This document shows, one piece after another, positions 1 through 64,000 of a stretch of DNA of 64,000 nt. This DNA comes from Cenococcum geophilum (Eukaryota): assembly GCA_050273025.1 (NCBI GenBank), contig CP158635.1, positions 1,674,001-1,738,000 of the forward strand, given 5' to 3'. Below the pieces are notes generated by a model, which was given only the letters and a program-made list of their open reading frames with translations, was not told the origin of the DNA and did no database searches. Position 1 is the first letter of the stretch, and each line of letters begins with the position of its first letter. Position numbers and translations under genes: made by a program.

Positions 1-490
1 ATAGTTATTATTTTTAGAATTTATGGGGTTAGACAGGGTCTAATTGGTGTCTTAGCGAAAACCTTATTTTAACATTCCAAACTTTTAATTTAATTCATTA
101 GTTTATTCGTCAACTGGGTACGATCGTCGTTTAAGGTCAATCGTCCGTTCGTTTAGTAGATAAAGAAGCTTAAAACACTTATAAAGGTAGTAAATTAACT
201 GCTTAACAGATAGTGCAACAGGTAGTGCAATCTAGGTAATTGCTTAGCAGGTAGTGCGATCCGGGCTTATAACAGTAAGCTTCTGCAGTAGGGGAAATAA
301 ATAAGCAACTTAATTATAAATATAGCTCTAGAGCCTCTCTATATATACGAGGAAGGTATAGGTAATAAGATAAAAGGGGAGACTACTACGTAACTAAAAC
401 AGCGTGATACGTAAGTAATATATAGTCGATACGCAGGCGATACGCAGGTAATACGCAGGTGTTTTGGCATAGTATTAGTAGTCAGTTACA
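1..490 (-). mobile_element. Ty1/Copia LTR retrotransposon, 5' end (5' LTR 274-490 plus PBS); the body continues left out of the window
   Basis: The minus strand reads TGTAACTGAC...GCTTACT followed directly by GTTATAAGCCCG (262-273). The same PBS follows the Copia LTR at 3471 and is a RIP form of the Copia-type GTTATGAGCCC. Confidence 0.7.
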
Positions 491-3285
491 CTATCTATAC
501 TAGCTATAACTTTTAGTAAGCTAACTAGTAACGCCTAATACGTAAATAAGGCTAGTATACTAAAGATAGGGTAAAAAATAGGGGTAATAAGAAAAAGGTC
601 GCCGTCTACTATAGGAAGAAGTTTATATATACGCGTTAAGTTTTAAAAGAGTATAATATAATATGGTATTAAGTAGGTTACCCTTTGGGTACCTAGTGGA
701 TAGGTAATTAATAGTTACTATAGTAAGGTTTTAGTGGTTCTAAACTATACTAACTAGCTAATATCTCTATTTATTCTAGGCTTAAGCGTATCTTTATTAA
801 CTATAAGCTTACGCCTTAGAAGCTTTATTAATATTAGTCTAGACCTAATATTGGTATTAAGCGTTTAAGAATCTCTACTCTAGCTATACCTTATCGTCCT
901 ACCCTTATTTTTATGCCTACTTATATTCCTATTAGCTATCCCTTAAAGGGCTAATAGATACTAATCCTAATCCTAAGGATAAGACATAGTGGCTTTTTAG
1001 ATTAGGTATTTAGAATTAATTCTTATATATAATAGCAATTAAAGACCTTAATTAGGTACTTAGAAAGACCTTATAGGGCTTTTAAAAAGGGCTTAAATAC
1101 TTATAAGAATAGTATTCCTAATATAGATTAATAAATAAAAATATAATTCTAGTAAAATGCCCTATTAACTCTATACTATATACGTAAAAAGGCTAAGGAC
1201 TTATCTTACCTTAGGCTGTAGCCCTAATCCTTATAGTTTCTAAAGCCTGTCTATTCCATATCTAATTTAACCTATATACTCTTTAGGGCTTTTTACGGCT
1301 TTCTTTATAGGTCGCGATAATACTATAGTATTAAAGCGCTTTTTATAATTTATAAATTATAGACCTTAGTCCTAATATTCTTTCAAAACATCTTTATAAT
1401 AATTAAGGCAATCCTCTAGTTTCTATATAGAGTCCTTAGTAGCCTAGCCTAGCCACTAAACTTTATATTAAAGCTTGTTCTTAATAGGCTTATAGTATAG
1501 TATAGATTTAACCTTATACCGCTCGCCTACTAGTTTAAGGTATTAAATTAGGCCTAAATAGAAGATTTTCTTCTAGTAATGATCTATGCTATAGCTCTAG
1601 TAGGTTTATATAAAATACTAGATATATATAGGCTATAAATAGGGGCAGCTAGAGATAGTAAGCTAGCTTATTAATTTATTTCTTAACTTAAAAAGGACCT
1701 AGGTATCTTATATTAAGCTTCTTTAATAGTTAATAGGTTTTAATATTTGTTAAACGTAATAGAACCTTGTCGCCTACTCCGAAATACTTATTTTAGTATT
1801 TATAGTTATACTAAAGTCTTTACTACTTTTAGGCATTTTATAGACTCTGCCTTATATCCTTTTATTACTCCTTTCATTCCTAGAGGTATTCTTATACTCT
1901 TTAGTAGATATCCTTAAACTTCTTAGTAGGATCTTATAATTAATTATACGGCCTAAGCTAGTAATTACTAGGTATACTATTAAACCTAAACAGCTAGATA
2001 CTATAAGCAATCTAGATTAGTATATACTTATATAATATATATTACTTTAAATTATAAGTATACTCTATATACGGAAGTAGCTTATACTAGTTATCTTACT
2101 AGTAGTTTAAATATATTTATAGGTAAGACTTTAGTTCCTAGTTTTAGCGTTTTATTTACCTATCTATTTTTAAATAAAAAGCTATAGTTTAATGGTAGTC
2201 TATCTGTAAATAAAAGCATAAATCCGACTAGTACTAGCTTATAAAGACGCTGCCTATATTAGTAATAATAGAGTACAGCTAGTCTACTTTAAGAAAGTAT
2301 TTCTCCTTAATTAGGCTAGTAAGCGCTTATATATTAATCGTCTTATTAATAGGAAAGTATTAAATATACTTTAAAAACCTATTAATAAGTATAAGGACCG
2401 AATTATATATTTATCTTTAGCTATCTTTAAATAGTAGGAGATTTATAATAAAGTTTATAGCGTAATATTGCTATAGTCTACTAGTGGGGGAACTAATTTG
2501 TTAGTAGGGAGGGTACTTAGGCAGTCTCTTTAAGCTTAGCGACGTGTTACGTGACAGCGCGCGGGCCATTATGTAGATACCTTCTTGGGGCCTTTAAGCC
2601 CCTAAGATTCTTCCTTATAGAGTATTATATATATTATTTCTATTAGCCTGCTTAGCGTTTAATATAATTTAAATAGACCCTATAGCCTATGCCTATAGAT
2701 CTTATATACTTAACACTTCTTATAATAGCAAATATACTCCTTTACTTCCTACTTAAGCTTTAGCTAATAGTATTTACGCTAAAGTATTTCTACTATTTTA
2801 GCTTAACTATAGTGACTGCCTAAAGGATTATTATAATTCTTTATAAGAATCTTCTATTATAGATTTACTTCTTATAGTACCTAAACCTTACTATATCTAT
2901 ATAGTAGGTTTATTAGGTCTAGTTCTTAATAGTAGCGCCTAGTAGCTTTCTTTCTATTATATTTCTAGTCTACTTCCGTATTAACAACAATATAGAAAAC
3001 GTCCCTTTATTGCACCTTATAGATAAAATCTATTAACCTTTTAAATAGTTCCTATATAAAAGCTATTTTATTTTATACTACTCTAAGTATAAGACTATAT
3101 AGTACTATAGATCTTATAACTTCTTAGTGCGTATATATTAGGAAGGCCGTTATAAGGTTAAAGTTCTTTAGTTATTATAGGGCTCTAAGATCTAATTGCT
3201 TTATAGCTTTACTATTAGTTTAAAGGGATACCTTAATAATTAGAGATAGTATATTACTAAATTTTAAACTTATATTAGGGATATC
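491..3285 (-). mobile_element. Ty3/Gypsy chromovirus 3' fragment (integrase, chromodomain, long 3' region), RIP-inactivated
   Basis: De-RIPed minus-strand motifs: HHCC zinc domain H..P.GSHYG...KYYWP...C..CQ (~2700-2850), TDGQTERQNQ (~2140-2170), KKLD..YLGPF...HPVFHV (~1600-1730), and chromodomain YEVESIL...YKVRWLGW...TWEP (~1380-1520). Confidence 0.85.
2499..2664. mobile_element. Solo LTR (166 bp) inserted in the Gypsy integrase
   Basis: TGTTAG...TTTAATA (RIPed ...AACA) is flanked by the 5-bp TSD TAATT (2494-2498 and 2665-2669). Removing it rejoins the integrase zinc domain to the PW..MDF core. Confidence 0.8.
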
Positions 3286-3470
3286 TGTCAGATAATCTGT
3301 ATTCTTAGTGGCGTAAGATATACACTAGTTATGTATACGGGTCACGTATATTATAAATATCTTCGTCTAAGCCTAGGGGCCCTAGGTTAAGCAACCATTA
3401 AAACACAATTAAGATTATCAATTAATTAACCCATTTTATTAATAAATAGCTCTATATAAACTATCTAACA
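3286..3470 (+). repeat. 5' LTR of the Copia element
   Basis: TG...CA ends, a 9-bp terminal inverted repeat, and an adjacent PBS. Confidence 0.85.
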
Positions 3471-6148
3471 GTTATAAGCCCGGTCCGCCGACATAAGAAG
3501 CTATTCAGCTATTACTTAATTATTTAAAGAAATTCTACCTTATCGTCAGACTCTGACACCTTATTATCACAAGACGACCCTAATCGAAATCCTACCTCAA
3601 TTGTTACAGGACGAGATTCTATGAGATTCCACAAGATTCCACGAGATTCCACCTTAATTGTTAAAGGACGATCCTAACGATAAGGACAATCCTAATAATA
3701 AGGACGATCCTAATAACAAGGATAATCCTATCAATAAAATACCATCTCAATTCCTCCTTTGCCTATTAGTTAAATAACTTTACTAAGGTTAAGTTCGTCT
3801 ACCACGATTATCCTCAATAAGCTAGAAGACTGGGAGTAATAGATCTAGCAACTATAAGCCCTTATAGACAAACGAATTTGGGCCCACATTAACCTAGATA
3901 AGGAAGCACCTTAATAAGGTCTACTATAAGAACTAGCCTATCTAGAAGTTATAGATTTAAACGAGAATATAACCTTATATATATAGCTCTCGACAAATTA
4001 ATAGAGGGCGTACAAGAATAGTAAACGATACTATAACTAGGATATAAAGTATTTCCTAAAATAAGAAGAGCACCTTTAACAGATCCGCACCTAAATTACG
4101 TCTATAGTATTAATTTAGAAGAAGCTACTGCTTAACCCTTCCTTAACAGTTAAAGAATGGCTATTTTAACTAAAGGAGAACACAGAACCTACCTTATTAT
4201 TCGTTAGGAAGAAGGTATAACACTAATACACAGAAGCCCTTAAGGGGTTTAAACACTTATTAAAATTAAATTAGTGGTTAAATTAATGGGAACATATAAT
4301 AGTACTAGGAGAGAAGTATAAGATTCCTCAAATATCTAATGGAATTTGGCTTTAAGAATTGGTAGAAGTTAATTAACCTTTTAGCGACGCCTATTATATA
4401 AAGTATACTACTAAGTTAAATAACCCTTAGAAGTTAAGATCTTCCAAATACCATAGAGTAGTAAAGGAGCTATAAGAAGGACTTAGAATACCCTTAAAGA
4501 AAGCCAATACTACTATAAAAGGGAGTACCTTTAATATAGACTTTATAGAGTAAGCTATAATAAATTACTCTAATACTACTAAAGGTTTAAGGAAAGGAAC
4601 CTTAGTATATACTAGACGCTTAAAGAGAGCCAGGTTACTAGTAGATAAGGAGACGTCCTATAAGAAGCTACTACCTATATACTTAGCGTGCGAGAAACAA
4701 GGACATTCCTTATAAGACTATTAGTATTTATTTAAAGATAAGAGACCCAAAGGAGTTATAATCGGAGATGCTCGCATTAAAAGGGTGCTAAAGAAGGTAG
4801 AAAAGAATAAGGATCTTACTAACTAAGTTATAAAGATTAGACTTAAAGAATAAGAAAATAAGGCTTAATAATAATAGGATAAGGGCTAGGAGATAGTTAA
4901 GATTAAGGGAAAAGCTAATGCGATATTCCTAGAATCGTATTATACCGGTTAACTCTATTTACTAAGGCTATTAACTATTCTTAACGTAGGAACCACTCTT
5001 TATATCTTTAATAACCTCTTTTATTTTTATAACTTTAGGAAAGCTCTAAGATATAAATATATCATCGCCGGTAGCTTAAAAGTGCCTATACTAGGCTATG
5101 GTAATATTACTGTCTAAGTTATAAAACTAAACAAGAGTAAAAGAATCCTATATCTTAAGGACGTTGCCTTTTATACGGACTTTAATATAAATCTAGTGTT
5201 GTTTTATCTACTTTAAAAATAAGAGTACTACTAGGACAATAAAGGAGATAATAATCTTCTAGTTCGGAAGGATAATACAATCCTATATTAAATAGAAGAA
5301 TATTATAGATAATAAACTATTAAGTACGTCCAATTAGGAAGTCTATTAGCTTTTAATTTAAGCTAACTACTACGCCTATAACAGAAGCGTAGAATATTAT
5401 TAAGAGACGTCCGTCTAGATTTAAAAGGTAATATACGTTTATAGTATCTATATCTAGGACATCCAGGACCTATAAGCCTTTATTATTTAGGTATTAACGC
5501 CCTAGGAGTTAAGCTTTAAGGCCCTAAGACGATAGAATGTTAATACTATAGTCTCGCTAAAATCAAGCGTTAGGTCTTAAGAAGGTTCTTAAAATAAAAA
5601 ATTAATAAACCCTATCTTAACCTCTATATTAACTAAACTAACCTTAAGAAAGCGCATACCGGATTTATACGAGTTATACTTATCTATAACACCTACTTAG
5701 GAAGATCCTTTCCGTACTTTATAATGACATACAGCAAGGAGAAGGAGACACTATAGGTGCTTAAAGATTTTGTCCAGTGGATTTGTCTAAGGTATAACCT
5801 TAAAGTTAATACTATTAGATTAGACAACGAGCTAGGGAGAAGGAGAACCCTTAAATAGCTACGGACTTAAGGGATTATATTTAAGCCTTTAGCGCTATAT
5901 ACCTAAGCTTAAAATAGTACCGCCAAACGCTTAGGGGGTGTAATTATTAAGAGAGTATAAGTAATAAGAATTGCTACTAATCTACTACACAACCTATAGA
6001 ACGAGATAGTTAACTATATAGTTTACCTTTAAGATTAAACGCTATAGGAAAGCAACGGTTGGATATTGCTATATAAAAGGTTTTATACCTTTTTAGCTAA
6101 TAGGAGATTAAGAAAGCCGCAACTAGCGTACCTAAAAGCTTACGGCTA
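3286..6148 (+). mobile_element. Ty1/Copia LTR retrotransposon, 3'-truncated (5' LTR, gag, protease, integrase)
   Basis: LTR 3286-3470 has TGTCAGATA...TATCTAACA ends and is followed by PBS GTTATAAGCCC (3471-3481). Motifs: CCHC knuckle C-LA-C-EKQG-H (~4680-4721), protease ILDVGTT (~4977), WH.RLGHP (~5440), IRSDNE (~5813), APYTQAQNG.AER (~5890). The sequence stops after LKAYG(C) at ~6148. Confidence 0.9.
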
Positions 6149-9100
6149 GAGAAGACTGTATTAAATATAGGAGACGGAAGGTAAGGGCTTAATAGCTACG
6201 AGAATAACTGCACGCTAGGTTATATAAATGGAAACAATAGGCAATAAGCTAGGGGGGCGCAGGTGCCTTTTTAGCGTTTCCTACCTTTAATACTAGGGGG
6301 CTAGGCCAGCTATCCCAAGCCTTAACGGGCTAGAAGCGACGCCGCGTAATATTACTAGACTATATAGGGATATAAGGGTTATAGGAGACATAAGGGAGAG
6401 GACGCCCTATAGGAAGACCCTTATGGACAGCTATAGTAAGCTTAAGACTAGGATAATTAAAAATTAGACTTAACGTAGTAAATATAACATTTATAGCTAA
6501 CTCTTAAAGGGTATATAGCTAACTAGTAAGAATAGGGGAAGAACTGGAGATAATAATAGATTTAGATATAGAAGTGCTAGTAAAAACATAAAATATAGAA
6601 ATAGAAAGCTTTATACAAAATAAGTAGTAACTAGGGTATAGATATAAGAGATAGAAGTTCTAAATATCCTAGAGAAAGTAGAAATAGGAGAAGCGAGGAA
6701 TAAAGGAGAGGCGAAGGACACTTGCTGGGGGTCCGCCACCTATCTATTATATAGTATAACTGCGGTAATATAAACCACCGTCTTATAAGGCCCTTACTAG
6801 ACAGCCTAGACCTAGAGAAATACTATATTCTTACTATATAAGAGCCGTATTATAATGCCTATATATAATTAACATACTGCCCCTAAGGATTTTAGCTCCT
6901 ATATAAATCAAAAGCAGCTATACGCGTATACTTTATAATTAGTAAGGCTATTAGCCTATCCTTATAGTTATAGTAGGCAGTTAACCTAAATATTATAGTT
7001 ATAATAATGCAGATATATAGGGGACCGGTATAGATTATTAATATATATAACCCTAGGGTTAAAGGGGTCCTATAAATAGAGAATATTATATTAGTAATAA
7101 GCTTACTTAAAACTAAGGGCACGGAGTCTATCCTATTAGAAGATATAAACCTCTACTACCTATAGTAGGGGGGTATCTATGTTACAGCTAAATAATAGGT
7201 AGAGTGCCTATTAAGAGCTATAGATACCTAGGGCCTTAAGCTAGCTACCCCCCTAGGGGCAATTATATGCAATGAGGCACCGCTAGAAGTATAATTAACC
7301 TTATATTTATAGACAAAGGCCTATACTAGAGACTTAAAAGGTATAACCCTAAAGAAAAATAGGTATTCGCTTTAAACCATATCCCTATCTAGATATAGCT
7401 AGATCTAGATATTAAGGCGCAATTAAATAGCAAAAGATATGTAATAAGAAAGCTTAAGATAGATAGCTTCCTTAATATAGTTAAATAATAACTTTAAGAC
7501 CTAGAAGAAATCCACCTAATACTAAATAAGCGAGGCTTATTAGCTACCCCTAAGGAAATTAACTAAAGACTAGAAAGGATTTAGGCAGTAATTAAAAACG
7601 GGCTAAAAGAGCACTGCCCAGTCTTAAAACCGGGCCCCTACACGCGATATATATAGTCCGCATAATGCGCGGTTCTTATTACTAGCTAATAATAAGTAAG
7701 AAGAAAATACATAAGCAGCTATAATCCTAAGGATAAGAGATAATATAAAGACATAAGAAACTAACTAAAGAATACCCTAAAAAAAGAAGTAAGGAATAGC
7801 TGGAGACGGTTTATAAATAAGCATACTACTAACCTAAGCCTCCCCTATAATAAAGGTCTTTAGAGGATAGCGAAATAGGTAAAGAGAAAGGCGGGACGTT
7901 TAGTAGAAGACCTATACCTTCTGCCCCTATAAAGACTAGGTGAATTACTAGCTATAAGCGACAATAATAAAAAGGCAAAGATCCTTATAGAAAGATTTTT
8001 TTTCCCTTAACTAGTTTTAGTAGACCTTAGTAATATTACGGCTAAAGCACTAGTAACTTACCTAAGGGTTAATAGCGACATAATAACCGAAGAAATGGCC
8101 AGAACTATTAGTCGCCTTTTAAATAATATAGCACTAAAACTAGATGGGATCCTAAATAAAGCCCTAAAGACCTACGGACTACTAATAGCACCTTAGCTTG
8201 CGGATGTAGCTAGAGTATACTTTATAATAGGCTACTACCCAAGACTTAGAAGAGCTATAATAATGTTTATTTTACGTAAAGAAGGTAAAGCAGACTACTT
8301 ATTTCTAGGAAGCTACCGCCCTATTGCCTTAGAGAATACCCTTAACAAGATTTTAGAAAGGGTAATAGCGGACTATATAGTAGATATAGCTAAGAAACAC
8401 GCCCTACTACTATAAAGCTAAATAGAGGCAAGAAAGAACCGCTTAACACTATTAGTACTTACGCTACTCGCTACTACTATTAAATCTATATAGGCGATGC
8501 GAAGGGACTTTATAATATCAATGCTTAGCCTAGATATTAGTGGCGCCTATAATAACGTACCCTATAAGCGTCTCCTATATATCCTTAGGGTAAAAGGCTT
8601 CCTAAAATAGATTATATAATTTGTTTAAAGGTTTATAGGTTAAAAAGAAATATTACTAGTCTTTAGCGGATACTAAAGCCCCCCTATTATAGTTGCAACA
8701 GGAATACTATAAGGATTACCCCTTTCGCCTATACTCTTCCTTTTCTTTATAAGCAACCTACATAACTCCTTTAAGGAAGGGGCGACCTAGGGGATAGGCT
8801 CCGTTAACGATATAAACCTAATTATATACGGGCTAATAGCTATAGAGAATTGCAGAACACTAAAGAAAGCTTATAATACCTATATAGAATAAATAAGGCG
8901 ATATAGAGTCTAATTCTTACTAGAGAATACTAGCTAATCTATTTTATAAGAAAACGCAACTAATCTGTAAATCTTTAGTATATAATTTGCATTTAAAGCT
9001 TTAGGGGTTAACTAGTTTAGGGCCTAAGAGTATTAGGAGTATAGGTAGATAGTAAGCTCTGGTAAAGCGTATATGCGGCGTAAGCGGCCTATAAGGGCTA

Positions 9101-10447
9101 AGTATAGTATAGCGCATTATCTAGGATTATTAATTCTATCTAGGGTTTATACTTCTAGAGGTTACGCCTACTATATATAGCAGTTGTCTGGCTAACTATA
9201 ATATATAGGTCCAGTATTTGGGCCATTAGAGAATCTAAGAAAGGCCCCCCTAAATTACTTCTTAAACCACTCTAAAAGGTCCAAATAGCCTACCTCTAGA
9301 ATATAATAGGCGGATATAAGCGAACAGCCACAGTACTGCTTAAGAAGGAAGCTAATACTCCCCCCCTATAACTATATATTAAAGCCACTATAATATAAAG
9401 GGTATAAAAGGAATGCAACTCTAATGTTATAAAGTATATTAAGATAAGCCTAAATAAACTATAGAGGGACTTTAGGGCGCCTTATAGGAGAATAAACTAA
9501 CAACCCTAAAGTAGGGAAGATATATTAGAGAAATAGGTAAAGAAAGTAGAAGAAGAATAGTGCTGCTTTAGGGCCCAGGCCTATATAGAGGAGGAAGGGA
9601 GACGCGTAAGAGGCCAGTAAGGATAATAGTAAGAAAGAGAAAGGAGCTAAAGCAGAGTATAAAAGAATGCTAGGAAACCATCTATAGTAATATAATACTG
9701 GCTAAACTAACACTAGAGAGGCGTATGGGAGTTAAAGGTATAGAGGCTAACTAAGGTAAGAGGAACCTAAGCTATAGTATGGTTAACGCTATAGGGGGTA
9801 AACACTTTAGGGCTCTAAGAAGGCCTAACGAAGGTAGAAAATATAATGGTAATACTTTTAAGAACAGGAATAATAGGACTAAAAAACTAGCTCTACTAGG
9901 TAGGTATCCTAGTAGGTAGCCTAAGATGCGAATATAGCTGGCTAAGATAGACACCAAAATATATAATACTATTATGCCCCTTACGCACTAACTAAGAAGT
10001 AATGCTCTTAGTAGCTGGTATAGAGAACTATAAGACACTGCTCTTAATATAAAAAGGCCTTAAGGCGGTTACCTAATGGCTTATTAGCTAAAATATACTA
10101 AACCAGTTTTAGGTTATAAAGGAAATAGTAATAAAGGGCGGGGGGGTAAGTAACGGGCGCCCCCTAATAACTCTATAGTAGTAGAGTAAAGTTTATAATA
10201 CTAGCGCGTCTATAGGCTTATTACGGCAGCAGTAGTTCCTAAGGAGATTAAAAAGTAAGGTAGTAGGAGTACTATAGGTAACTCGCAGGCGCCTTATAGG
10301 CGCCTTATAGACGAGTCCTAAAAGGCGGGGAGATAGATTATAGGGTTTTCTTAAATAGAGTTTTCTCCCTATATATATATAAGGAGTAGTCCACGTAGGC
10401 CCAATAGGGATCTAAATCGGACGTTAAGCAATGAATTATTATTATTA
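6149..10447 (+). mobile_element. Tad1-like LINE (non-LTR retrotransposon), 5'-truncated, RIP-inactivated
   Basis: ORF1 tail with GRGRP (~6394). APE endonuclease QYNC...ILAIQEP (~6750-6850), GDMNLHH..WGG (~7140), SDHIPI (~7375). RT APGPDGIPN (~8131), YRPIALENTL (~8314), LDISGAYDNV (~8530), GIPQGSPLSPILF (~8701), FVDD-like motif (~8800). 3' (ATT)n tail at 10435-10447. Confidence 0.92.
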
Positions 10448-10673
10448 TATAACTTTAGACGTATAGAACTTGCATTTCTTAATATTATATTATAAGCCCG
10501 CGTCTTATAGGCGTTTAAGGACTATTTAGACGTATTTCCAATGCTTAAAAAGCAAAGATAAATAAATAAATATATTAAGGAATTCGCAAAGCGTATTATT
10601 AATATATTACTAAAATATACTAGGACCGTTTTTTATACTAAACGGCATTACTAGGTATTTAAAAAGTCCCTAT

Positions 10674-10884
10674 TGTAACGGCGCTATCGCACGTTACCTG
10701 CCAAATTCTGCCATATTCTGCCGACCTACGATTGGCCCGCCTAAAGCTAGCGCCTTAGCGGCTCACCCTATATATTTGTTTACATCGGTCCTGGCGACCC
10801 CTTTTCCTTCTCTTTAGCTTAGTATCTTCGTAATACAGCATTCGTTCAAGCTTCGGTTTAAAGGCATTTATTCGAGCCGTGACA
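10674..10884 (+). repeat. 5' LTR of Gypsy B
   Basis: Direct repeat of 16176-16386; the differences I found are transitions. Confidence 0.95.
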
Positions 10885-13800
10885 TTATACTAAGCTCTCC
10901 CTACCTTGCCTGGGAAGGCCTCAATAATATCCCACCCCAAAGAAACTTCGTCTGCAACGACGCATCGACGCGCTATACTTAGACACCAAAACAACTCTAC
11001 ATTGCCTGGGAAGGCCTGGATAATATCCCACCTTACGAGCCAGATAGGACTGGACCTGTACCCCCGGAATCGAAACTAAAGCGTACGATACCGACGAACC
11101 ACTAGGGACGCCCAACGGCACCTTCAAGCCAAGTTTAAGGACGACTCCCCTGTCCGATTTACATCTGTTAACGAGATGATACGGCACCTAGCGGCTATTT
11201 ACGTTAACCCGAACAAAGTACGGGATGCCCATTATAACTATAATTACCTAATAATAAAACCGAACTAACCCTTTGCTAAATTCCAGACTTAATTCCTATA
11301 CCTTATAGGAGAAGGCCAGGTTTCCTTTAAGAACTACCGATTAGACCTATACGATAAGCTAATAATCCGGCTATAAGAAAAGATCGCTGTAACCTTAGAT
11401 AACCTACTAACCCATAAAAGACTCGCAGCTTATTACCTATTATTAGACTTAGAACTAAAGCAGATTAACGCCCGCCCTAATTAGCAAAAGTAACTCCGTA
11501 ACAATTGGAACTCGCTAGCTATACTTATAGGAGCTAAAGCAGGAAGACAAGTTACGACTGCTCTTATACTAAAGGCGGTTATAACTATGTACCGGCGAGC
11601 CTCGCCTAACCAGCCACGTACCACGCTATTAACTAGTATTCGCCGTAATACTCTAATTAACCCTACCTCGGCTATGTGCTTTAACTATAATAAGTAAGGT
11701 TACTTTACCTTATCCTGCCCAGAGCTAAAGGATATAGGCAATATTAAGGAGATGGAGGAAGGAGAAACGTCCGATAAGTTGGGAAAAAAAGAACCCTAGG
11801 GAAAGACTCCCCCCTAGGGTACCCTATTAATCTCGAAGAGATTAATCTTAGTTAGTTAATAGGTGGAAAGTATTTTATGGTTTTATATATAGTATCTTAA
11901 AATAGATATGGAGTTAATATAACCGCCCTTATTAACACTAGAGTAAATAGCTTCGCCTTTATAAATACTGCCTATGCGAATAATATTGCCAAGTTTTTAA
12001 ATGTAGAAGCTATTTAACTAGAGAAGCCTGTCTAGGTAAAGGGCTATAATAGCCAAGCTGGTTGGCCTGTTACCCACGTCTTAAAGTTATATATCGCTCT
12101 TAACGGATAACGCTAATATGGTATCCCCTTTTGCATCCTAGACCTAGGGTCCTATAATATAATCCTTAGACGAAAATAGATGTCCTATTTTAATATTTAG
12201 TTAAATATATAAAAAAGACGGTTTATTTAGCCGGAGGATAGACTAAGGTTGCCCTTCTTTATTAGGGAGATCTAAACCGACCGTAAGACACTAGCCGTAA
12301 GGGGTAACCCTACCTACTAGCAAGATGTCTGGGCCTATGACTTAGCCTTTACCTAAGAGGACGCCCGCCGTGAAGCTAGAAAGAACTCTATACTAATAAA
12401 GATACTCTCCTAAAGCGCTACGTTTAAAAAGGACTCTATATATAGAAGCGGGATAGATAATAATATAGATAACGTCTAAATCGCACAGATCTAACCGTTA
12501 TGGAAAAGAACGTATTAATAGGATATAAGGGATGACCTCCAAAAGATGCAATAGGAGCTAAAAGAAGTAATAATAACGCTAGTACCCTAGAAGTCCCTAA
12601 AGTTATATACGCCCCTATTATTAGTTAACCCCCCTACCGTAGATATTGCTGTAATTAGCGCTATAGCGTTCCACTTTAATATATACCGGAAGGATAATAA
12701 GGTCTTTATAACGAGCCTATATAAGATTAACCGAATTATTAATAATAGAGAGGAAAGGCTAGATAAGGAAACTAACGAGGAACTAGTTAAATGCCTTCTT
12801 CCTACCATTTATATAGGCTACAAGGATACATTCTTAAAGGCGGCCTTAGATAAGTTATCCCCCTACCAGACATATAATTATAAGATTTAATTAGAGGCCA
12901 ATAACTCGCTAGGCTATAGCCCCCTCTACCATTAATTAACGGATAAGCTAAAAGTAATAAAGTAGTACTTAATTGATAACCTAGATAAAGGGTTTATTAA
13001 GCCAAGTTAAGCCCCTTTTACTTTCCCTATTTTATTTGTAAAAAAGCCTAATAGAGGCCTTTGTTTTTATATTAACTATTAAAAGCTAAACGCTATTACT
13101 TAAAAGGACTGGTATCCTATTCCTTTAATTAACGAGACCCTTATATATCTAAGCTAGGCAAAGATCTTTACCAAACTTAATATCCGCTAAGCTTTCCACC
13201 GAATTAGGATAAACCCTATATCTAAAGATTTAATAACGTTCCGTACCCGCTATAGTTCCTATAAATATAAAGTTCTTCCTTTTAGACTAATAAACGGACT
13301 GGCTACGTACTAAAGGTATATAAATGACGTTTTTTTTAATTACCTTAACGAATTCTACACGGTATACCTAGACGACATTCTTATATACTTAGACGACGAA
13401 CTTAAGTATCAAGTTTATATTAAGAAGGTCCTAGAGAGGCTATAGAACGCGGGCTTATAAGTTAATATTAAGAAATGTGAGTTTAGGGTAAAACGTATAA
13501 AATACCTTGGGTTCATTGTAACTACGGAAGGAATTAAGGTTAACCCTAAGAAGGTAGAGGTAATCCGTAACTAAAAGCCCCCTTATATAGTAAAAGAAAT
13601 CCAGTCCTTCCTTAGTTTTTGTAATTTCTACTACTAGTTTATTTATAACTACGGAATTATAGTAAAACCTCTTATATAACTAACTAGGAAGGATACGCCT
13701 TTTATCTTTAATAATAGCTATATAGAGGCCTTTAAAGAGGTAAAGGATCGGCTCACCTCTTCCCTAATTCTTTATTACTATAACCTGGACCTTAAATTAA

Positions 13801-16175
13801 TACTAGAAACAAACGCCTCTAATAGGGTTATAGCGGGAATCCTATTACAGTTACATCCAGATAGTAAATAGTACCCTATAGCTTTCTTCTTAAAGATAAT
13901 AAACCCGGCTAAGTATAACTATAAAGTATACAATAAAGAAATACTAGCTATTATTTAATTACTTTCCTAATAGCGCGTAAAGCTTAAAGGTATAAACTTC
14001 TGGATTAAAATATATACAGATTATAAAGCCCTAGAGTACTTTATAACTATAAAGCAGCTTATAGGGCGATAAGCCTAGTGGGCCGAAATACTCTCCTAAT
14101 TTTTTTTTATAATTATATATCGTTCTAGTAAGCAAAACTCTAAGGCTAATGCCCTAACCCAAAGAGAATAAGACGTAGAACCCTAGGATAAGCTAAAGAC
14201 CTAATATTGGATGCGTGCCCTCCTTTATCTAGAACAGCTTGACCCGCGGATCCTTAAGGAGCTAGACTCTTAGTAAAACGAGCTAGCACCGATAGAGGAG
14301 TCCTTAGATGAGCTAATAGGGCTAATTAACCGCCTTTTAACTGCAAACCGTATAGCTAATGCCTTAAGGGCCCTTCGCGAATAAGCCGTGAAAAGAGACT
14401 CCAATTTTAAGACGGAGGAAGGATTGCTCCTATACTAGGAGCGGCTTATAGTCCCTAATGTCGACAATTTACGGACTAAACTAATCCGCGAAGCTTATTG
14501 CTAAGTCTCTATGGTATACCCTAGTAAGAATAAGACCCGTAAAATTATTAACTGCCGCTACTACTAGCCGAGAATAGTTGTGGATATTGATTAATATATA
14601 CGGAACTGCGAAGACTACTAGAGAGCTATAATCCCACGGGATAAGACCCTAGGACTACTTAAGCCACTCCTGATACCAGAGCGCCCTTAGTAGTATATCT
14701 TTATAGACTTCTATGAACTACCTAGGGACCGTGACGGATACGATATAGTTATGGTTATAGTTAACCGCTTTGGTAAACGCCCGTTCTTAATTCCATATTA
14801 TAAGAACATTAATACCAAAGAGGCAGCCCGGCTATATATCCATTATGTCTACCGAATCTACGGACTATTAGATATTATTATATCCGATTATAGGCTATAG
14901 TTTATATTAGCCTTCTAGAATAAGTTTACCCGGATCCTAGGCATTAAGCTAAAGCTTTTTACGGCTTATTACCCCTAGACAGATGGTTAGACAGAGATTA
15001 TAAATTAGTACCTAAACTAAAGGCTTAGGCCCTTCGTTAACTATTTCCAGGACAACTAGTTTAAATTACTACCCTTAATAGACTACGCGCAAGCAACCCT
15101 ACCCCACGACTCCACAGGGTTTGCCCCGATTTAGCTAGAAATGGGATACTTACCCCATATAAGCTTTAACTGGAAAAGGCTAAAAGAACCCTAGACTATA
15201 CAAGAGAAGCTATCCTATACTAAGGCCTAACAGTACGCTAAACAATTAGAAGAGGCCTAGACGGTAGCCCGCGAGAACCTAGAAAAAGCTTAGAGGTTAA
15301 TAGAACAATAGGCGAATAAATACCGTTAAGAGCCCGATTTTGCCCCTGGCGATATGGTCTAGGTTATAACAAGGAATTAGAGGACTAAACGACCTAGCTA
15401 TAAGCTAGACTACTAGATAGTAGGACTGTATAAGGTTTTTAAAAAGATAGGCAACTTATACAAGATAAAGCTCCCAAACTTAATTAGGGTTCACCCTATC
15501 TTCTTACTAGATAAGTTATGGAAAGCTGTAAATAACCTATTACCTAGATAAAAGAACGAGCCTCCCTTACTAGTTTAAGTAAACGGTGACAATAAATGGG
15601 AGGTTAATAAAATACTAGCCTGTAAGATAGTATGGGGAGCGCTAAAATACCGTGTCTAATAGAAGGGCTATAATCCTGACCCAACCTGGTACCCTATATA
15701 GAACTTTATAGGCTGCCCCTAGAAGCTTAAAGAATTCTATAACTAATACCCTAATATGCCTAGACCCCCAAAGTACCTAAACAAATAGATGGAATGCTGG
15801 TATAATAAAGACAATAAGTTACTAGAAGAATATAGGGACAAAAACGCCCCAAAGCCCTAATACAGCTGTCTGCCAAATTCTGCTATATTCTGCCGTTTTC
15901 TGCCAGTACCGTAAAATTTCAGATGTCCAGGAACTTTAACCGCCGGTTGAAGTTGTTTAATTAGTTAGATCTGTGCCAAGACTTTTAACGGCTACTCTTT
16001 CTAGCCTAGTGCTTCCACTTAGCCCACAATCGCCCTTTGTACTTAGTTAGGACGGACTCATATCCCCTTTATCTCCTCATCTTATATTTTTATAATCCTA
16101 CGTTTATAAGCCTAGTGCTACCCTATTTTTTCTAACTAAGCCTAAGGGCAGGCTTTCTTTTAAAGAGGGGGGTGA

Positions 16176-16386
16176 TGTAACGGCGCTATCGCACGTTACC
16201 TGCCAAATTCTACCATATTCTGCCGACCTGCGATTAGCCCGCCTAAAGCTAGCGCCTTGGCGGCTTACCCTATATATTTGTTTACATCGGTCCTAGCGAC
16301 CCCTTTTCCTTCTCTTTAGCTTAGTATCTTCGTAATACAGCATTCGTTCAAGCTTCGGTTCAGAGGCATTTGTTCGAGCCGTGACA
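16176..16386 (+). repeat. 3' LTR of Gypsy B
   Basis: Preceded by a polypurine tract and followed by TSD CCTAT. Confidence 0.95.
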
Positions 16387-17484
16387 CCTATTATATATAG
16401 AAAGCTATATACTTTTTATCTCCTTTATAAACACGGATTTAATTAAAGGCAGCAACTACGTTAAGCTTTATAAAGTATTATACTTTTACTAAGCAGTTAA
16501 GTGTTTCTTAAAGCAAAGGAATTAGATATTAGTTTTAAATTATAATCGTATTTAGGGCTTAATAATTAATATAGAACCTTAAGCCTTCTTTAGGTTTCTT
16601 AACGAATAGTATAAGTAAGATAAATAGTAATTAACTAGGGCAAATAAATCCTTTCTCTAGGTGCTCTTTAAGGTATTATTATATTATAAGCAGCTCTTTT
16701 TATAATATACTATATAATAGGCCGAACTTTAGCGTTATACTAGGTTTAAGTTCTATCTTAAAATTATACTCGTCTTAATATAGGGGTAGTTAGTCTATAA
16801 ATCGTTTCTTAAACGTATTAATTAGATTATAATATTCTTTAGGTATAAAAGGTTAGGGGTTAATATATTACTTTAGTTTTAACGCCTTCTTAATATCTTC
16901 TAGTGTTATAGTAAAGATCTTATAATCTTGTTTTTTTACTAATAAATAAAAGGGTGCGGCTTATACTATATAAATTTTAAAGGGTTTTAATATATTATCT
17001 TCGCATTCTTTACTATAATTAGCAGTTATAACTTTATTATATTAGTTTAAGGTTTATAGCAAGGGCAATTTATATTATATTAAATTTAAATAGTTATATA
17101 TATGTTTATAGGGTAAGTAGTATTTTAAGTAATAATTTCGGCAGTAGGTTATACGGAATTTTAGTATTTCTTTAACCTAGCTAATTAAAGGGTTATATTA
17201 TTTTAGCTATCTATATTTAAGTATTACCTTATAATGCTTTAAGGGTATTATAAATAGGGAAATATATTTAAGGTATTTGCCTATCCGCGTCTTTATAAAA
17301 GCGTAGTATATTAGTTTACCGTATATTAAAGGCTTTAGGGCTTATTAAGTTTCTTTAAATTTAAGCGTTAAGTTTTCGCGTAGTTTATATTAATAAAGTC
17401 TATACTAATAGCTCCACTATCTATAAGGATTTATACTTCCTTCTATTTTTTAAGTATTTAAATTTTACTAAGTATATTAAGGGA

Positions 17485-20400
17485 TGTTTGTACCAACTTA
17501 ATGGTACAGGTGAGTTATATCCCGGGGCACGAAATACGTATAGTATTGTATGCTCTTTGGGATGGTGGTAACTATCGATTCTATTAAGGTAGACTACGCG
17601 GTCTATATACTGACGCACCTCCCCCCTACTTAGTTAGTGCTCCAGGGGTGCACCAAACGCGTAAGCGGGTGGTTGGTACACCGAACGCGTAAACGCGTAC
17701 TCGGCGTATCGAACGCGTAAGCACGCGGTTGGTACGACAGGTGCTGTAATTATACACTGGCGGTACTTGGAAAATGAAACTACTTATATATAGCCTCCGT
17801 AATTGCCTTAATAGAACCATAAAACATATAAGAAAATACATAGGAAATCCCTCCTAAGGTGCCTTCTGGGTTGCCTTCCAAATGGTGCTCCAATCTGGCC
17901 GTAAGTCCTGCTTATAGTCCGTAAAATGAACTATACGGCCTTTTAACGGGCCGTAAATGTACCGTACGGCCTTCCGATAGGCCGTAACTGAACTATAAAT
18001 GCTTCGTTAGTCTCGCTCTACCTATTTTATAACCTTTAGGTTAAGCTTATTTGTATTAATTAGGGTTTTAAGAGCTTAATACGGCTTTGCCTTAGTTATA
18101 GCGTCTACTAAGTTGTCTCCGCTGCTAATCTATTTAACCTTTATAATCTTACGTCGTTTATAGGCCTAACGTAAGCATATTAGGTCGACTATAAGCCTCT
18201 TCTCTTATGTCGTACCTAGTTTGACTAGGTAGTTGTAGAGGGACTTTAAATTGGTGTATAAAACTAGGGGTAGCTGCTCCAATTATAGGATCTTCTGGAT
18301 CGTTAATTTAATTGCGGCTGCTATATTAAAGCTATAGGCTAGTGTATATAGTTTAGAAGCTAGTACACTGCGGGTTACTTATTTGCATTTAATTGAAGAC
18401 TAATATAGTATATTTGCGTCTTAATTATAGTCTATAAGTATAATTACAAAGCCGATTTGCGATAATAGGTCCCTATTATTAGCAAAGGAGGCGTCCGTAA
18501 ATGCCATTATGCTAATAGAATTTAGGTTTAGCGGTATAAAAGTAAGTCCTTTTATCGCATTGTTAATCCGCCATTAAATGCGCTTATTAAGCTGCTTGAC
18601 ATTTTCTTCTTATAGGTCTACTGCCTGGGCTGTAAAGGACAAGTCGTAGGCAGATTTAGGTTGGCAGACTATAGCAATATAGGCGCCTCTTGTACGCTAT
18701 GCAGCGTATTAGTCCTTCGTATTTACGGTTTTATAGGTCTCTTTATAGGAACTGGTAAGGTCCATAGGCTTTGCTATAATAAGCTTTAGGTTTTAAGCTT
18801 GGCGTTCCTAGGTTAGCTAAATTAAGTTGCCCTTTTATATAATTAAGCCTCCGTTAAACTTAATTAGAGTTTACTTAGTTAACTGCTCTCACGGCTTTAC
18901 TAGGAACTTAGCTTCTTATAGTTTAGTCTTTTTAGCGTCTGCAAATATCCGGTCTGCTAAGAAGAGGGTATTATCTATTTAGAGTCCAATAATACTAAGG
19001 CCGTTTAATAGGGTATATAGGAGGTAGGGGTTATAGGTTAACTGCTCTATCTTGAGTTTATAGACGTGGTGCTGGTAATACGTCTTAAACCAGTGGTTTT
19101 TAGCTTCTGGTACTCCGTAAAGTGGTTTTATAACCTATAAAATTATTTCTAGTTATAAATTAAGCTCTAGTAGTGGTCGTATAAAGATATCCCTACTTAG
19201 GTAGGTATTAGATTATACGTAGGCTTGTGAGATATCCCGTAGGTAAAGAGTTACGGGTTTGCTCTGCTATAGGCCGGGCGTAAGTGTAAGTATAATCCGT
19301 TGGCTGACTTATTGGATTATAGGTAATTGCGTAAGGACTAAGTCCTTTCCCTAGTCGTTATAAGCTTATATGATGAGCCTTAACTTTTTAAAGGCTTTAT
19401 TAGTATTAGGGTGCTTAATTTCGTTAATAAAGCGCGAGTTAAATATACGGACGCCTTGCGGAACATCTCTCTCCGTTATAACTATAAAGACGCCCTTTTT
19501 AAGTAGTCTGTTGATCTCTTTACGTTATAAGTCCGTAAAAGGGGTTTCCTATACTAGAACTGATATATTTGTAGGCGGAGATTGCCTTATAGATATACCT
19601 GCGGAGGTTAGGTAATTCTCCGTTATGGGGTTCTTATAGGGGCGTCCTCGGCCACGCTTTACAGTAGGTTTAGTAGGTTTAGTAGGTTTCTAGGGGACCT
19701 CTAGGGTAGGTAAAAGTGCTTCTAGTTTATTTAATTTGGCGGTTATTTCTAGTTTACCTAATTCGGCGGGTGCTTCTGGTTTGTTTAGCTTAGTAGGTGC
19801 TTCTAGTTTGTCTGGCTTAACGTTATAGGTGTTTTCGGACTAAAAATAGGGTTTTATGGATGTGCTTCTAAAGCTTATTGGTCCGCTAGGGAGCTATATA
19901 TAGTAGGTCTCGTCTTCTACAGCTAGTAGACGGTAAGGTCTAGTCTAATTACCGCTTTCACGCTATATAAGGACTTTAGAATTAAGCAGAAGGTTGTATA
20001 CTAAGGTTATATTAGGTCCGTTACGGTAGTATAAGGCGTTATTAACAGTTTGTTTGGCCCGTAATTTAACTATTTTGGCTATTACCTTCTGTATTATAGC
20101 TGCTTAATCCGTAATAGATGGGGTAGGAGGGTCCAGTTTACTTATCCTTAGGTAGGCTCCGTAGACTAAGAGGGTAGGTACTAGTCCGTTAGGGCTAGCG
20201 GTGTTATTAATAGCTTTTACGGCTATCTATAAAGCTAGTTCTTTTTGGATATTCTTACACTCGTCTATAATAATTTAGTAAGCTCTCTATAGAGCTAGGT
20301 AAGTTTACTTAATAAGCCTAATGGACTAGTACGCCTTAACTAGAACGGCTTTTGTTAAAATAGCTATAGCTATAGCGTACTATTAGAATTCCTTACTAAT

Positions 20401-23400
20401 GAAGTTTCTGCCGGCGTTGTGGGTAATATACTTAGGAGGTCTAAGGTATGTATCAATCTAGTAGGTCCGTAAAATGTCCCAAGTATATTTTATAGATATA
20501 TTTTGCAACTAACGGGCGGCTTAATAGCGGGTTACCTTATTAATTATATGTAATACTGGACTGCCGTTAATATACATAATGTCCACGTATACTAAGTGGT
20601 TAAAGTTAAGGTCCTTATAAAGGGTAAACTTAAATCGGCCTAGGGAACGTCCGTATTTCTGGTAAAAAGAGTAGTATTTGGTTAGGTAGTCGATTACCTT
20701 CCTATTAACGTTATTATGTCTAGAGCGTTTAAGGACTCTATATAGCTTTTTGGCTAATGGGTGGCCGAAGCGGCGGTATAGGCGGTAGATCTTAGTACTG
20801 GTAAGGTAGCACGGGTTGTAGTTAAAAGATTCCTAAATATAGGTCTGTAAAGTCTCTCCCTATATAAGGAACGGGTGTCCAAATCGTCGTATAATTAGTA
20901 GGGTAATATGCTTGCTTCCTAGGGCAGTTATGGGGCCAATTACGGTGTCTGTAATATTATTATAGTAGACCTATAGCCTATCTATATCCGCAAGATAGAG
21001 TAGAAAAGGGGTGTCCGCTTTTACTACGTGGAAGTTAACTAGGCTAATTAGGGTCTTAACTGCAACTAATCTAATTAATGTGGTTAAGCCGATGCCGAAT
21101 TAGACGTTTACGGCCCCAGTTTGCGTAGTATTAATATCCGTATTGTTATTTACGGTGGTCTTATATGCAAGGTATTGTCCGTAACCTGCAGTAGACTTCT
21201 TAGAGGTACCTATATCGATTATAACGCCGTAGAATTCTTTAGGGGTATAGCGTTTTATAGTAATATATGCAAATAGGTCCTATTCACGGTCTATAACGTC
21301 CGTAACGGGTTTAGCGGGTGTATTTATGGGCTAGTTTTCGGGTGTAATTAAGTATATAAAGGAGCGGTCGGCTAATACGGTTATAGTATTAAAGGCTTAG
21401 CTGTCCGTAAAAGGTCTAAAAGTAGTTAGAAACGTCTCTAAGGTCTTTTATTTCTAAGTATCTAAGTTAAAATTAATTATAAGGGCTTCTATTGACTCGT
21501 TAAGAGACTCTTTTACTTCCTTTCCTTCGTAGTCTAAGATAAACTGGTTAATCTATCTATTAAATCTCTTCTTAGACTTATCGCGTTTTTCCTGGGTATA
21601 CCTTATAGACTAATATCCTTTCTTACCGTATATAAAGCACTTCTGACTAGTTTGTCTGTGGGGGTATACTTTTATATGGGAGTTGCTGCGGGGGTTATGG
21701 GTGGGACTTAGTCGGTATAGGTACTGCTGGTAGTAGCGGCGGTCCGTAAAGTAGGCGTCTAAGTCAGTTTACGGGTTTTGTAGGTCCGTAATAAAGGTTT
21801 AAGTACTATCTGGCGGGTTTAAGACTTTGTACGTTATAATAAAGGACCGTAAATTGTTAATAAGGCCAGCTATGGTGTCTGCAGGCTTATAATAGGCGTA
21901 TTTATAGGGTTTTACTTCCTAGCAAGCTATAATAAGCTTATTATACAGGAAGTCGTCCGTTTGAAGCTTAATGTCAAGGCCGTGCTATAGGTGCCGGAGG
22001 TCTTTAATAAGAATTTATAGGTATTCTGTGGTCGACTTTTCGGTATTCTTGTTAATTACGGTCCGTAACTTAGTCGCATTCTATTAGGTAAGGATATTAC
22101 GCCTATATTCCGGCCCTTTAAAGTAGTTATATATAGCTTTATATAGCTTATTAAAGGAGACACTAAGGGGGTTGCTCTTAAGGTTGGTGTAGTAGTAGTT
22201 AAGGGCTAGGCTACGTAGTATAGTAGAGTAGGCTTGGCTGAATTCCCGTTTAGGAATGTTAGCCTTTTAATAGAGGTCCGTAAAGATGGTTAGTTTAAAG
22301 TCAAAGTTATTATTTTTACCGCTATACTTAGATTCGTCGGTATAGAGCTTAGCTAAGTTGGCTAGCTCCTTACTATAGGTCTTTACTTAAGTAGGTTGCG
22401 GATCTGTGACTTAGGTAGGTTGCGGATCTATAGCTTGGGCGGCGGGAGGGTTTTGGTCCGTATTTTAGTTTATAGGGGTATTACGGTCCATAGCGTGGTC
22501 CATAACTTAAAAGTAGGGTATATTTTAGTTAGTAAGGTCAATTTTAAAGCCGCTTTAGTTTATAGGGCAAATTTGGTTAAGTGGGTTAGGTATAAGGCTA
22601 GCGATTATATTAAGTTTGGAAGAAGCAAAGAGTTCTTTTATAGCTTTAACCTGGTCTAAGATTTCCTCTTTAGTCCATTCTATTTGGTCTTCTTCCTATA
22701 TTATGTTATATAAGGACCGTATAACAGTAACTCGTTTATCCTTTTTAACCCATACACCTTAGTGACGTAAAAGGGTTTATAGGTTATGGATGGCATTAGG
22801 GTTATAAGCCTTAAGAATAGCTTCCGTAAAATCCGCAAAGTCTTCCTTATATTGCTCCTATAGGTTGTTGTTTAGAAGCTTATAGTATCCGTATTTAAGG
22901 ATTTTAAAATTAATATAGTCGTTAACGCCGTCCGTAGACGTGAGGTCGACTCCCTAACTCTACTTCTTTTGACCTTTACTAATTTGCTTAGTTATATCTG
23001 CCATATTATATAGCGTAGTATATCTATATAAGCTGTAGTGGGTAATAGTAGCTTGTAGCGGGTGGAGGAGGTCTTGTAACGGTCCGTAAAATTGATTAGC
23101 GGGTCTGTAACAGTTTAAGAGGTCTTATAGTAGTCCATAAAGGCGATTAACGGGTCCGTAACGGTTCGCAGAAGGGTAGGGGGTCTCCGTAAGGGGTCTT
23201 GATAGGTCCGTTGTAGTTCGCAAAAGGGTAGGGGGTCTCCGTAAGGGGTCTTAACAGGTCCGTTATAGTTCGCAGAAGGGTAGGGGGTCTCTATAAGGGG
23301 TCTGAAAAGACGTCGGAGGTATTAAAAGAGGGTGTAGTAGGAATAGGGGTTCGAGGTTTAAAGAGGTTGAGGGTAGGTAGTTCTGTACAAGTCTGTATTC

Positions 23401-23829
23401 GCGTCTATAAACTTCCGGTAAACCGTACTAAGACTTAAATAAGTATACAGAGTTAGTGATAGGTCCGTAATCCCCAACTTTTAACCTTCTAGTAGGTCGT
23501 ACTAGGATTAAACGGGTGGTCGCTATCGAGTATCGCTTAGGGGAGGTATTAAGTGATTACTAATCTGTACGCGCTTACTAATCAGTGTTTATACCAACTT
23601 AATAGTATAGGTAAGTCATATCCCGGGGCACGAAATACGTAGAGTATCGTATGCTCTTTGGGATGGTGGTGACTGTCAATTCTATTGAGGTAGACTACGC
23701 GGTCTATATACTAACGCACCTCCCCCCTACTTAGTTAGTACTCCAGGGGTGCACCAAACGCGTAAGCGGGTGGTTGGTGCACCGAACGCGTAAGCACGCG
23801 GTTAGTACGATAGGTGCTGTAATTATACA
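17485..23829 (-). mobile_element. Full-length GalEa-like Ty1/Copia element 'C', RIP-inactivated
   Basis: LTRs at 23586-23829 (5', 244 bp) and 17485-17756 (3', 272 bp), TSD AGGGA on both sides. Copia domain order gag-PR-INT-RT-RH on the minus strand. CX2CX4CX4H finger (~21600-21640), RT KSRLV.QAY and LQTDD, RNase H ADAMTK. ACTGATTAGT near-palindrome in place of a PBS. Confidence 0.92.
23160..23310. repeat. ~51-bp tandem repeat (x3) in the 5' part of GalEa C gag
   Basis: Repeated GTTCGCAGAAGGGTAGGGGGTCTCCGTAAGGGGTCTT units. Confidence 0.8.
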
Positions 23830-25419
23830 AGGGAGTTGTGTTATATATTAGCGCTAAAAGAGCCTAAACACTTATACTCTTCCACTTCTTATCTTAAGGC
23901 GCGACTTAGTCCTAAGATAATTTATTTTTTAAGTTAACTAAAGGTAAGATGCTTTATAGCAACTAAGTATAATTTATAAAATAAATATAACTTAAGGACT
24001 AAGAGGAGCTACAGCGGACCTTTTTAAAAAGGTAAGTTTAGCAATCCCTTTAAATATATCCCTTTTTTCTATATCTAAAACATTCTCTATTTACGGCTTA
24101 TATTCTTTATTTATTAGTTCCTAAAGGTATATAGGATTAAGTGGCGTTAAGGTCTATAGGGTTATATATAGGGCTTTTAGGTTTTAAAGACGGATTATAC
24201 TTTAGGGTATATACCAGTTTTATAGAGTTTTAAATATAAGGTATAGTTAGCTTTAGGAAATAAGTTTATTTATTATATTAAAGGTCCTTATTAATTTATT
24301 AATATATTATAGTAAATTTAGGTAAGTCCTTTAGCAGTTCTCTATCTACTAACTATACTTTAATTTTATCCGAAATAGCTTAGCGGAGAGTAGTAACTCT
24401 AGCGGCTTTATTCTAATTTAGTTTATTAATAAGGCCTAAAAATTCCGAAAAGAAGCTAGTAAAGTCTTAGTTCCGTTATTATAGGTTTTTAAGTTTAGTA
24501 ATAGCTATATATTTGCGGCTAGCGTTATTATATATTCGTTCTAATAGAGAGATAAAGATTTTAAAATTAACGAAGGTGCTATTATAGAAGAATGGGTCTA
24601 TAGTTTATATAGCGTCTTTACTTAAATAAGACATTCTATAGCTAATCTTGCTAGCTTTAATAGGGTATTAGTTATAGTTTATTAAAAGTTTAAGATAGAG
24701 CTTAGTTATAAAGGGATATAGGTTATTTTAATTTCTATTAAATATTAAAGGGTTAAGGAGTTTTTTTAATTTTGTAGTAGGTACTGGGTTTATTATAGGT
24801 ATAGGTTAAGCTACCGTTACTAGTTTAGGGTTTATATTTAATAGGTTAAGTTTATATACAGTTATTTTAATTTTATTTATAGGTGTTGCTATTAGGGTCT
24901 TTAACGCAAGTACTTTAGCGTTATAGAGTTCTTTGCGTATTGCTTTAATTAATTGCTAATACTAAGCTTCTAGTATAGTTTGTTACTAGGCCAAGGCATC
25001 TATAAAGGACTATTGTATTATAGTTGTTTATTCCTTAACTAGGGCTATAATAGTTAATATAGTGGATTTAAGTTTGTTTACTATTTTAAGGGCATTAATA
25101 TTAACGCAACGTAATATAAGGGCGCGGAGAGACTTTAGGAAAGATTTAAAGGAATAATATAAATTCTATCTAAATCTAAGGGTATATAGCTCTCGCTAAG
25201 AACAAGATATTACGTAAAGAAGAGAAGGGAATAACAAGGGAATTATATAATTAAATAGTTAGGGGCTTAGTGGTCAATGCGTGCGTATATACGTACGCGG
25301 TCTTTAACGGACTTTAGTAGAATTTAATTAATCTAGCAGAATTCGGTTAAAGCGTCGGAATTTATCTATTAAGTGTTTTACTAAGACATTCCTACTATAA
25401 CTAGGCTAGTCCCGTTATA

Positions 25420-28400
25420 GCCTACTCTACCATACCATGCGGCCCAGTCCTTAACCACTATTACACTAACCTTAAAAGTAACCCCCTTAGTATTCCCTTT
25501 AATAAGCTATATAAAGCTATATATAACTACTTTAAAGGGCTAGAATATAAGCGTAATATCCTTATATAATAGAATGCGATTAAGTTATATACCGTAATTA
25601 ATAAGAATACTAAAAAATCGACTATAGAGTGCCTGCAAATTCTTATTAAAGACCTTTAGCACCTATAGTATGGCCTTAATACTAAGCTTTAAATAGACGA
25701 CTTCCTATATAACAAACTTATTACAACCTACTAGGAAGTAGAACTCTATAAATACGCCTATTATAAGCCTATAGACACCTTAACTGGCCTTATTAACGAT
25801 TTATAGTCCTCTATTATAATATATAAAGTCTTAAACCTACTAGGTAGTACTAAGCCTTTATTACAGACCTATAAAACCTATAAACTAACTTAAATACCTA
25901 CTTTACGGACCGCCGCTACTGCTAGCAGTACCTATACTAACTAAGTCCCACCTGTAAACCCCGTAGTAACTCCTATATAAAAGTATACCCCTATAGACAA
26001 ACCAACTGGGAGTGCTTTATGTGCGGTAAGGAAGGATATTAGTCTATAAGGTATACCTAGGAAGAGCATAACAAGTCTAAGAAGAGATTTAACAGCTAGG
26101 TTAACTAGTTTATCCTAAATTATAAAGGAGATAAAGTAGAGGAGTCTCTTAACGAGTTAATAGAAGCCCTTATAATTAACTTAGACTTAAATACTTAGGA
26201 ATAAGAGACCTTAGAGACGTTTCTAACTACTTTTAGACCTTTTACAGACGGCTAAGCCTTTAATATTATAACCGTATTAGCCGACCGCTCCTTTATATAC
26301 TTAATCGCACCTAAAAACTAACCTATAGGTATACCTATTAAACCCGTTATAGACGTTATAGACCGTAAATAGGACCTATTAATATATATCACTATAAAAC
26401 GCTATACCCCTAAAGAATTCTATAGCGTTATAATCGATATAGGTACCTCTAAGAAGTTTATTATAGCTTATGGATAATACCTTATATATAAGACCACTAT
26501 AAATAATAATATAGACATTAATACTATGAAAACTAGGGCCGTAAACGTCTAATTCGGCATTAGCTTAACTGCATTAATTAGATTAGTTATAGTTAAGACT
26601 CTAATTAGCCTAGTTAACTTCCATATAGTAAAAGCGGATACCCCTTTTCTACTTTGCCTTATAGATATAGATAGGTTATAGGTTTACTATAATAATATTA
26701 CGGACACCTTAATTAGCCCCGCAACTACCCTAGGAAGTAAGTATATCACCCTACTAATTATATAACGATTTGGACACCTATTCCTTATATAGGGAGAGAC
26801 TTTATAGACCTACATTTAGGAATCTTTTAACTATAACCTGTGCTACCTTACTAGTACTAAAATCCATCGCCTATACCGCTATTTTGGCCACTTATTAGCT
26901 GAAAAGCTGTATAGAGTCCTTAAACGCTCTGGATATAACAACGTTAATAGAAAGGCAATTAACCACCTAACTAAATACTGCTCCTTCTGCCAGAAATACG
27001 GACGTTCCCTAGGCTAATTTAAGTTTACTCTTTATAAAGACCTTAATTTTAACCACTTAGTGTACGTAGATATTATATACATTAATGGCAGCCTAGTATT
27101 ATATATAATTAATAAGGCAACCCGCTATTAAGCCGCCCGTTAGTTATAAAATATATCTATAAAATATACTTAGGATATTTTACGGACCTGCTAAATTAAT
27201 ATATACGTTAGACCCCCTAAGTATATTACCCACAACGCTAGTAGGAACTTTATTAGTAAGGAATTCCAATAATACGCTATAGCTATAGCTATTTTAACAA
27301 AAGCCGTTCTAATTAAGGCGTACTAGTTTGTTAGGCTTATTAAGTAAGCTTACCTAGCTCTATAGAGAGCTTACTAAATTATTACGGATAAGTATAAGGA
27401 CATCTAAAAGGAACTAGCTTTATAGATAGCTGTAAAAGCTATTAATAATACTGCCGGCCCTAACAAACTAGTACTTACTTTCTTGGTTTATAGAGCCTAC
27501 CTAAAAATAGGCAAACTGGACCCTCCTGCCCCGTCCGTTATAAATTAAGTAGCTATAATACGGAAGGTAATAGCCGAAATAGTTAAGTTACGGGCTAAAC
27601 AAACCATTAATAGCGCTTTATACTACCGTAATAGACCTAATACAACCTTAGTATATAACCTCCCGCTTAATTCTAAAGTCCTTATATAGCGTAAAAGCGG
27701 TAATTAGACTGGACCTTATTATTTACTAGCTGTAGAAGACAAAATATGCTGTATATAACTTCCTAGCGGACCGACTAGCTTTAGAAGCACGTCTGTAAAA
27801 CCCTATTTTCGGTCTAAAAACACCTATAATGTTAAATTAGACAAACTAGAAGCACCCTTACCTACTCTAAAAGTCCCCTATAAACTTACTAAACCCGCTA
27901 AACCTACTATAAAGTGTAGTTAAGGACGCCCCTAAAAGTACCTTTTAACTAAGAACCCTATAATAAAGAATTACCTAACCTCCGCAGGCACATCCGTAAG
28001 ACAACCCCTACCTATAAATATATTAGTTCTAGTATAGGAAACCCCTTTTATAGACTTACGACGTAAAGAGATTAATGGACTACTTAAAAAGGGCGTCTTT
28101 GCGGTTATAATGGAGAAAGATATCCCGTAAGGCGTCCGTATATTTAACTTACGCTTTATTAACGAGATTAAACACCCTAGTACTAATAAAGCCTTTAAGA
28201 AATTAAGGCTTATTATATAAGCTTATAACGACTAGGGAAAGAACTTAGTTTTTACGCAATTACCTATAATTTAACGAGTTAGTTAACGAATTATACTCGC
28301 ACTTATGCCTAGACTACAGCAAATTAAACCTATAGCCCTCTACTTATAGGATATCTTGTAAGCCTATATACAGTCTAACACCTACCTAAATAGAGATATC

Positions 28401-30047
28401 TTTATATAACTACCCCTTAAGCTTAATTTATAACTAGGAACAATTTTATAGGTTATAAAACCCCTTTACGGAGTACTAAAAGCTAGAAACTACTAGTTTA
28501 AAACGTATTACTAGCATTATATTAGTAAACTTAAAATGAAATAGTTAACTTATAACCTCTACCTCCTATATACCCTATTAAACGGTCTTGGTATTATTGG
28601 ACTCTAAATAGATAATACTCTTTTCTTAGCGGACCGGACTTTTATAGACGCTAAAGAGACTAAACTATAAGAGGTAAAGTTCTTAGTAAAGCTATAAGAG
28701 CAGTTAACTAAGTAGACTCTAATTAAGTTTAATAGAGGCTTAATTATATAAAAGGGTAACCTAATCTAGCTAACTTAGGAACGCTAAGCTTAAAACCTAA
28801 AGCTTATTATAGTAAAGCCTACGGACCTTACTAGTTCCTATAGAGAGACCTATAAGACCGTAAATATAAAGGACTAATACGTTATACAGCGTATAAAAGG
28901 CGCCTATATTACTATAGTCTATTAACCTAAATCTGCCTATAATCTATCCTTTACGGCCTAGGTAATAAATCTATAAAAGAAAAATATTAACTAGCTTAAT
29001 AAACGTATTTAGTAGCAAATTAATAATATAATACGAGGACTTACTTTTATGCCACTAGACTTAAATTTCCTTAGCTTACTAGTATTTACGGACGCCTTTT
29101 TCGCTAATAATAGGGACCTATTATTACAAATCGGCTTTATAATTATACTTATAGACCGTAATTAGGATATAAATATAATTTATTAGTCTTTAATTAAGTG
29201 CAAACAAGTAACCTATAGTATACTAGCTTTTTAGCTATACGTATTAGCTTATGGCTTTAATATAGGAGCTGTAATTAAGTTAACAATTTAGAAGATCCTA
29301 TAATTAGAGCAATTACCCCTAGTTCTATACACTAATTTAAAGTCCCTTTATAACTGTATAGTTAAACTAGGTACGATATAAGAGAAGAGGCTTATAGTTA
29401 ACTTAATATACTTATATTAGGCCTATAAATAACGTAAGATTATAGAGGTTAAATAAATTAGTAGCGGAGATAACCTAGCGGATGCTATAGCTAAGGCAAA
29501 GCCGTGCTAAGCTCTTAAACCCCTAATTAATATAAATAAGCTTAATCTAAAGGTTATAGAATGGGTAGAACAAGACTAATAGAGTACTTATAGTTTATTT
29601 ACGGCCCGTTGGAAGGCCGTATAGTTTATTTATAGTCCGTTAGAAGGCCGTACGGTTTATTTTATAGGCCGTAAGTAGGACTTACAGCTAGCTTAAGGCA
29701 CCGTTTAGAAGGCAGCCTAGAAGGCACCTTAGGAGGGATTTCCTATATATTTCTTTTATATTTTACAGTTCTAATAAGGCAATTACGGAGGCTATATACA
29801 AGTAAGTCTATCTTTAAGTGCCGCTAGTGTATAATTATAGCACCTAGTATACCAAACGCGTATTTATACGTTTAGTGCACTAACCACTTACTTATAACTA
29901 ATTAGGGGGGAGGGCGCGTTAGTATATAGACTACGTAGTCTACCTTAATAGAATCGACAGTTACCACCATCTAAAAGAGCATACGATACTATATGTATTT
30001 TGTGCCCCTAGATATAACTTACTTATATTATTAAATTGATACAAACA
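25420..30047 (+). mobile_element. Second GalEa-like Copia copy 'D' (from mid-gag to the 3' LTR), same family as C and inverted relative to it
   Basis: Co-linear with the reverse complement of 17485-~22235. Motifs: CFMCGKEG(C)(W)ST.(H) (~26013), protease IDTG (~26433), QTDD (~28606), ADAM.K (~29478). 3' LTR 29828-30047 (TGTATAATT...ACAAACA). Its left edge abuts the terminal LTR base of Gypsy A. Confidence 0.92.
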
Positions 30048-31016
30048 TTTAGTTTAATATCTCCTATATTAACGGGATTGGATATTAATTCTTAACGGTA
30101 ATGGCGTTAAAAGCTTAGTAGTCTATATAGAAGCGCAAACCGCCGCCGGGTTTCTTAATAAAGATTACTAGTGCGGCTATAGGCGATAAGCTTACTCTAA
30201 TAAATCCTTTACTTAGGTTCTTATCTAAATACTTTTATAGCACTTAGAGTTTATTTTAGGATATCCTATATAGCGTCAGGAAAACGGGAAGTGGCGCAGG
30301 AAATTTGGTTTCGCTAAAAGTATTTTTAGGGCCCGGGGCCAGCTTTCCGCCATATTAGCTGACCCCCTAGAGCCCGGGGCTAGCTTTTCGCCATATTAGC
30401 TGACCCCCTAGAGCCCGGGGCTAGCTTTTCGCCATATTAGCTAACCCCCTAGAGCCCAGGGCTAGCTTTTTGCCATATTAGCTAACCCCCTAGAGCTATA
30501 CGCCAGCATTACGCTAGCTTACGGCTATAAAATAAATATTGTTACTATTATTGCGTTTATTGCTATTAGGGTATTAAAATCCTAAAGGCCTCCTGGTAGG
30601 CTCCTAGCAGGCTTCCTAGCAGGACTTTGATTTTCCCAATTATATAAATCGTCCTAAGTACCATCGGGTCCCCGCTATATTCCCGACAGCCTCTACGCGT
30701 GCCTTTACATACCCCTTGCACACCTAAATGCCACCTTTACCCTTCCTTCCTTACATCCTCCCTACTTAGGGAGGCACCAGAACGGTAGCCAGAGGACTGT
30801 GACTAGAACCAGACGACCGTCGCCAGAACCAGACGACTGTCCTAGAACTAGACGACCGTCGCTGGAACTAGATGACCGTTGCTAGATCTAGACGGCCGCA
30901 CCCCAGACGACTACCGTTCGAATGTACAGCCAGCGAACGGCCATAGAGAACAATTCGAATCAATCAGAGCCTTCAATCAGGCCGACTCCTCCCCCAAATT
31001 GAACCAGACACTAGCG

Positions 31017-31017
<1 letters not shown>

Positions 31018-31068
<51 letters not shown>

Positions 31069-31110
31069 TAGGTAGGTAGGCAGACAGGTAGGTAGGTAGG
31101 CAGGTAGGAG
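31018..31110. repeat. (GGCA)n/(GGTA)n microsatellite
   Basis: Directly visible; also present at ~38000-38068 and ~58655-58745. Confidence 0.9.
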
Positions 31111-31485
31111 AGGACCGTCGCCAGAACTAGACGACCGTCGCCAGAGCCAGACGATAATCGTTTAAACGACCAACCAGCGAACACCACGATCAATTCAATC
31201 GATCGATCGAATCGAACTAGAGCCTCGATATTATCCCGTTATCGAATCAAATCGAATCAAGGCCTCTTAGGGAGGCACCCCAGACGACCACCGTTTAAAC
31301 GTACAGCCAGCGAACGCCCAGAGAGAACGATTCGAATTAATACAATTAATCGCAATCAAATTAAGCAGAGCCTTCGATCGGGCCGACTTCTCCCCCAAAT
31401 TACAGATACAGACAGGTAGGCATAGACAAGTAGGCACGACAGGCAGGCACAGACAGGTAGGCACGAACAAGTAGGACGGTCAGAT

Positions 31486-31585
31486 AGGTAGGACAGGTAG
31501 GACAGGTAGGACAGGTAGGACAGGTAGGACAGGTAGGACAGGTAGGACAGGTAGGACAGGCAGGACACGCAGGACACGCAGGCAC
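31486..31585. repeat. 9-bp minisatellite (GGACAGGTA)n
   Basis: Directly visible; related arrays at ~59128-59245 and, inverted, at ~60656-60848. Confidence 0.9.
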
Positions 31586-32889
31586 TAGGCCTAGTTAGGA
31601 AATTAGTACATGGCCGGCGGATTATCGGGAACGCCGCCAATTGACGATTTGGAGCCTCTGTGAGAGATATCCCTTATAGCTACCATTAATTTTAAATTTT
31701 AAATTTTAAATTTTGAATTTTGAATTTTGAATTTTATTATTTATTTTATAATTATAAATATTGCAGCTATAGGAAATATTATATAAAATATATAAAACGT
31801 ACAAAATGTATAAAACGTATAAAACGTATAAAATGTGCTAATGTTGCTAATATGGCCCCGGGCTAGCGTAAATAAGTGTACATGAGCAGATCAGCGGATC
31901 CAGCTGAAATGACCCCGGGCCAGCCCCGGGCCAGCCCCTAGCTAGCCCCTACCACTCTCCCGTTTTCCTAACGAGGGGTCTAAATCTAGGCTGCTTTTCT
32001 TCTTTAAGTATAATCTTATAGTTATATAATTGGTGTTCTAATAGCTTATCGGCTTCCTTCTATAAAAATACCTTTAGGCGGTTATAGTACTCTACTAGTA
32101 CCTTTATAGCAAGGTCGGTATACTTTTTCAGTACTAAGGCCTTCTTAATATTAGCTATAGTAACAATAAAAATCGTATATTTAGGTTTCTTAGTAAGTTA
32201 CGCTAGTGGGGTAGCTCTAATTATGCAGATATTTAGGGTATTAAGCTCGCTTAGATTGTCCATAGTTTCTTATTTAGGTTTAGGTTTAGTATTAGATATA
32301 GAGTTAGTATTAGATTTAGGTTCAGGTTCTTTAAGAATCCTTTTTATAATAGAGTACTAGTCCTTCTAATATTTTTATGTATTAAGCTTAAGCTTCTACT
32401 TAGCTTAGGGCGGTATAGTGCTTAGTAATAACTTATAGAATTTAGTAGGGGTTTCGGATCCTTGGTAGATGTTAGTAGAATTCTTATATTAGTGGAATTT
32501 AGTGGAATTCTTATGCTAGTGGAATCTGGTAGATTCCTTGGGCGTAGAGTAGACATTAGTAGAAATCTTACGTTAGTAGAATTTAGTGGAATTCCTAGGT
32601 TAGTGGAATTTAGTGGATTTCTTAGGTATAAGGTAGACAGTTATAGAAATTTTAAACTAGTACGTTAGGAAAAAATTTACCAGCATCTAATTTTACTTTT
32701 CTGCCATTTTAGCATTTTCTAGCATTTAGCAGCTAAATGCGGCATTTATTACTAAGTACTAGCATTTTGCGCCAAATGCCGCATTTATAATTAAGTATTA
32801 GCATTTAGCTGCTAAATGCTAGAAAATGCTAAAATGGCAGAAAAGTAAAATTAGATGCTATAATTTTTTCCTAAAGTTCTATATAAAGT

Positions 32890-33388
32890 TCGAAGTTCTG
32901 CACGAAGCTCTACACGAGGCTCTGCACGAAGCTCTACACAAGGCTCTGCACGAAGCTCTACACGAAGCTCTGCACGAAGTTCTACACGAGGCTCTGCACG
33001 AAGCTCTACACGAAGCTCTGCACGAAGTTCTACACGAAGCTCTGCACGAAGTTCTACACGAAGCTCTGCACGAAGTTCTACACGAGGCTCTGCACGAAGC
33101 TCTACACGAAGCTCTGCACGAAGTTCTACACGAAGCTCTGCACGAAGTTCTACACGAAGCTCTGCACGAAGCTCTGCACGAAGTTCTACACGAAGCTCTG
33201 CACGAAGCTCTGCACGAAGCTCTGCACGAAGCTCTGCACGAAGCTCTGCACGAAGCTCTGCACGAAGCTCTGCACGAAGCTCTGCACGAAGCTCTGCACG
33301 AGGCTCTACACAAGGCTCTACATAAAGCTCTGCGTACAGAGGCTCTGCACAAGGCTCTGCGCGAAGCTCTGCGTACGGAGGCTCTACA
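32890..33388. repeat. 12-bp tandem array (CTCTGCACGAAG)n, about 40 units
   Basis: Directly visible. It resumes at 37408-37450 after the MULE insertion, and an inverted copy lies at ~61835-62295. Confidence 0.95.
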
Positions 33389-36300
33389 GAGTCTGGAGCT
33401 CGGCCTGTGTTGCCGAAAGCTCCGGGAGTACTGGCCAAGGCCCTAAAACCTCGGCTAGTGTAGATATTTTGGCTCCGGCCCAACTTCACTAGGTACACAA
33501 TCTAACTTTTACTACGCTATATTAAGACGCTATAATTTAATTGTTTTTTAATTTTAACGTTTTAAAGGTGGTTTTAATAATTTATTATGTTTCTATAATA
33601 GAAGAATAGCTTATAGATAAAGTAAGTTGTAGTAGGTTATATTTAGGTTATATTAAGGTTATATTAAGGTTATATTAAGGTTATATTAAGGATCTAATAT
33701 AGGTATAAATTCTAGAGAAGTAGAGGCAAATTAGAGTAGAAAAGGTATTTATTAATATTCTATTTATATTATTATTTAAATTTAATTAGACTATATTAGT
33801 TCCTACTAAATCCCTCTTAGCCCCTATAGAATAATAACGATAGTATAAGGTAATAGGCTCTATATTACCTAGACTACTATAAAAGGTAAGTAAGTAACTA
33901 GCTTAATGCTAAGTATAGCTATACAGAACAATATATATAGGTAAGGCGACTTCGTTACCTAACGGATAGCTCTATTATAAGCAGCGTAAGTATATATTTA
34001 GGTTATATCTATAATTTAATATAGAAATAGATACCGCCTAATAGCCTAAATATATAATTATATAATAAGGATCTAATTAGGATATAGAATAAGAACTTTC
34101 TCTAAAATAGGTATGTAAATCTTTTTATAAGGATAGTATAAGTATAAGATATAAATTATATTTTAGATAAAACTATATTATATCTATAATATAACCTTAA
34201 TATATTATTAATAAGGTTCTTTATAGCCCTATTTAAGGTCTAAATATTAGTATAATAGCTATACGTAGTACTTTAGAGTAACTTTTAGGTTATATCTTAA
34301 AGAACTTATTTCCTAGGATAATCTAAGCTCTTTAAACTTAGATAATAGTAGGAGTGAGGGTTCTAGTACTCCTAATACTACTTTATAGCTAAATACTATA
34401 ATAAGGCGCATTTCTAGCGCCCTAGCTCTATATACTAAGGTATAGTATATTAGGCTTAGTAAGCGCCTAATATAGGTACTATTCTTCTATATTAAGGTAA
34501 TATCTAGTATATATCTGGCTTATATCTAGGATCTAACTTTAATATAGTACTATAGTAAACATCACTTTATCTATATTCTGCTAGAGGATATTTTCTCTAA
34601 ATAGGATTATACTATTAGGAAGATTCTAGTTATAAGTGCTATATATCTCTATTTTATCCTAGATCTAACTATAATAAGATCTAAATACTAAATATAATAT
34701 TTATACTTAGGGAATAAAATTTACTAATAGTTATAGAGGATTAATTAAGTATATTAAATTATATTTCTAGGTAAAACCCTAAATATATCTATATTATAAC
34801 TAGCTTTTAACCTAAAAAATAAAGAAAAATATAGGCTATATAATTTATAGTATAAAGCCTAGAGGTTAAAAAGAACTATAATTTAGTAATTTAGCTAGTA
34901 TATTTATCTATATATCTATATTATATCCTAGATCTAACCTACTATAGTAGCTTAGTAAACCCTTTATAAAGCTATCTAGATAGAGGTAGAACTAAATATT
35001 ATATACCCTATTAGTAAGGCAGTTAAAAAGGCTAGAATTTATAATAATATAAACTATTACTCTTCTATTTAGAATATATTAATAATATATTAATAATCTA
35101 ATTAGAAATAGAACTTAATTTTACTAAATAGAACGCTATTAGATATTATAGATAACCTTAAGGGTAATAAGCCTTTTAATATAGTTAAGAGCTATACTAA
35201 GTATCTAGGATAGGTTAGATTTTAAATATAGTATAGTTCTATCTTAGTTCTATCCTAGTTCTATCCTAGTTTTATCCTTTACTACTAAGTATTAAGTATA
35301 GAGTATAGTAGGAGTATTTAAAATCGGCTTTTTCTTAAATATTATAATATCTTTATATTTAGGTAATTACCTTAATATAACCTATACTCCTTATACTTAT
35401 AAGTATAAAAACTTATATTAACTAAGTTTTTATTATAATTTTCTAAGCTCTAACTCTATCTTTTAATTTTATAGTTTAATTACTTTTACTTTAGCTTTTA
35501 TATATAGAACCTAGGCTTCTTATTTATAAATATTTAATTAAGATTATTATAATATTAACTATTATAAGAATTAAGCTTATTAAGTAATAGTTATATAAAG
35601 TAAAGACTATAAGCTACTCTTATATACTAAATATAATTGGCTTATAAGCTAGATATATTAAGGATATATCTAGATAATCTTACCTAATAGTAAAATAGAC
35701 CTAGAATATAGTAAAACCTAACTATTATTTAATATTATAATAGAGGAGACTAAAATATATTAGCTTTATAGAATTTAGTAAGATCTAAAATATAATATAC
35801 TAGAGTAAATAGAGGCTATAGATTATAAGTGAGATTTTAATTATACGCCTTATAAACTTTATAATTAAAACTATAGGTATATACTAGTTTTAGAAGATAA
35901 TATACCCAATATATCTAATATAATAGATATAATAATATAATAATATAATAATATATATATAATATTTATATATCCTTTTCTCGTCTTCCTCTATAATTTC
36001 CTTATAGTAAAAATTTTATAGCTAAGAGTATAAATATTTATAATAAAATACGCCTATATAGAGTATCTATTTTCTAAAGCACTTTAGAGGCTAAAAAGAG
36101 TATATATTATACTTATTTTATCCTTTAATATATATAAATATTATATCTATTAATATTAGAACTAAGTTATATATAAGATATATCTAGGATATATCTAGGA
36201 TATAGTCTTTTATATTTTTATATATCTTAGTAATATTCTTATTATATATCTCTAGATTAGATAAATCTATAATATATTTAATTCTATACTTAGAGGATAT

Positions 36301-37407
36301 AGAATATTCTAGTATCTTTTAACTAAATATAAGTCTTTTTATTACTAGAGATCTAGTTTATATAATTAATATTAAGCCTAGTTATATTATAGAATTCTAC
36401 TTATTACTAGCGTTAAAGAAAAGGCATTAGTAGATTATTATAGCTAGTATTTAGGATTATGTATTTTTTATAATACTCTTAATATAAGCTAGATATATCC
36501 TAGTTACTATCTTTAATATATATATATATATATATTCTTCTTATACTTATTACCCTTTATAAAAGAAGTACTCTTATAATTATTTAAAATCTTTAATTAA
36601 GAACTAAGTTGCTTTTATTAGTAGTAGTATAAAAGAACTATCTAAGATAGGTAAGTGCGTGGGGGTGCCTAGATTATATTCTAGATATATTACTAATATA
36701 TCCTAGGTTATATCCTAGATATATTCTAGATTATATTTTAGATTATATCCCAGGTTATATCCTAAATATATTCTTAATTATATCCTAGGTTATATCCTAA
36801 ATATATTTTTAATTATATTCTAGGTTATATCCTAGATATATTCTTAATTATATCCTAGGTTATATCCTAGATATATTCTTAATTATATTCTAGGTTATAT
36901 CCTAAATATATATCCTAAATATATTCTTAATTATATTCTAGGTTATATCCTAGATATATTCTTAATTATATCCCAGATTATATCCTAGATATATTCTTAA
37001 TTATATCTTAGGTTATATCCTAAATATATTCTTAATTATATCCTAAGTTATATCCTAAATATATTTTAGATTATATCCTAAGTTATATCCTAGATATATT
37101 CTTAATTATATCCTAGGTTATATCTTAGGTTATATTCTAGATATATCTTTACGCAATTTAAAGTAGTTATATATTATTAGTTATTTCTAATCTAGAGATT
37201 ATACAATCTTAAATATCCTAAAGATAGGATATAGTTATAATATTATATAATTAAGTATATAAATGGCGATAATTTTAAATAATTTTGTATTGAAACCTCA
37301 TTAAGTGTGCGCGCACGGTGTTAAAGTTCATCCAGTGTAAGATTTTGTAACGTGGCGTATTTCCACACTCCCGGAGCTTTCGGCAACACTGGCCGAGCTG
37401 TATGCTC
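33389..37407. mobile_element. Mutator-like (MULE) element, ~4.0 kb, with a heavily RIPed interior
   Basis: GAG...CTC termini. The imperfect ~41-bp TIR has a 33-bp core AGCTCGGCC(T/A)GTGTTGCCGAAAGCTCCGGGAGT with one mismatch. 9-bp TSD GGCTCTACA at 33380-33388 and 37408-37416. I did not recognise a transposase motif. Confidence 0.7.
36670..37145. repeat. AT-rich tandem array with 11-bp subunits in ~33-bp higher-order units (TTATATCCTAG...)
   Basis: Repeated TTATATCCTAGGTTATATCCTAGATATATTCTTAA-like units near the right end of the MULE. Confidence 0.85.
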
Positions 37408-38001
37408 GGCTCTACACGAAGCTCTGCGTACGGAGGCTCTACACGAAGCTCCGCATCGGGTCCCCGCTATATTCCCGATAGCCTCTACACGTGCCTCTGC
37501 CAAGTATACCCCCTATATACACCTAGGTAGCCACCTCATTTTTTACCCTTCCTTACATCCTCCCTACCTAGGAAGACACCAGAACGACAGCCAGCAGACG
37601 ACCGTCGCCGGAGCTAGACGACCGTCGCCGGAGCTAGATGACCGTCGCCAGAGCTGGACGATCGTCGTCAGAGCCAGACGACCGTCGTCAGAGCCAGATG
37701 ACCGTCGTCAGAGCCAGACGACCGTCGCCGGAGCCAGATGACCGTCGCCAGAGCTAGACGACCGTCAGAGCCAGACGACCGTCGTCAGAGCCGGATGACC
37801 GTCGCCAGAGCTAGACGACCGTCGTCATCGCCACACGACCGTCGTCATCGCCACACGACCGTCGCCAGAGCCACACGACAACCGTTCGAACGACCAGCCA
37901 GCGAACACGATAAACGATTCGATCGATCGATCGAATCAAGGTGACATAGACAGGTAGGCACAGACAGGTAGGCACAGATAGGTAGGCATAGATGGGTAGG
38001 T

Positions 38002-38036
<35 letters not shown>

Positions 38037-38109
38037 GGTAGGCAGGCAGGCAGGCAGGCAGGCAGGTAGAAGAGAACCGTCGCTATATATTAAATTATCT
38101 AAAATAATA

Positions 38110-38535
38110 ACGTATTCCACCATCGAGCCGGCAGAACCATCGAGCCGGCAAGTCCATTTCCCCACCAAAAATTATAAAAATCATAATATAATATCTTAAC
38201 AACCACTTAATAATAAATTCTAATAATTTAGATTTAGACTTTTATATACACTCTATAGCTTCTATTAAAGTTGCATAGTAAATAGTTTAGTAGTTTTTAA
38301 GATATAGTAATTTGGCTATATTTTGGCCCCCAAATTTTAATACCTTAAAAACTACTAAACTATTTACTATGCAACTTTAATAGAAGCTGTAGAGTGTATA
38401 TAAAAGTCTAAATCTAAATTATTAGAATTTATTATTAAGTGGTTGTTAAGAGATTATATTGTGATTTTTATAATTTTTAGTGGGGAAATGGACTTGCCGG
38501 CTCGATGGTTCTGCCGGCTCGATGGTGGAATACGT
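38110..38535. mobile_element. Palindromic MITE (426 bp) with Tc1/mariner-pogo-type ends
   Basis: TA|ACGTATTCCACCATCGAG...CTCGATGGTGGAATACGT|TA. The ~190-bp arms are near-perfect inverted repeats and the TSD is TA. Confidence 0.9.
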
Positions 38536-41500
38536 TATAATTTTGTACCAACTATATAAACCAAGCAAATACAATTAAGTGCGTAGGAAGAGCAAGATAT
38601 ATAGAATGCGCGAGAAGGGCATTATATACAGAATGCACGAGAAGGGCAGAATGCACGAGAAGGGCAGAATGCACGAGGAGGGCATTATATATTAATTGCG
38701 CATTAAGTGCAAAATGCGCAATTAGCTGCACTGCATTGTTAAATACGGCAGTATGCTGCACCATATTGTTAAATACGGCAGTTAGCTACACCGCGTTGTT
38801 AAATACAGTAGTATACGGCAGTATGCTGCATCGCATTATTAAATACAGCAGTATGCCGCACCGCATTATTAAATACGGCAGTATGCCGCACCTTAGTCGA
38901 TACCATACGCTACACGTTGTAGTGCGCGGAATGCGCATTTGGCCGCCAAATGCTGCCAAATGCTGCAAAAATGCTGGTAAATTTTTTCCTGACGTAGATT
39001 CTAGTAGATTTTTAAATTTTAGTTTTATATCTAAGTAGCGAGTTATAAGGCACTTCTACTTATAACGGAAGGTGGTAAATAGAAGCTTAAGGGTGTTTTA
39101 ATTAATAGTCACCTTATATAGCTTTATCTAGGGTTATCTAGGGATTACTAAATAACCTAGGGTGGTAACAAAAAGTTTAATTAATTCTTTATAATTTAGG
39201 TATTAAAGTCTTAGGAATACTATATAGGTAATATAGCCTACAACGGTGCGTTTATTATTAAATCTAAATACGTTAATATACCGGTTAAGGGGGGTTAGGG
39301 TAAAACTATTATCTTATATAAAGATCTTGTTAATAAATCCTATACCACTAGCTCCTGTATTAATTAGGATTTAAGCGTTAGCCTATTAACTATTCTATTA
39401 AAGGCGGTAGTTAATAGTTATACTACGGTCCTAAAAGTTAGAGTTTATAATATTAAATACGTTTAATAAGATCCTATAGTAGAGCCGTCCTAGAGAGTAA
39501 CTTAGCCCTAAGACCTTTCTTTTAGAGGTAATTAGGGCGGGGTTCTTATAGGACGTTAGTTAGAGCTTTATTCTTATAAACAGTACTTATTAAATAAAGG
39601 GCTAGAACTAAATAAGGAGGGCTATACTTAATAGCTTAAGGTCGGGCGCGATAAATAGTTACTAACGTTAGCAATTTATAAATTGTTTTAGGGCGTAGGT
39701 AAGAAAACAAGGCAGTATTTTAAGATATAGTCCTTACTTCCGTACTTAAAGCAAAGGCCTAGCTTAATGCGTCTTTCTTATTTAGGGGACCCTAGTAAGG
39801 CGTACTCTAGGGTTTTAGTGTTAATATCTATAGCGTTAGAGTGTTTAGGCTAAGATAATAACTTAGTAAATATTTATGGAGTTGCCATATTATATTAGGG
39901 AGTAGGCTTCGGTATTAGGCGTAGTATATTATTATACCGTTTATTAATAACGTTTACGCAGGCATTAAGGGCTCTAGGTAGGTCTACGCCTATTAGGGAG
40001 GTTTTTAGTTTAGGGCTTAGGGATTTAATAAGGCTATTAACTAGTGCAGAGTCGTTTTAGCTAGTCTCTTTTACATAACAGTTAAATTCGGAGAAGTATA
40101 CTAGGAAACTTTTTATTCCTTAAGCTATATAGTTTATCTTTCTCTAAGTAGTAGCTTAGTAGTTTGGATTACTATATATAGCCCCAAAAAGTATAACTAA
40201 GCTTTATACTAAGTTTGGTTAGAGGGGTTTAATAAGGTTAGCTACCTTTTCTTTTAGTTAACTTAGGGCGTAATAGAGTTAGTTAGCTTTAGTTAGGTAA
40301 TAGTTAGCGTTACTAGTTAGCTTATTCTTAAGCTAGCTTAGAAATAATTAAAGCTCTTACCGTTTACTGGTAAATACTAGAGGGTTAGGTAGCCGTTTAG
40401 ATCATTATAATGCAGTAATTAGTTTAGGGTGGACAGCTACTATAGGTTTGGGGCTTACATTCCGCGTATTTATCTCTAAAGATAGTATTTGGTCTTAAGG
40501 CTCTAATATAGGCATCTTAAGTATGCAGATTTCTTCTTAGAGGTTCTTAATTAATCGCTAGTATCATACTTCTTATTTAGCTTATTATTAATTTAAAGTG
40601 GCTTGGTTTTATATAAGGGCGTCTATAAAAGACTTCTATATCTCTACTAGTTATTCTTAAAGTATAGATATAATACTAGCGGCCGTTATAGGGGCTTTAG
40701 GGTCGTTTTGTATTTTAGAGGTAGTATATAAAGTTAACGCAACGTAGTATTACGGAGTAAGTATAAGCGGCGATAATATATAGCAAAGTAGATATTATTA
40801 AGCTATATATATAAACTATATAAGAAGTTAAGACATTATATAAGGAAAGAAGGTAGAAAATGGGAAGAAAGGGTATTGTTACGGCACTAACCTAACGCAT
40901 ACTGTTTTATACTGTCTCGTACTGTTTCCTACTGTTAGCTAGCCCACCACTAGCGACTTAGCGGCCGGCCCTACTATTTATATACAATACCCCCTTTCTA
41001 CCTTCTTCCCCTCTTTATACCATAACGTAGTTATTTAGTCTACTTTATTGCAGCACTGTAACAGTTTGTGGTATCTTTAATTTACGCCCCATCGTAATTA
41101 CTAATTCCCTGTACCCTAACCAATTAACCTCCGCCCTAAAGTAATCGCGACCTATATACGCCCCTACTAAAACTAATACATCCCTAGCATAGTCCTAGAA
41201 TAATCCTTAGTTTTTACCTAGCACCTAGATAGGCGACACTAATAACGCCAAAATGGCCGAAACCTAGAACCCCCGCGATGTTTTTATAGACCTCTTTATA
41301 GAGACATACCCTAATATCACGTAGATAATCCGCCGCTCCCCACTATACCCTAAGACCTTTAAGCCTAGTAAAGCTTACTTTACCCTTATTAACTATACCA
41401 ACGAGTTCCTTAGTAATATTAAAGTAGGACTATAGTGCATATATAACACAAACACCGCTAATAAAAAAGCTAACGAAAACCTTAGTGCCCTTATCGCTTC

Positions 41501-42422
41501 CTAAAGAGGAACTATTAACTCCTAGGTAGAGACTATCACCGTTCTAAAATAATTAACCCCTATAACAACAGTAGTAACCTAGTAGAAAAAATGGAGATCT
41601 AAAGACCCGCCAATATTTAGCGGAAAAGGCACCCCGCTAGAATAATAATCTAATTTTAAGACCTAGCATATTAAGATTAAGGGAGTCTTTAACTAGGACT
41701 AGGACTACTTTAATATAGTTTAGTCCCAGATTCTTTATATCTTAGATATACTAAAGGATAAGGCCTATAAGTTTATTAAGTAGGGCTTAGAGCTTATATA
41801 TAAGAACCTAAATAACATATCTATATGGAAATGGCCTACTAAGGAAGATATGCTTAAAGACCTTACTACCTACTATAAGGTCCTTAATATAACCTAGGTC
41901 GCAAAGAATAAGCTTAACTATTTTCCTTAGGATAAGCGTAATTATTGGTCCTAAAAGAGAGAGCTTAATAAGCTAATAGTCCGCGCTAAGAAGATAGATA
42001 AACAAAGGGTGGACCTACTCTAAAAGGTTATCTCTCCGAAGATAAAAGAGCTAATACTTAGACTTGCCTATAAAATTAATAACAGCGATTATACAGGTTA
42101 GAGTAAGTAGATAGATATATTTACTAAGAACCTTATAAACTATACACACCAAGCTAACCTTAAGAAGAACGCCAACTACCGCCTACCTACTTAAGCCCCG
42201 GCCCCTATATTAACCCTAACCCTAGCAGTAACTGGAGAACCTATAAACCTTAATAAAATCTTAGACACGGAGTGTAAGCGCCGCGTTAATAATAGACTAT
42301 ACTTTACCTATAGCCTACCTAGCCACTAAAAGGATGCCTATAACCCCGCTAAGATAGTAAACCTAGTTCTAATACCACCCTATTAAATAACGCGAACTAA
42401 TAACCGCGGACGCGGCGACTAT

Positions 42423-45400
42423 TATTACGGACGCTTTAAGTACAATATTACGACTACTTAGAGAAGAGACGAAAGAAGCTAGTTGGTTAATCTAGGCACG
42501 GTCTAGGATAGAGCCAATAGAACTATATAACGAGGAATGGTAACCAAGGTCATATAATATGCTATATATTAAATAAGAGGAACGAGAGGAACTTACGTAC
42601 CTTATATATAAGACGTACATCACGTATAAGAAGGATTTCATAGGAGTACGGTTGTGTATTTAAGGACCCTTAGTCCCTACCTAGATAGTTCCTTCCTTAT
42701 AGTAATTCTTAGAATACAATTAGAGTTAATCTGTTAGGCAACTACTCCACCAGTTATTATTACGTTGTTGACTTTTATACTTACATTTCCTACACACCTA
42801 GCCCAATAATAAGCCTATTATAGTTCTTACTACAAGGTTCCGTTACACAATTACTACCTAGTTATAGTATTAATATAAAAAGTTAAACAACATGCCACTA
42901 AAAGCAGCTACTATAATGCTATTAACGGCAGCAACTACTTTAGGGACAGGAGGTAATACTAGTATAGTAGATACTAACTTATAGCAACCTGTGACGGTTA
43001 GACAGCTACAGGAAGTAGTCGACTAGCTAATAGCTAACAATATAGTGTTAGAAGAAAGACTTAATAGGATAAGAGTAGTAAAGATTAAGCTATTATTAAT
43101 TAAGAGATTTATAGAAGAGAGGTTAAAGCTTAAAGGATTCCTTACGCAGATGCACTTTAAGGTCTTATAAAAGGGAGCAAAGTTACCTACATTTATAGAT
43201 CGGATAGCCTACGCAGGACTATTCTTATTAGGAAAAGCACTTAAGTGGTTTAAACCTTACCTTATAGAGATATAGGCGAACGGAATAACAACTACTAACT
43301 AAGATGTGCAATTTATATTCTTAAGTTGGGAAGGATTCGCGGAACGACTTACGTAAATGTTTAGAAACCTAGAAGAAATAACTATAGCGGAAAGAAAACT
43401 CTAGAACCTTATGCAACAAACTTTAGTAATTAAGTATATAACACAGTTCCAAACACTAGCAATATAAGTAGAGTGGAATAATAAGGCGCTTATAGCATAG
43501 TATAAATAGGGACTTAAGGCTAAAGTCTAGGACGCAATTATTCTAATAGAAGATATAGATACCCTAAGGGAACTAATAGATTAGGCGATTAAGATTAACA
43601 ATTAGATCTACTAAAGGGAACAGGCTAAGAAGGGCTAAGATAGAGTTCTACAGTTATATAAGGCGCAGAGTACGCAATAACAAAAGCTAAGTCAGAAACC
43701 ATAGTATGGCGCAAAGCCAATAAACCTAAGTAGTACTAAAAAAGCCTATAAGAGATAGAGCAAACTATAGAAACCCAGGGGATAAGGATTAAGTAATTAA
43801 AGGTCTAAGGAGCAAAGGCCAAATTAGGGATTTTAACAGCAGAAGATATTCAGGCGGACTCTATAGTAAGAGAAATGGTTTAAAGAAGGAGCTTGCATAA
43901 ATTACGGAAAATAGGGTCATTACGTTAGAGACTGTAGAAGTAGGCAGAGTTACCATATAGTAAAAGGCATAAAACTAGCAGATAACATACACGTATAAAG
44001 GGACAACAATATACTATAAGGAACAAAAGAATATTTAATTAAAAGTTTTGCGTTTTGTTATAACAACGTATACCAAATTCATAAGGACGCTAAATACGGC
44101 GCAAGCTATTAGCTATAAGAGCCAGCACCTATAGGATACAGAAGAACTAACGAACTAGTTCGCAGATTGGATATTAAGGATAATAAGTTCAACCTAGGCG
44201 AAATATTTCGTAACAATAAGGCAATAAGGGCCGCTTACTAAGAGCAAGTAGACCTTAGAGATATTATACTAGAGGTAGAGGATAATTCCACTACAGAATA
44301 AGGAACATTAGTAGGGATTAAAACCCCACTAGACACAATGTCTATCGCTTCGCAAAACGTAAGAGAAATAGAATAGCAAACCACTTCGGCACTTAATAAA
44401 GGCAAAAGGCTAAAGGCTTAAGATTCTTAAGACGAGATAAGAGATAACTAAGATTCTTAAGACGAGATAAGGCATACCTAAGGACCTATAATAGACAAAA
44501 ACCAATAGAGCAGGGCAGTAGCTTAGTTTAAAAATATACGAATAAGCTTAGGACAGAGTTTCCTATAAGCATAAGATTCTCAAGATAAGATAAGTAAGAT
44601 TTAAGACTCTTAAAACAAGATAAGAACACTATAGACGCCTACTTAAACTAAAGCGGGAGCTAAGCTTAAGTTAGAAGCAAGCTTAGGATTAAAGAATCTA
44701 AGGGACCAAGATTTTAGAGTATAAATAAGGACACCTATAAACAAGAAGTAAGGAGCTTCTTTATAGATTAGAGAATCTGCAATATAAACAGCAGTTAGAC
44801 TAGGAGACAGATATATAAATCTAGGAGACTTACTAGGGGAACGCAGTGTTTAACCTAAAGATTAAAAGTTTAATACTAGGATTAAAAAGTAAGACGACTT
44901 TAAGGATTAGAGCGTAAGGCGCAAACCAAAAAAAACTATAGAAGAGTTTAGGCAAAGAATTATCGTATAGTAAGAACAGAAACTAGACAAAAGATCTAGC
45001 ATATTAGGACGTATAAAGGACAGAGCACTAGTATAAAAAATCACTAATAGGCCAAAAGCAGGCATACTAAGAGCTAAGTGGCTTACTAAACTAGAAAATA
45101 AAGAGGATCTAGGGATTTTAACTAAGTTTAAAGAACGATATATAAAGGGCTATTATAATACAGCAATAAGAAGATACTTCCTTACGGACAGACTGTATAT
45201 ACTCCAGCAGCTATACCAAAAGTAGTATAGGCAAAGGCATAACGATAAGTGGGAAGATTTCTATATGTGGTTAAATAAAAAAGTTATCTAAAACCACCCA
45301 ATTATAAAAAAGGCTATAACGCATATTAAAGGAGCCTTAATTATAACGTTAAAGGATCTAAAGGAACGTTTAGAGGACTAAAAAAGCAAAAGACGCATCT

Positions 45401-48400
45401 TAGTACCTGCGAATAAAGTTATAACGTTTAGATTAGTATAATAAAGGTTTAAACTTAGGAGCGAAAATAAGCTAAAAGTTAACCTAAAGCACCTAGCTCA
45501 CTACACGTTATTATAGATTACGTACATGGATAATATATACAAAATATATAAGAATCCAAAGGAAAAGAATCGGAAATACCCTATAAGGATATACTAGATA
45601 ACGGACAAGTAATAGTACAGGAATGCCAAATATATATATAGATAGCATCCAGCAGAGGTCCAAGAGGAAGGAAGTTTAGTACTTTAACTAGGAAGATTCC
45701 TTACAAAAAAATACTTAGAAGGACAACAGTAGTAGGAATGCCTAAAAAATATATATCTATAGCATATTAAAGATAAAAAGCGAACTAGGTATTAGCTAAA
45801 GAGCGAGCTAAGTATACCAGGATTAAGCAGCTAATAGTTAGGAAAAGTAGAGGCCTACGGGACCAAAGGGAGCTAATAGTAGAGCCTCAAACCCTTAAAG
45901 GAATTTAAGGACAATACCTAAATTTATAAGTTAATTAGTATAATTAGCAGTTTAAAGCGCTAATAGATAGTGGAGTAACGCGAAACTATATCTTACTAGC
46001 AGTAGTTAAGAGAATGGGACTACCTTATAAATAAAAGGAGTAACCTTACCCATTAGTTACAATTTTAGGAGATCCAATAAACTATAGAGGAGGGATTATT
46101 AATCTTGAAATAGGACCTATTTAGATAACTATTAAAGGGAGACAAATCGAGATATCTTTTAATATCCTACTATTAGGACGGGACGAGGCAGTATTAGGTA
46201 TATCTTAATTATAGGAATACAATCTAAGGATTAATTAGATTACAGGTCAAGTTAATATTAGAGATACTTAACGCCGCAAGATATAATAACAAGCTAAGAT
46301 AGTATAGTACTAAGTAGGAGCAACCTATAAAGAAACAGAAAAAGGACTAAGCTATATACCGAAAAGATACTATAAGTATAGCAAAAAACTATAGTCACCG
46401 GAAAGTAAAAAGCTGTTAAAGTATATAGTATAGGACTATAAAATAGAATTAGAACCAGGAACAAGTCTAAAGTTCTTTTTAATCTATAAGCTTACCGAAG
46501 AAAAAGGTAGAGCGTTAAAAGAGTTTATTTAGGAAAATCTACAAAAGGGATATATTAAACTATCGTAGTCATTAGCAGGTTATCCAGTACTATTTATACT
46601 AAAGAAAAATAGCAAACTAAGGCTATATATCGACTATAGACAGTTAAACAGCATTACTAGGAAGGATAGGTATCCTTTACCCTTAATTAGCGAAATCTAA
46701 GATAGGATAGGCAATACGCAAATCTTCACGAAGATAGATCTAAGATAGGTGTACTATTAGATTAGAATCAAGAAAGGCGATAAATAGAAGGCAGCTTTTA
46801 GGTTAAAGGAAGAACTATACAAACCATTAGTTATGCAATTTAGGCTTATAAACGCACTAGCAACGTTTTAGAAGCGTATTAACAATGTATTAAGAGAATA
46901 CTTAAATAAATTTGTTATAGTATATCTCAACGATATTATTATCTACTTAATAACTAAGGAAGAACATGGGGAACACGTTAAATAGGTCTTAAAGAGACTA
47001 TAAGAAGAATAGATGCTAGTAGCAATTAAGAAATACGAGTTCTTTACTAGGAAGACTGATTTTATTAGATTTATCATTAAACCAGGCCAACTCAGTATAG
47101 ATCTAAAGAAGATTAAGGCTATAGTAAATTGGTAGGAACTAGAGAACGTTATACAGTTAAAATCGTTTTTAGGGTTTTGCAATTACTACAGAAGGTTTAT
47201 AGCGCAGTAGTTAAAAAACATTAAGCCATTTACGCGGTTAATAAAGAAAGAAGAACCATAGGTATAGGAAGAGGAGCAAAGAGAACTTTTTAAGAAAGTT
47301 AAAGAGTTGTTTACCTAGGAGCCAGTTCTTAAGATCTATTAACTAGGACTAGAGACAGTTATAGAGATAGATGTATTAGACTATATACTAGGGGCGTGCT
47401 TTATATAAAGGTATTAAGATAGATAGTACCTAGTAGCATACTATAGTTAGAAGATAACACCACTAAAGTTAAACTATGACATCTACAACAAAGAGTTATT
47501 AGGTATAGTTGCAGTATTAAAGGAATAGAGAGCATTCTTATAAGGCATAGAGAAACCATTTATAGTTAAAACGGATTATAAGAACCTAATAGGATTCTTA
47601 ATAACGAAGGAACTTAACCAAAGATAGGTTAGATAGGTAGAGATGCTTACAGAATACCATTTTAAGATTTAGTATACTAAAGGTATAGATAACACGCGGG
47701 TAGATGCTCTAAGCCGTAAAGCTAAACTATAAAATAAGGAAAAGCCATTAGGGGCTTTACTATAAAAAGATATAGATAGATTAATTAGGTACAATTATCT
47801 AAAAATCGTAGCAACTTAAGAAGATAATAAACTAGAGAAAGTCTATAAGATACCAGAAAGCTTTTAGGCATAAAGAATTCTAAAAGCATAGCTAGAAGAT
47901 CTATAGACGGATATATACAAAAATTAAGAAGCGAAGTATATCCTAAGAAGCATAGCAGAGTAGTTCATGGAAGACTTCTATAAGGGACTAACTTAAGGAT
48001 ATAATGGAGCTATGGGCTTAGTGTTAAGACTCTAGGAGGAGTACATCGTTAACGGAATCTGGAGGATAACTAGAAAAGTTATAAAGGAATATTTAGATTG
48101 CTAAAGAAACAAACTGACAAGACATAAGCTATATAGAGGGCTATAACCTATCGAAATACTAGAGAGACCATAGGAGGTTATATTATGGGACTTTATTATT
48201 AAGTTGCCAAAATTAAAAGATCCTATTACTGAACAAGATTATAACGTAATCTTAGTAATAGTAGACAAGCTTATAAAGTAGGGATACTTTATAGCATATA
48301 TAGAAGAAATCTTAGCGGAAGATATCGCTAGAATCTATGTTAAAGAAGTGTTTATAAGATATAGAGCACTAAGCAAGATTATATTAGATAGGGATCCAAG

Positions 48401-50373
48401 ATTTATAGTAGCATTTTGGGAAGTATTCTTAGCGGAGTAAGGAGTTCGAGCAGTAACTTTCACCGTATATTATCTATAGACAGACGGTTAAATAGAAAGA
48501 TTAAACTAGACACTAGAACAGTATCTAAGGTATTATATTAATTATGTATAGAACAATTAGGTATTACTATTACTAATTACACAGTTTGCATATAATGCAA
48601 CACCTTAAGAAGGAATAGGCATATTACTATTTAAGGCAAATTATAGATATAAGCTAAAAATATTATTGTCACTATAGCAAGTAAAGAAAATAAGTAGTAC
48701 AGCTAAAGAAAGAATAAAGGATTTAATAAATCTTTATATAGACCTTAAAGAGATAGCTAAGGTAGTACAGTAGAGAATAAAAAGGTACTATAATGCTAAG
48801 AGATCTAAGGGACCAGATCTTAAGGAGGAAGATAAAGCGTGGCTACTACATAAAAATTTCAAGAGTTAACAACTAAGCAAGAAATTAGACTACGTCAGAC
48901 TAGGACCTTTCAAAATTATATAAAGGATTTCACCGGTTACGTTTAAGTTAAACCTACTAGCTAAAATAAAGATCTACCCTATATAGCATATCGCAATACT
49001 AAAACCAGCATATAGGAATATTAAGCCACCGGTCTATAAAGCAGACACATATAGAGGATAAGAAGAAGACAAATAGCAAGTTTTAAAGATCGTTAATTAT
49101 AAGGACATTGACGACGAAACATAGTACAAGGTTAAGTAGATAGGCTATATAGAGACTACCTAGGAGCCACTAGAGAATTTAAAAAACGCTATAAGAAAGG
49201 TATAAGAGTATTGGAAGAGATTAGGTTAGGCAGTATTAATAAAAAAGGATCGCTAAAGAACGAGTTACCTAAGGGGGACCTAAGAAGAGCAGTTGCCGAA
49301 CTACTTGGATCTATTTCCTTCTCTATTAGAGGAGAATCCGTTCTTTTATTACCTAGTTCCTATAAACCTTGTTTTATAAGTTTCCACTCCTTAAAATAAA
49401 CCTTCTTATAGACCTTTTTAAAACAAAGTAAATAAGTAGACGCCGTAATTTAAGTATCTAGGGCCTTCTATTCCGCGTCACGGGAACATTCCAACTTAGT
49501 AAGGGCTTACAATAGTTTACCATCTAGCCGCGTAGTAGTAGACTAAACACAAAACCTTAAGACAAATTAATTAGGGAACCAAATAACTATTAAGAGTAAT
49601 AGGTCGCGTATATTTAGCATCTAAAGTAGAACGAACGTTACAGAACGAACAAATATTCGCTTTAGTATACTTTAAGCAAGAGGACGGTTATCGCGAAGAT
49701 AGGTTTACCAACGCAACATAAACTAACCCCTCTTTCAAATAATAAGAATACGGAGACGGTATAATCTTACCAAGAGATAATATTACAGCAATAGTGCGAG
49801 CACGACGTTGGGCGTGTAAAGAAGAAATTGCTTTAGGTATAATAAGCAATAATATTAACCAAATTAATTAGACGGATATTATACCTCTAGTAAACAACTT
49901 AGAGATGTTTTAAATCTTTAAGGATAAAGATAAAAAGGAAAGAGATGGTGTTACGGACGCTTTAAGTACAATGTTATAACTACTTAGAGAAGAGACGGAA
50001 GAAGCTAGTTAGTTAATCCAGGTACGGTCTAGGATAGAGCCGATAGAACTATATAACGAGGAATAGTAACTAAGGTTATATAATGTGCTATATATTAAAC
50101 AAGAGGAACGAGAGGAACTTACGTACCTTATATATAAGACGTACATTACGTATAAGAAGGATTTTATAGGAGTACGGTTGTGTATTTAAGGACCCTTAGT
50201 CCCTACCTAGATAGTTCCTTCCTTATAGTAATTCTTAGAATATAATTGGAGTTAATCTGTTAGGCAACCACTCCACTAGTTATTATTACGTTGTTGACTT
50301 TTGTACTTACATTTCCTACACACCTAGCCTAATAACGAGCCCATCGTAGTTCTTGCTATAAGGTTCCGTTACA
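42423..50373 (+). mobile_element. Full-length Ty3/Gypsy chromovirus 'G' (7951 bp) nested in the gag of F
   Basis: 425-bp LTRs at 42423-42847 and 49949-50373, TSD ACTAT. Motifs: CCHC C.NCGK.GHY.RDC (~43894), protease LIDSGAT (~45960), RT YLDDI (~46923), RNase H (~47364), integrase TDGQTE (~48480), chromodomain YKVKW.GY..TWEP (~49070-49200). Confidence 0.95.
49240..49840 (-). pseudogene. Antisense ORF relic in the Gypsy G 3' region: Zn2Cys6-like motif plus coiled-coil, probably two exons
   Basis: From 49840 the minus strand reads IPKAISS...PSPYSYYLKEGLVYVALVNLSSR*PSSCLKYTKANICSFCNVRS. Reverting TAT to TGT gives C-x2-C-x6-C-x13-C-x2-C-x8-C; only two of the six Cys codons are intact. A putative intron spans ~49557-49611, followed by a helical L/A/E/K-rich exon. 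The 3' end is approximate. Confidence 0.55.
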
Positions 50374-53300
50374 ACTATAGAGTCTATTATAGACGCGGTA
50401 ACTATGGAGCCTATTATAGCCGCGGCAAATAACCCCCCCCCCTTTAACCCTACGGCTTAGTTACTCCAAACTATACCCTATATAGGAGCCTAACCCGTTA
50501 ATAATGCCTAGTATTAGTGACTTCGCGCTAGCGAATATAAACACGGCTACGTTGTTGGCGAGGTATTATCTTCCTATACCCCAACTAAAACCAAGACCGA
50601 CACCGCTAGCTAGACGGACACTGGACCGCCCTACTAAAACAGCCCTATACCCTAGTCGTTAAAAGGCAGACCCTTAGACTAAGTTATATCTAAGGGTCTA
50701 AACTATATAAGGAGGAAGACGAGAAGATTAGGTCCCTATTACTAAATTAATTAGTCCTTTCTATTAGTAAACTACCACTTAATTTTAGATTAGCAAATAG
50801 TAATAAGAAATTAATCCTTATTTAAACCCAACTCTCCTTATTATATAACCTATACCCCTAAGTTTATATTAATACAGTAAGCCTAGTAGACTCCGGTAGT
50901 ACTATAATAACATTTACTAATATAGAGTCTATTATAAGAAAGTATAACGTTATAACTAAGAAGCTACTAGCACCTAGGCCACTGTGCCTTACAGATAGTA
51001 TCCCAACTTCGCTTATTACAGACTACTTCACCGCCCGAATATTAATCGGCCTCTATACTAAAGCTATACTCTTTTTTATTACTAAACTCTCGCCTACTAC
51101 CCTAATTATCCTAGGTATGCCCTGGCTTTAGAAGCACGAACTCTGTCCTAGCTTTAGGAAACTTAAGATCCGCTTTAACTTAAACTACTACTCTAGGCAC
51201 TACCTCCCGTAGGGGATAACTGACATTAGTAGAGACGCCCTACGTAAATACTTAGTACTACTAAGCCTAGTGCCTAGGACTATATATAAAGCCCTAATAG
51301 TAGAAGATGTTCCTAATAAAGGGGAGCCTATATAGCTGCAAAGAAACGAGACAGTAGAAGACTGGACTACCCTAGTACTTAAGACTAAAATAATAGGCTA
51401 GCCAGCTCCGCTAAGACTAAGGAAGAAGGTCCGCTTTATACTACTACTATTAAAAATCTAACCCTAACCTAGGTACTATTTAAACCCTAGCCGCCTAGCC
51501 TAATACCCGGAACTAAGCTATATACTATATACATATACTATAGCTCGCGTTATAGTAAGGACTAGCTATAGAACTACTAAGACCTAGATAATAGAAACTA
51601 CGCCACCGTAACGCCTAACCTTATACCTATCTCCTGCGCGTACTATATAGGGCCGCCGCCTTATTTCCGCCCCCCTAGGCCGACTAAGCTGTACTAGCCT
51701 AGCCATAGCACCGGAGAACTAGACACGCCCTAACCTAGACAATATTAAATGCACTTATACTATTAATTTTACCCAGTTCTATAAATAAAAAGACGTAAAG
51801 GTAATAAGGATCTATATAGCGGAGCTGGTAAAACTAGTTAAATAAGATAAGCACTAATAGCTACTTAAAGAGCTGCCTATAGGCCTAATAGAAGTACTAA
51901 ACCTATTAGAAAGGTCTTTCTGCTGGCTAGTAGAAGGCAATTATACGATAAAGGAAGCCTATAAAGTACTCCCCCCCTATTTCTATAACTTTCTTAAGAT
52001 AAATCTAAAAACTAAACCCAAGCTTTTACGTCGGAAGATAGTTAATATTAATGTTAAAAAATTCCTAAAAAGCAAACCAGGATTAACCCATAAAGACATT
52101 CTATAACACCTACTAAAGGAGTTTAGTAAATATATTAAGCACTTCCTCCTTAAGAACGTAGATAAGCTGCCCCTTTACTAACCATAGGACCATAAAATTA
52201 AGATTACCCTTAGAAACTAGGCTTTATACTATAAAAATAGACCACTCTTACCTACTAAACTTAGGTGTATAAAGAAGTGGATTAATAAAATGCTAAATAA
52301 GGGTTTTATCCGCGAATTAACCTTACTAGTTACTATACCACTCCTCCTCACTACTAAGCCTAGCGGCGGTATACGAATTTACTATAACTACCAAGGCCTA
52401 AATATAGTCACTATTAAAAATTAATACCTACTGCCACTAATCCGCAAGATACTTGACGCACTTTATAGTACTAAGTACTTTACTAAACTTAATATAATTA
52501 CTATATTTAACCGGATCTAGATTGCGGAGGGCTATAAGTAGCTTACAGTATTTATTACCCAGTTCGGACTCTATAAGATACTAATTATACTATTTGGCCT
52601 TTATAACGCACCTGCTACGTTCTAAAACTATATTAACTATATTTTATACAACGCCCTTAATAACTACTGCACTGCCTACCTTAATAATATCCTTATCTTT
52701 TCTAAAATACGCGCCGAGCACACTAAGTATATAAATGAAATTATTTAAAGACTTAGCAATACTAGACTTTAGATTAATATTAATAAGTCTAAGTTCTACT
52801 CTACTAAAATAAAATACCTTAGCTTAATTATCTTGATTAATAGCATAACTATAGACCTTAAGAAGGTATAGGCCTTATAGAAATAGAAGAACCTAATATT
52901 AATTAAAGAACTATAACAATTTCTTGGCTTCGCGAACTTCTACTAACGATTTATCTAAGGCTATTTTACTATCGCTACACCTATAACAAAACTCCTAAAG
53001 AAGGATATTAGATGGCTATAGGGACTAGAATAAGCCAAATTGTTTAAGGCCCTTAAGGGAGCCTTTACTTTAGTACTAGTACTAGTATACTATAACTATA
53101 TAAAGAAAATAGTAGTAGAGATAGATGTATTAAATTAGGCTTTTAGTGGAGTCCTTTCCCAGTATAACAATAACGGAAAATTAAGACTGGTTGCATTCTT
53201 CTCTATAAAGCACTCTACGCTAGAGTATAACTATAAGATCTATAATAAAGAACTCTTAGCTATTATTAAGGCTTTAGAGGAATAGCGTCCTAAGCTATAA

Positions 53301-55955
53301 AAAACTAAGGAGCTGTTTAAAATTATTACCGACTATAAGAACCTATAGATATTTATAACTACTAAGTAGCTAAACTAGCGCCAAGTCTAGTAGGCAGAGT
53401 TCCTTTTATAGTTTAACTTTATAATTATATATAGACCCGGTAGTAAAGTTATGCTCCCTAACGCCCTAAGCTAGCTACTAGAAATAAGGCCTAAGGACGC
53501 CAATAATAAACACCTCTGCTACTAAGCCTAAGTTATTATACCGCCCCAAAAAGTTAACCCTATAATCTTAAAAGAATTACTATATAAGTTCTATAACTCT
53601 AACGACGCGGAGTTTATAGCCGCTTTAGACCCTAAAATAGCCGAAAAGTTACTAGACAAGTTAATTTGGCTAAAATACTAGGAGAATAAACTTATAAGAG
53701 ATATAGTAGCAGCCCTATATAATTGGAAAGCTCGCCGTTAGCTAAAGAAGATTAGGAAATTACTCTATTATAATAAGTTAGAATATAGTATCGTCGACAG
53801 ACAGATCTACTTCCGCTAACGTCTCTTCGTCCCTAACGCCCTAAACCTTTACCTAGAAGTTATCTATCGCTCTTATAGTAGTAGCCCCACTAGTTATCTT
53901 AGCCGGGTTAAGACTCTTAACCTCTTAAACCGAATATACTGGTAGCTAGGAATCTCCTAGTTTACGGCTACCTTTATTAAAGACTGTGCCCTATACTTTC
54001 GCACTAAAACCCCCTATTTTACCCTACCCGGTTTCCTAAAGCTACTAGAATTACCCGCTCGCCTATAGACCGATATCTTAATTAACTATATTATAACGCT
54101 ACCGGTATACTAACGCTATGGTAAGGCATATAAATATATCCTTATTATTATGGACCGCCTAACTAAAATATAATACCTTATTTTAGTAATAGGACTCTTA
54201 TAAAGGAGCTAATTAATGGCTTTGTTAATAACGTATATAAGCTCTATAGTGCACTAAGCACAATTATCTCCAATCGCGGTATATAATTTATTAGCAACTT
54301 CTAGCGACAACTAAGTAAACGCCTTAAGATAACCTTATAACTAAGCTTAGCCTAGTACCTAAAAACGGACGGCTAAACTGAAATTATTAACGCTACCGTA
54401 AATAAATACCTTTATACTTTTGTTAGCTTTATATAGGATAACTAGGTTAACTACCTACCGCTTACTAAGTTTACTATAAATAACTAAGTTAACAAAAGTA
54501 TAGGCATCTCCCCGTTTTTTATAAACTATAGCTTTAACCCTTGCCTCAGAATTAAGCCTGCTGGCCCCTACCTACTAACACTATCAGTATAAGCAAAGAA
54601 GGAGTTTTTTTACGCAAACTCTATGGCTAACCGCTTTAAGCGGATATTAATATAGCTTAAGGCCCTAGCCTGGATTTTATAGTAACGCTATAAAAATAAT
54701 ACTAATACCCATAGGGACGAGAGCGTGTTATTCTATAAAGGCAATATAGTTATAGTTAGCTTAGAAAATATAAAGATAAATAAACCTAAGAAGAAATAGG
54801 ACGATAAATAGGACGGCCTATACCCCGTACTCGCAGTATACTAAGGGGTAGTTGTAGTAGACCTCCCAGACCATATCTAAGTAAATAAATCCTTTTATAT
54901 ATCTAAGGTCCGCCTCTAGGCTACTAAAGAGATCCCTAGCTAAGCAAATATTAATACTATAGAGCGCCGTAATATACAAGGACGAGTAGCAGAGAGAGAT
55001 AACGACGGTAACATAAAAGATAAATAGGAGTTTAAGAAAATCCTTAATATATATAATAAAGACCCCTAGGGCCTAACTTATAAAATTAAATAGAAATATT
55101 ATAAGGATATAACCTAGCAGCTAGAGGAAGACCTAAAGGGTTGTAAACAAGCTGTATAGCGTTTCTATAAGCAACACCCTAAGAAGCTAGGACCCCCAGA
55201 CTGGGTATAAGATAAGGAAAAGTCACGCTAAGGTCGCGGCCGACCACTATATTAAAATTTGTAATGGTTAAAATGTTATAAAACTTTAACCGGCAGTTAA
55301 AGTTATTTAATTAGCCAAATTCTCGCCAAGAAATGCTATACGGACCGATTTAGGTAGCAGTATGGAGTTCTACTAACCTTACTTACTAAACTAACCAATC
55401 AGGATTTTCTATGCCCAGCATAGAAAATCGCCATTAGCTTAGTTAAGGGCGGTAAGCGGAACTAATATCTTCGCGGTAAAAAATAGGCAACCCCATATAC
55501 TGCCTATTTTTAAGTTATTTATTTAGTTTGGGGACCAAACCATCTAGGGGAGAGGAGTACTGTTACGGCACTAACCTAATGTATACTGTTTCATACTATC
55601 TTATACTATTTCCTACTGTTAGCTAGCCTACTACTAGCGACTTAGCGGCTGGCCCTACTATTTATATACAATACCCCCTTTCTACCTTCTTCCCCTCTTC
55701 ATACTATAACGTAGTTATTTAGTCTACTTCATTGCAGCACTGTAATAGGTATATATTATAGACTTAGTTACTTAGTTAATACATATACGGAGTAGAGTAG
55801 GATTTAGGTAGTAGTCTTAGCAAAACTTAGTAGAATATAGCAGAATGCGGCAAGTTGCCGTTAGATTGCCGCAGATTGCTATTAGATTGCTATTTTACGG
55901 TCGGTCTCTAGTTGCTAAGTTAGTAGAAATAAGTAGGCATGTGTAAGGTGTTATA

Positions 55956-57798
55956 GGGGTATCCCATAACACTAGGCTCTTCTCTCTCTCTAAAGAAGTT
56001 ATTTTATACAAAGAAAGGAAGAGAAGCTCTTTTTCTATTCCTAGATAGGATAAGGATAACTACTAGAAAGTAGCTAATAGCAGTAGGATCTTTAGAAGGA
56101 GGTAACTCTTACTAGGCTCTTAGTAGATAGATAATAGGGAGTAAAAGCATAGAAATAATTTACAAAAGGACAGGGACAGGCGTTAGTATTTCTTATTTTT
56201 TAAAATCTTTTCTATTGTTTTCTTATTACCTAATAGTTATTAGTAACCTAGTATTTTTACTAAGTAACTATAAACTACTAGGATATAGTTACTAGTACAT
56301 ATTAAGCTGCCTAAAAAGGATTTATATATATAGAGCTATAGCGCCATAGCCTAGAAGCTGCATGCGTAGTATTATATATAGTAGAATACAACGGACCTAA
56401 AATAAAAAAATTACTATTTATAATACATAAAGGTTTATATAGGCTTAAACTCTATTATAAGATTATCGCCTATTTAGGAAACTGTAATTAAGACCTAACT
56501 AAGCTAGTATATTTAGCCTCCAATATAGGCATTAACTAAGCCTCTTTATTAAAGAGGTTAGTAGCAAAGTACCTCCTCTACCCTTATTCCTTAGAGTTAG
56601 GTCTAACGCTAATATATCCGTTTTTTAACCTAATTATACTAGTAAACTAGATCTTTTATATTAGATCCTTTGCGAGACTATAGCTCCTAAAGTTAAATAG
56701 GTAGGGGGCGTACCGTAATTCTACTTTAAGTATTAAAAGACACTTTAAGTAATAAGGGTATCCTTAAATCTCTCCCCTAGATATAAGAAACTTTCTTAGT
56801 TATACTTTACAGAGCTTATAGCCGCTACTCTATCTCCTAAATATACGTAAAAGCCTTACTTTTATTTTTACCTATAGCTGGATATTACAAACAATATAAA
56901 GGGGTAGATAGTGCGAGTATATTAGGCGATTATGCCTATATCTATCTTATTACGCTCTTTTAGCTAATATAACCACCGTATAAGTCTATCTCTATTAAAA
57001 GATTAAATATATAAATTTTTCTCTAGTATTTATTAGCTAAGAGTAAGATTATAATATTAGCTCTACTAAAAGCCAGGCTATGCTATAAGATAGGCCATTT
57101 ACCCCTAGATTCCGCCTTATAAGTCTTAGGTCTATATAAAGGATATTTTTATATAACTTATACCTCCTTAGCTAAATAGGGGGCTAGGTTAAACTAAAGC
57201 CTAGCGGCTTCTCTAATTATAATATAATCCTCTAATTATTAGGGAAGAGTAAGGTTTAGGTTTAGGTTAAAAAGACGCTAAGGAGGGCGAAGGCTTCTAG
57301 CTTTTAGTAGCGCAGCTTTAACTAAGCTAAGTAACTAGCATTAGCCTATAGTTTTGCTAAGAACCTACTTTAGCGTCCGGCTTCGCCTTTATTATAATGC
57401 TATAATATAATACTACCTAACACGTTCTATGGCTTGCAGCTATAACCTATATAATCTATTATTAGGCGATTCTTAGCACAGCCTTATAGCTATTTATAGC
57501 TATTCTAATAGGGACTAAAGTTGTATATTATAGTTACGCCTAAGATACTACTAAAGGTAAAGGTAAAAAAGAGGATAAATGGAAATATTATTCTAGTGCA
57601 CTAATTAGTAGGGGATATAGGCAGGAGAGGAAAAAAAAAAGAAAAAAGGAGAATACGGTAAAACTAAAGTATACGTTAATATTAGGAGAGAGTATAAATA
57701 TATCCTATAAAAGGGCCAAAGGGTTATAGTACTAGGTAATCGTTAGTATAAAATATATAGAAATTAGGGAAAGTAGGCAGAGCACCTATATAGACACT
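55956..57798 (-). pseudogene. Unidentified RIP-degraded sequence, possibly a Cys-rich protein relic
   Basis: TpA-rich like the transposons, with no retroelement motif recognised. The minus frame ~56450-56920 reads YSHYLPLYIVC...YKLC...YPYY.KC. The same host sequence appears to resume at 59636-60170, 62567-62790 and 63853-64000. Confidence 0.3.
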
Positions 57799-58655
57799 CG
57801 TCAGGAAAACGGGGAGTGGCGCAGGAAATTTGGTTTCGCTAAAAGTACTTTTGGGGCCCAGGGCTAGCTTTCCGCCATATTAGCCAAACCCTGGGGCTGT
57901 ACGCTAGCTTTTCGCCATATTAGCCAAACCCTAGGGCTATACGCTGGCTTTTTGCCATATTAGCCAAACCCTAGGGCTGTACGCTGGCTTTTCGCCATAT
58001 TAGCCAAACCCTGGGGCTATACGCTGGCTTTTCGCCAGCTTCTGGCTATAAAATAAATATTATTACTATTATTGCATTTATTGCTATTAGGGTATTAAAA
58101 TTCTAAAGGCCTCCTGTAGGCTCCTAGCAGGCTTTTTAGCAGGCTCTTAGCAGGACTTTGATTTTCCTAATTATTTAAATCGTCCTACATAACAGTACCA
58201 TCGGGTCCCCATTCTATTCCCGACAGCCTCTACACGTGCCTTTGCATACCCCTTGTACACCTAAATGCCACCTTATTTTTTAACCTTTCTTCACCCTCCC
58301 TACCTAGGGAGGCACCAGAACGGCAGCCAGCAGAGGACTGTGACCAGAACCAGACGACGGTCGTCAGAACCAGACGACGGTCGTCAGAACCAGACGACGG
58401 TAGAACCAGACGACGACCATTCGAACGACCAGCCAGCGAACACCACGATCGATTCGATCGATCGATCGAATCGAACTAGAGCCTCGATATCAACCCGTCA
58501 CCAAATCGAATCGAATCAAGGCCTCCTAAGGAGGCACCCTAGATAACCACCGTTCGAATGTACAGCCGGCGAACGCCTGTAGAGAACGATTCGAATTAAT
58601 TAGAGCCTTCAATCGGGCCGATCCCTTCCCTAAATTAAATCAGGTACTGACATGG

Positions 58656-58687
<32 letters not shown>

Positions 58688-59635
58688 TAGGTAGGTAGGT
58701 AGGTAGGTAGGTAGGTAGGTAAGCAGACAGGTAGGTAGGCAGGTAGGACCGTCGCCAGAACCATGACCGTCGCCGGAGCCAGACGATAATCGTTTGAACG
58801 ACCAGCCAGTGAACACCACGATTAATTCAATCGGTCGATCGAATTGAACCAGAGCCTCGATATCACCCTATTACCAAATCGAATCGAATCGAATCGAATC
58901 GAGGCCTCTTAGGGAGGCACCCCAGACGACCACCGTTCAAACGTACAGCTAGCGAACGCCCATAGAGAACGATTCGAATTAATATAATTAATCGCAATCG
59001 AATTAAGCAGAGCCTTCGATCGGGCCGACCTCTATCCCGAATTACAGATACAGATAGGTAGGTATAGACAAGTAGGCACGACAGGCAGGCACAGACAGGT
59101 AGGCACGAACAAGTAGGACAGTTAGATAGGCAGGACAGGCAGGATAGGCAGGACAGGTAGGACAGGCAGGGCAGGTAGGGCAGGTAGGGCAGGTAGGGCA
59201 GGCAGGGCAGGTAGGGCAGGCAGGGCAGGCACGCAGGCACGCAGGCACTAGGCCTAGTTAGGAAATTAGTATATAGCCGGCGGATCATCGGGAACGCCGC
59301 CAATTGACAATTTGGAGTCTGCGAGAGATATCCCTTATAGCTACCATTAATTTTAAATTTTGAATTTTATTATTTATTTTATAATTATAAATATTGCAGC
59401 TATAGGAAATATTATATAAAATGTATAAAATGTATAAAATGTATAAAACGTATAAAACGCACAAAACGTACAAAACATGCTAATGTTGCTAATGTTGCTA
59501 ATATGGCCCCGGGCTAGCCCCGGGCTAGCGTAAATAAGTGTATATGAGCAGATTAGCGGATCCAGCTGAAATGACCCCGGGCCAGCCCCGGGCTAGCCCC
59601 TGGCTAGCCCCTACCACCCTCCCGTTTTCCTGACG
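57799..59635. mobile_element. Second copy of the CGTCAGG TIR element (1837 bp), 2-bp TSD CT
   Basis: CT|CGTCAGGAAAACGGG...CCCGTTTTCCTGACG|CT. Co-linear with 30274-31973 apart from repeat-number differences. Confidence 0.88.
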
Positions 59636-60170
59636 CTAAGGAGATAGAAAATGCCTTATGGCTAATAGCTAAAGTCTAAGGTAGCATAGTAGCGAGAAAG
59701 AAAAGAGGAGATAGAGCTTAAGGGTAAAAGCAGTAAGGGAGAAGGCCTTTTATGGTCGAGGTTAAGGTTAAGTCTTAGCCAAACTAGGGTAAAAAGTAAG
59801 CGTACCTTGCCTATAGAGGAACCTCCATTTCCTAATACGTAGTCCCTATCTTATTTTTTACTAATTAAATAAAGTAATTAAGGGAACTATTATAAAGTAA
59901 ATTAGCATACGCTTAAATAGTATATAAATAGCATATAAATAAGGAATAAGCTCCTATATAGAACTTTAAAGGTAATATAGTTTACCTAAATATATAAAAC
60001 CTAAAGACCTAACGGCCCTTAAAGAAACTTAGTTAGAAGTTTGCGGGCCTATACTAAATTAAAAAAACTAATACTTAACGTTTTACATAAGCCTGCTATA
60101 GTCTTTAAAGGTAAACCTATAACTTATAAAGTGCCGCCGCTACCGTCTATAATTATTAATAATAGTAACA

Positions 60171-62564
60171 CATTAGGAAAATGTTTATGCCTCCTAATAG
60201 TACTAACAGGCTCCTAATAGCTCCTGTTAGGGCTGCTAGGATCTCCAGGAGACCCTTATACTCGGTTTCCTGTTAGGAGCCTATTAGGAGGCCGCCCGGA
60301 CTAAACGGACCAAACGGACCAAACGGACCTCTAGGACCATCAGGACCATCAGGACAATTAGGACAATTAGGACAATTAGGACAATTAGGATAATTAGGAT
60401 AATTAAAATTCTAGATTTAAAAATAAGGTATATTAACACTCTAGTATTTACAGGTAGTTAAAATATAAAATTAATTTTAATTATATAGTCTAAATAATTC
60501 AATTTAATCTTTCCTGCTTACCGCCTGTGTCTGTCATAGGAGCTCTACGGTTGCTCGGGCGTCGGGCGATTGACTGAGGAGCCTCGCGCAGGCTCCAAAC
60601 CGTCAATTGGCAGTGTTCCCGCCGGCCGTATGCTGATTTCCTAACTAGGCCTAGTGCCTGTCCTGCCTGCCTGCCTGTCCTGCCTGTCCTGCCTGTCCTG
60701 CCTGTCCTGCCTGTCCTGCCTGTCCTGCCTGTCCTGCCTGTCCTGCCTGTCCTGCCCGTCCTGCCTATCCTGCCCATCCTGCCTGTCCTACCTGTTCTAC
60801 CTGTCCTACCCGTCCTACCTGTCCTACCTGTCCTACCGTCCTACCTGTTTGTGCCTACCTGTCTGTATCTGTAATTTGGGGGAGAGGTTGGCCCGATTGA
60901 AGGTTTTGCTTGATTCGATTGATCGTATTAATTTGATTGCGATTGATTGTATTGATTCGAATCGTTCTCTATGGGCGTTCGCTGGCTGTACGTTTGAACG
61001 GTGGTCGTCTGGGGTGCCTCCTTAGGAGGCTTTGATTCGATTTGATTCGGTAACGGGCTGATATTAAGGCTCTGGTTCGATTCGATCGATCGATTGAATC
61101 GATCGTGGTGTTCGCTGGCTGGTCGTTCGGACGATTATTGTCTAGCTCTGGCGACGGTCATCTAGCTCTGGCGACGGTCATCTGGCTCTGGCGACGGTCA
61201 TCTGGCTCTGGCGACGGTCGTCTGGCTCTGACGACGGTCGTCTGGTTCTGACGACGGTCGTCTGGTTCTAGCGACGGTCCTCTCCTACCTGCCTCCTGCC
61301 TGCCTGCCTATGTCAGTATCCAATTCAATTTGGGGGAGGGGTCGGCCCGATCGAAGGCTCTAATTAATTCAGATCGTTCCCTACGGCCGCTCGCCAGCTG
61401 TATATTCGAACGGTGGTCGTCTAGGGTGCCTCCCTAGGAGGCCTTAATTCGATTCGGAGGGCCGATGTTGAAGCTCTGGTTTAATTCGATCGATTGATCA
61501 ATTGGGTCGTTCGTCGTATTCGCTGGCTAGTTGTTTAAAAGGTCGTCGTCTAGTTCTAGTAACGGTCGTCTAGCTTTAGGACGGTCGTCTAGTTCTGGTA
61601 ACGGTTGTCTGGCTCTAGGACGGTTATCTGGTTCTGGCAACGGTCGTCTGGTTCTGGCGACGGTCGTCTGGTTCTAGCGACGGTCCTCTGCTGGCTGCTG
61701 TTCTAGTGCCTCCTAAGGTAGGGAGGATGTAAGGAAGGGTAAAAAAATAAGGTGGCTACTAAGGGGTAACTTGGCAGAGGCACGTGTAGGCTATTGGGAA
61801 TATAGCGGGGACCCGATAGTAATGTGTGTCATGCGGAGCTTCGTGTAGAGCCTCCGTACGCAGAGCTTCGCGCAGAGCCTCGTGCAGAGCCTTTGTACGT
61901 AGAGCTTCGTGTAGAGCTTTGTATAGAGCTTTGCGCAGAGCTTCGTGTAGAGCTTTGTGTAGAGCTTCGTGCAGAAGCTCGTGCAGAAGCTCGTGCAGAG
62001 CCTCTGTACGCAGAGCTTCGTGTAGAGTCTCGTGTAGAGCCTCATGCAAAGCTTCGTGCAGAGCTTCGTTTAGAGCTTCGTGTAGAGCTTCGTGTAGAGC
62101 TTCGTGTAGAGCCTCGTGCAGAGCCCCGTGCAGAGCTTCGTGCAGAGCTTCGTGCAGAGCTTTGTGCAGAGCTTCGTGCAGAGCTTCGTGCAGAGCTTCG
62201 TGTAGAGCTTCGTGCAGAGCTTCGTGCAGAGCTTCATGTAGAGCTTCGTGCAGAGCTTCGTGTAGAGCTTCGTGCAGAGCCTCGTGCAGAGCCTTAGTAG
62301 TGTAGCTTGAGGGGTGTGCATAGGGTGTTGCTTTGGGGGGTTATCCTGCCAGGAACCTGACAGGACAATCAGGAAATACTAGTTTCCTGTCAGGAGCCTG
62401 TCAGGACGATTAGGAAATACTAGTTTTCTGTTAGGAGCCTGACAGGACGATTAGGAAAATCAAAGATCCTGGTAGGAGCCTGTTAGGACAATCAGGACGA
62501 TCAGGAAAATCAAAATCCTGGCAGGAGGCCTCCAGGATCTTGGTACCCCAACAAAATGCTGATG
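60171..62564. mobile_element. Related non-autonomous element (2394 bp) with CAT(C/T)AG...CTGATG termini and 2-bp TSD CA
   Basis: CA|CATTAGGAAAATGTT...AACAAAATGCTGATG|CA. CCTGTCAGGAG-type subterminal repeats occur at both ends. The interior ~60600-61820 is the reverse complement of modules in 58200-59320, plus the 12-bp array. The TIR is short and imperfect. Confidence 0.7.
61835..62295. repeat. 12-bp tandem array (CTTCGTGCAGAG)n
   Basis: Reverse complement of the 32890-33388 array. Confidence 0.95.
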
Positions 62565-62790
62565 CAGTTCTTACTTTATTAACTTAATTAATAATATATA
62601 ATAGAAAACACGATTTAAACGATTTAAGCGATTTAAACTTCTTATTAAGTAAAAAGGATATAAAATATAAACCTAAGAAACCTATAAATAGATTAAGGCC
62701 GATACGCCTTTTCTAGTAAAAGAATTTTATAAGAACTATTCTTTACGGCCTTCTTTAGCTAAATAAACGCGATATAAAGGTAAATAATTG

Positions 62791-63852
62791 GGCCAGCGGT
62801 AAATTGACACCCCCTAATTGATATGCGGACACCCCACAATTGATAACGTGTTCGGCGGGCAAGCTGCCCATGCGGGCATCCTGCCCACCACCAAAAATTA
62901 ATAAATTCTTACTTTAGTATCTTAACAACCACTTAATAATAAATTCTAATAATTTAGATTTAGACTTTTATATACACTTTATAGCTTCTATTAAAGTTAT
63001 ATAGTAATTAATTTAGGGGTTTCTAAGATACTATAATTTGGGGGCTAAAATAAAGCTAAAATACTATATCTTAAAAACTACTAAACTAATTACTATGCAA
63101 CTTTAATAGAAGCTATAAAGCGTATATAAAAGTCTAAATCTAAATTATTAAAATTTATTATTAAGTGGTTGTTAAGATATTAAAGTATGAATTTATTAAT
63201 TTTTGGTGAGTTTTAAGGTGGGCAGGATGCCCGCATGGGCAGCTTGCCCGCCGAACACGTTACACGGACACCCCCCACTAATTTAGTTTAGTTCCTTCCT
63301 GATCAAGTTAGAATATCACGTGAATTTAAGTTGTTTGCATCCGCATCAGTGCGCGACCGTCGCCCATACCCAAAACATTACCTCGCATTTGCCTTACCTA
63401 TTCCCTCCCAGCCTCTAACTGTTGAGGGCCGCCGCGGCTGGCTTTGTTCGCGTTAATACACCGACCCATTGCGAGTCATCAGCATTCGAACAAAGTACCG
63501 GGTATAGTACGCGTGGACGTGGGCTGCGCGTGGACGCGGGCGCGGGCGCAGGCGCAGGCGCAGACGCGAGGGCGGGCGTGCCCGCAGAGGCGGTTCGTAG
63601 ACATCAAGCAGAGGGAGCAGCACCCAAATAAGTTCACGCAGTGCCTCACAGGGTACTGCGCAATTGAGGCATTACGGTCATAAGGGTTATGTTTTAACAA
63701 TTTAATTTTCGCGATGTTGATGCAAACAACTTAAATTCACGTGATATTCTAACTTGATCAGGAAGGAACTAAACTCAATTAGTGGGGGGTGTCCGTGTAT
63801 CAATTGGGGGGTGTCCGCATATCAATTAGGGGGTGTCAATTTACCGCTGGCC
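62791..63852. mobile_element. MITE-like element with ~135-bp TIRs, 8-bp TSD and a GC-rich interior (Mutator- or Merlin-like ends)
   Basis: AATAATTG|GGCCAGCGGTAAATTGACACCCCC...GGGGGTGTCAATTTACCGCTGGCC|AATAATTG. The left TIR is split by a nested MITE; net length is ~645 bp. Confidence 0.88.
62846..63260. mobile_element. Palindromic MITE (415 bp) with TA TSD, nested in the left TIR of 62791-63852
   Basis: TA|ACGTGTTCGGCGGGCAAG...CTTGCCCGCCGAACACGT|TA. The inner arms are shared with the 38110-38535 MITE. Confidence 0.9.
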
Positions 63853-64000
63853 AATAATTGCCACCTAATATAAATATATAAAATATAATAGTGAGAAGCT
63901 CGAAATTAAAAAGAACTTAAAATATATTATAACATTTATTTTATAATTATTATAATACGTAAAATGTTAAGGAACTTTAACCAGTGGTTAAAGTTATCTA

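Follow-up and report, generated by a model that had tools for sequence, protein, structure and literature searches.

Does a retrotransposon killed by repeat-induced mutation still hold, on the strand opposite to gag-pol, a gene of its own? This question is raised by a locus in the stretch of 64,000 nucleotides of Cenococcum geophilum DNA analysed here (hereafter the window), in which the region between the chromodomain-like end of a Gypsy element and its 3' LTR had been proposed to carry, in antisense, an apparently spliced gene for a zinc-cluster-like protein with a coiled coil. The extra genes of LTR retrotransposons are seldom annotated, and almost none of them has a known function. We examined the element itself, then the cysteines, the exons, the coding signal and the predicted protein of the putative gene.

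The host element is a complete Ty3/Gypsy retrotransposon

The window contains a complete Ty3/Gypsy element that is heavily mutated by RIP and framed by a 5-bp target duplication, ACTAT, at 42418..42422 on the left and, with five identical letters, at 50374..50378 on the right. The plus-strand LTRs, delimited by alignment to each other, lie at 42423..42847 (5') and 49949..50373 (3') and share 93.4% identity over 423 aligned nt. Their 28 differences are all transitions, mostly in a CpA/TpG context, and two further letters of the 5' LTR, TG, are read here as RIP-mutated TA. A polypurine tract, read directly as a purine run on the plus strand, occupies 49920..49948 and adjoins the 3' LTR.

For gag-pol, Pfam scans were performed on read-through translations in which stops are read as X. 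A Retrotrans_gag match (PF03732, E 4.5e-6) was obtained at 43219..43518 on the plus strand in frame 42850+3n, and pol extends over 45942..49256 in frame 42849+3n, its stop position being uncertain. The pol frame contains, in order, a protease, a reverse transcriptase, an RNase H, an integrase C-terminal SH3 domain and a chromodomain-like end, as judged by Pfam matches to RVT_1 (1.5e-18), RT_RNaseH_2 (3.2e-18), SH3_Tf2-1 (2.7e-7) and gag-asp_proteas (1.5e-4), with RT_RNaseH also among the matches. In the pol read-through, the rve core gave no Pfam match and neither did Chromo at E<=10; the chromodomain-like motif was seen by eye in the pol frame at ~49050-49230, by comparison with a chromodomain consensus. 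Stop-codon column counts point to 49254, 49281 or 49377 as candidate true stops of pol. The LTR pair, the target-site duplication, the polypurine tract and the order of gag then pol domains all identify the element as Ty3/Gypsy.

No second copy of this element was found within the window. Its family is highly repeated, with 39,807 contig pieces in the dataset X1. Read depth over 49393-49819 is 5-10 times below that over pol and the LTRs.

Tyrosine codons at the cluster were cysteine codons

On the minus strand, in the frame that starts at 49840, the window does carry the predicted series of Tyr and Cys codons spaced as C-x2-C-x6-C-x13-C-x2-C-x8-C, at 49640..49750. The six codons are TAT (49750-48), TAT (49741-39), TAT (49720-18), TGC (49678-76), TAT (49669-67) and TGT (49642-40), that is, four Tyr and two intact Cys. 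Taken from the window alone, this pattern is weak evidence; the six frames of the window contain 10 matches to a [YC] pattern with the motif spacing, and 9 when the loop is set to the textbook 5-12 residues, a range that excludes the antisense site.

We therefore rely on copies, aligning the window with 79 metagenome copies (80 rows). All 79 are colinear with window positions 48900-50400, the retrieval pattern lying inside the region so that copies devoid of it could not appear; a diverged copy in L028 is colinear too and has the same two antisense frames. G+C content shows too little spread among the metagenome copies to rank them.

RIP converts TGY to TAY, never the reverse. A C on the plus strand at the middle codon letter, corresponding to TGY on the gene strand, is present in 14/80 rows at 49749, 40/80 at 49740 and 2/80 at 49719 for the first three positions, and in 10/80 at 49677, 48/80 at 49668 and 15/80 at 49641 for the last three. 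Since TGY persists in some copies and RIP acts in one direction only, Cys is ancestral at the motif codons. Judged from these columns, the antisense TAT codons are former Cys codons and all six cysteines are ancestral, Cys-type TGY instead of Tyr being recovered at every one of them. The same column counts assign an ancestral Arg both to an extra Tyr codon (49744-42) and to an extra Cys of the window (49651-49), so Tyr is not converted to Cys indiscriminately by the method.

Relatives outside the family were found with profiles of the two exons. The exon-1 profile matched 411 database ORFs, and in 117 of the 120 listed ORFs, all from other subfamilies, only C or Y stands at all six positions, with C counts of 53, 52, 11, 10, 82 and 30 among the 117. 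The exon-2 profile gave 27 matches. A 'seventh Cys', seen in 12/117 ORFs, was rejected, its codon being split by the donor site described below and absent from the spliced protein. Names are absent from all database matches of the exon profiles. The ESM Atlas matches, which we treat as leads and not as evidence, were to Ascomycota clusters without names only (0.85 for P0179 and 0.94 for P0295).

Two exons are separated by a 55-nt intron

Antisense exon 1 (49612..49840, minus strand) comprises 76 codons plus 1 nt. Its start ATG, mutated to ATA in the window, is kept in 4/80 rows, and its frame is free of indels in 74/80. The putative intron spans 49557..49611 on the minus strand, 55 nt with ancestral ends GTACGC...TTAG that read AT...AA in the window. 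Exon 2 (49189..49556, minus strand) ends with the stop TAG at 49191-49189, and the second open frame, 49556-49192, is present in the window with five in-frame stops. The original prediction held that the start codon and both splice sites require G>A reversion, and ATA, AT and AA are indeed all G>A lesions. In the aligned rows, ancestral letters support the start and the acceptor, whose G is found in 67/80 rows. The donor G is found in 0/80 rows, and support for it comes from other subfamilies, where it is visible as a Cys codon in 12/117 ORFs, and from P0295. The CTAAT once read as a branch-like site has to be given up, as it is a RIP product itself, with TGG ancestral there.

The intron-like gap of ~55 bp and the frame behind it find their best counterpart in P0295, an unmutated environmental ORF of RNA or DNA source that crosses the exact junction left by removal of the 55-nt GT..AG segment. 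The start of P0295 (..SDAKWSRVQ..) corresponds to exon 1 joined to exon 2 minus 49611-49557, and its local alignment to the spliced read-through (score 402) is unbroken over the junction. The intron-less P0295 fits a spliced mRNA. In P0179, the junction is one codon off (..ECTFHVRS..), which the GT..AG model leaves unexplained. Two other introns were considered and rejected: one of 61 or 64 nt ending in ..CTAG, whose acceptor is not kept in L028, and one with the donor TG/GTAAGC, which is not conserved and would remove conserved helix codons. In the part of the RNA run X21 that was read (~12%), no reads covered 49332-49697 (depth 0) and no joint appeared.

The stops in these frames were traced in the same way. 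The codon at the CTAAT is TAA in 69, TAG in 9, TGA in 1 and TGG in 1 of 80 rows, with TGG ancestral, and the stop that follows the exon-1 frame likewise goes back to TGG. P0179, P0230 and P0295 have Arg or Gln where exon 2 opens with a stop, and the exon-2 stop after ..ADA, for which 0/42 rows show a sense variant, is read through in P0295 and P0179. A 21-nt in-frame deletion at 49452..49453 (minus strand) is private to a minority of copies including the window, the 21 letters being present in 65/80 rows. None of the 41 indel-free metagenome copies has fewer than 4 stops in exon 2, the window copy has 5, and no intact copy of the gene was found among the 80 aligned rows. The gene copy of the window is a dead fossil without present function.

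The antisense frames show a coding-type substitution pattern

In order to look for a coding signal, we compared the window family with the single diverged copy in L028 and counted transversions by codon position. Codons 1-107 of the exon-1 frame gave 13/10/23 (p=0.014), and the coil gave 7/2/18, the third position holding 18 of 27 (p=0.0004). No third-position excess was seen in the 21 exon-1-frame codons past the intron start (2/3/1). The last third of the antisense ORF, which overlaps pol, gave 9/15/7, without antisense coding signal, and the overlap 49192..49256 gave no codon-position signal in either frame. A pol control region (2/4/5) contained too few transversions for calibration. Synonymous to non-synonymous changes amounted to 15:14 (BLOSUM sum -4) and 12:11 (sum +4) in the antisense frames, and to 12:24 (sum -26) and 12:13 (sum -15) in the best pol-strand frame; the gene-strand frames thus have both the best ratio and the mildest replacements. 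At the database level, 239 cluster representatives (E<=1e-3, 50% clustering) indicate protein-level conservation across element subfamilies. The codon-position and replacement tests point the same way.

These counts bear first on whether the gene, although real, might be unspliced. Its product would then have 107 codons, beginning at the same ATG, including the 'intron' and ending at the TAA of 49519-49517, and the helix frame would be untranslated or made otherwise, perhaps by a +1 frameshift. In favour of this reading, no stop interrupts these 107 codons in the de-RIPed exon-1 frame, whose TAA is found in 80/80 rows; many database ORFs from other subfamilies continue across the stretch and give a conserved ..LVP.LI..RVL.LI..; and the first 26 nt of exon 2 hardly differ between diverged subfamilies. 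Moreover, 'brtn-106', the name given to a Boty variant in PMC4227169, may denote an unspliced product of ~107-codon size, if we guess its meaning correctly. However, the helix frame shows the strongest coding signal (7/2/18) yet has no ATG of its own, the exon-1-frame codons past the intron start lack a third-position excess, and P0295 and P0179 pass from the Cys part to the helix part without the intervening stretch. We thus regard an exclusively unspliced gene as unlikely. An unspliced product of the exon-1 frame, open through the intron and beyond in many subfamilies and for 107 codons here, is possible alongside the spliced one, and the two forms could coexist via intron retention.

Otherwise, the antisense frames might be open only because the sense strand is constrained, by a long C-terminal extension of pol or by cis-acting sequence of the genomic RNA near the polypurine tract. 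The de-RIPed region has ~53% G+C and several long frames on both strands, one pol-strand frame has its third positions in the same phase, with similar synonymous counts (12 versus 12 to 15), and the last third of the antisense ORF, as seen above, overlaps pol without antisense signal. Nevertheless, replacements in the pol-strand frame are harsher (BLOSUM sums of -26 and -15 versus -4 and +4), and the pol frame stops at 49254, 49281, 49377, 49392 and 49419; sense variants occur in 1-2/80 rows at the first two of these stops, and those at the later ones are not RIP precursors. Across subfamilies, the six Cys alternate solely with their RIP product, and the exact 55-nt removal that restores the antisense frame would be meaningless for the sense strand. 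We consider such an origin of the open frames very improbable. Finally, chance, by which Tyr-rich RIP DNA yields C/Y patterns and nearly any stop passes as a RIP lesion, could invoke the 10 loose [YC] matches, the 7.1% of Tyr among all six-frame codons, the stops in the real pol frame and the 241 stops in 2367 codons of an out-of-frame read-through, owing to which stop density cannot separate frames, but it is refuted by the copy alignment together with the database ORFs, the codon-position tests and the P0295 junction, and we give it practically no credence.

The predicted protein combines six cysteines with a long, probably pairing helix

The ancestral product, reconstructed from the spliced frames, would be about 205 aa long, with a short basic N-terminal segment, the six Cys, a linker of ~12 residues, a helix of at least 60 residues and a disordered tail. 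The long helix, or coiled-coil part, is assigned to 49351..49545 of exon 2 (minus strand) from AF2, the homodimer prediction and the 18/27 third-position transversions. In P0179, AF2 places a helix at residues 47-109 with pLDDT above 90. Confidence is low for the Cys region, with pLDDT below 50 in the first, poor model and 52-68 in the second.

Two copies of P0295 residues 1-90 were submitted to homodimer prediction and scored 0.38, the best of 3 controls reaching 0.01. This mark was reached by 21/30 proteins whose solved structure is a pair of identical chains and by 0/23 of those solved as single chains, and by only 1/7 of the eukaryotic ones without an older solved relative. The runs showed at least 97% contact agreement and a partner pLDDT of at least 82. 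The predicted pairing of the helices is antiparallel, residue 41 facing 41 and residue 20 facing 59, for example. By these models, the helix would probably pair with another copy of itself. A profile search of the PDB yielded chance matches only (E 1.7), hence no solved relative by sequence, and Foldseek of the second AF2 model versus PDB gave no match by fold.

The cluster had been compared with Gal4-type Zn(II)2Cys6 domains (PF00172), and several features are alike: six Cys with five intervals in common, and behind them a linker and a long helix, in the same organism group, the Ascomycota. Five of the six Cys intervals fit CX2CX6CX5-12CX2CX6-8C, while the loop has 13 residues here (12-14 allowed in the database scan) versus 5-12 in the textbook pattern. 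With queries that are all RIP-damaged, the Pfam Zn_clus threshold was not reached, the best match having 14.5 bits versus a cut-off of 21. Sub-threshold matches of 9.4-14.5 bits were obtained for 5 of the 28 natural ORFs scanned; they cover half a domain, and each sets Cys1-3 on the second half of the Zn_clus model. No Zn_clus match was obtained for P0240 and P0208, which both keep 6/6 Cys, or for the window frames. By eye, there is no basic run between Cys2 and Cys3 in this protein, which moreover has only ~205 aa and no further domain. Membership in the Gal4/Zn_clus family is not borne out by the Pfam scores. As for the heptad-like exon as a dimerisation coil, a long helix and a homodimer are predicted as proposed, and the predicted antiparallel geometry differs from that of Gal4, whose coil is parallel.

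Discussion

Column counts, the junction ORF, the codon signal and the long helix agree with the proposal of an apparently spliced antisense gene of the element. We conclude that a real, spliced, element-borne gene for a protein with six Cys and a helix very probably existed here, and that it is dead in the window. Ancestral states are recovered for the cysteines, the start and the acceptor, and the frames are kept in diverged subfamilies with coding-type substitutions. The locus would accordingly be what RIP has left of a genuine third gene of this Ty3/Gypsy family, one that is encoded on the strand opposite to gag-pol, in the interval from the end of pol to the 3' LTR. Such a gene would start ~80 nt inside of the polypurine tract, comprise two exons (49840-49612 and 49556-49189) split by the 55-nt GT..AG intron, and run with its last codons into the end of pol, in a tail-to-tail overlap of at least 49192..49256 as judged from the Pfam extent of pol and the stop columns. 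Retention of an intron in a retroelement is possible for antisense genes only, and here the intron could outlast reverse transcription, since the genomic RNA that serves as template carries its complement.

Antisense genes at this position have precedents. In Boty-like Gypsy elements, the interval from pol to the 3' LTR contains an antisense gene, brtn, according to PMC7264820, PMC4227169, PMC8365987 and PMC5987419. By position and orientation, brtn would be the closest precedent, being likewise an extra antisense gene in this interval of a fungal Gypsy element of chromovirus type; the two are likened by layout, not by sequence, and, unlike brtn, all copies seen in the family of this genome are RIP-killed. 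In plants, the LTR retrotransposons Grande1, RIRE2, Retand and PvRetro13 have antisense ORFs between pol and the 3' LTR, which are found in most copies of a family and suspected to be regulatory, as far as the accessible part of PMC7264820 states. They share with the present gene its position, its orientation, its presence in most copies and a suspected regulatory role, and differ in belonging to other lineages and in that the same part of PMC7264820 describes no zinc-cluster-like architecture. Within the portions of the literature covered by our search, no paper connects antisense genes of retrotransposons with a zinc cluster.

Another arrangement invites comparison, by analogy only. HBZ of HTLV-1, a human retrovirus, is a bZIP protein, a dimerising DNA-binding factor encoded in antisense, spliced and transcribed from the 3' LTR. 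It resembles the gene described here in layout, as an antisense accessory gene at the 3' end with an intron, a DNA-binding-type module and a pairing helix, and differs in being a bZIP protein of a human retrovirus, whereas a Cys cluster is found here in a fungal element.

The predicted architecture is of the type of small dimeric DNA-binding factors. The cysteines may bind zinc, and the protein may be a regulator that binds nucleic acids as a dimer and serves the element that encodes it. By analogy with such factors, a regulator function is a tentative proposal that we hold somewhat less probable than its absence. More doubtful is the wider picture of an ascomycete Gypsy clade that encodes its own zinc-cluster dimeric DNA-binding factor, expressed from a spliced antisense mRNA starting at or near the 3' LTR and acting on its own LTR or on host chromatin, where it might switch transcription, steer integration or blunt genome defence, its six-Cys module being either the source of the Gal4-type family or captured from it. 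If this is true, the HBZ arrangement of a retrovirus would have its counterpart in fungi.

The antisense gene is widespread, as its 239 diverged cluster representatives indicate, and aligned copies of RIP-mutated repeats can reveal hidden genes that single-copy annotation and Pfam miss. If intact copies are studied, the function of an antisense accessory gene would become testable, with a protein of 200 aa and the LTR as its candidate target.

Location of the antisense gene in a dead Gypsy element

The window is rich in A+T and its RIP indices are strong; within the Gypsy element TpA/ApT is 1.6-1.9 and (CpA+TpG)/(ApC+GpT) 0.35-0.57. Direct repeats at 42425-42847 and 49951-50373 share 93.4% identity, and all of their 28 differences are transitions (28/28), mostly CpA->TpA or TpG->TpA. 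The LTRs were set at 42423-42847 (5') and 49949-50373 (3') because of two further letters (TG) and a flanking 5-bp duplication, ACTAT, on each side; a purine tract directly adjoins the 3' LTR. With stops read as X, Pfam recognized gag in frame 42850+3n, and protease, RT, RNase H and the integrase C-terminal SH3 domain in frame 42849+3n. A chromodomain-like motif, recognized by eye near 49050-49230, closes the pol frame, the translation of which gave no match to Pfam Chromo. These limits and frames bear out the place claimed in the original prediction: the minus-strand candidate gene (exon 1, 49840-49612; exon 2, 49556-49189) lies between the end of pol and the 3' LTR, in a Gypsy element that is complete but dead.

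Ancestral cysteine codons in the copies of the element

From 49840, one minus-strand frame gives Y-x2-Y-x6-Y-x13-C-x2-Y-x8-C at 49750-49640, another, offset by one, holds helix-like text, and no Pfam match was found in the three minus frames of the window. In the window alone this spacing is weak evidence by itself: there are 10 matches to this [YC] pattern over the six frames, where Tyr makes up 7.1% of codons. Several chance Tyr-pattern matches came from 34000-37000, where G+C is only about 20%, far under that of the window's other RIP-mutated repeats. The Cys-pattern scan also brought up a CPA repeat run (C-P-A-C-P-A...) from 60655 onward (plus strand) in a G+C-rich part, a short tandem repeat inside a possible host gene.

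The window holds no second copy of the element. We scanned a metagenome collection with a 56-position pattern from inside the candidate gene, written as purine/pyrimidine because RIP makes transitions only, with plain A/T where RIP is unlikely. Among the 120 loci found, 79 (at least 900 nt matched to 48900-50400) went into an alignment that totals 80 rows with the window, and 41 were excluded for too short a flank. The family is present in many copies (39,807 contig pieces in public run X1), and every aligned copy is RIP-mutated (G+C 0.24-0.35), the window copy being the least mutated of the aligned copies in the candidate stretch. In three DNA runs, the summed contig depth at 49393-49819 drops 5-10x relative to the pol end and LTR; this region is either absent from many copies or subfamilies, or diverged past the 80% likeness cut-off.

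Each motif codon was then scored at its middle letter, a codon counting as unmutated if it reads TGY on the gene strand. From codon 1 to codon 6 (plus strand 49749, 49740, 49719, 49677, 49668 and 49641), TGY survives in 14, 40, 2, 10, 48 and 15 of the 80 rows, the count of 2 at 49719 being within alignment noise (52 columns share a minor count of 2). Such counting does not turn every codon into Cys, as two further codons give Arg: the Tyr at 49744-42 resolves to CGC, and the window's additional Cys at 49651-49 to CGT. The ATG at 49840-38 is retained in 4/80 rows. The stop following ..LVP is TAA in 69, TAG in 9, TGA in 1 and TGG in 1, and the ancestral codon was TGG. No indel is present in exon 1 in 74 of the 80 rows, and 41 rows have none in exon 2.

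Relatives of the product were searched with profiles. Profile A1 (74 exon-1 translations) matched 411 proteins among 1,023 candidates, and A2 (exon 2, 42 rows) 27 among 2,956. Out of 1.84 billion, profile A3, built from the 37 least damaged exon-1 ORFs, matched 239 cluster representatives at E<=1e-3, including 154 that pass E<=1e-10. All relatives are unnamed ORFs from metagenome-type sources, RIP-damaged in most cases, and split into several subfamilies with differing N-termini. Of the 120 ORFs listed, 117 have nothing but Cys or Tyr at the six positions, the mark that RIP leaves on ancestral TGY codons, with Cys at positions 1-6 in 53, 52, 11, 10, 82 and 30 of these 117. The 117 belong to other subfamilies, and 11 of them carry Cys at the position matching 49719, where the count in the copies is low. 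Copies and ORFs together thus confirm the predicted positions and indicate that Cys, not Tyr, is ancestral at all six. One group of relatives, among them P0152, P0090, P0261 and P0253, carries other conserved text past the sixth Cys (..S.H...GNTW...ALLA.L..) in place of the intron-frame and helix readings, which may reflect a frame variant or a different exon structure.

Removal of a 55-nt intron joins the two frames

The offset from the exon-1 to the exon-2 frame is +1, and a diverged copy from another subfamily, inside the metagenome locus L028, keeps it. Excising 55 nt (49611-49557; ancestral GTACGC...TTAG) joins ..AAG T and GG TCT.. into ..K-W-S-R-V... The acceptor G is retained in 67/80 rows and the donor G in 0/80; the latter is visible as a Cys codon in 12 of the 117 listed ORFs, in other subfamilies. 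P0295, a RIP-free 139-aa ORF on a 911-nt contig and belonging to the cluster of match P0012, starts ..SDAKWSRVQ.. and aligns without gaps across the predicted junction and on to the stop. Judged by its sequence, P0295 appears decisive for this junction, and the intron-like gap of about 55 bp in the original prediction is borne out as a 55-nt intron. In P0179 (110 aa), the Cys cluster also runs into the helix, with a joint one codon longer (..ECTFHVRS.., compared with ..KWSRVQS.. in P0295 and the GT..AG model); this extra codon may come from another splice site, from a subfamily with a different layout, or from a genomic deletion. The stop heading exon 2 is Arg or Gln in P0295 and P0179. The proposed branch site CTAAT did not hold, being the RIP product of ..CTGGT..; TTGAT sits 14 nt upstream of the acceptor.

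The first ~26 nt of exon 2 (..GGGTCYCGTGTTTAATCTRCTGCT..; 49530-49556, minus strand, against about 1040-1070 of L028) are near-identical between two subfamilies otherwise ~60% alike. They are better conserved than the neighbouring coding sequence and sit where the open exon-1 frame overlaps the exon-2 frame. Splicing signal, dual coding and sense-RNA cis element are all possible readings of this stretch.

Codon pattern and predicted protein

In L028, the main-family copy has a diverged neighbour at about 100-1900, a second Gypsy 3' end, which belongs to the 'MPPIR' subfamily. This diverged copy, the only diverged DNA in the codon tests, was compared with the family consensus, counting transversions alone because RIP cannot produce them. 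At codon positions 1/2/3 we found 13/10/23 in the exon-1 frame (p=0.014), 7/2/18 in the helix part of exon 2 (p=0.0004) and 9/15/7 in the exon-2 tail overlapping pol. Synonymous:non-synonymous counts were 15:14 (BLOSUM sum -4) and 12:11 (+4) in the antisense frames, compared with 12:24 (-26) and 12:13 (-15) in the pol-strand frame of the same phase. Ranked over all six frames, the antisense ones come first for these counts and for mildness of replacement, in a test of one sequence pair whose pol control stretch has too few changes for calibration.

The spliced read-through has a length of about 205 aa. AF2 on P0179 (103 aligned sequences) predicts a long helix at residues 47-109 (pLDDT above 90) and gives the Cys region a pLDDT of 52-68, an earlier model being lower. 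No match to this model was found by Foldseek against PDB, and no solved relative by sequence profile search. Two copies of P0295 residues 1-90 gave a pair score of 0.38, whereas the highest of 3 controls had 0.01. That mark was reached by 21/30 proteins solved as same-chain pairs, by 0/23 solved as single chains and, on eukaryotes, by only 1/7 proteins without an older solved relative. Contact agreement between these runs was at least 97% and pLDDT at least 82, the predicted contacts being antiparallel.

The proposed Zn2Cys6-like/coiled-coil gene stands as regards six Cys followed by a helix, an architecture like that of Gal4, but Zn_clus membership is not supported: Pfam gave sub-threshold matches only (9.4-14.5 bits vs 21), in 5/28 natural ORFs, with Cys1-3 aligned to the second half of the model. 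We infer that the product may be a Zn2Cys6 family member and may act as a regulator.

State of the window copy and precedents

In the window copy, the start codon is ATA, four of the six Cys codons are Tyr, exon 1 has one in-frame stop and exon 2 has five, and 21 nt are deleted in frame between 49452 and 49453. With donor AT and acceptor AA, the start and both splice sites need G>A reversion, as anticipated. No intact antisense gene was found among the 80 aligned rows, and the part of RNA run X21 that was read (~12%) gave zero coverage of 49332-49697 and no splice joint. The antisense gene in the window is a fossil.

Our literature searches returned no report linking a zinc cluster to such an antisense retrotransposon gene. 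According to excerpts of PMC7264820, PMC4227169, PMC8365987 and PMC5987419, citing Zhao et al. 2011, brtn is an extra antisense gene in the pol-3' LTR interval of Boty-like Gypsy elements in Botrytis and Sclerotinia; analogous antisense ORFs of plant elements are mentioned in the excerpt of PMC7264820. By these descriptions, brtn is placed like the candidate, antisense between pol and the 3' LTR. In the Cenococcum element, an antisense, spliced gene encoding six Cys and a helix is confirmed as belonging to the element.
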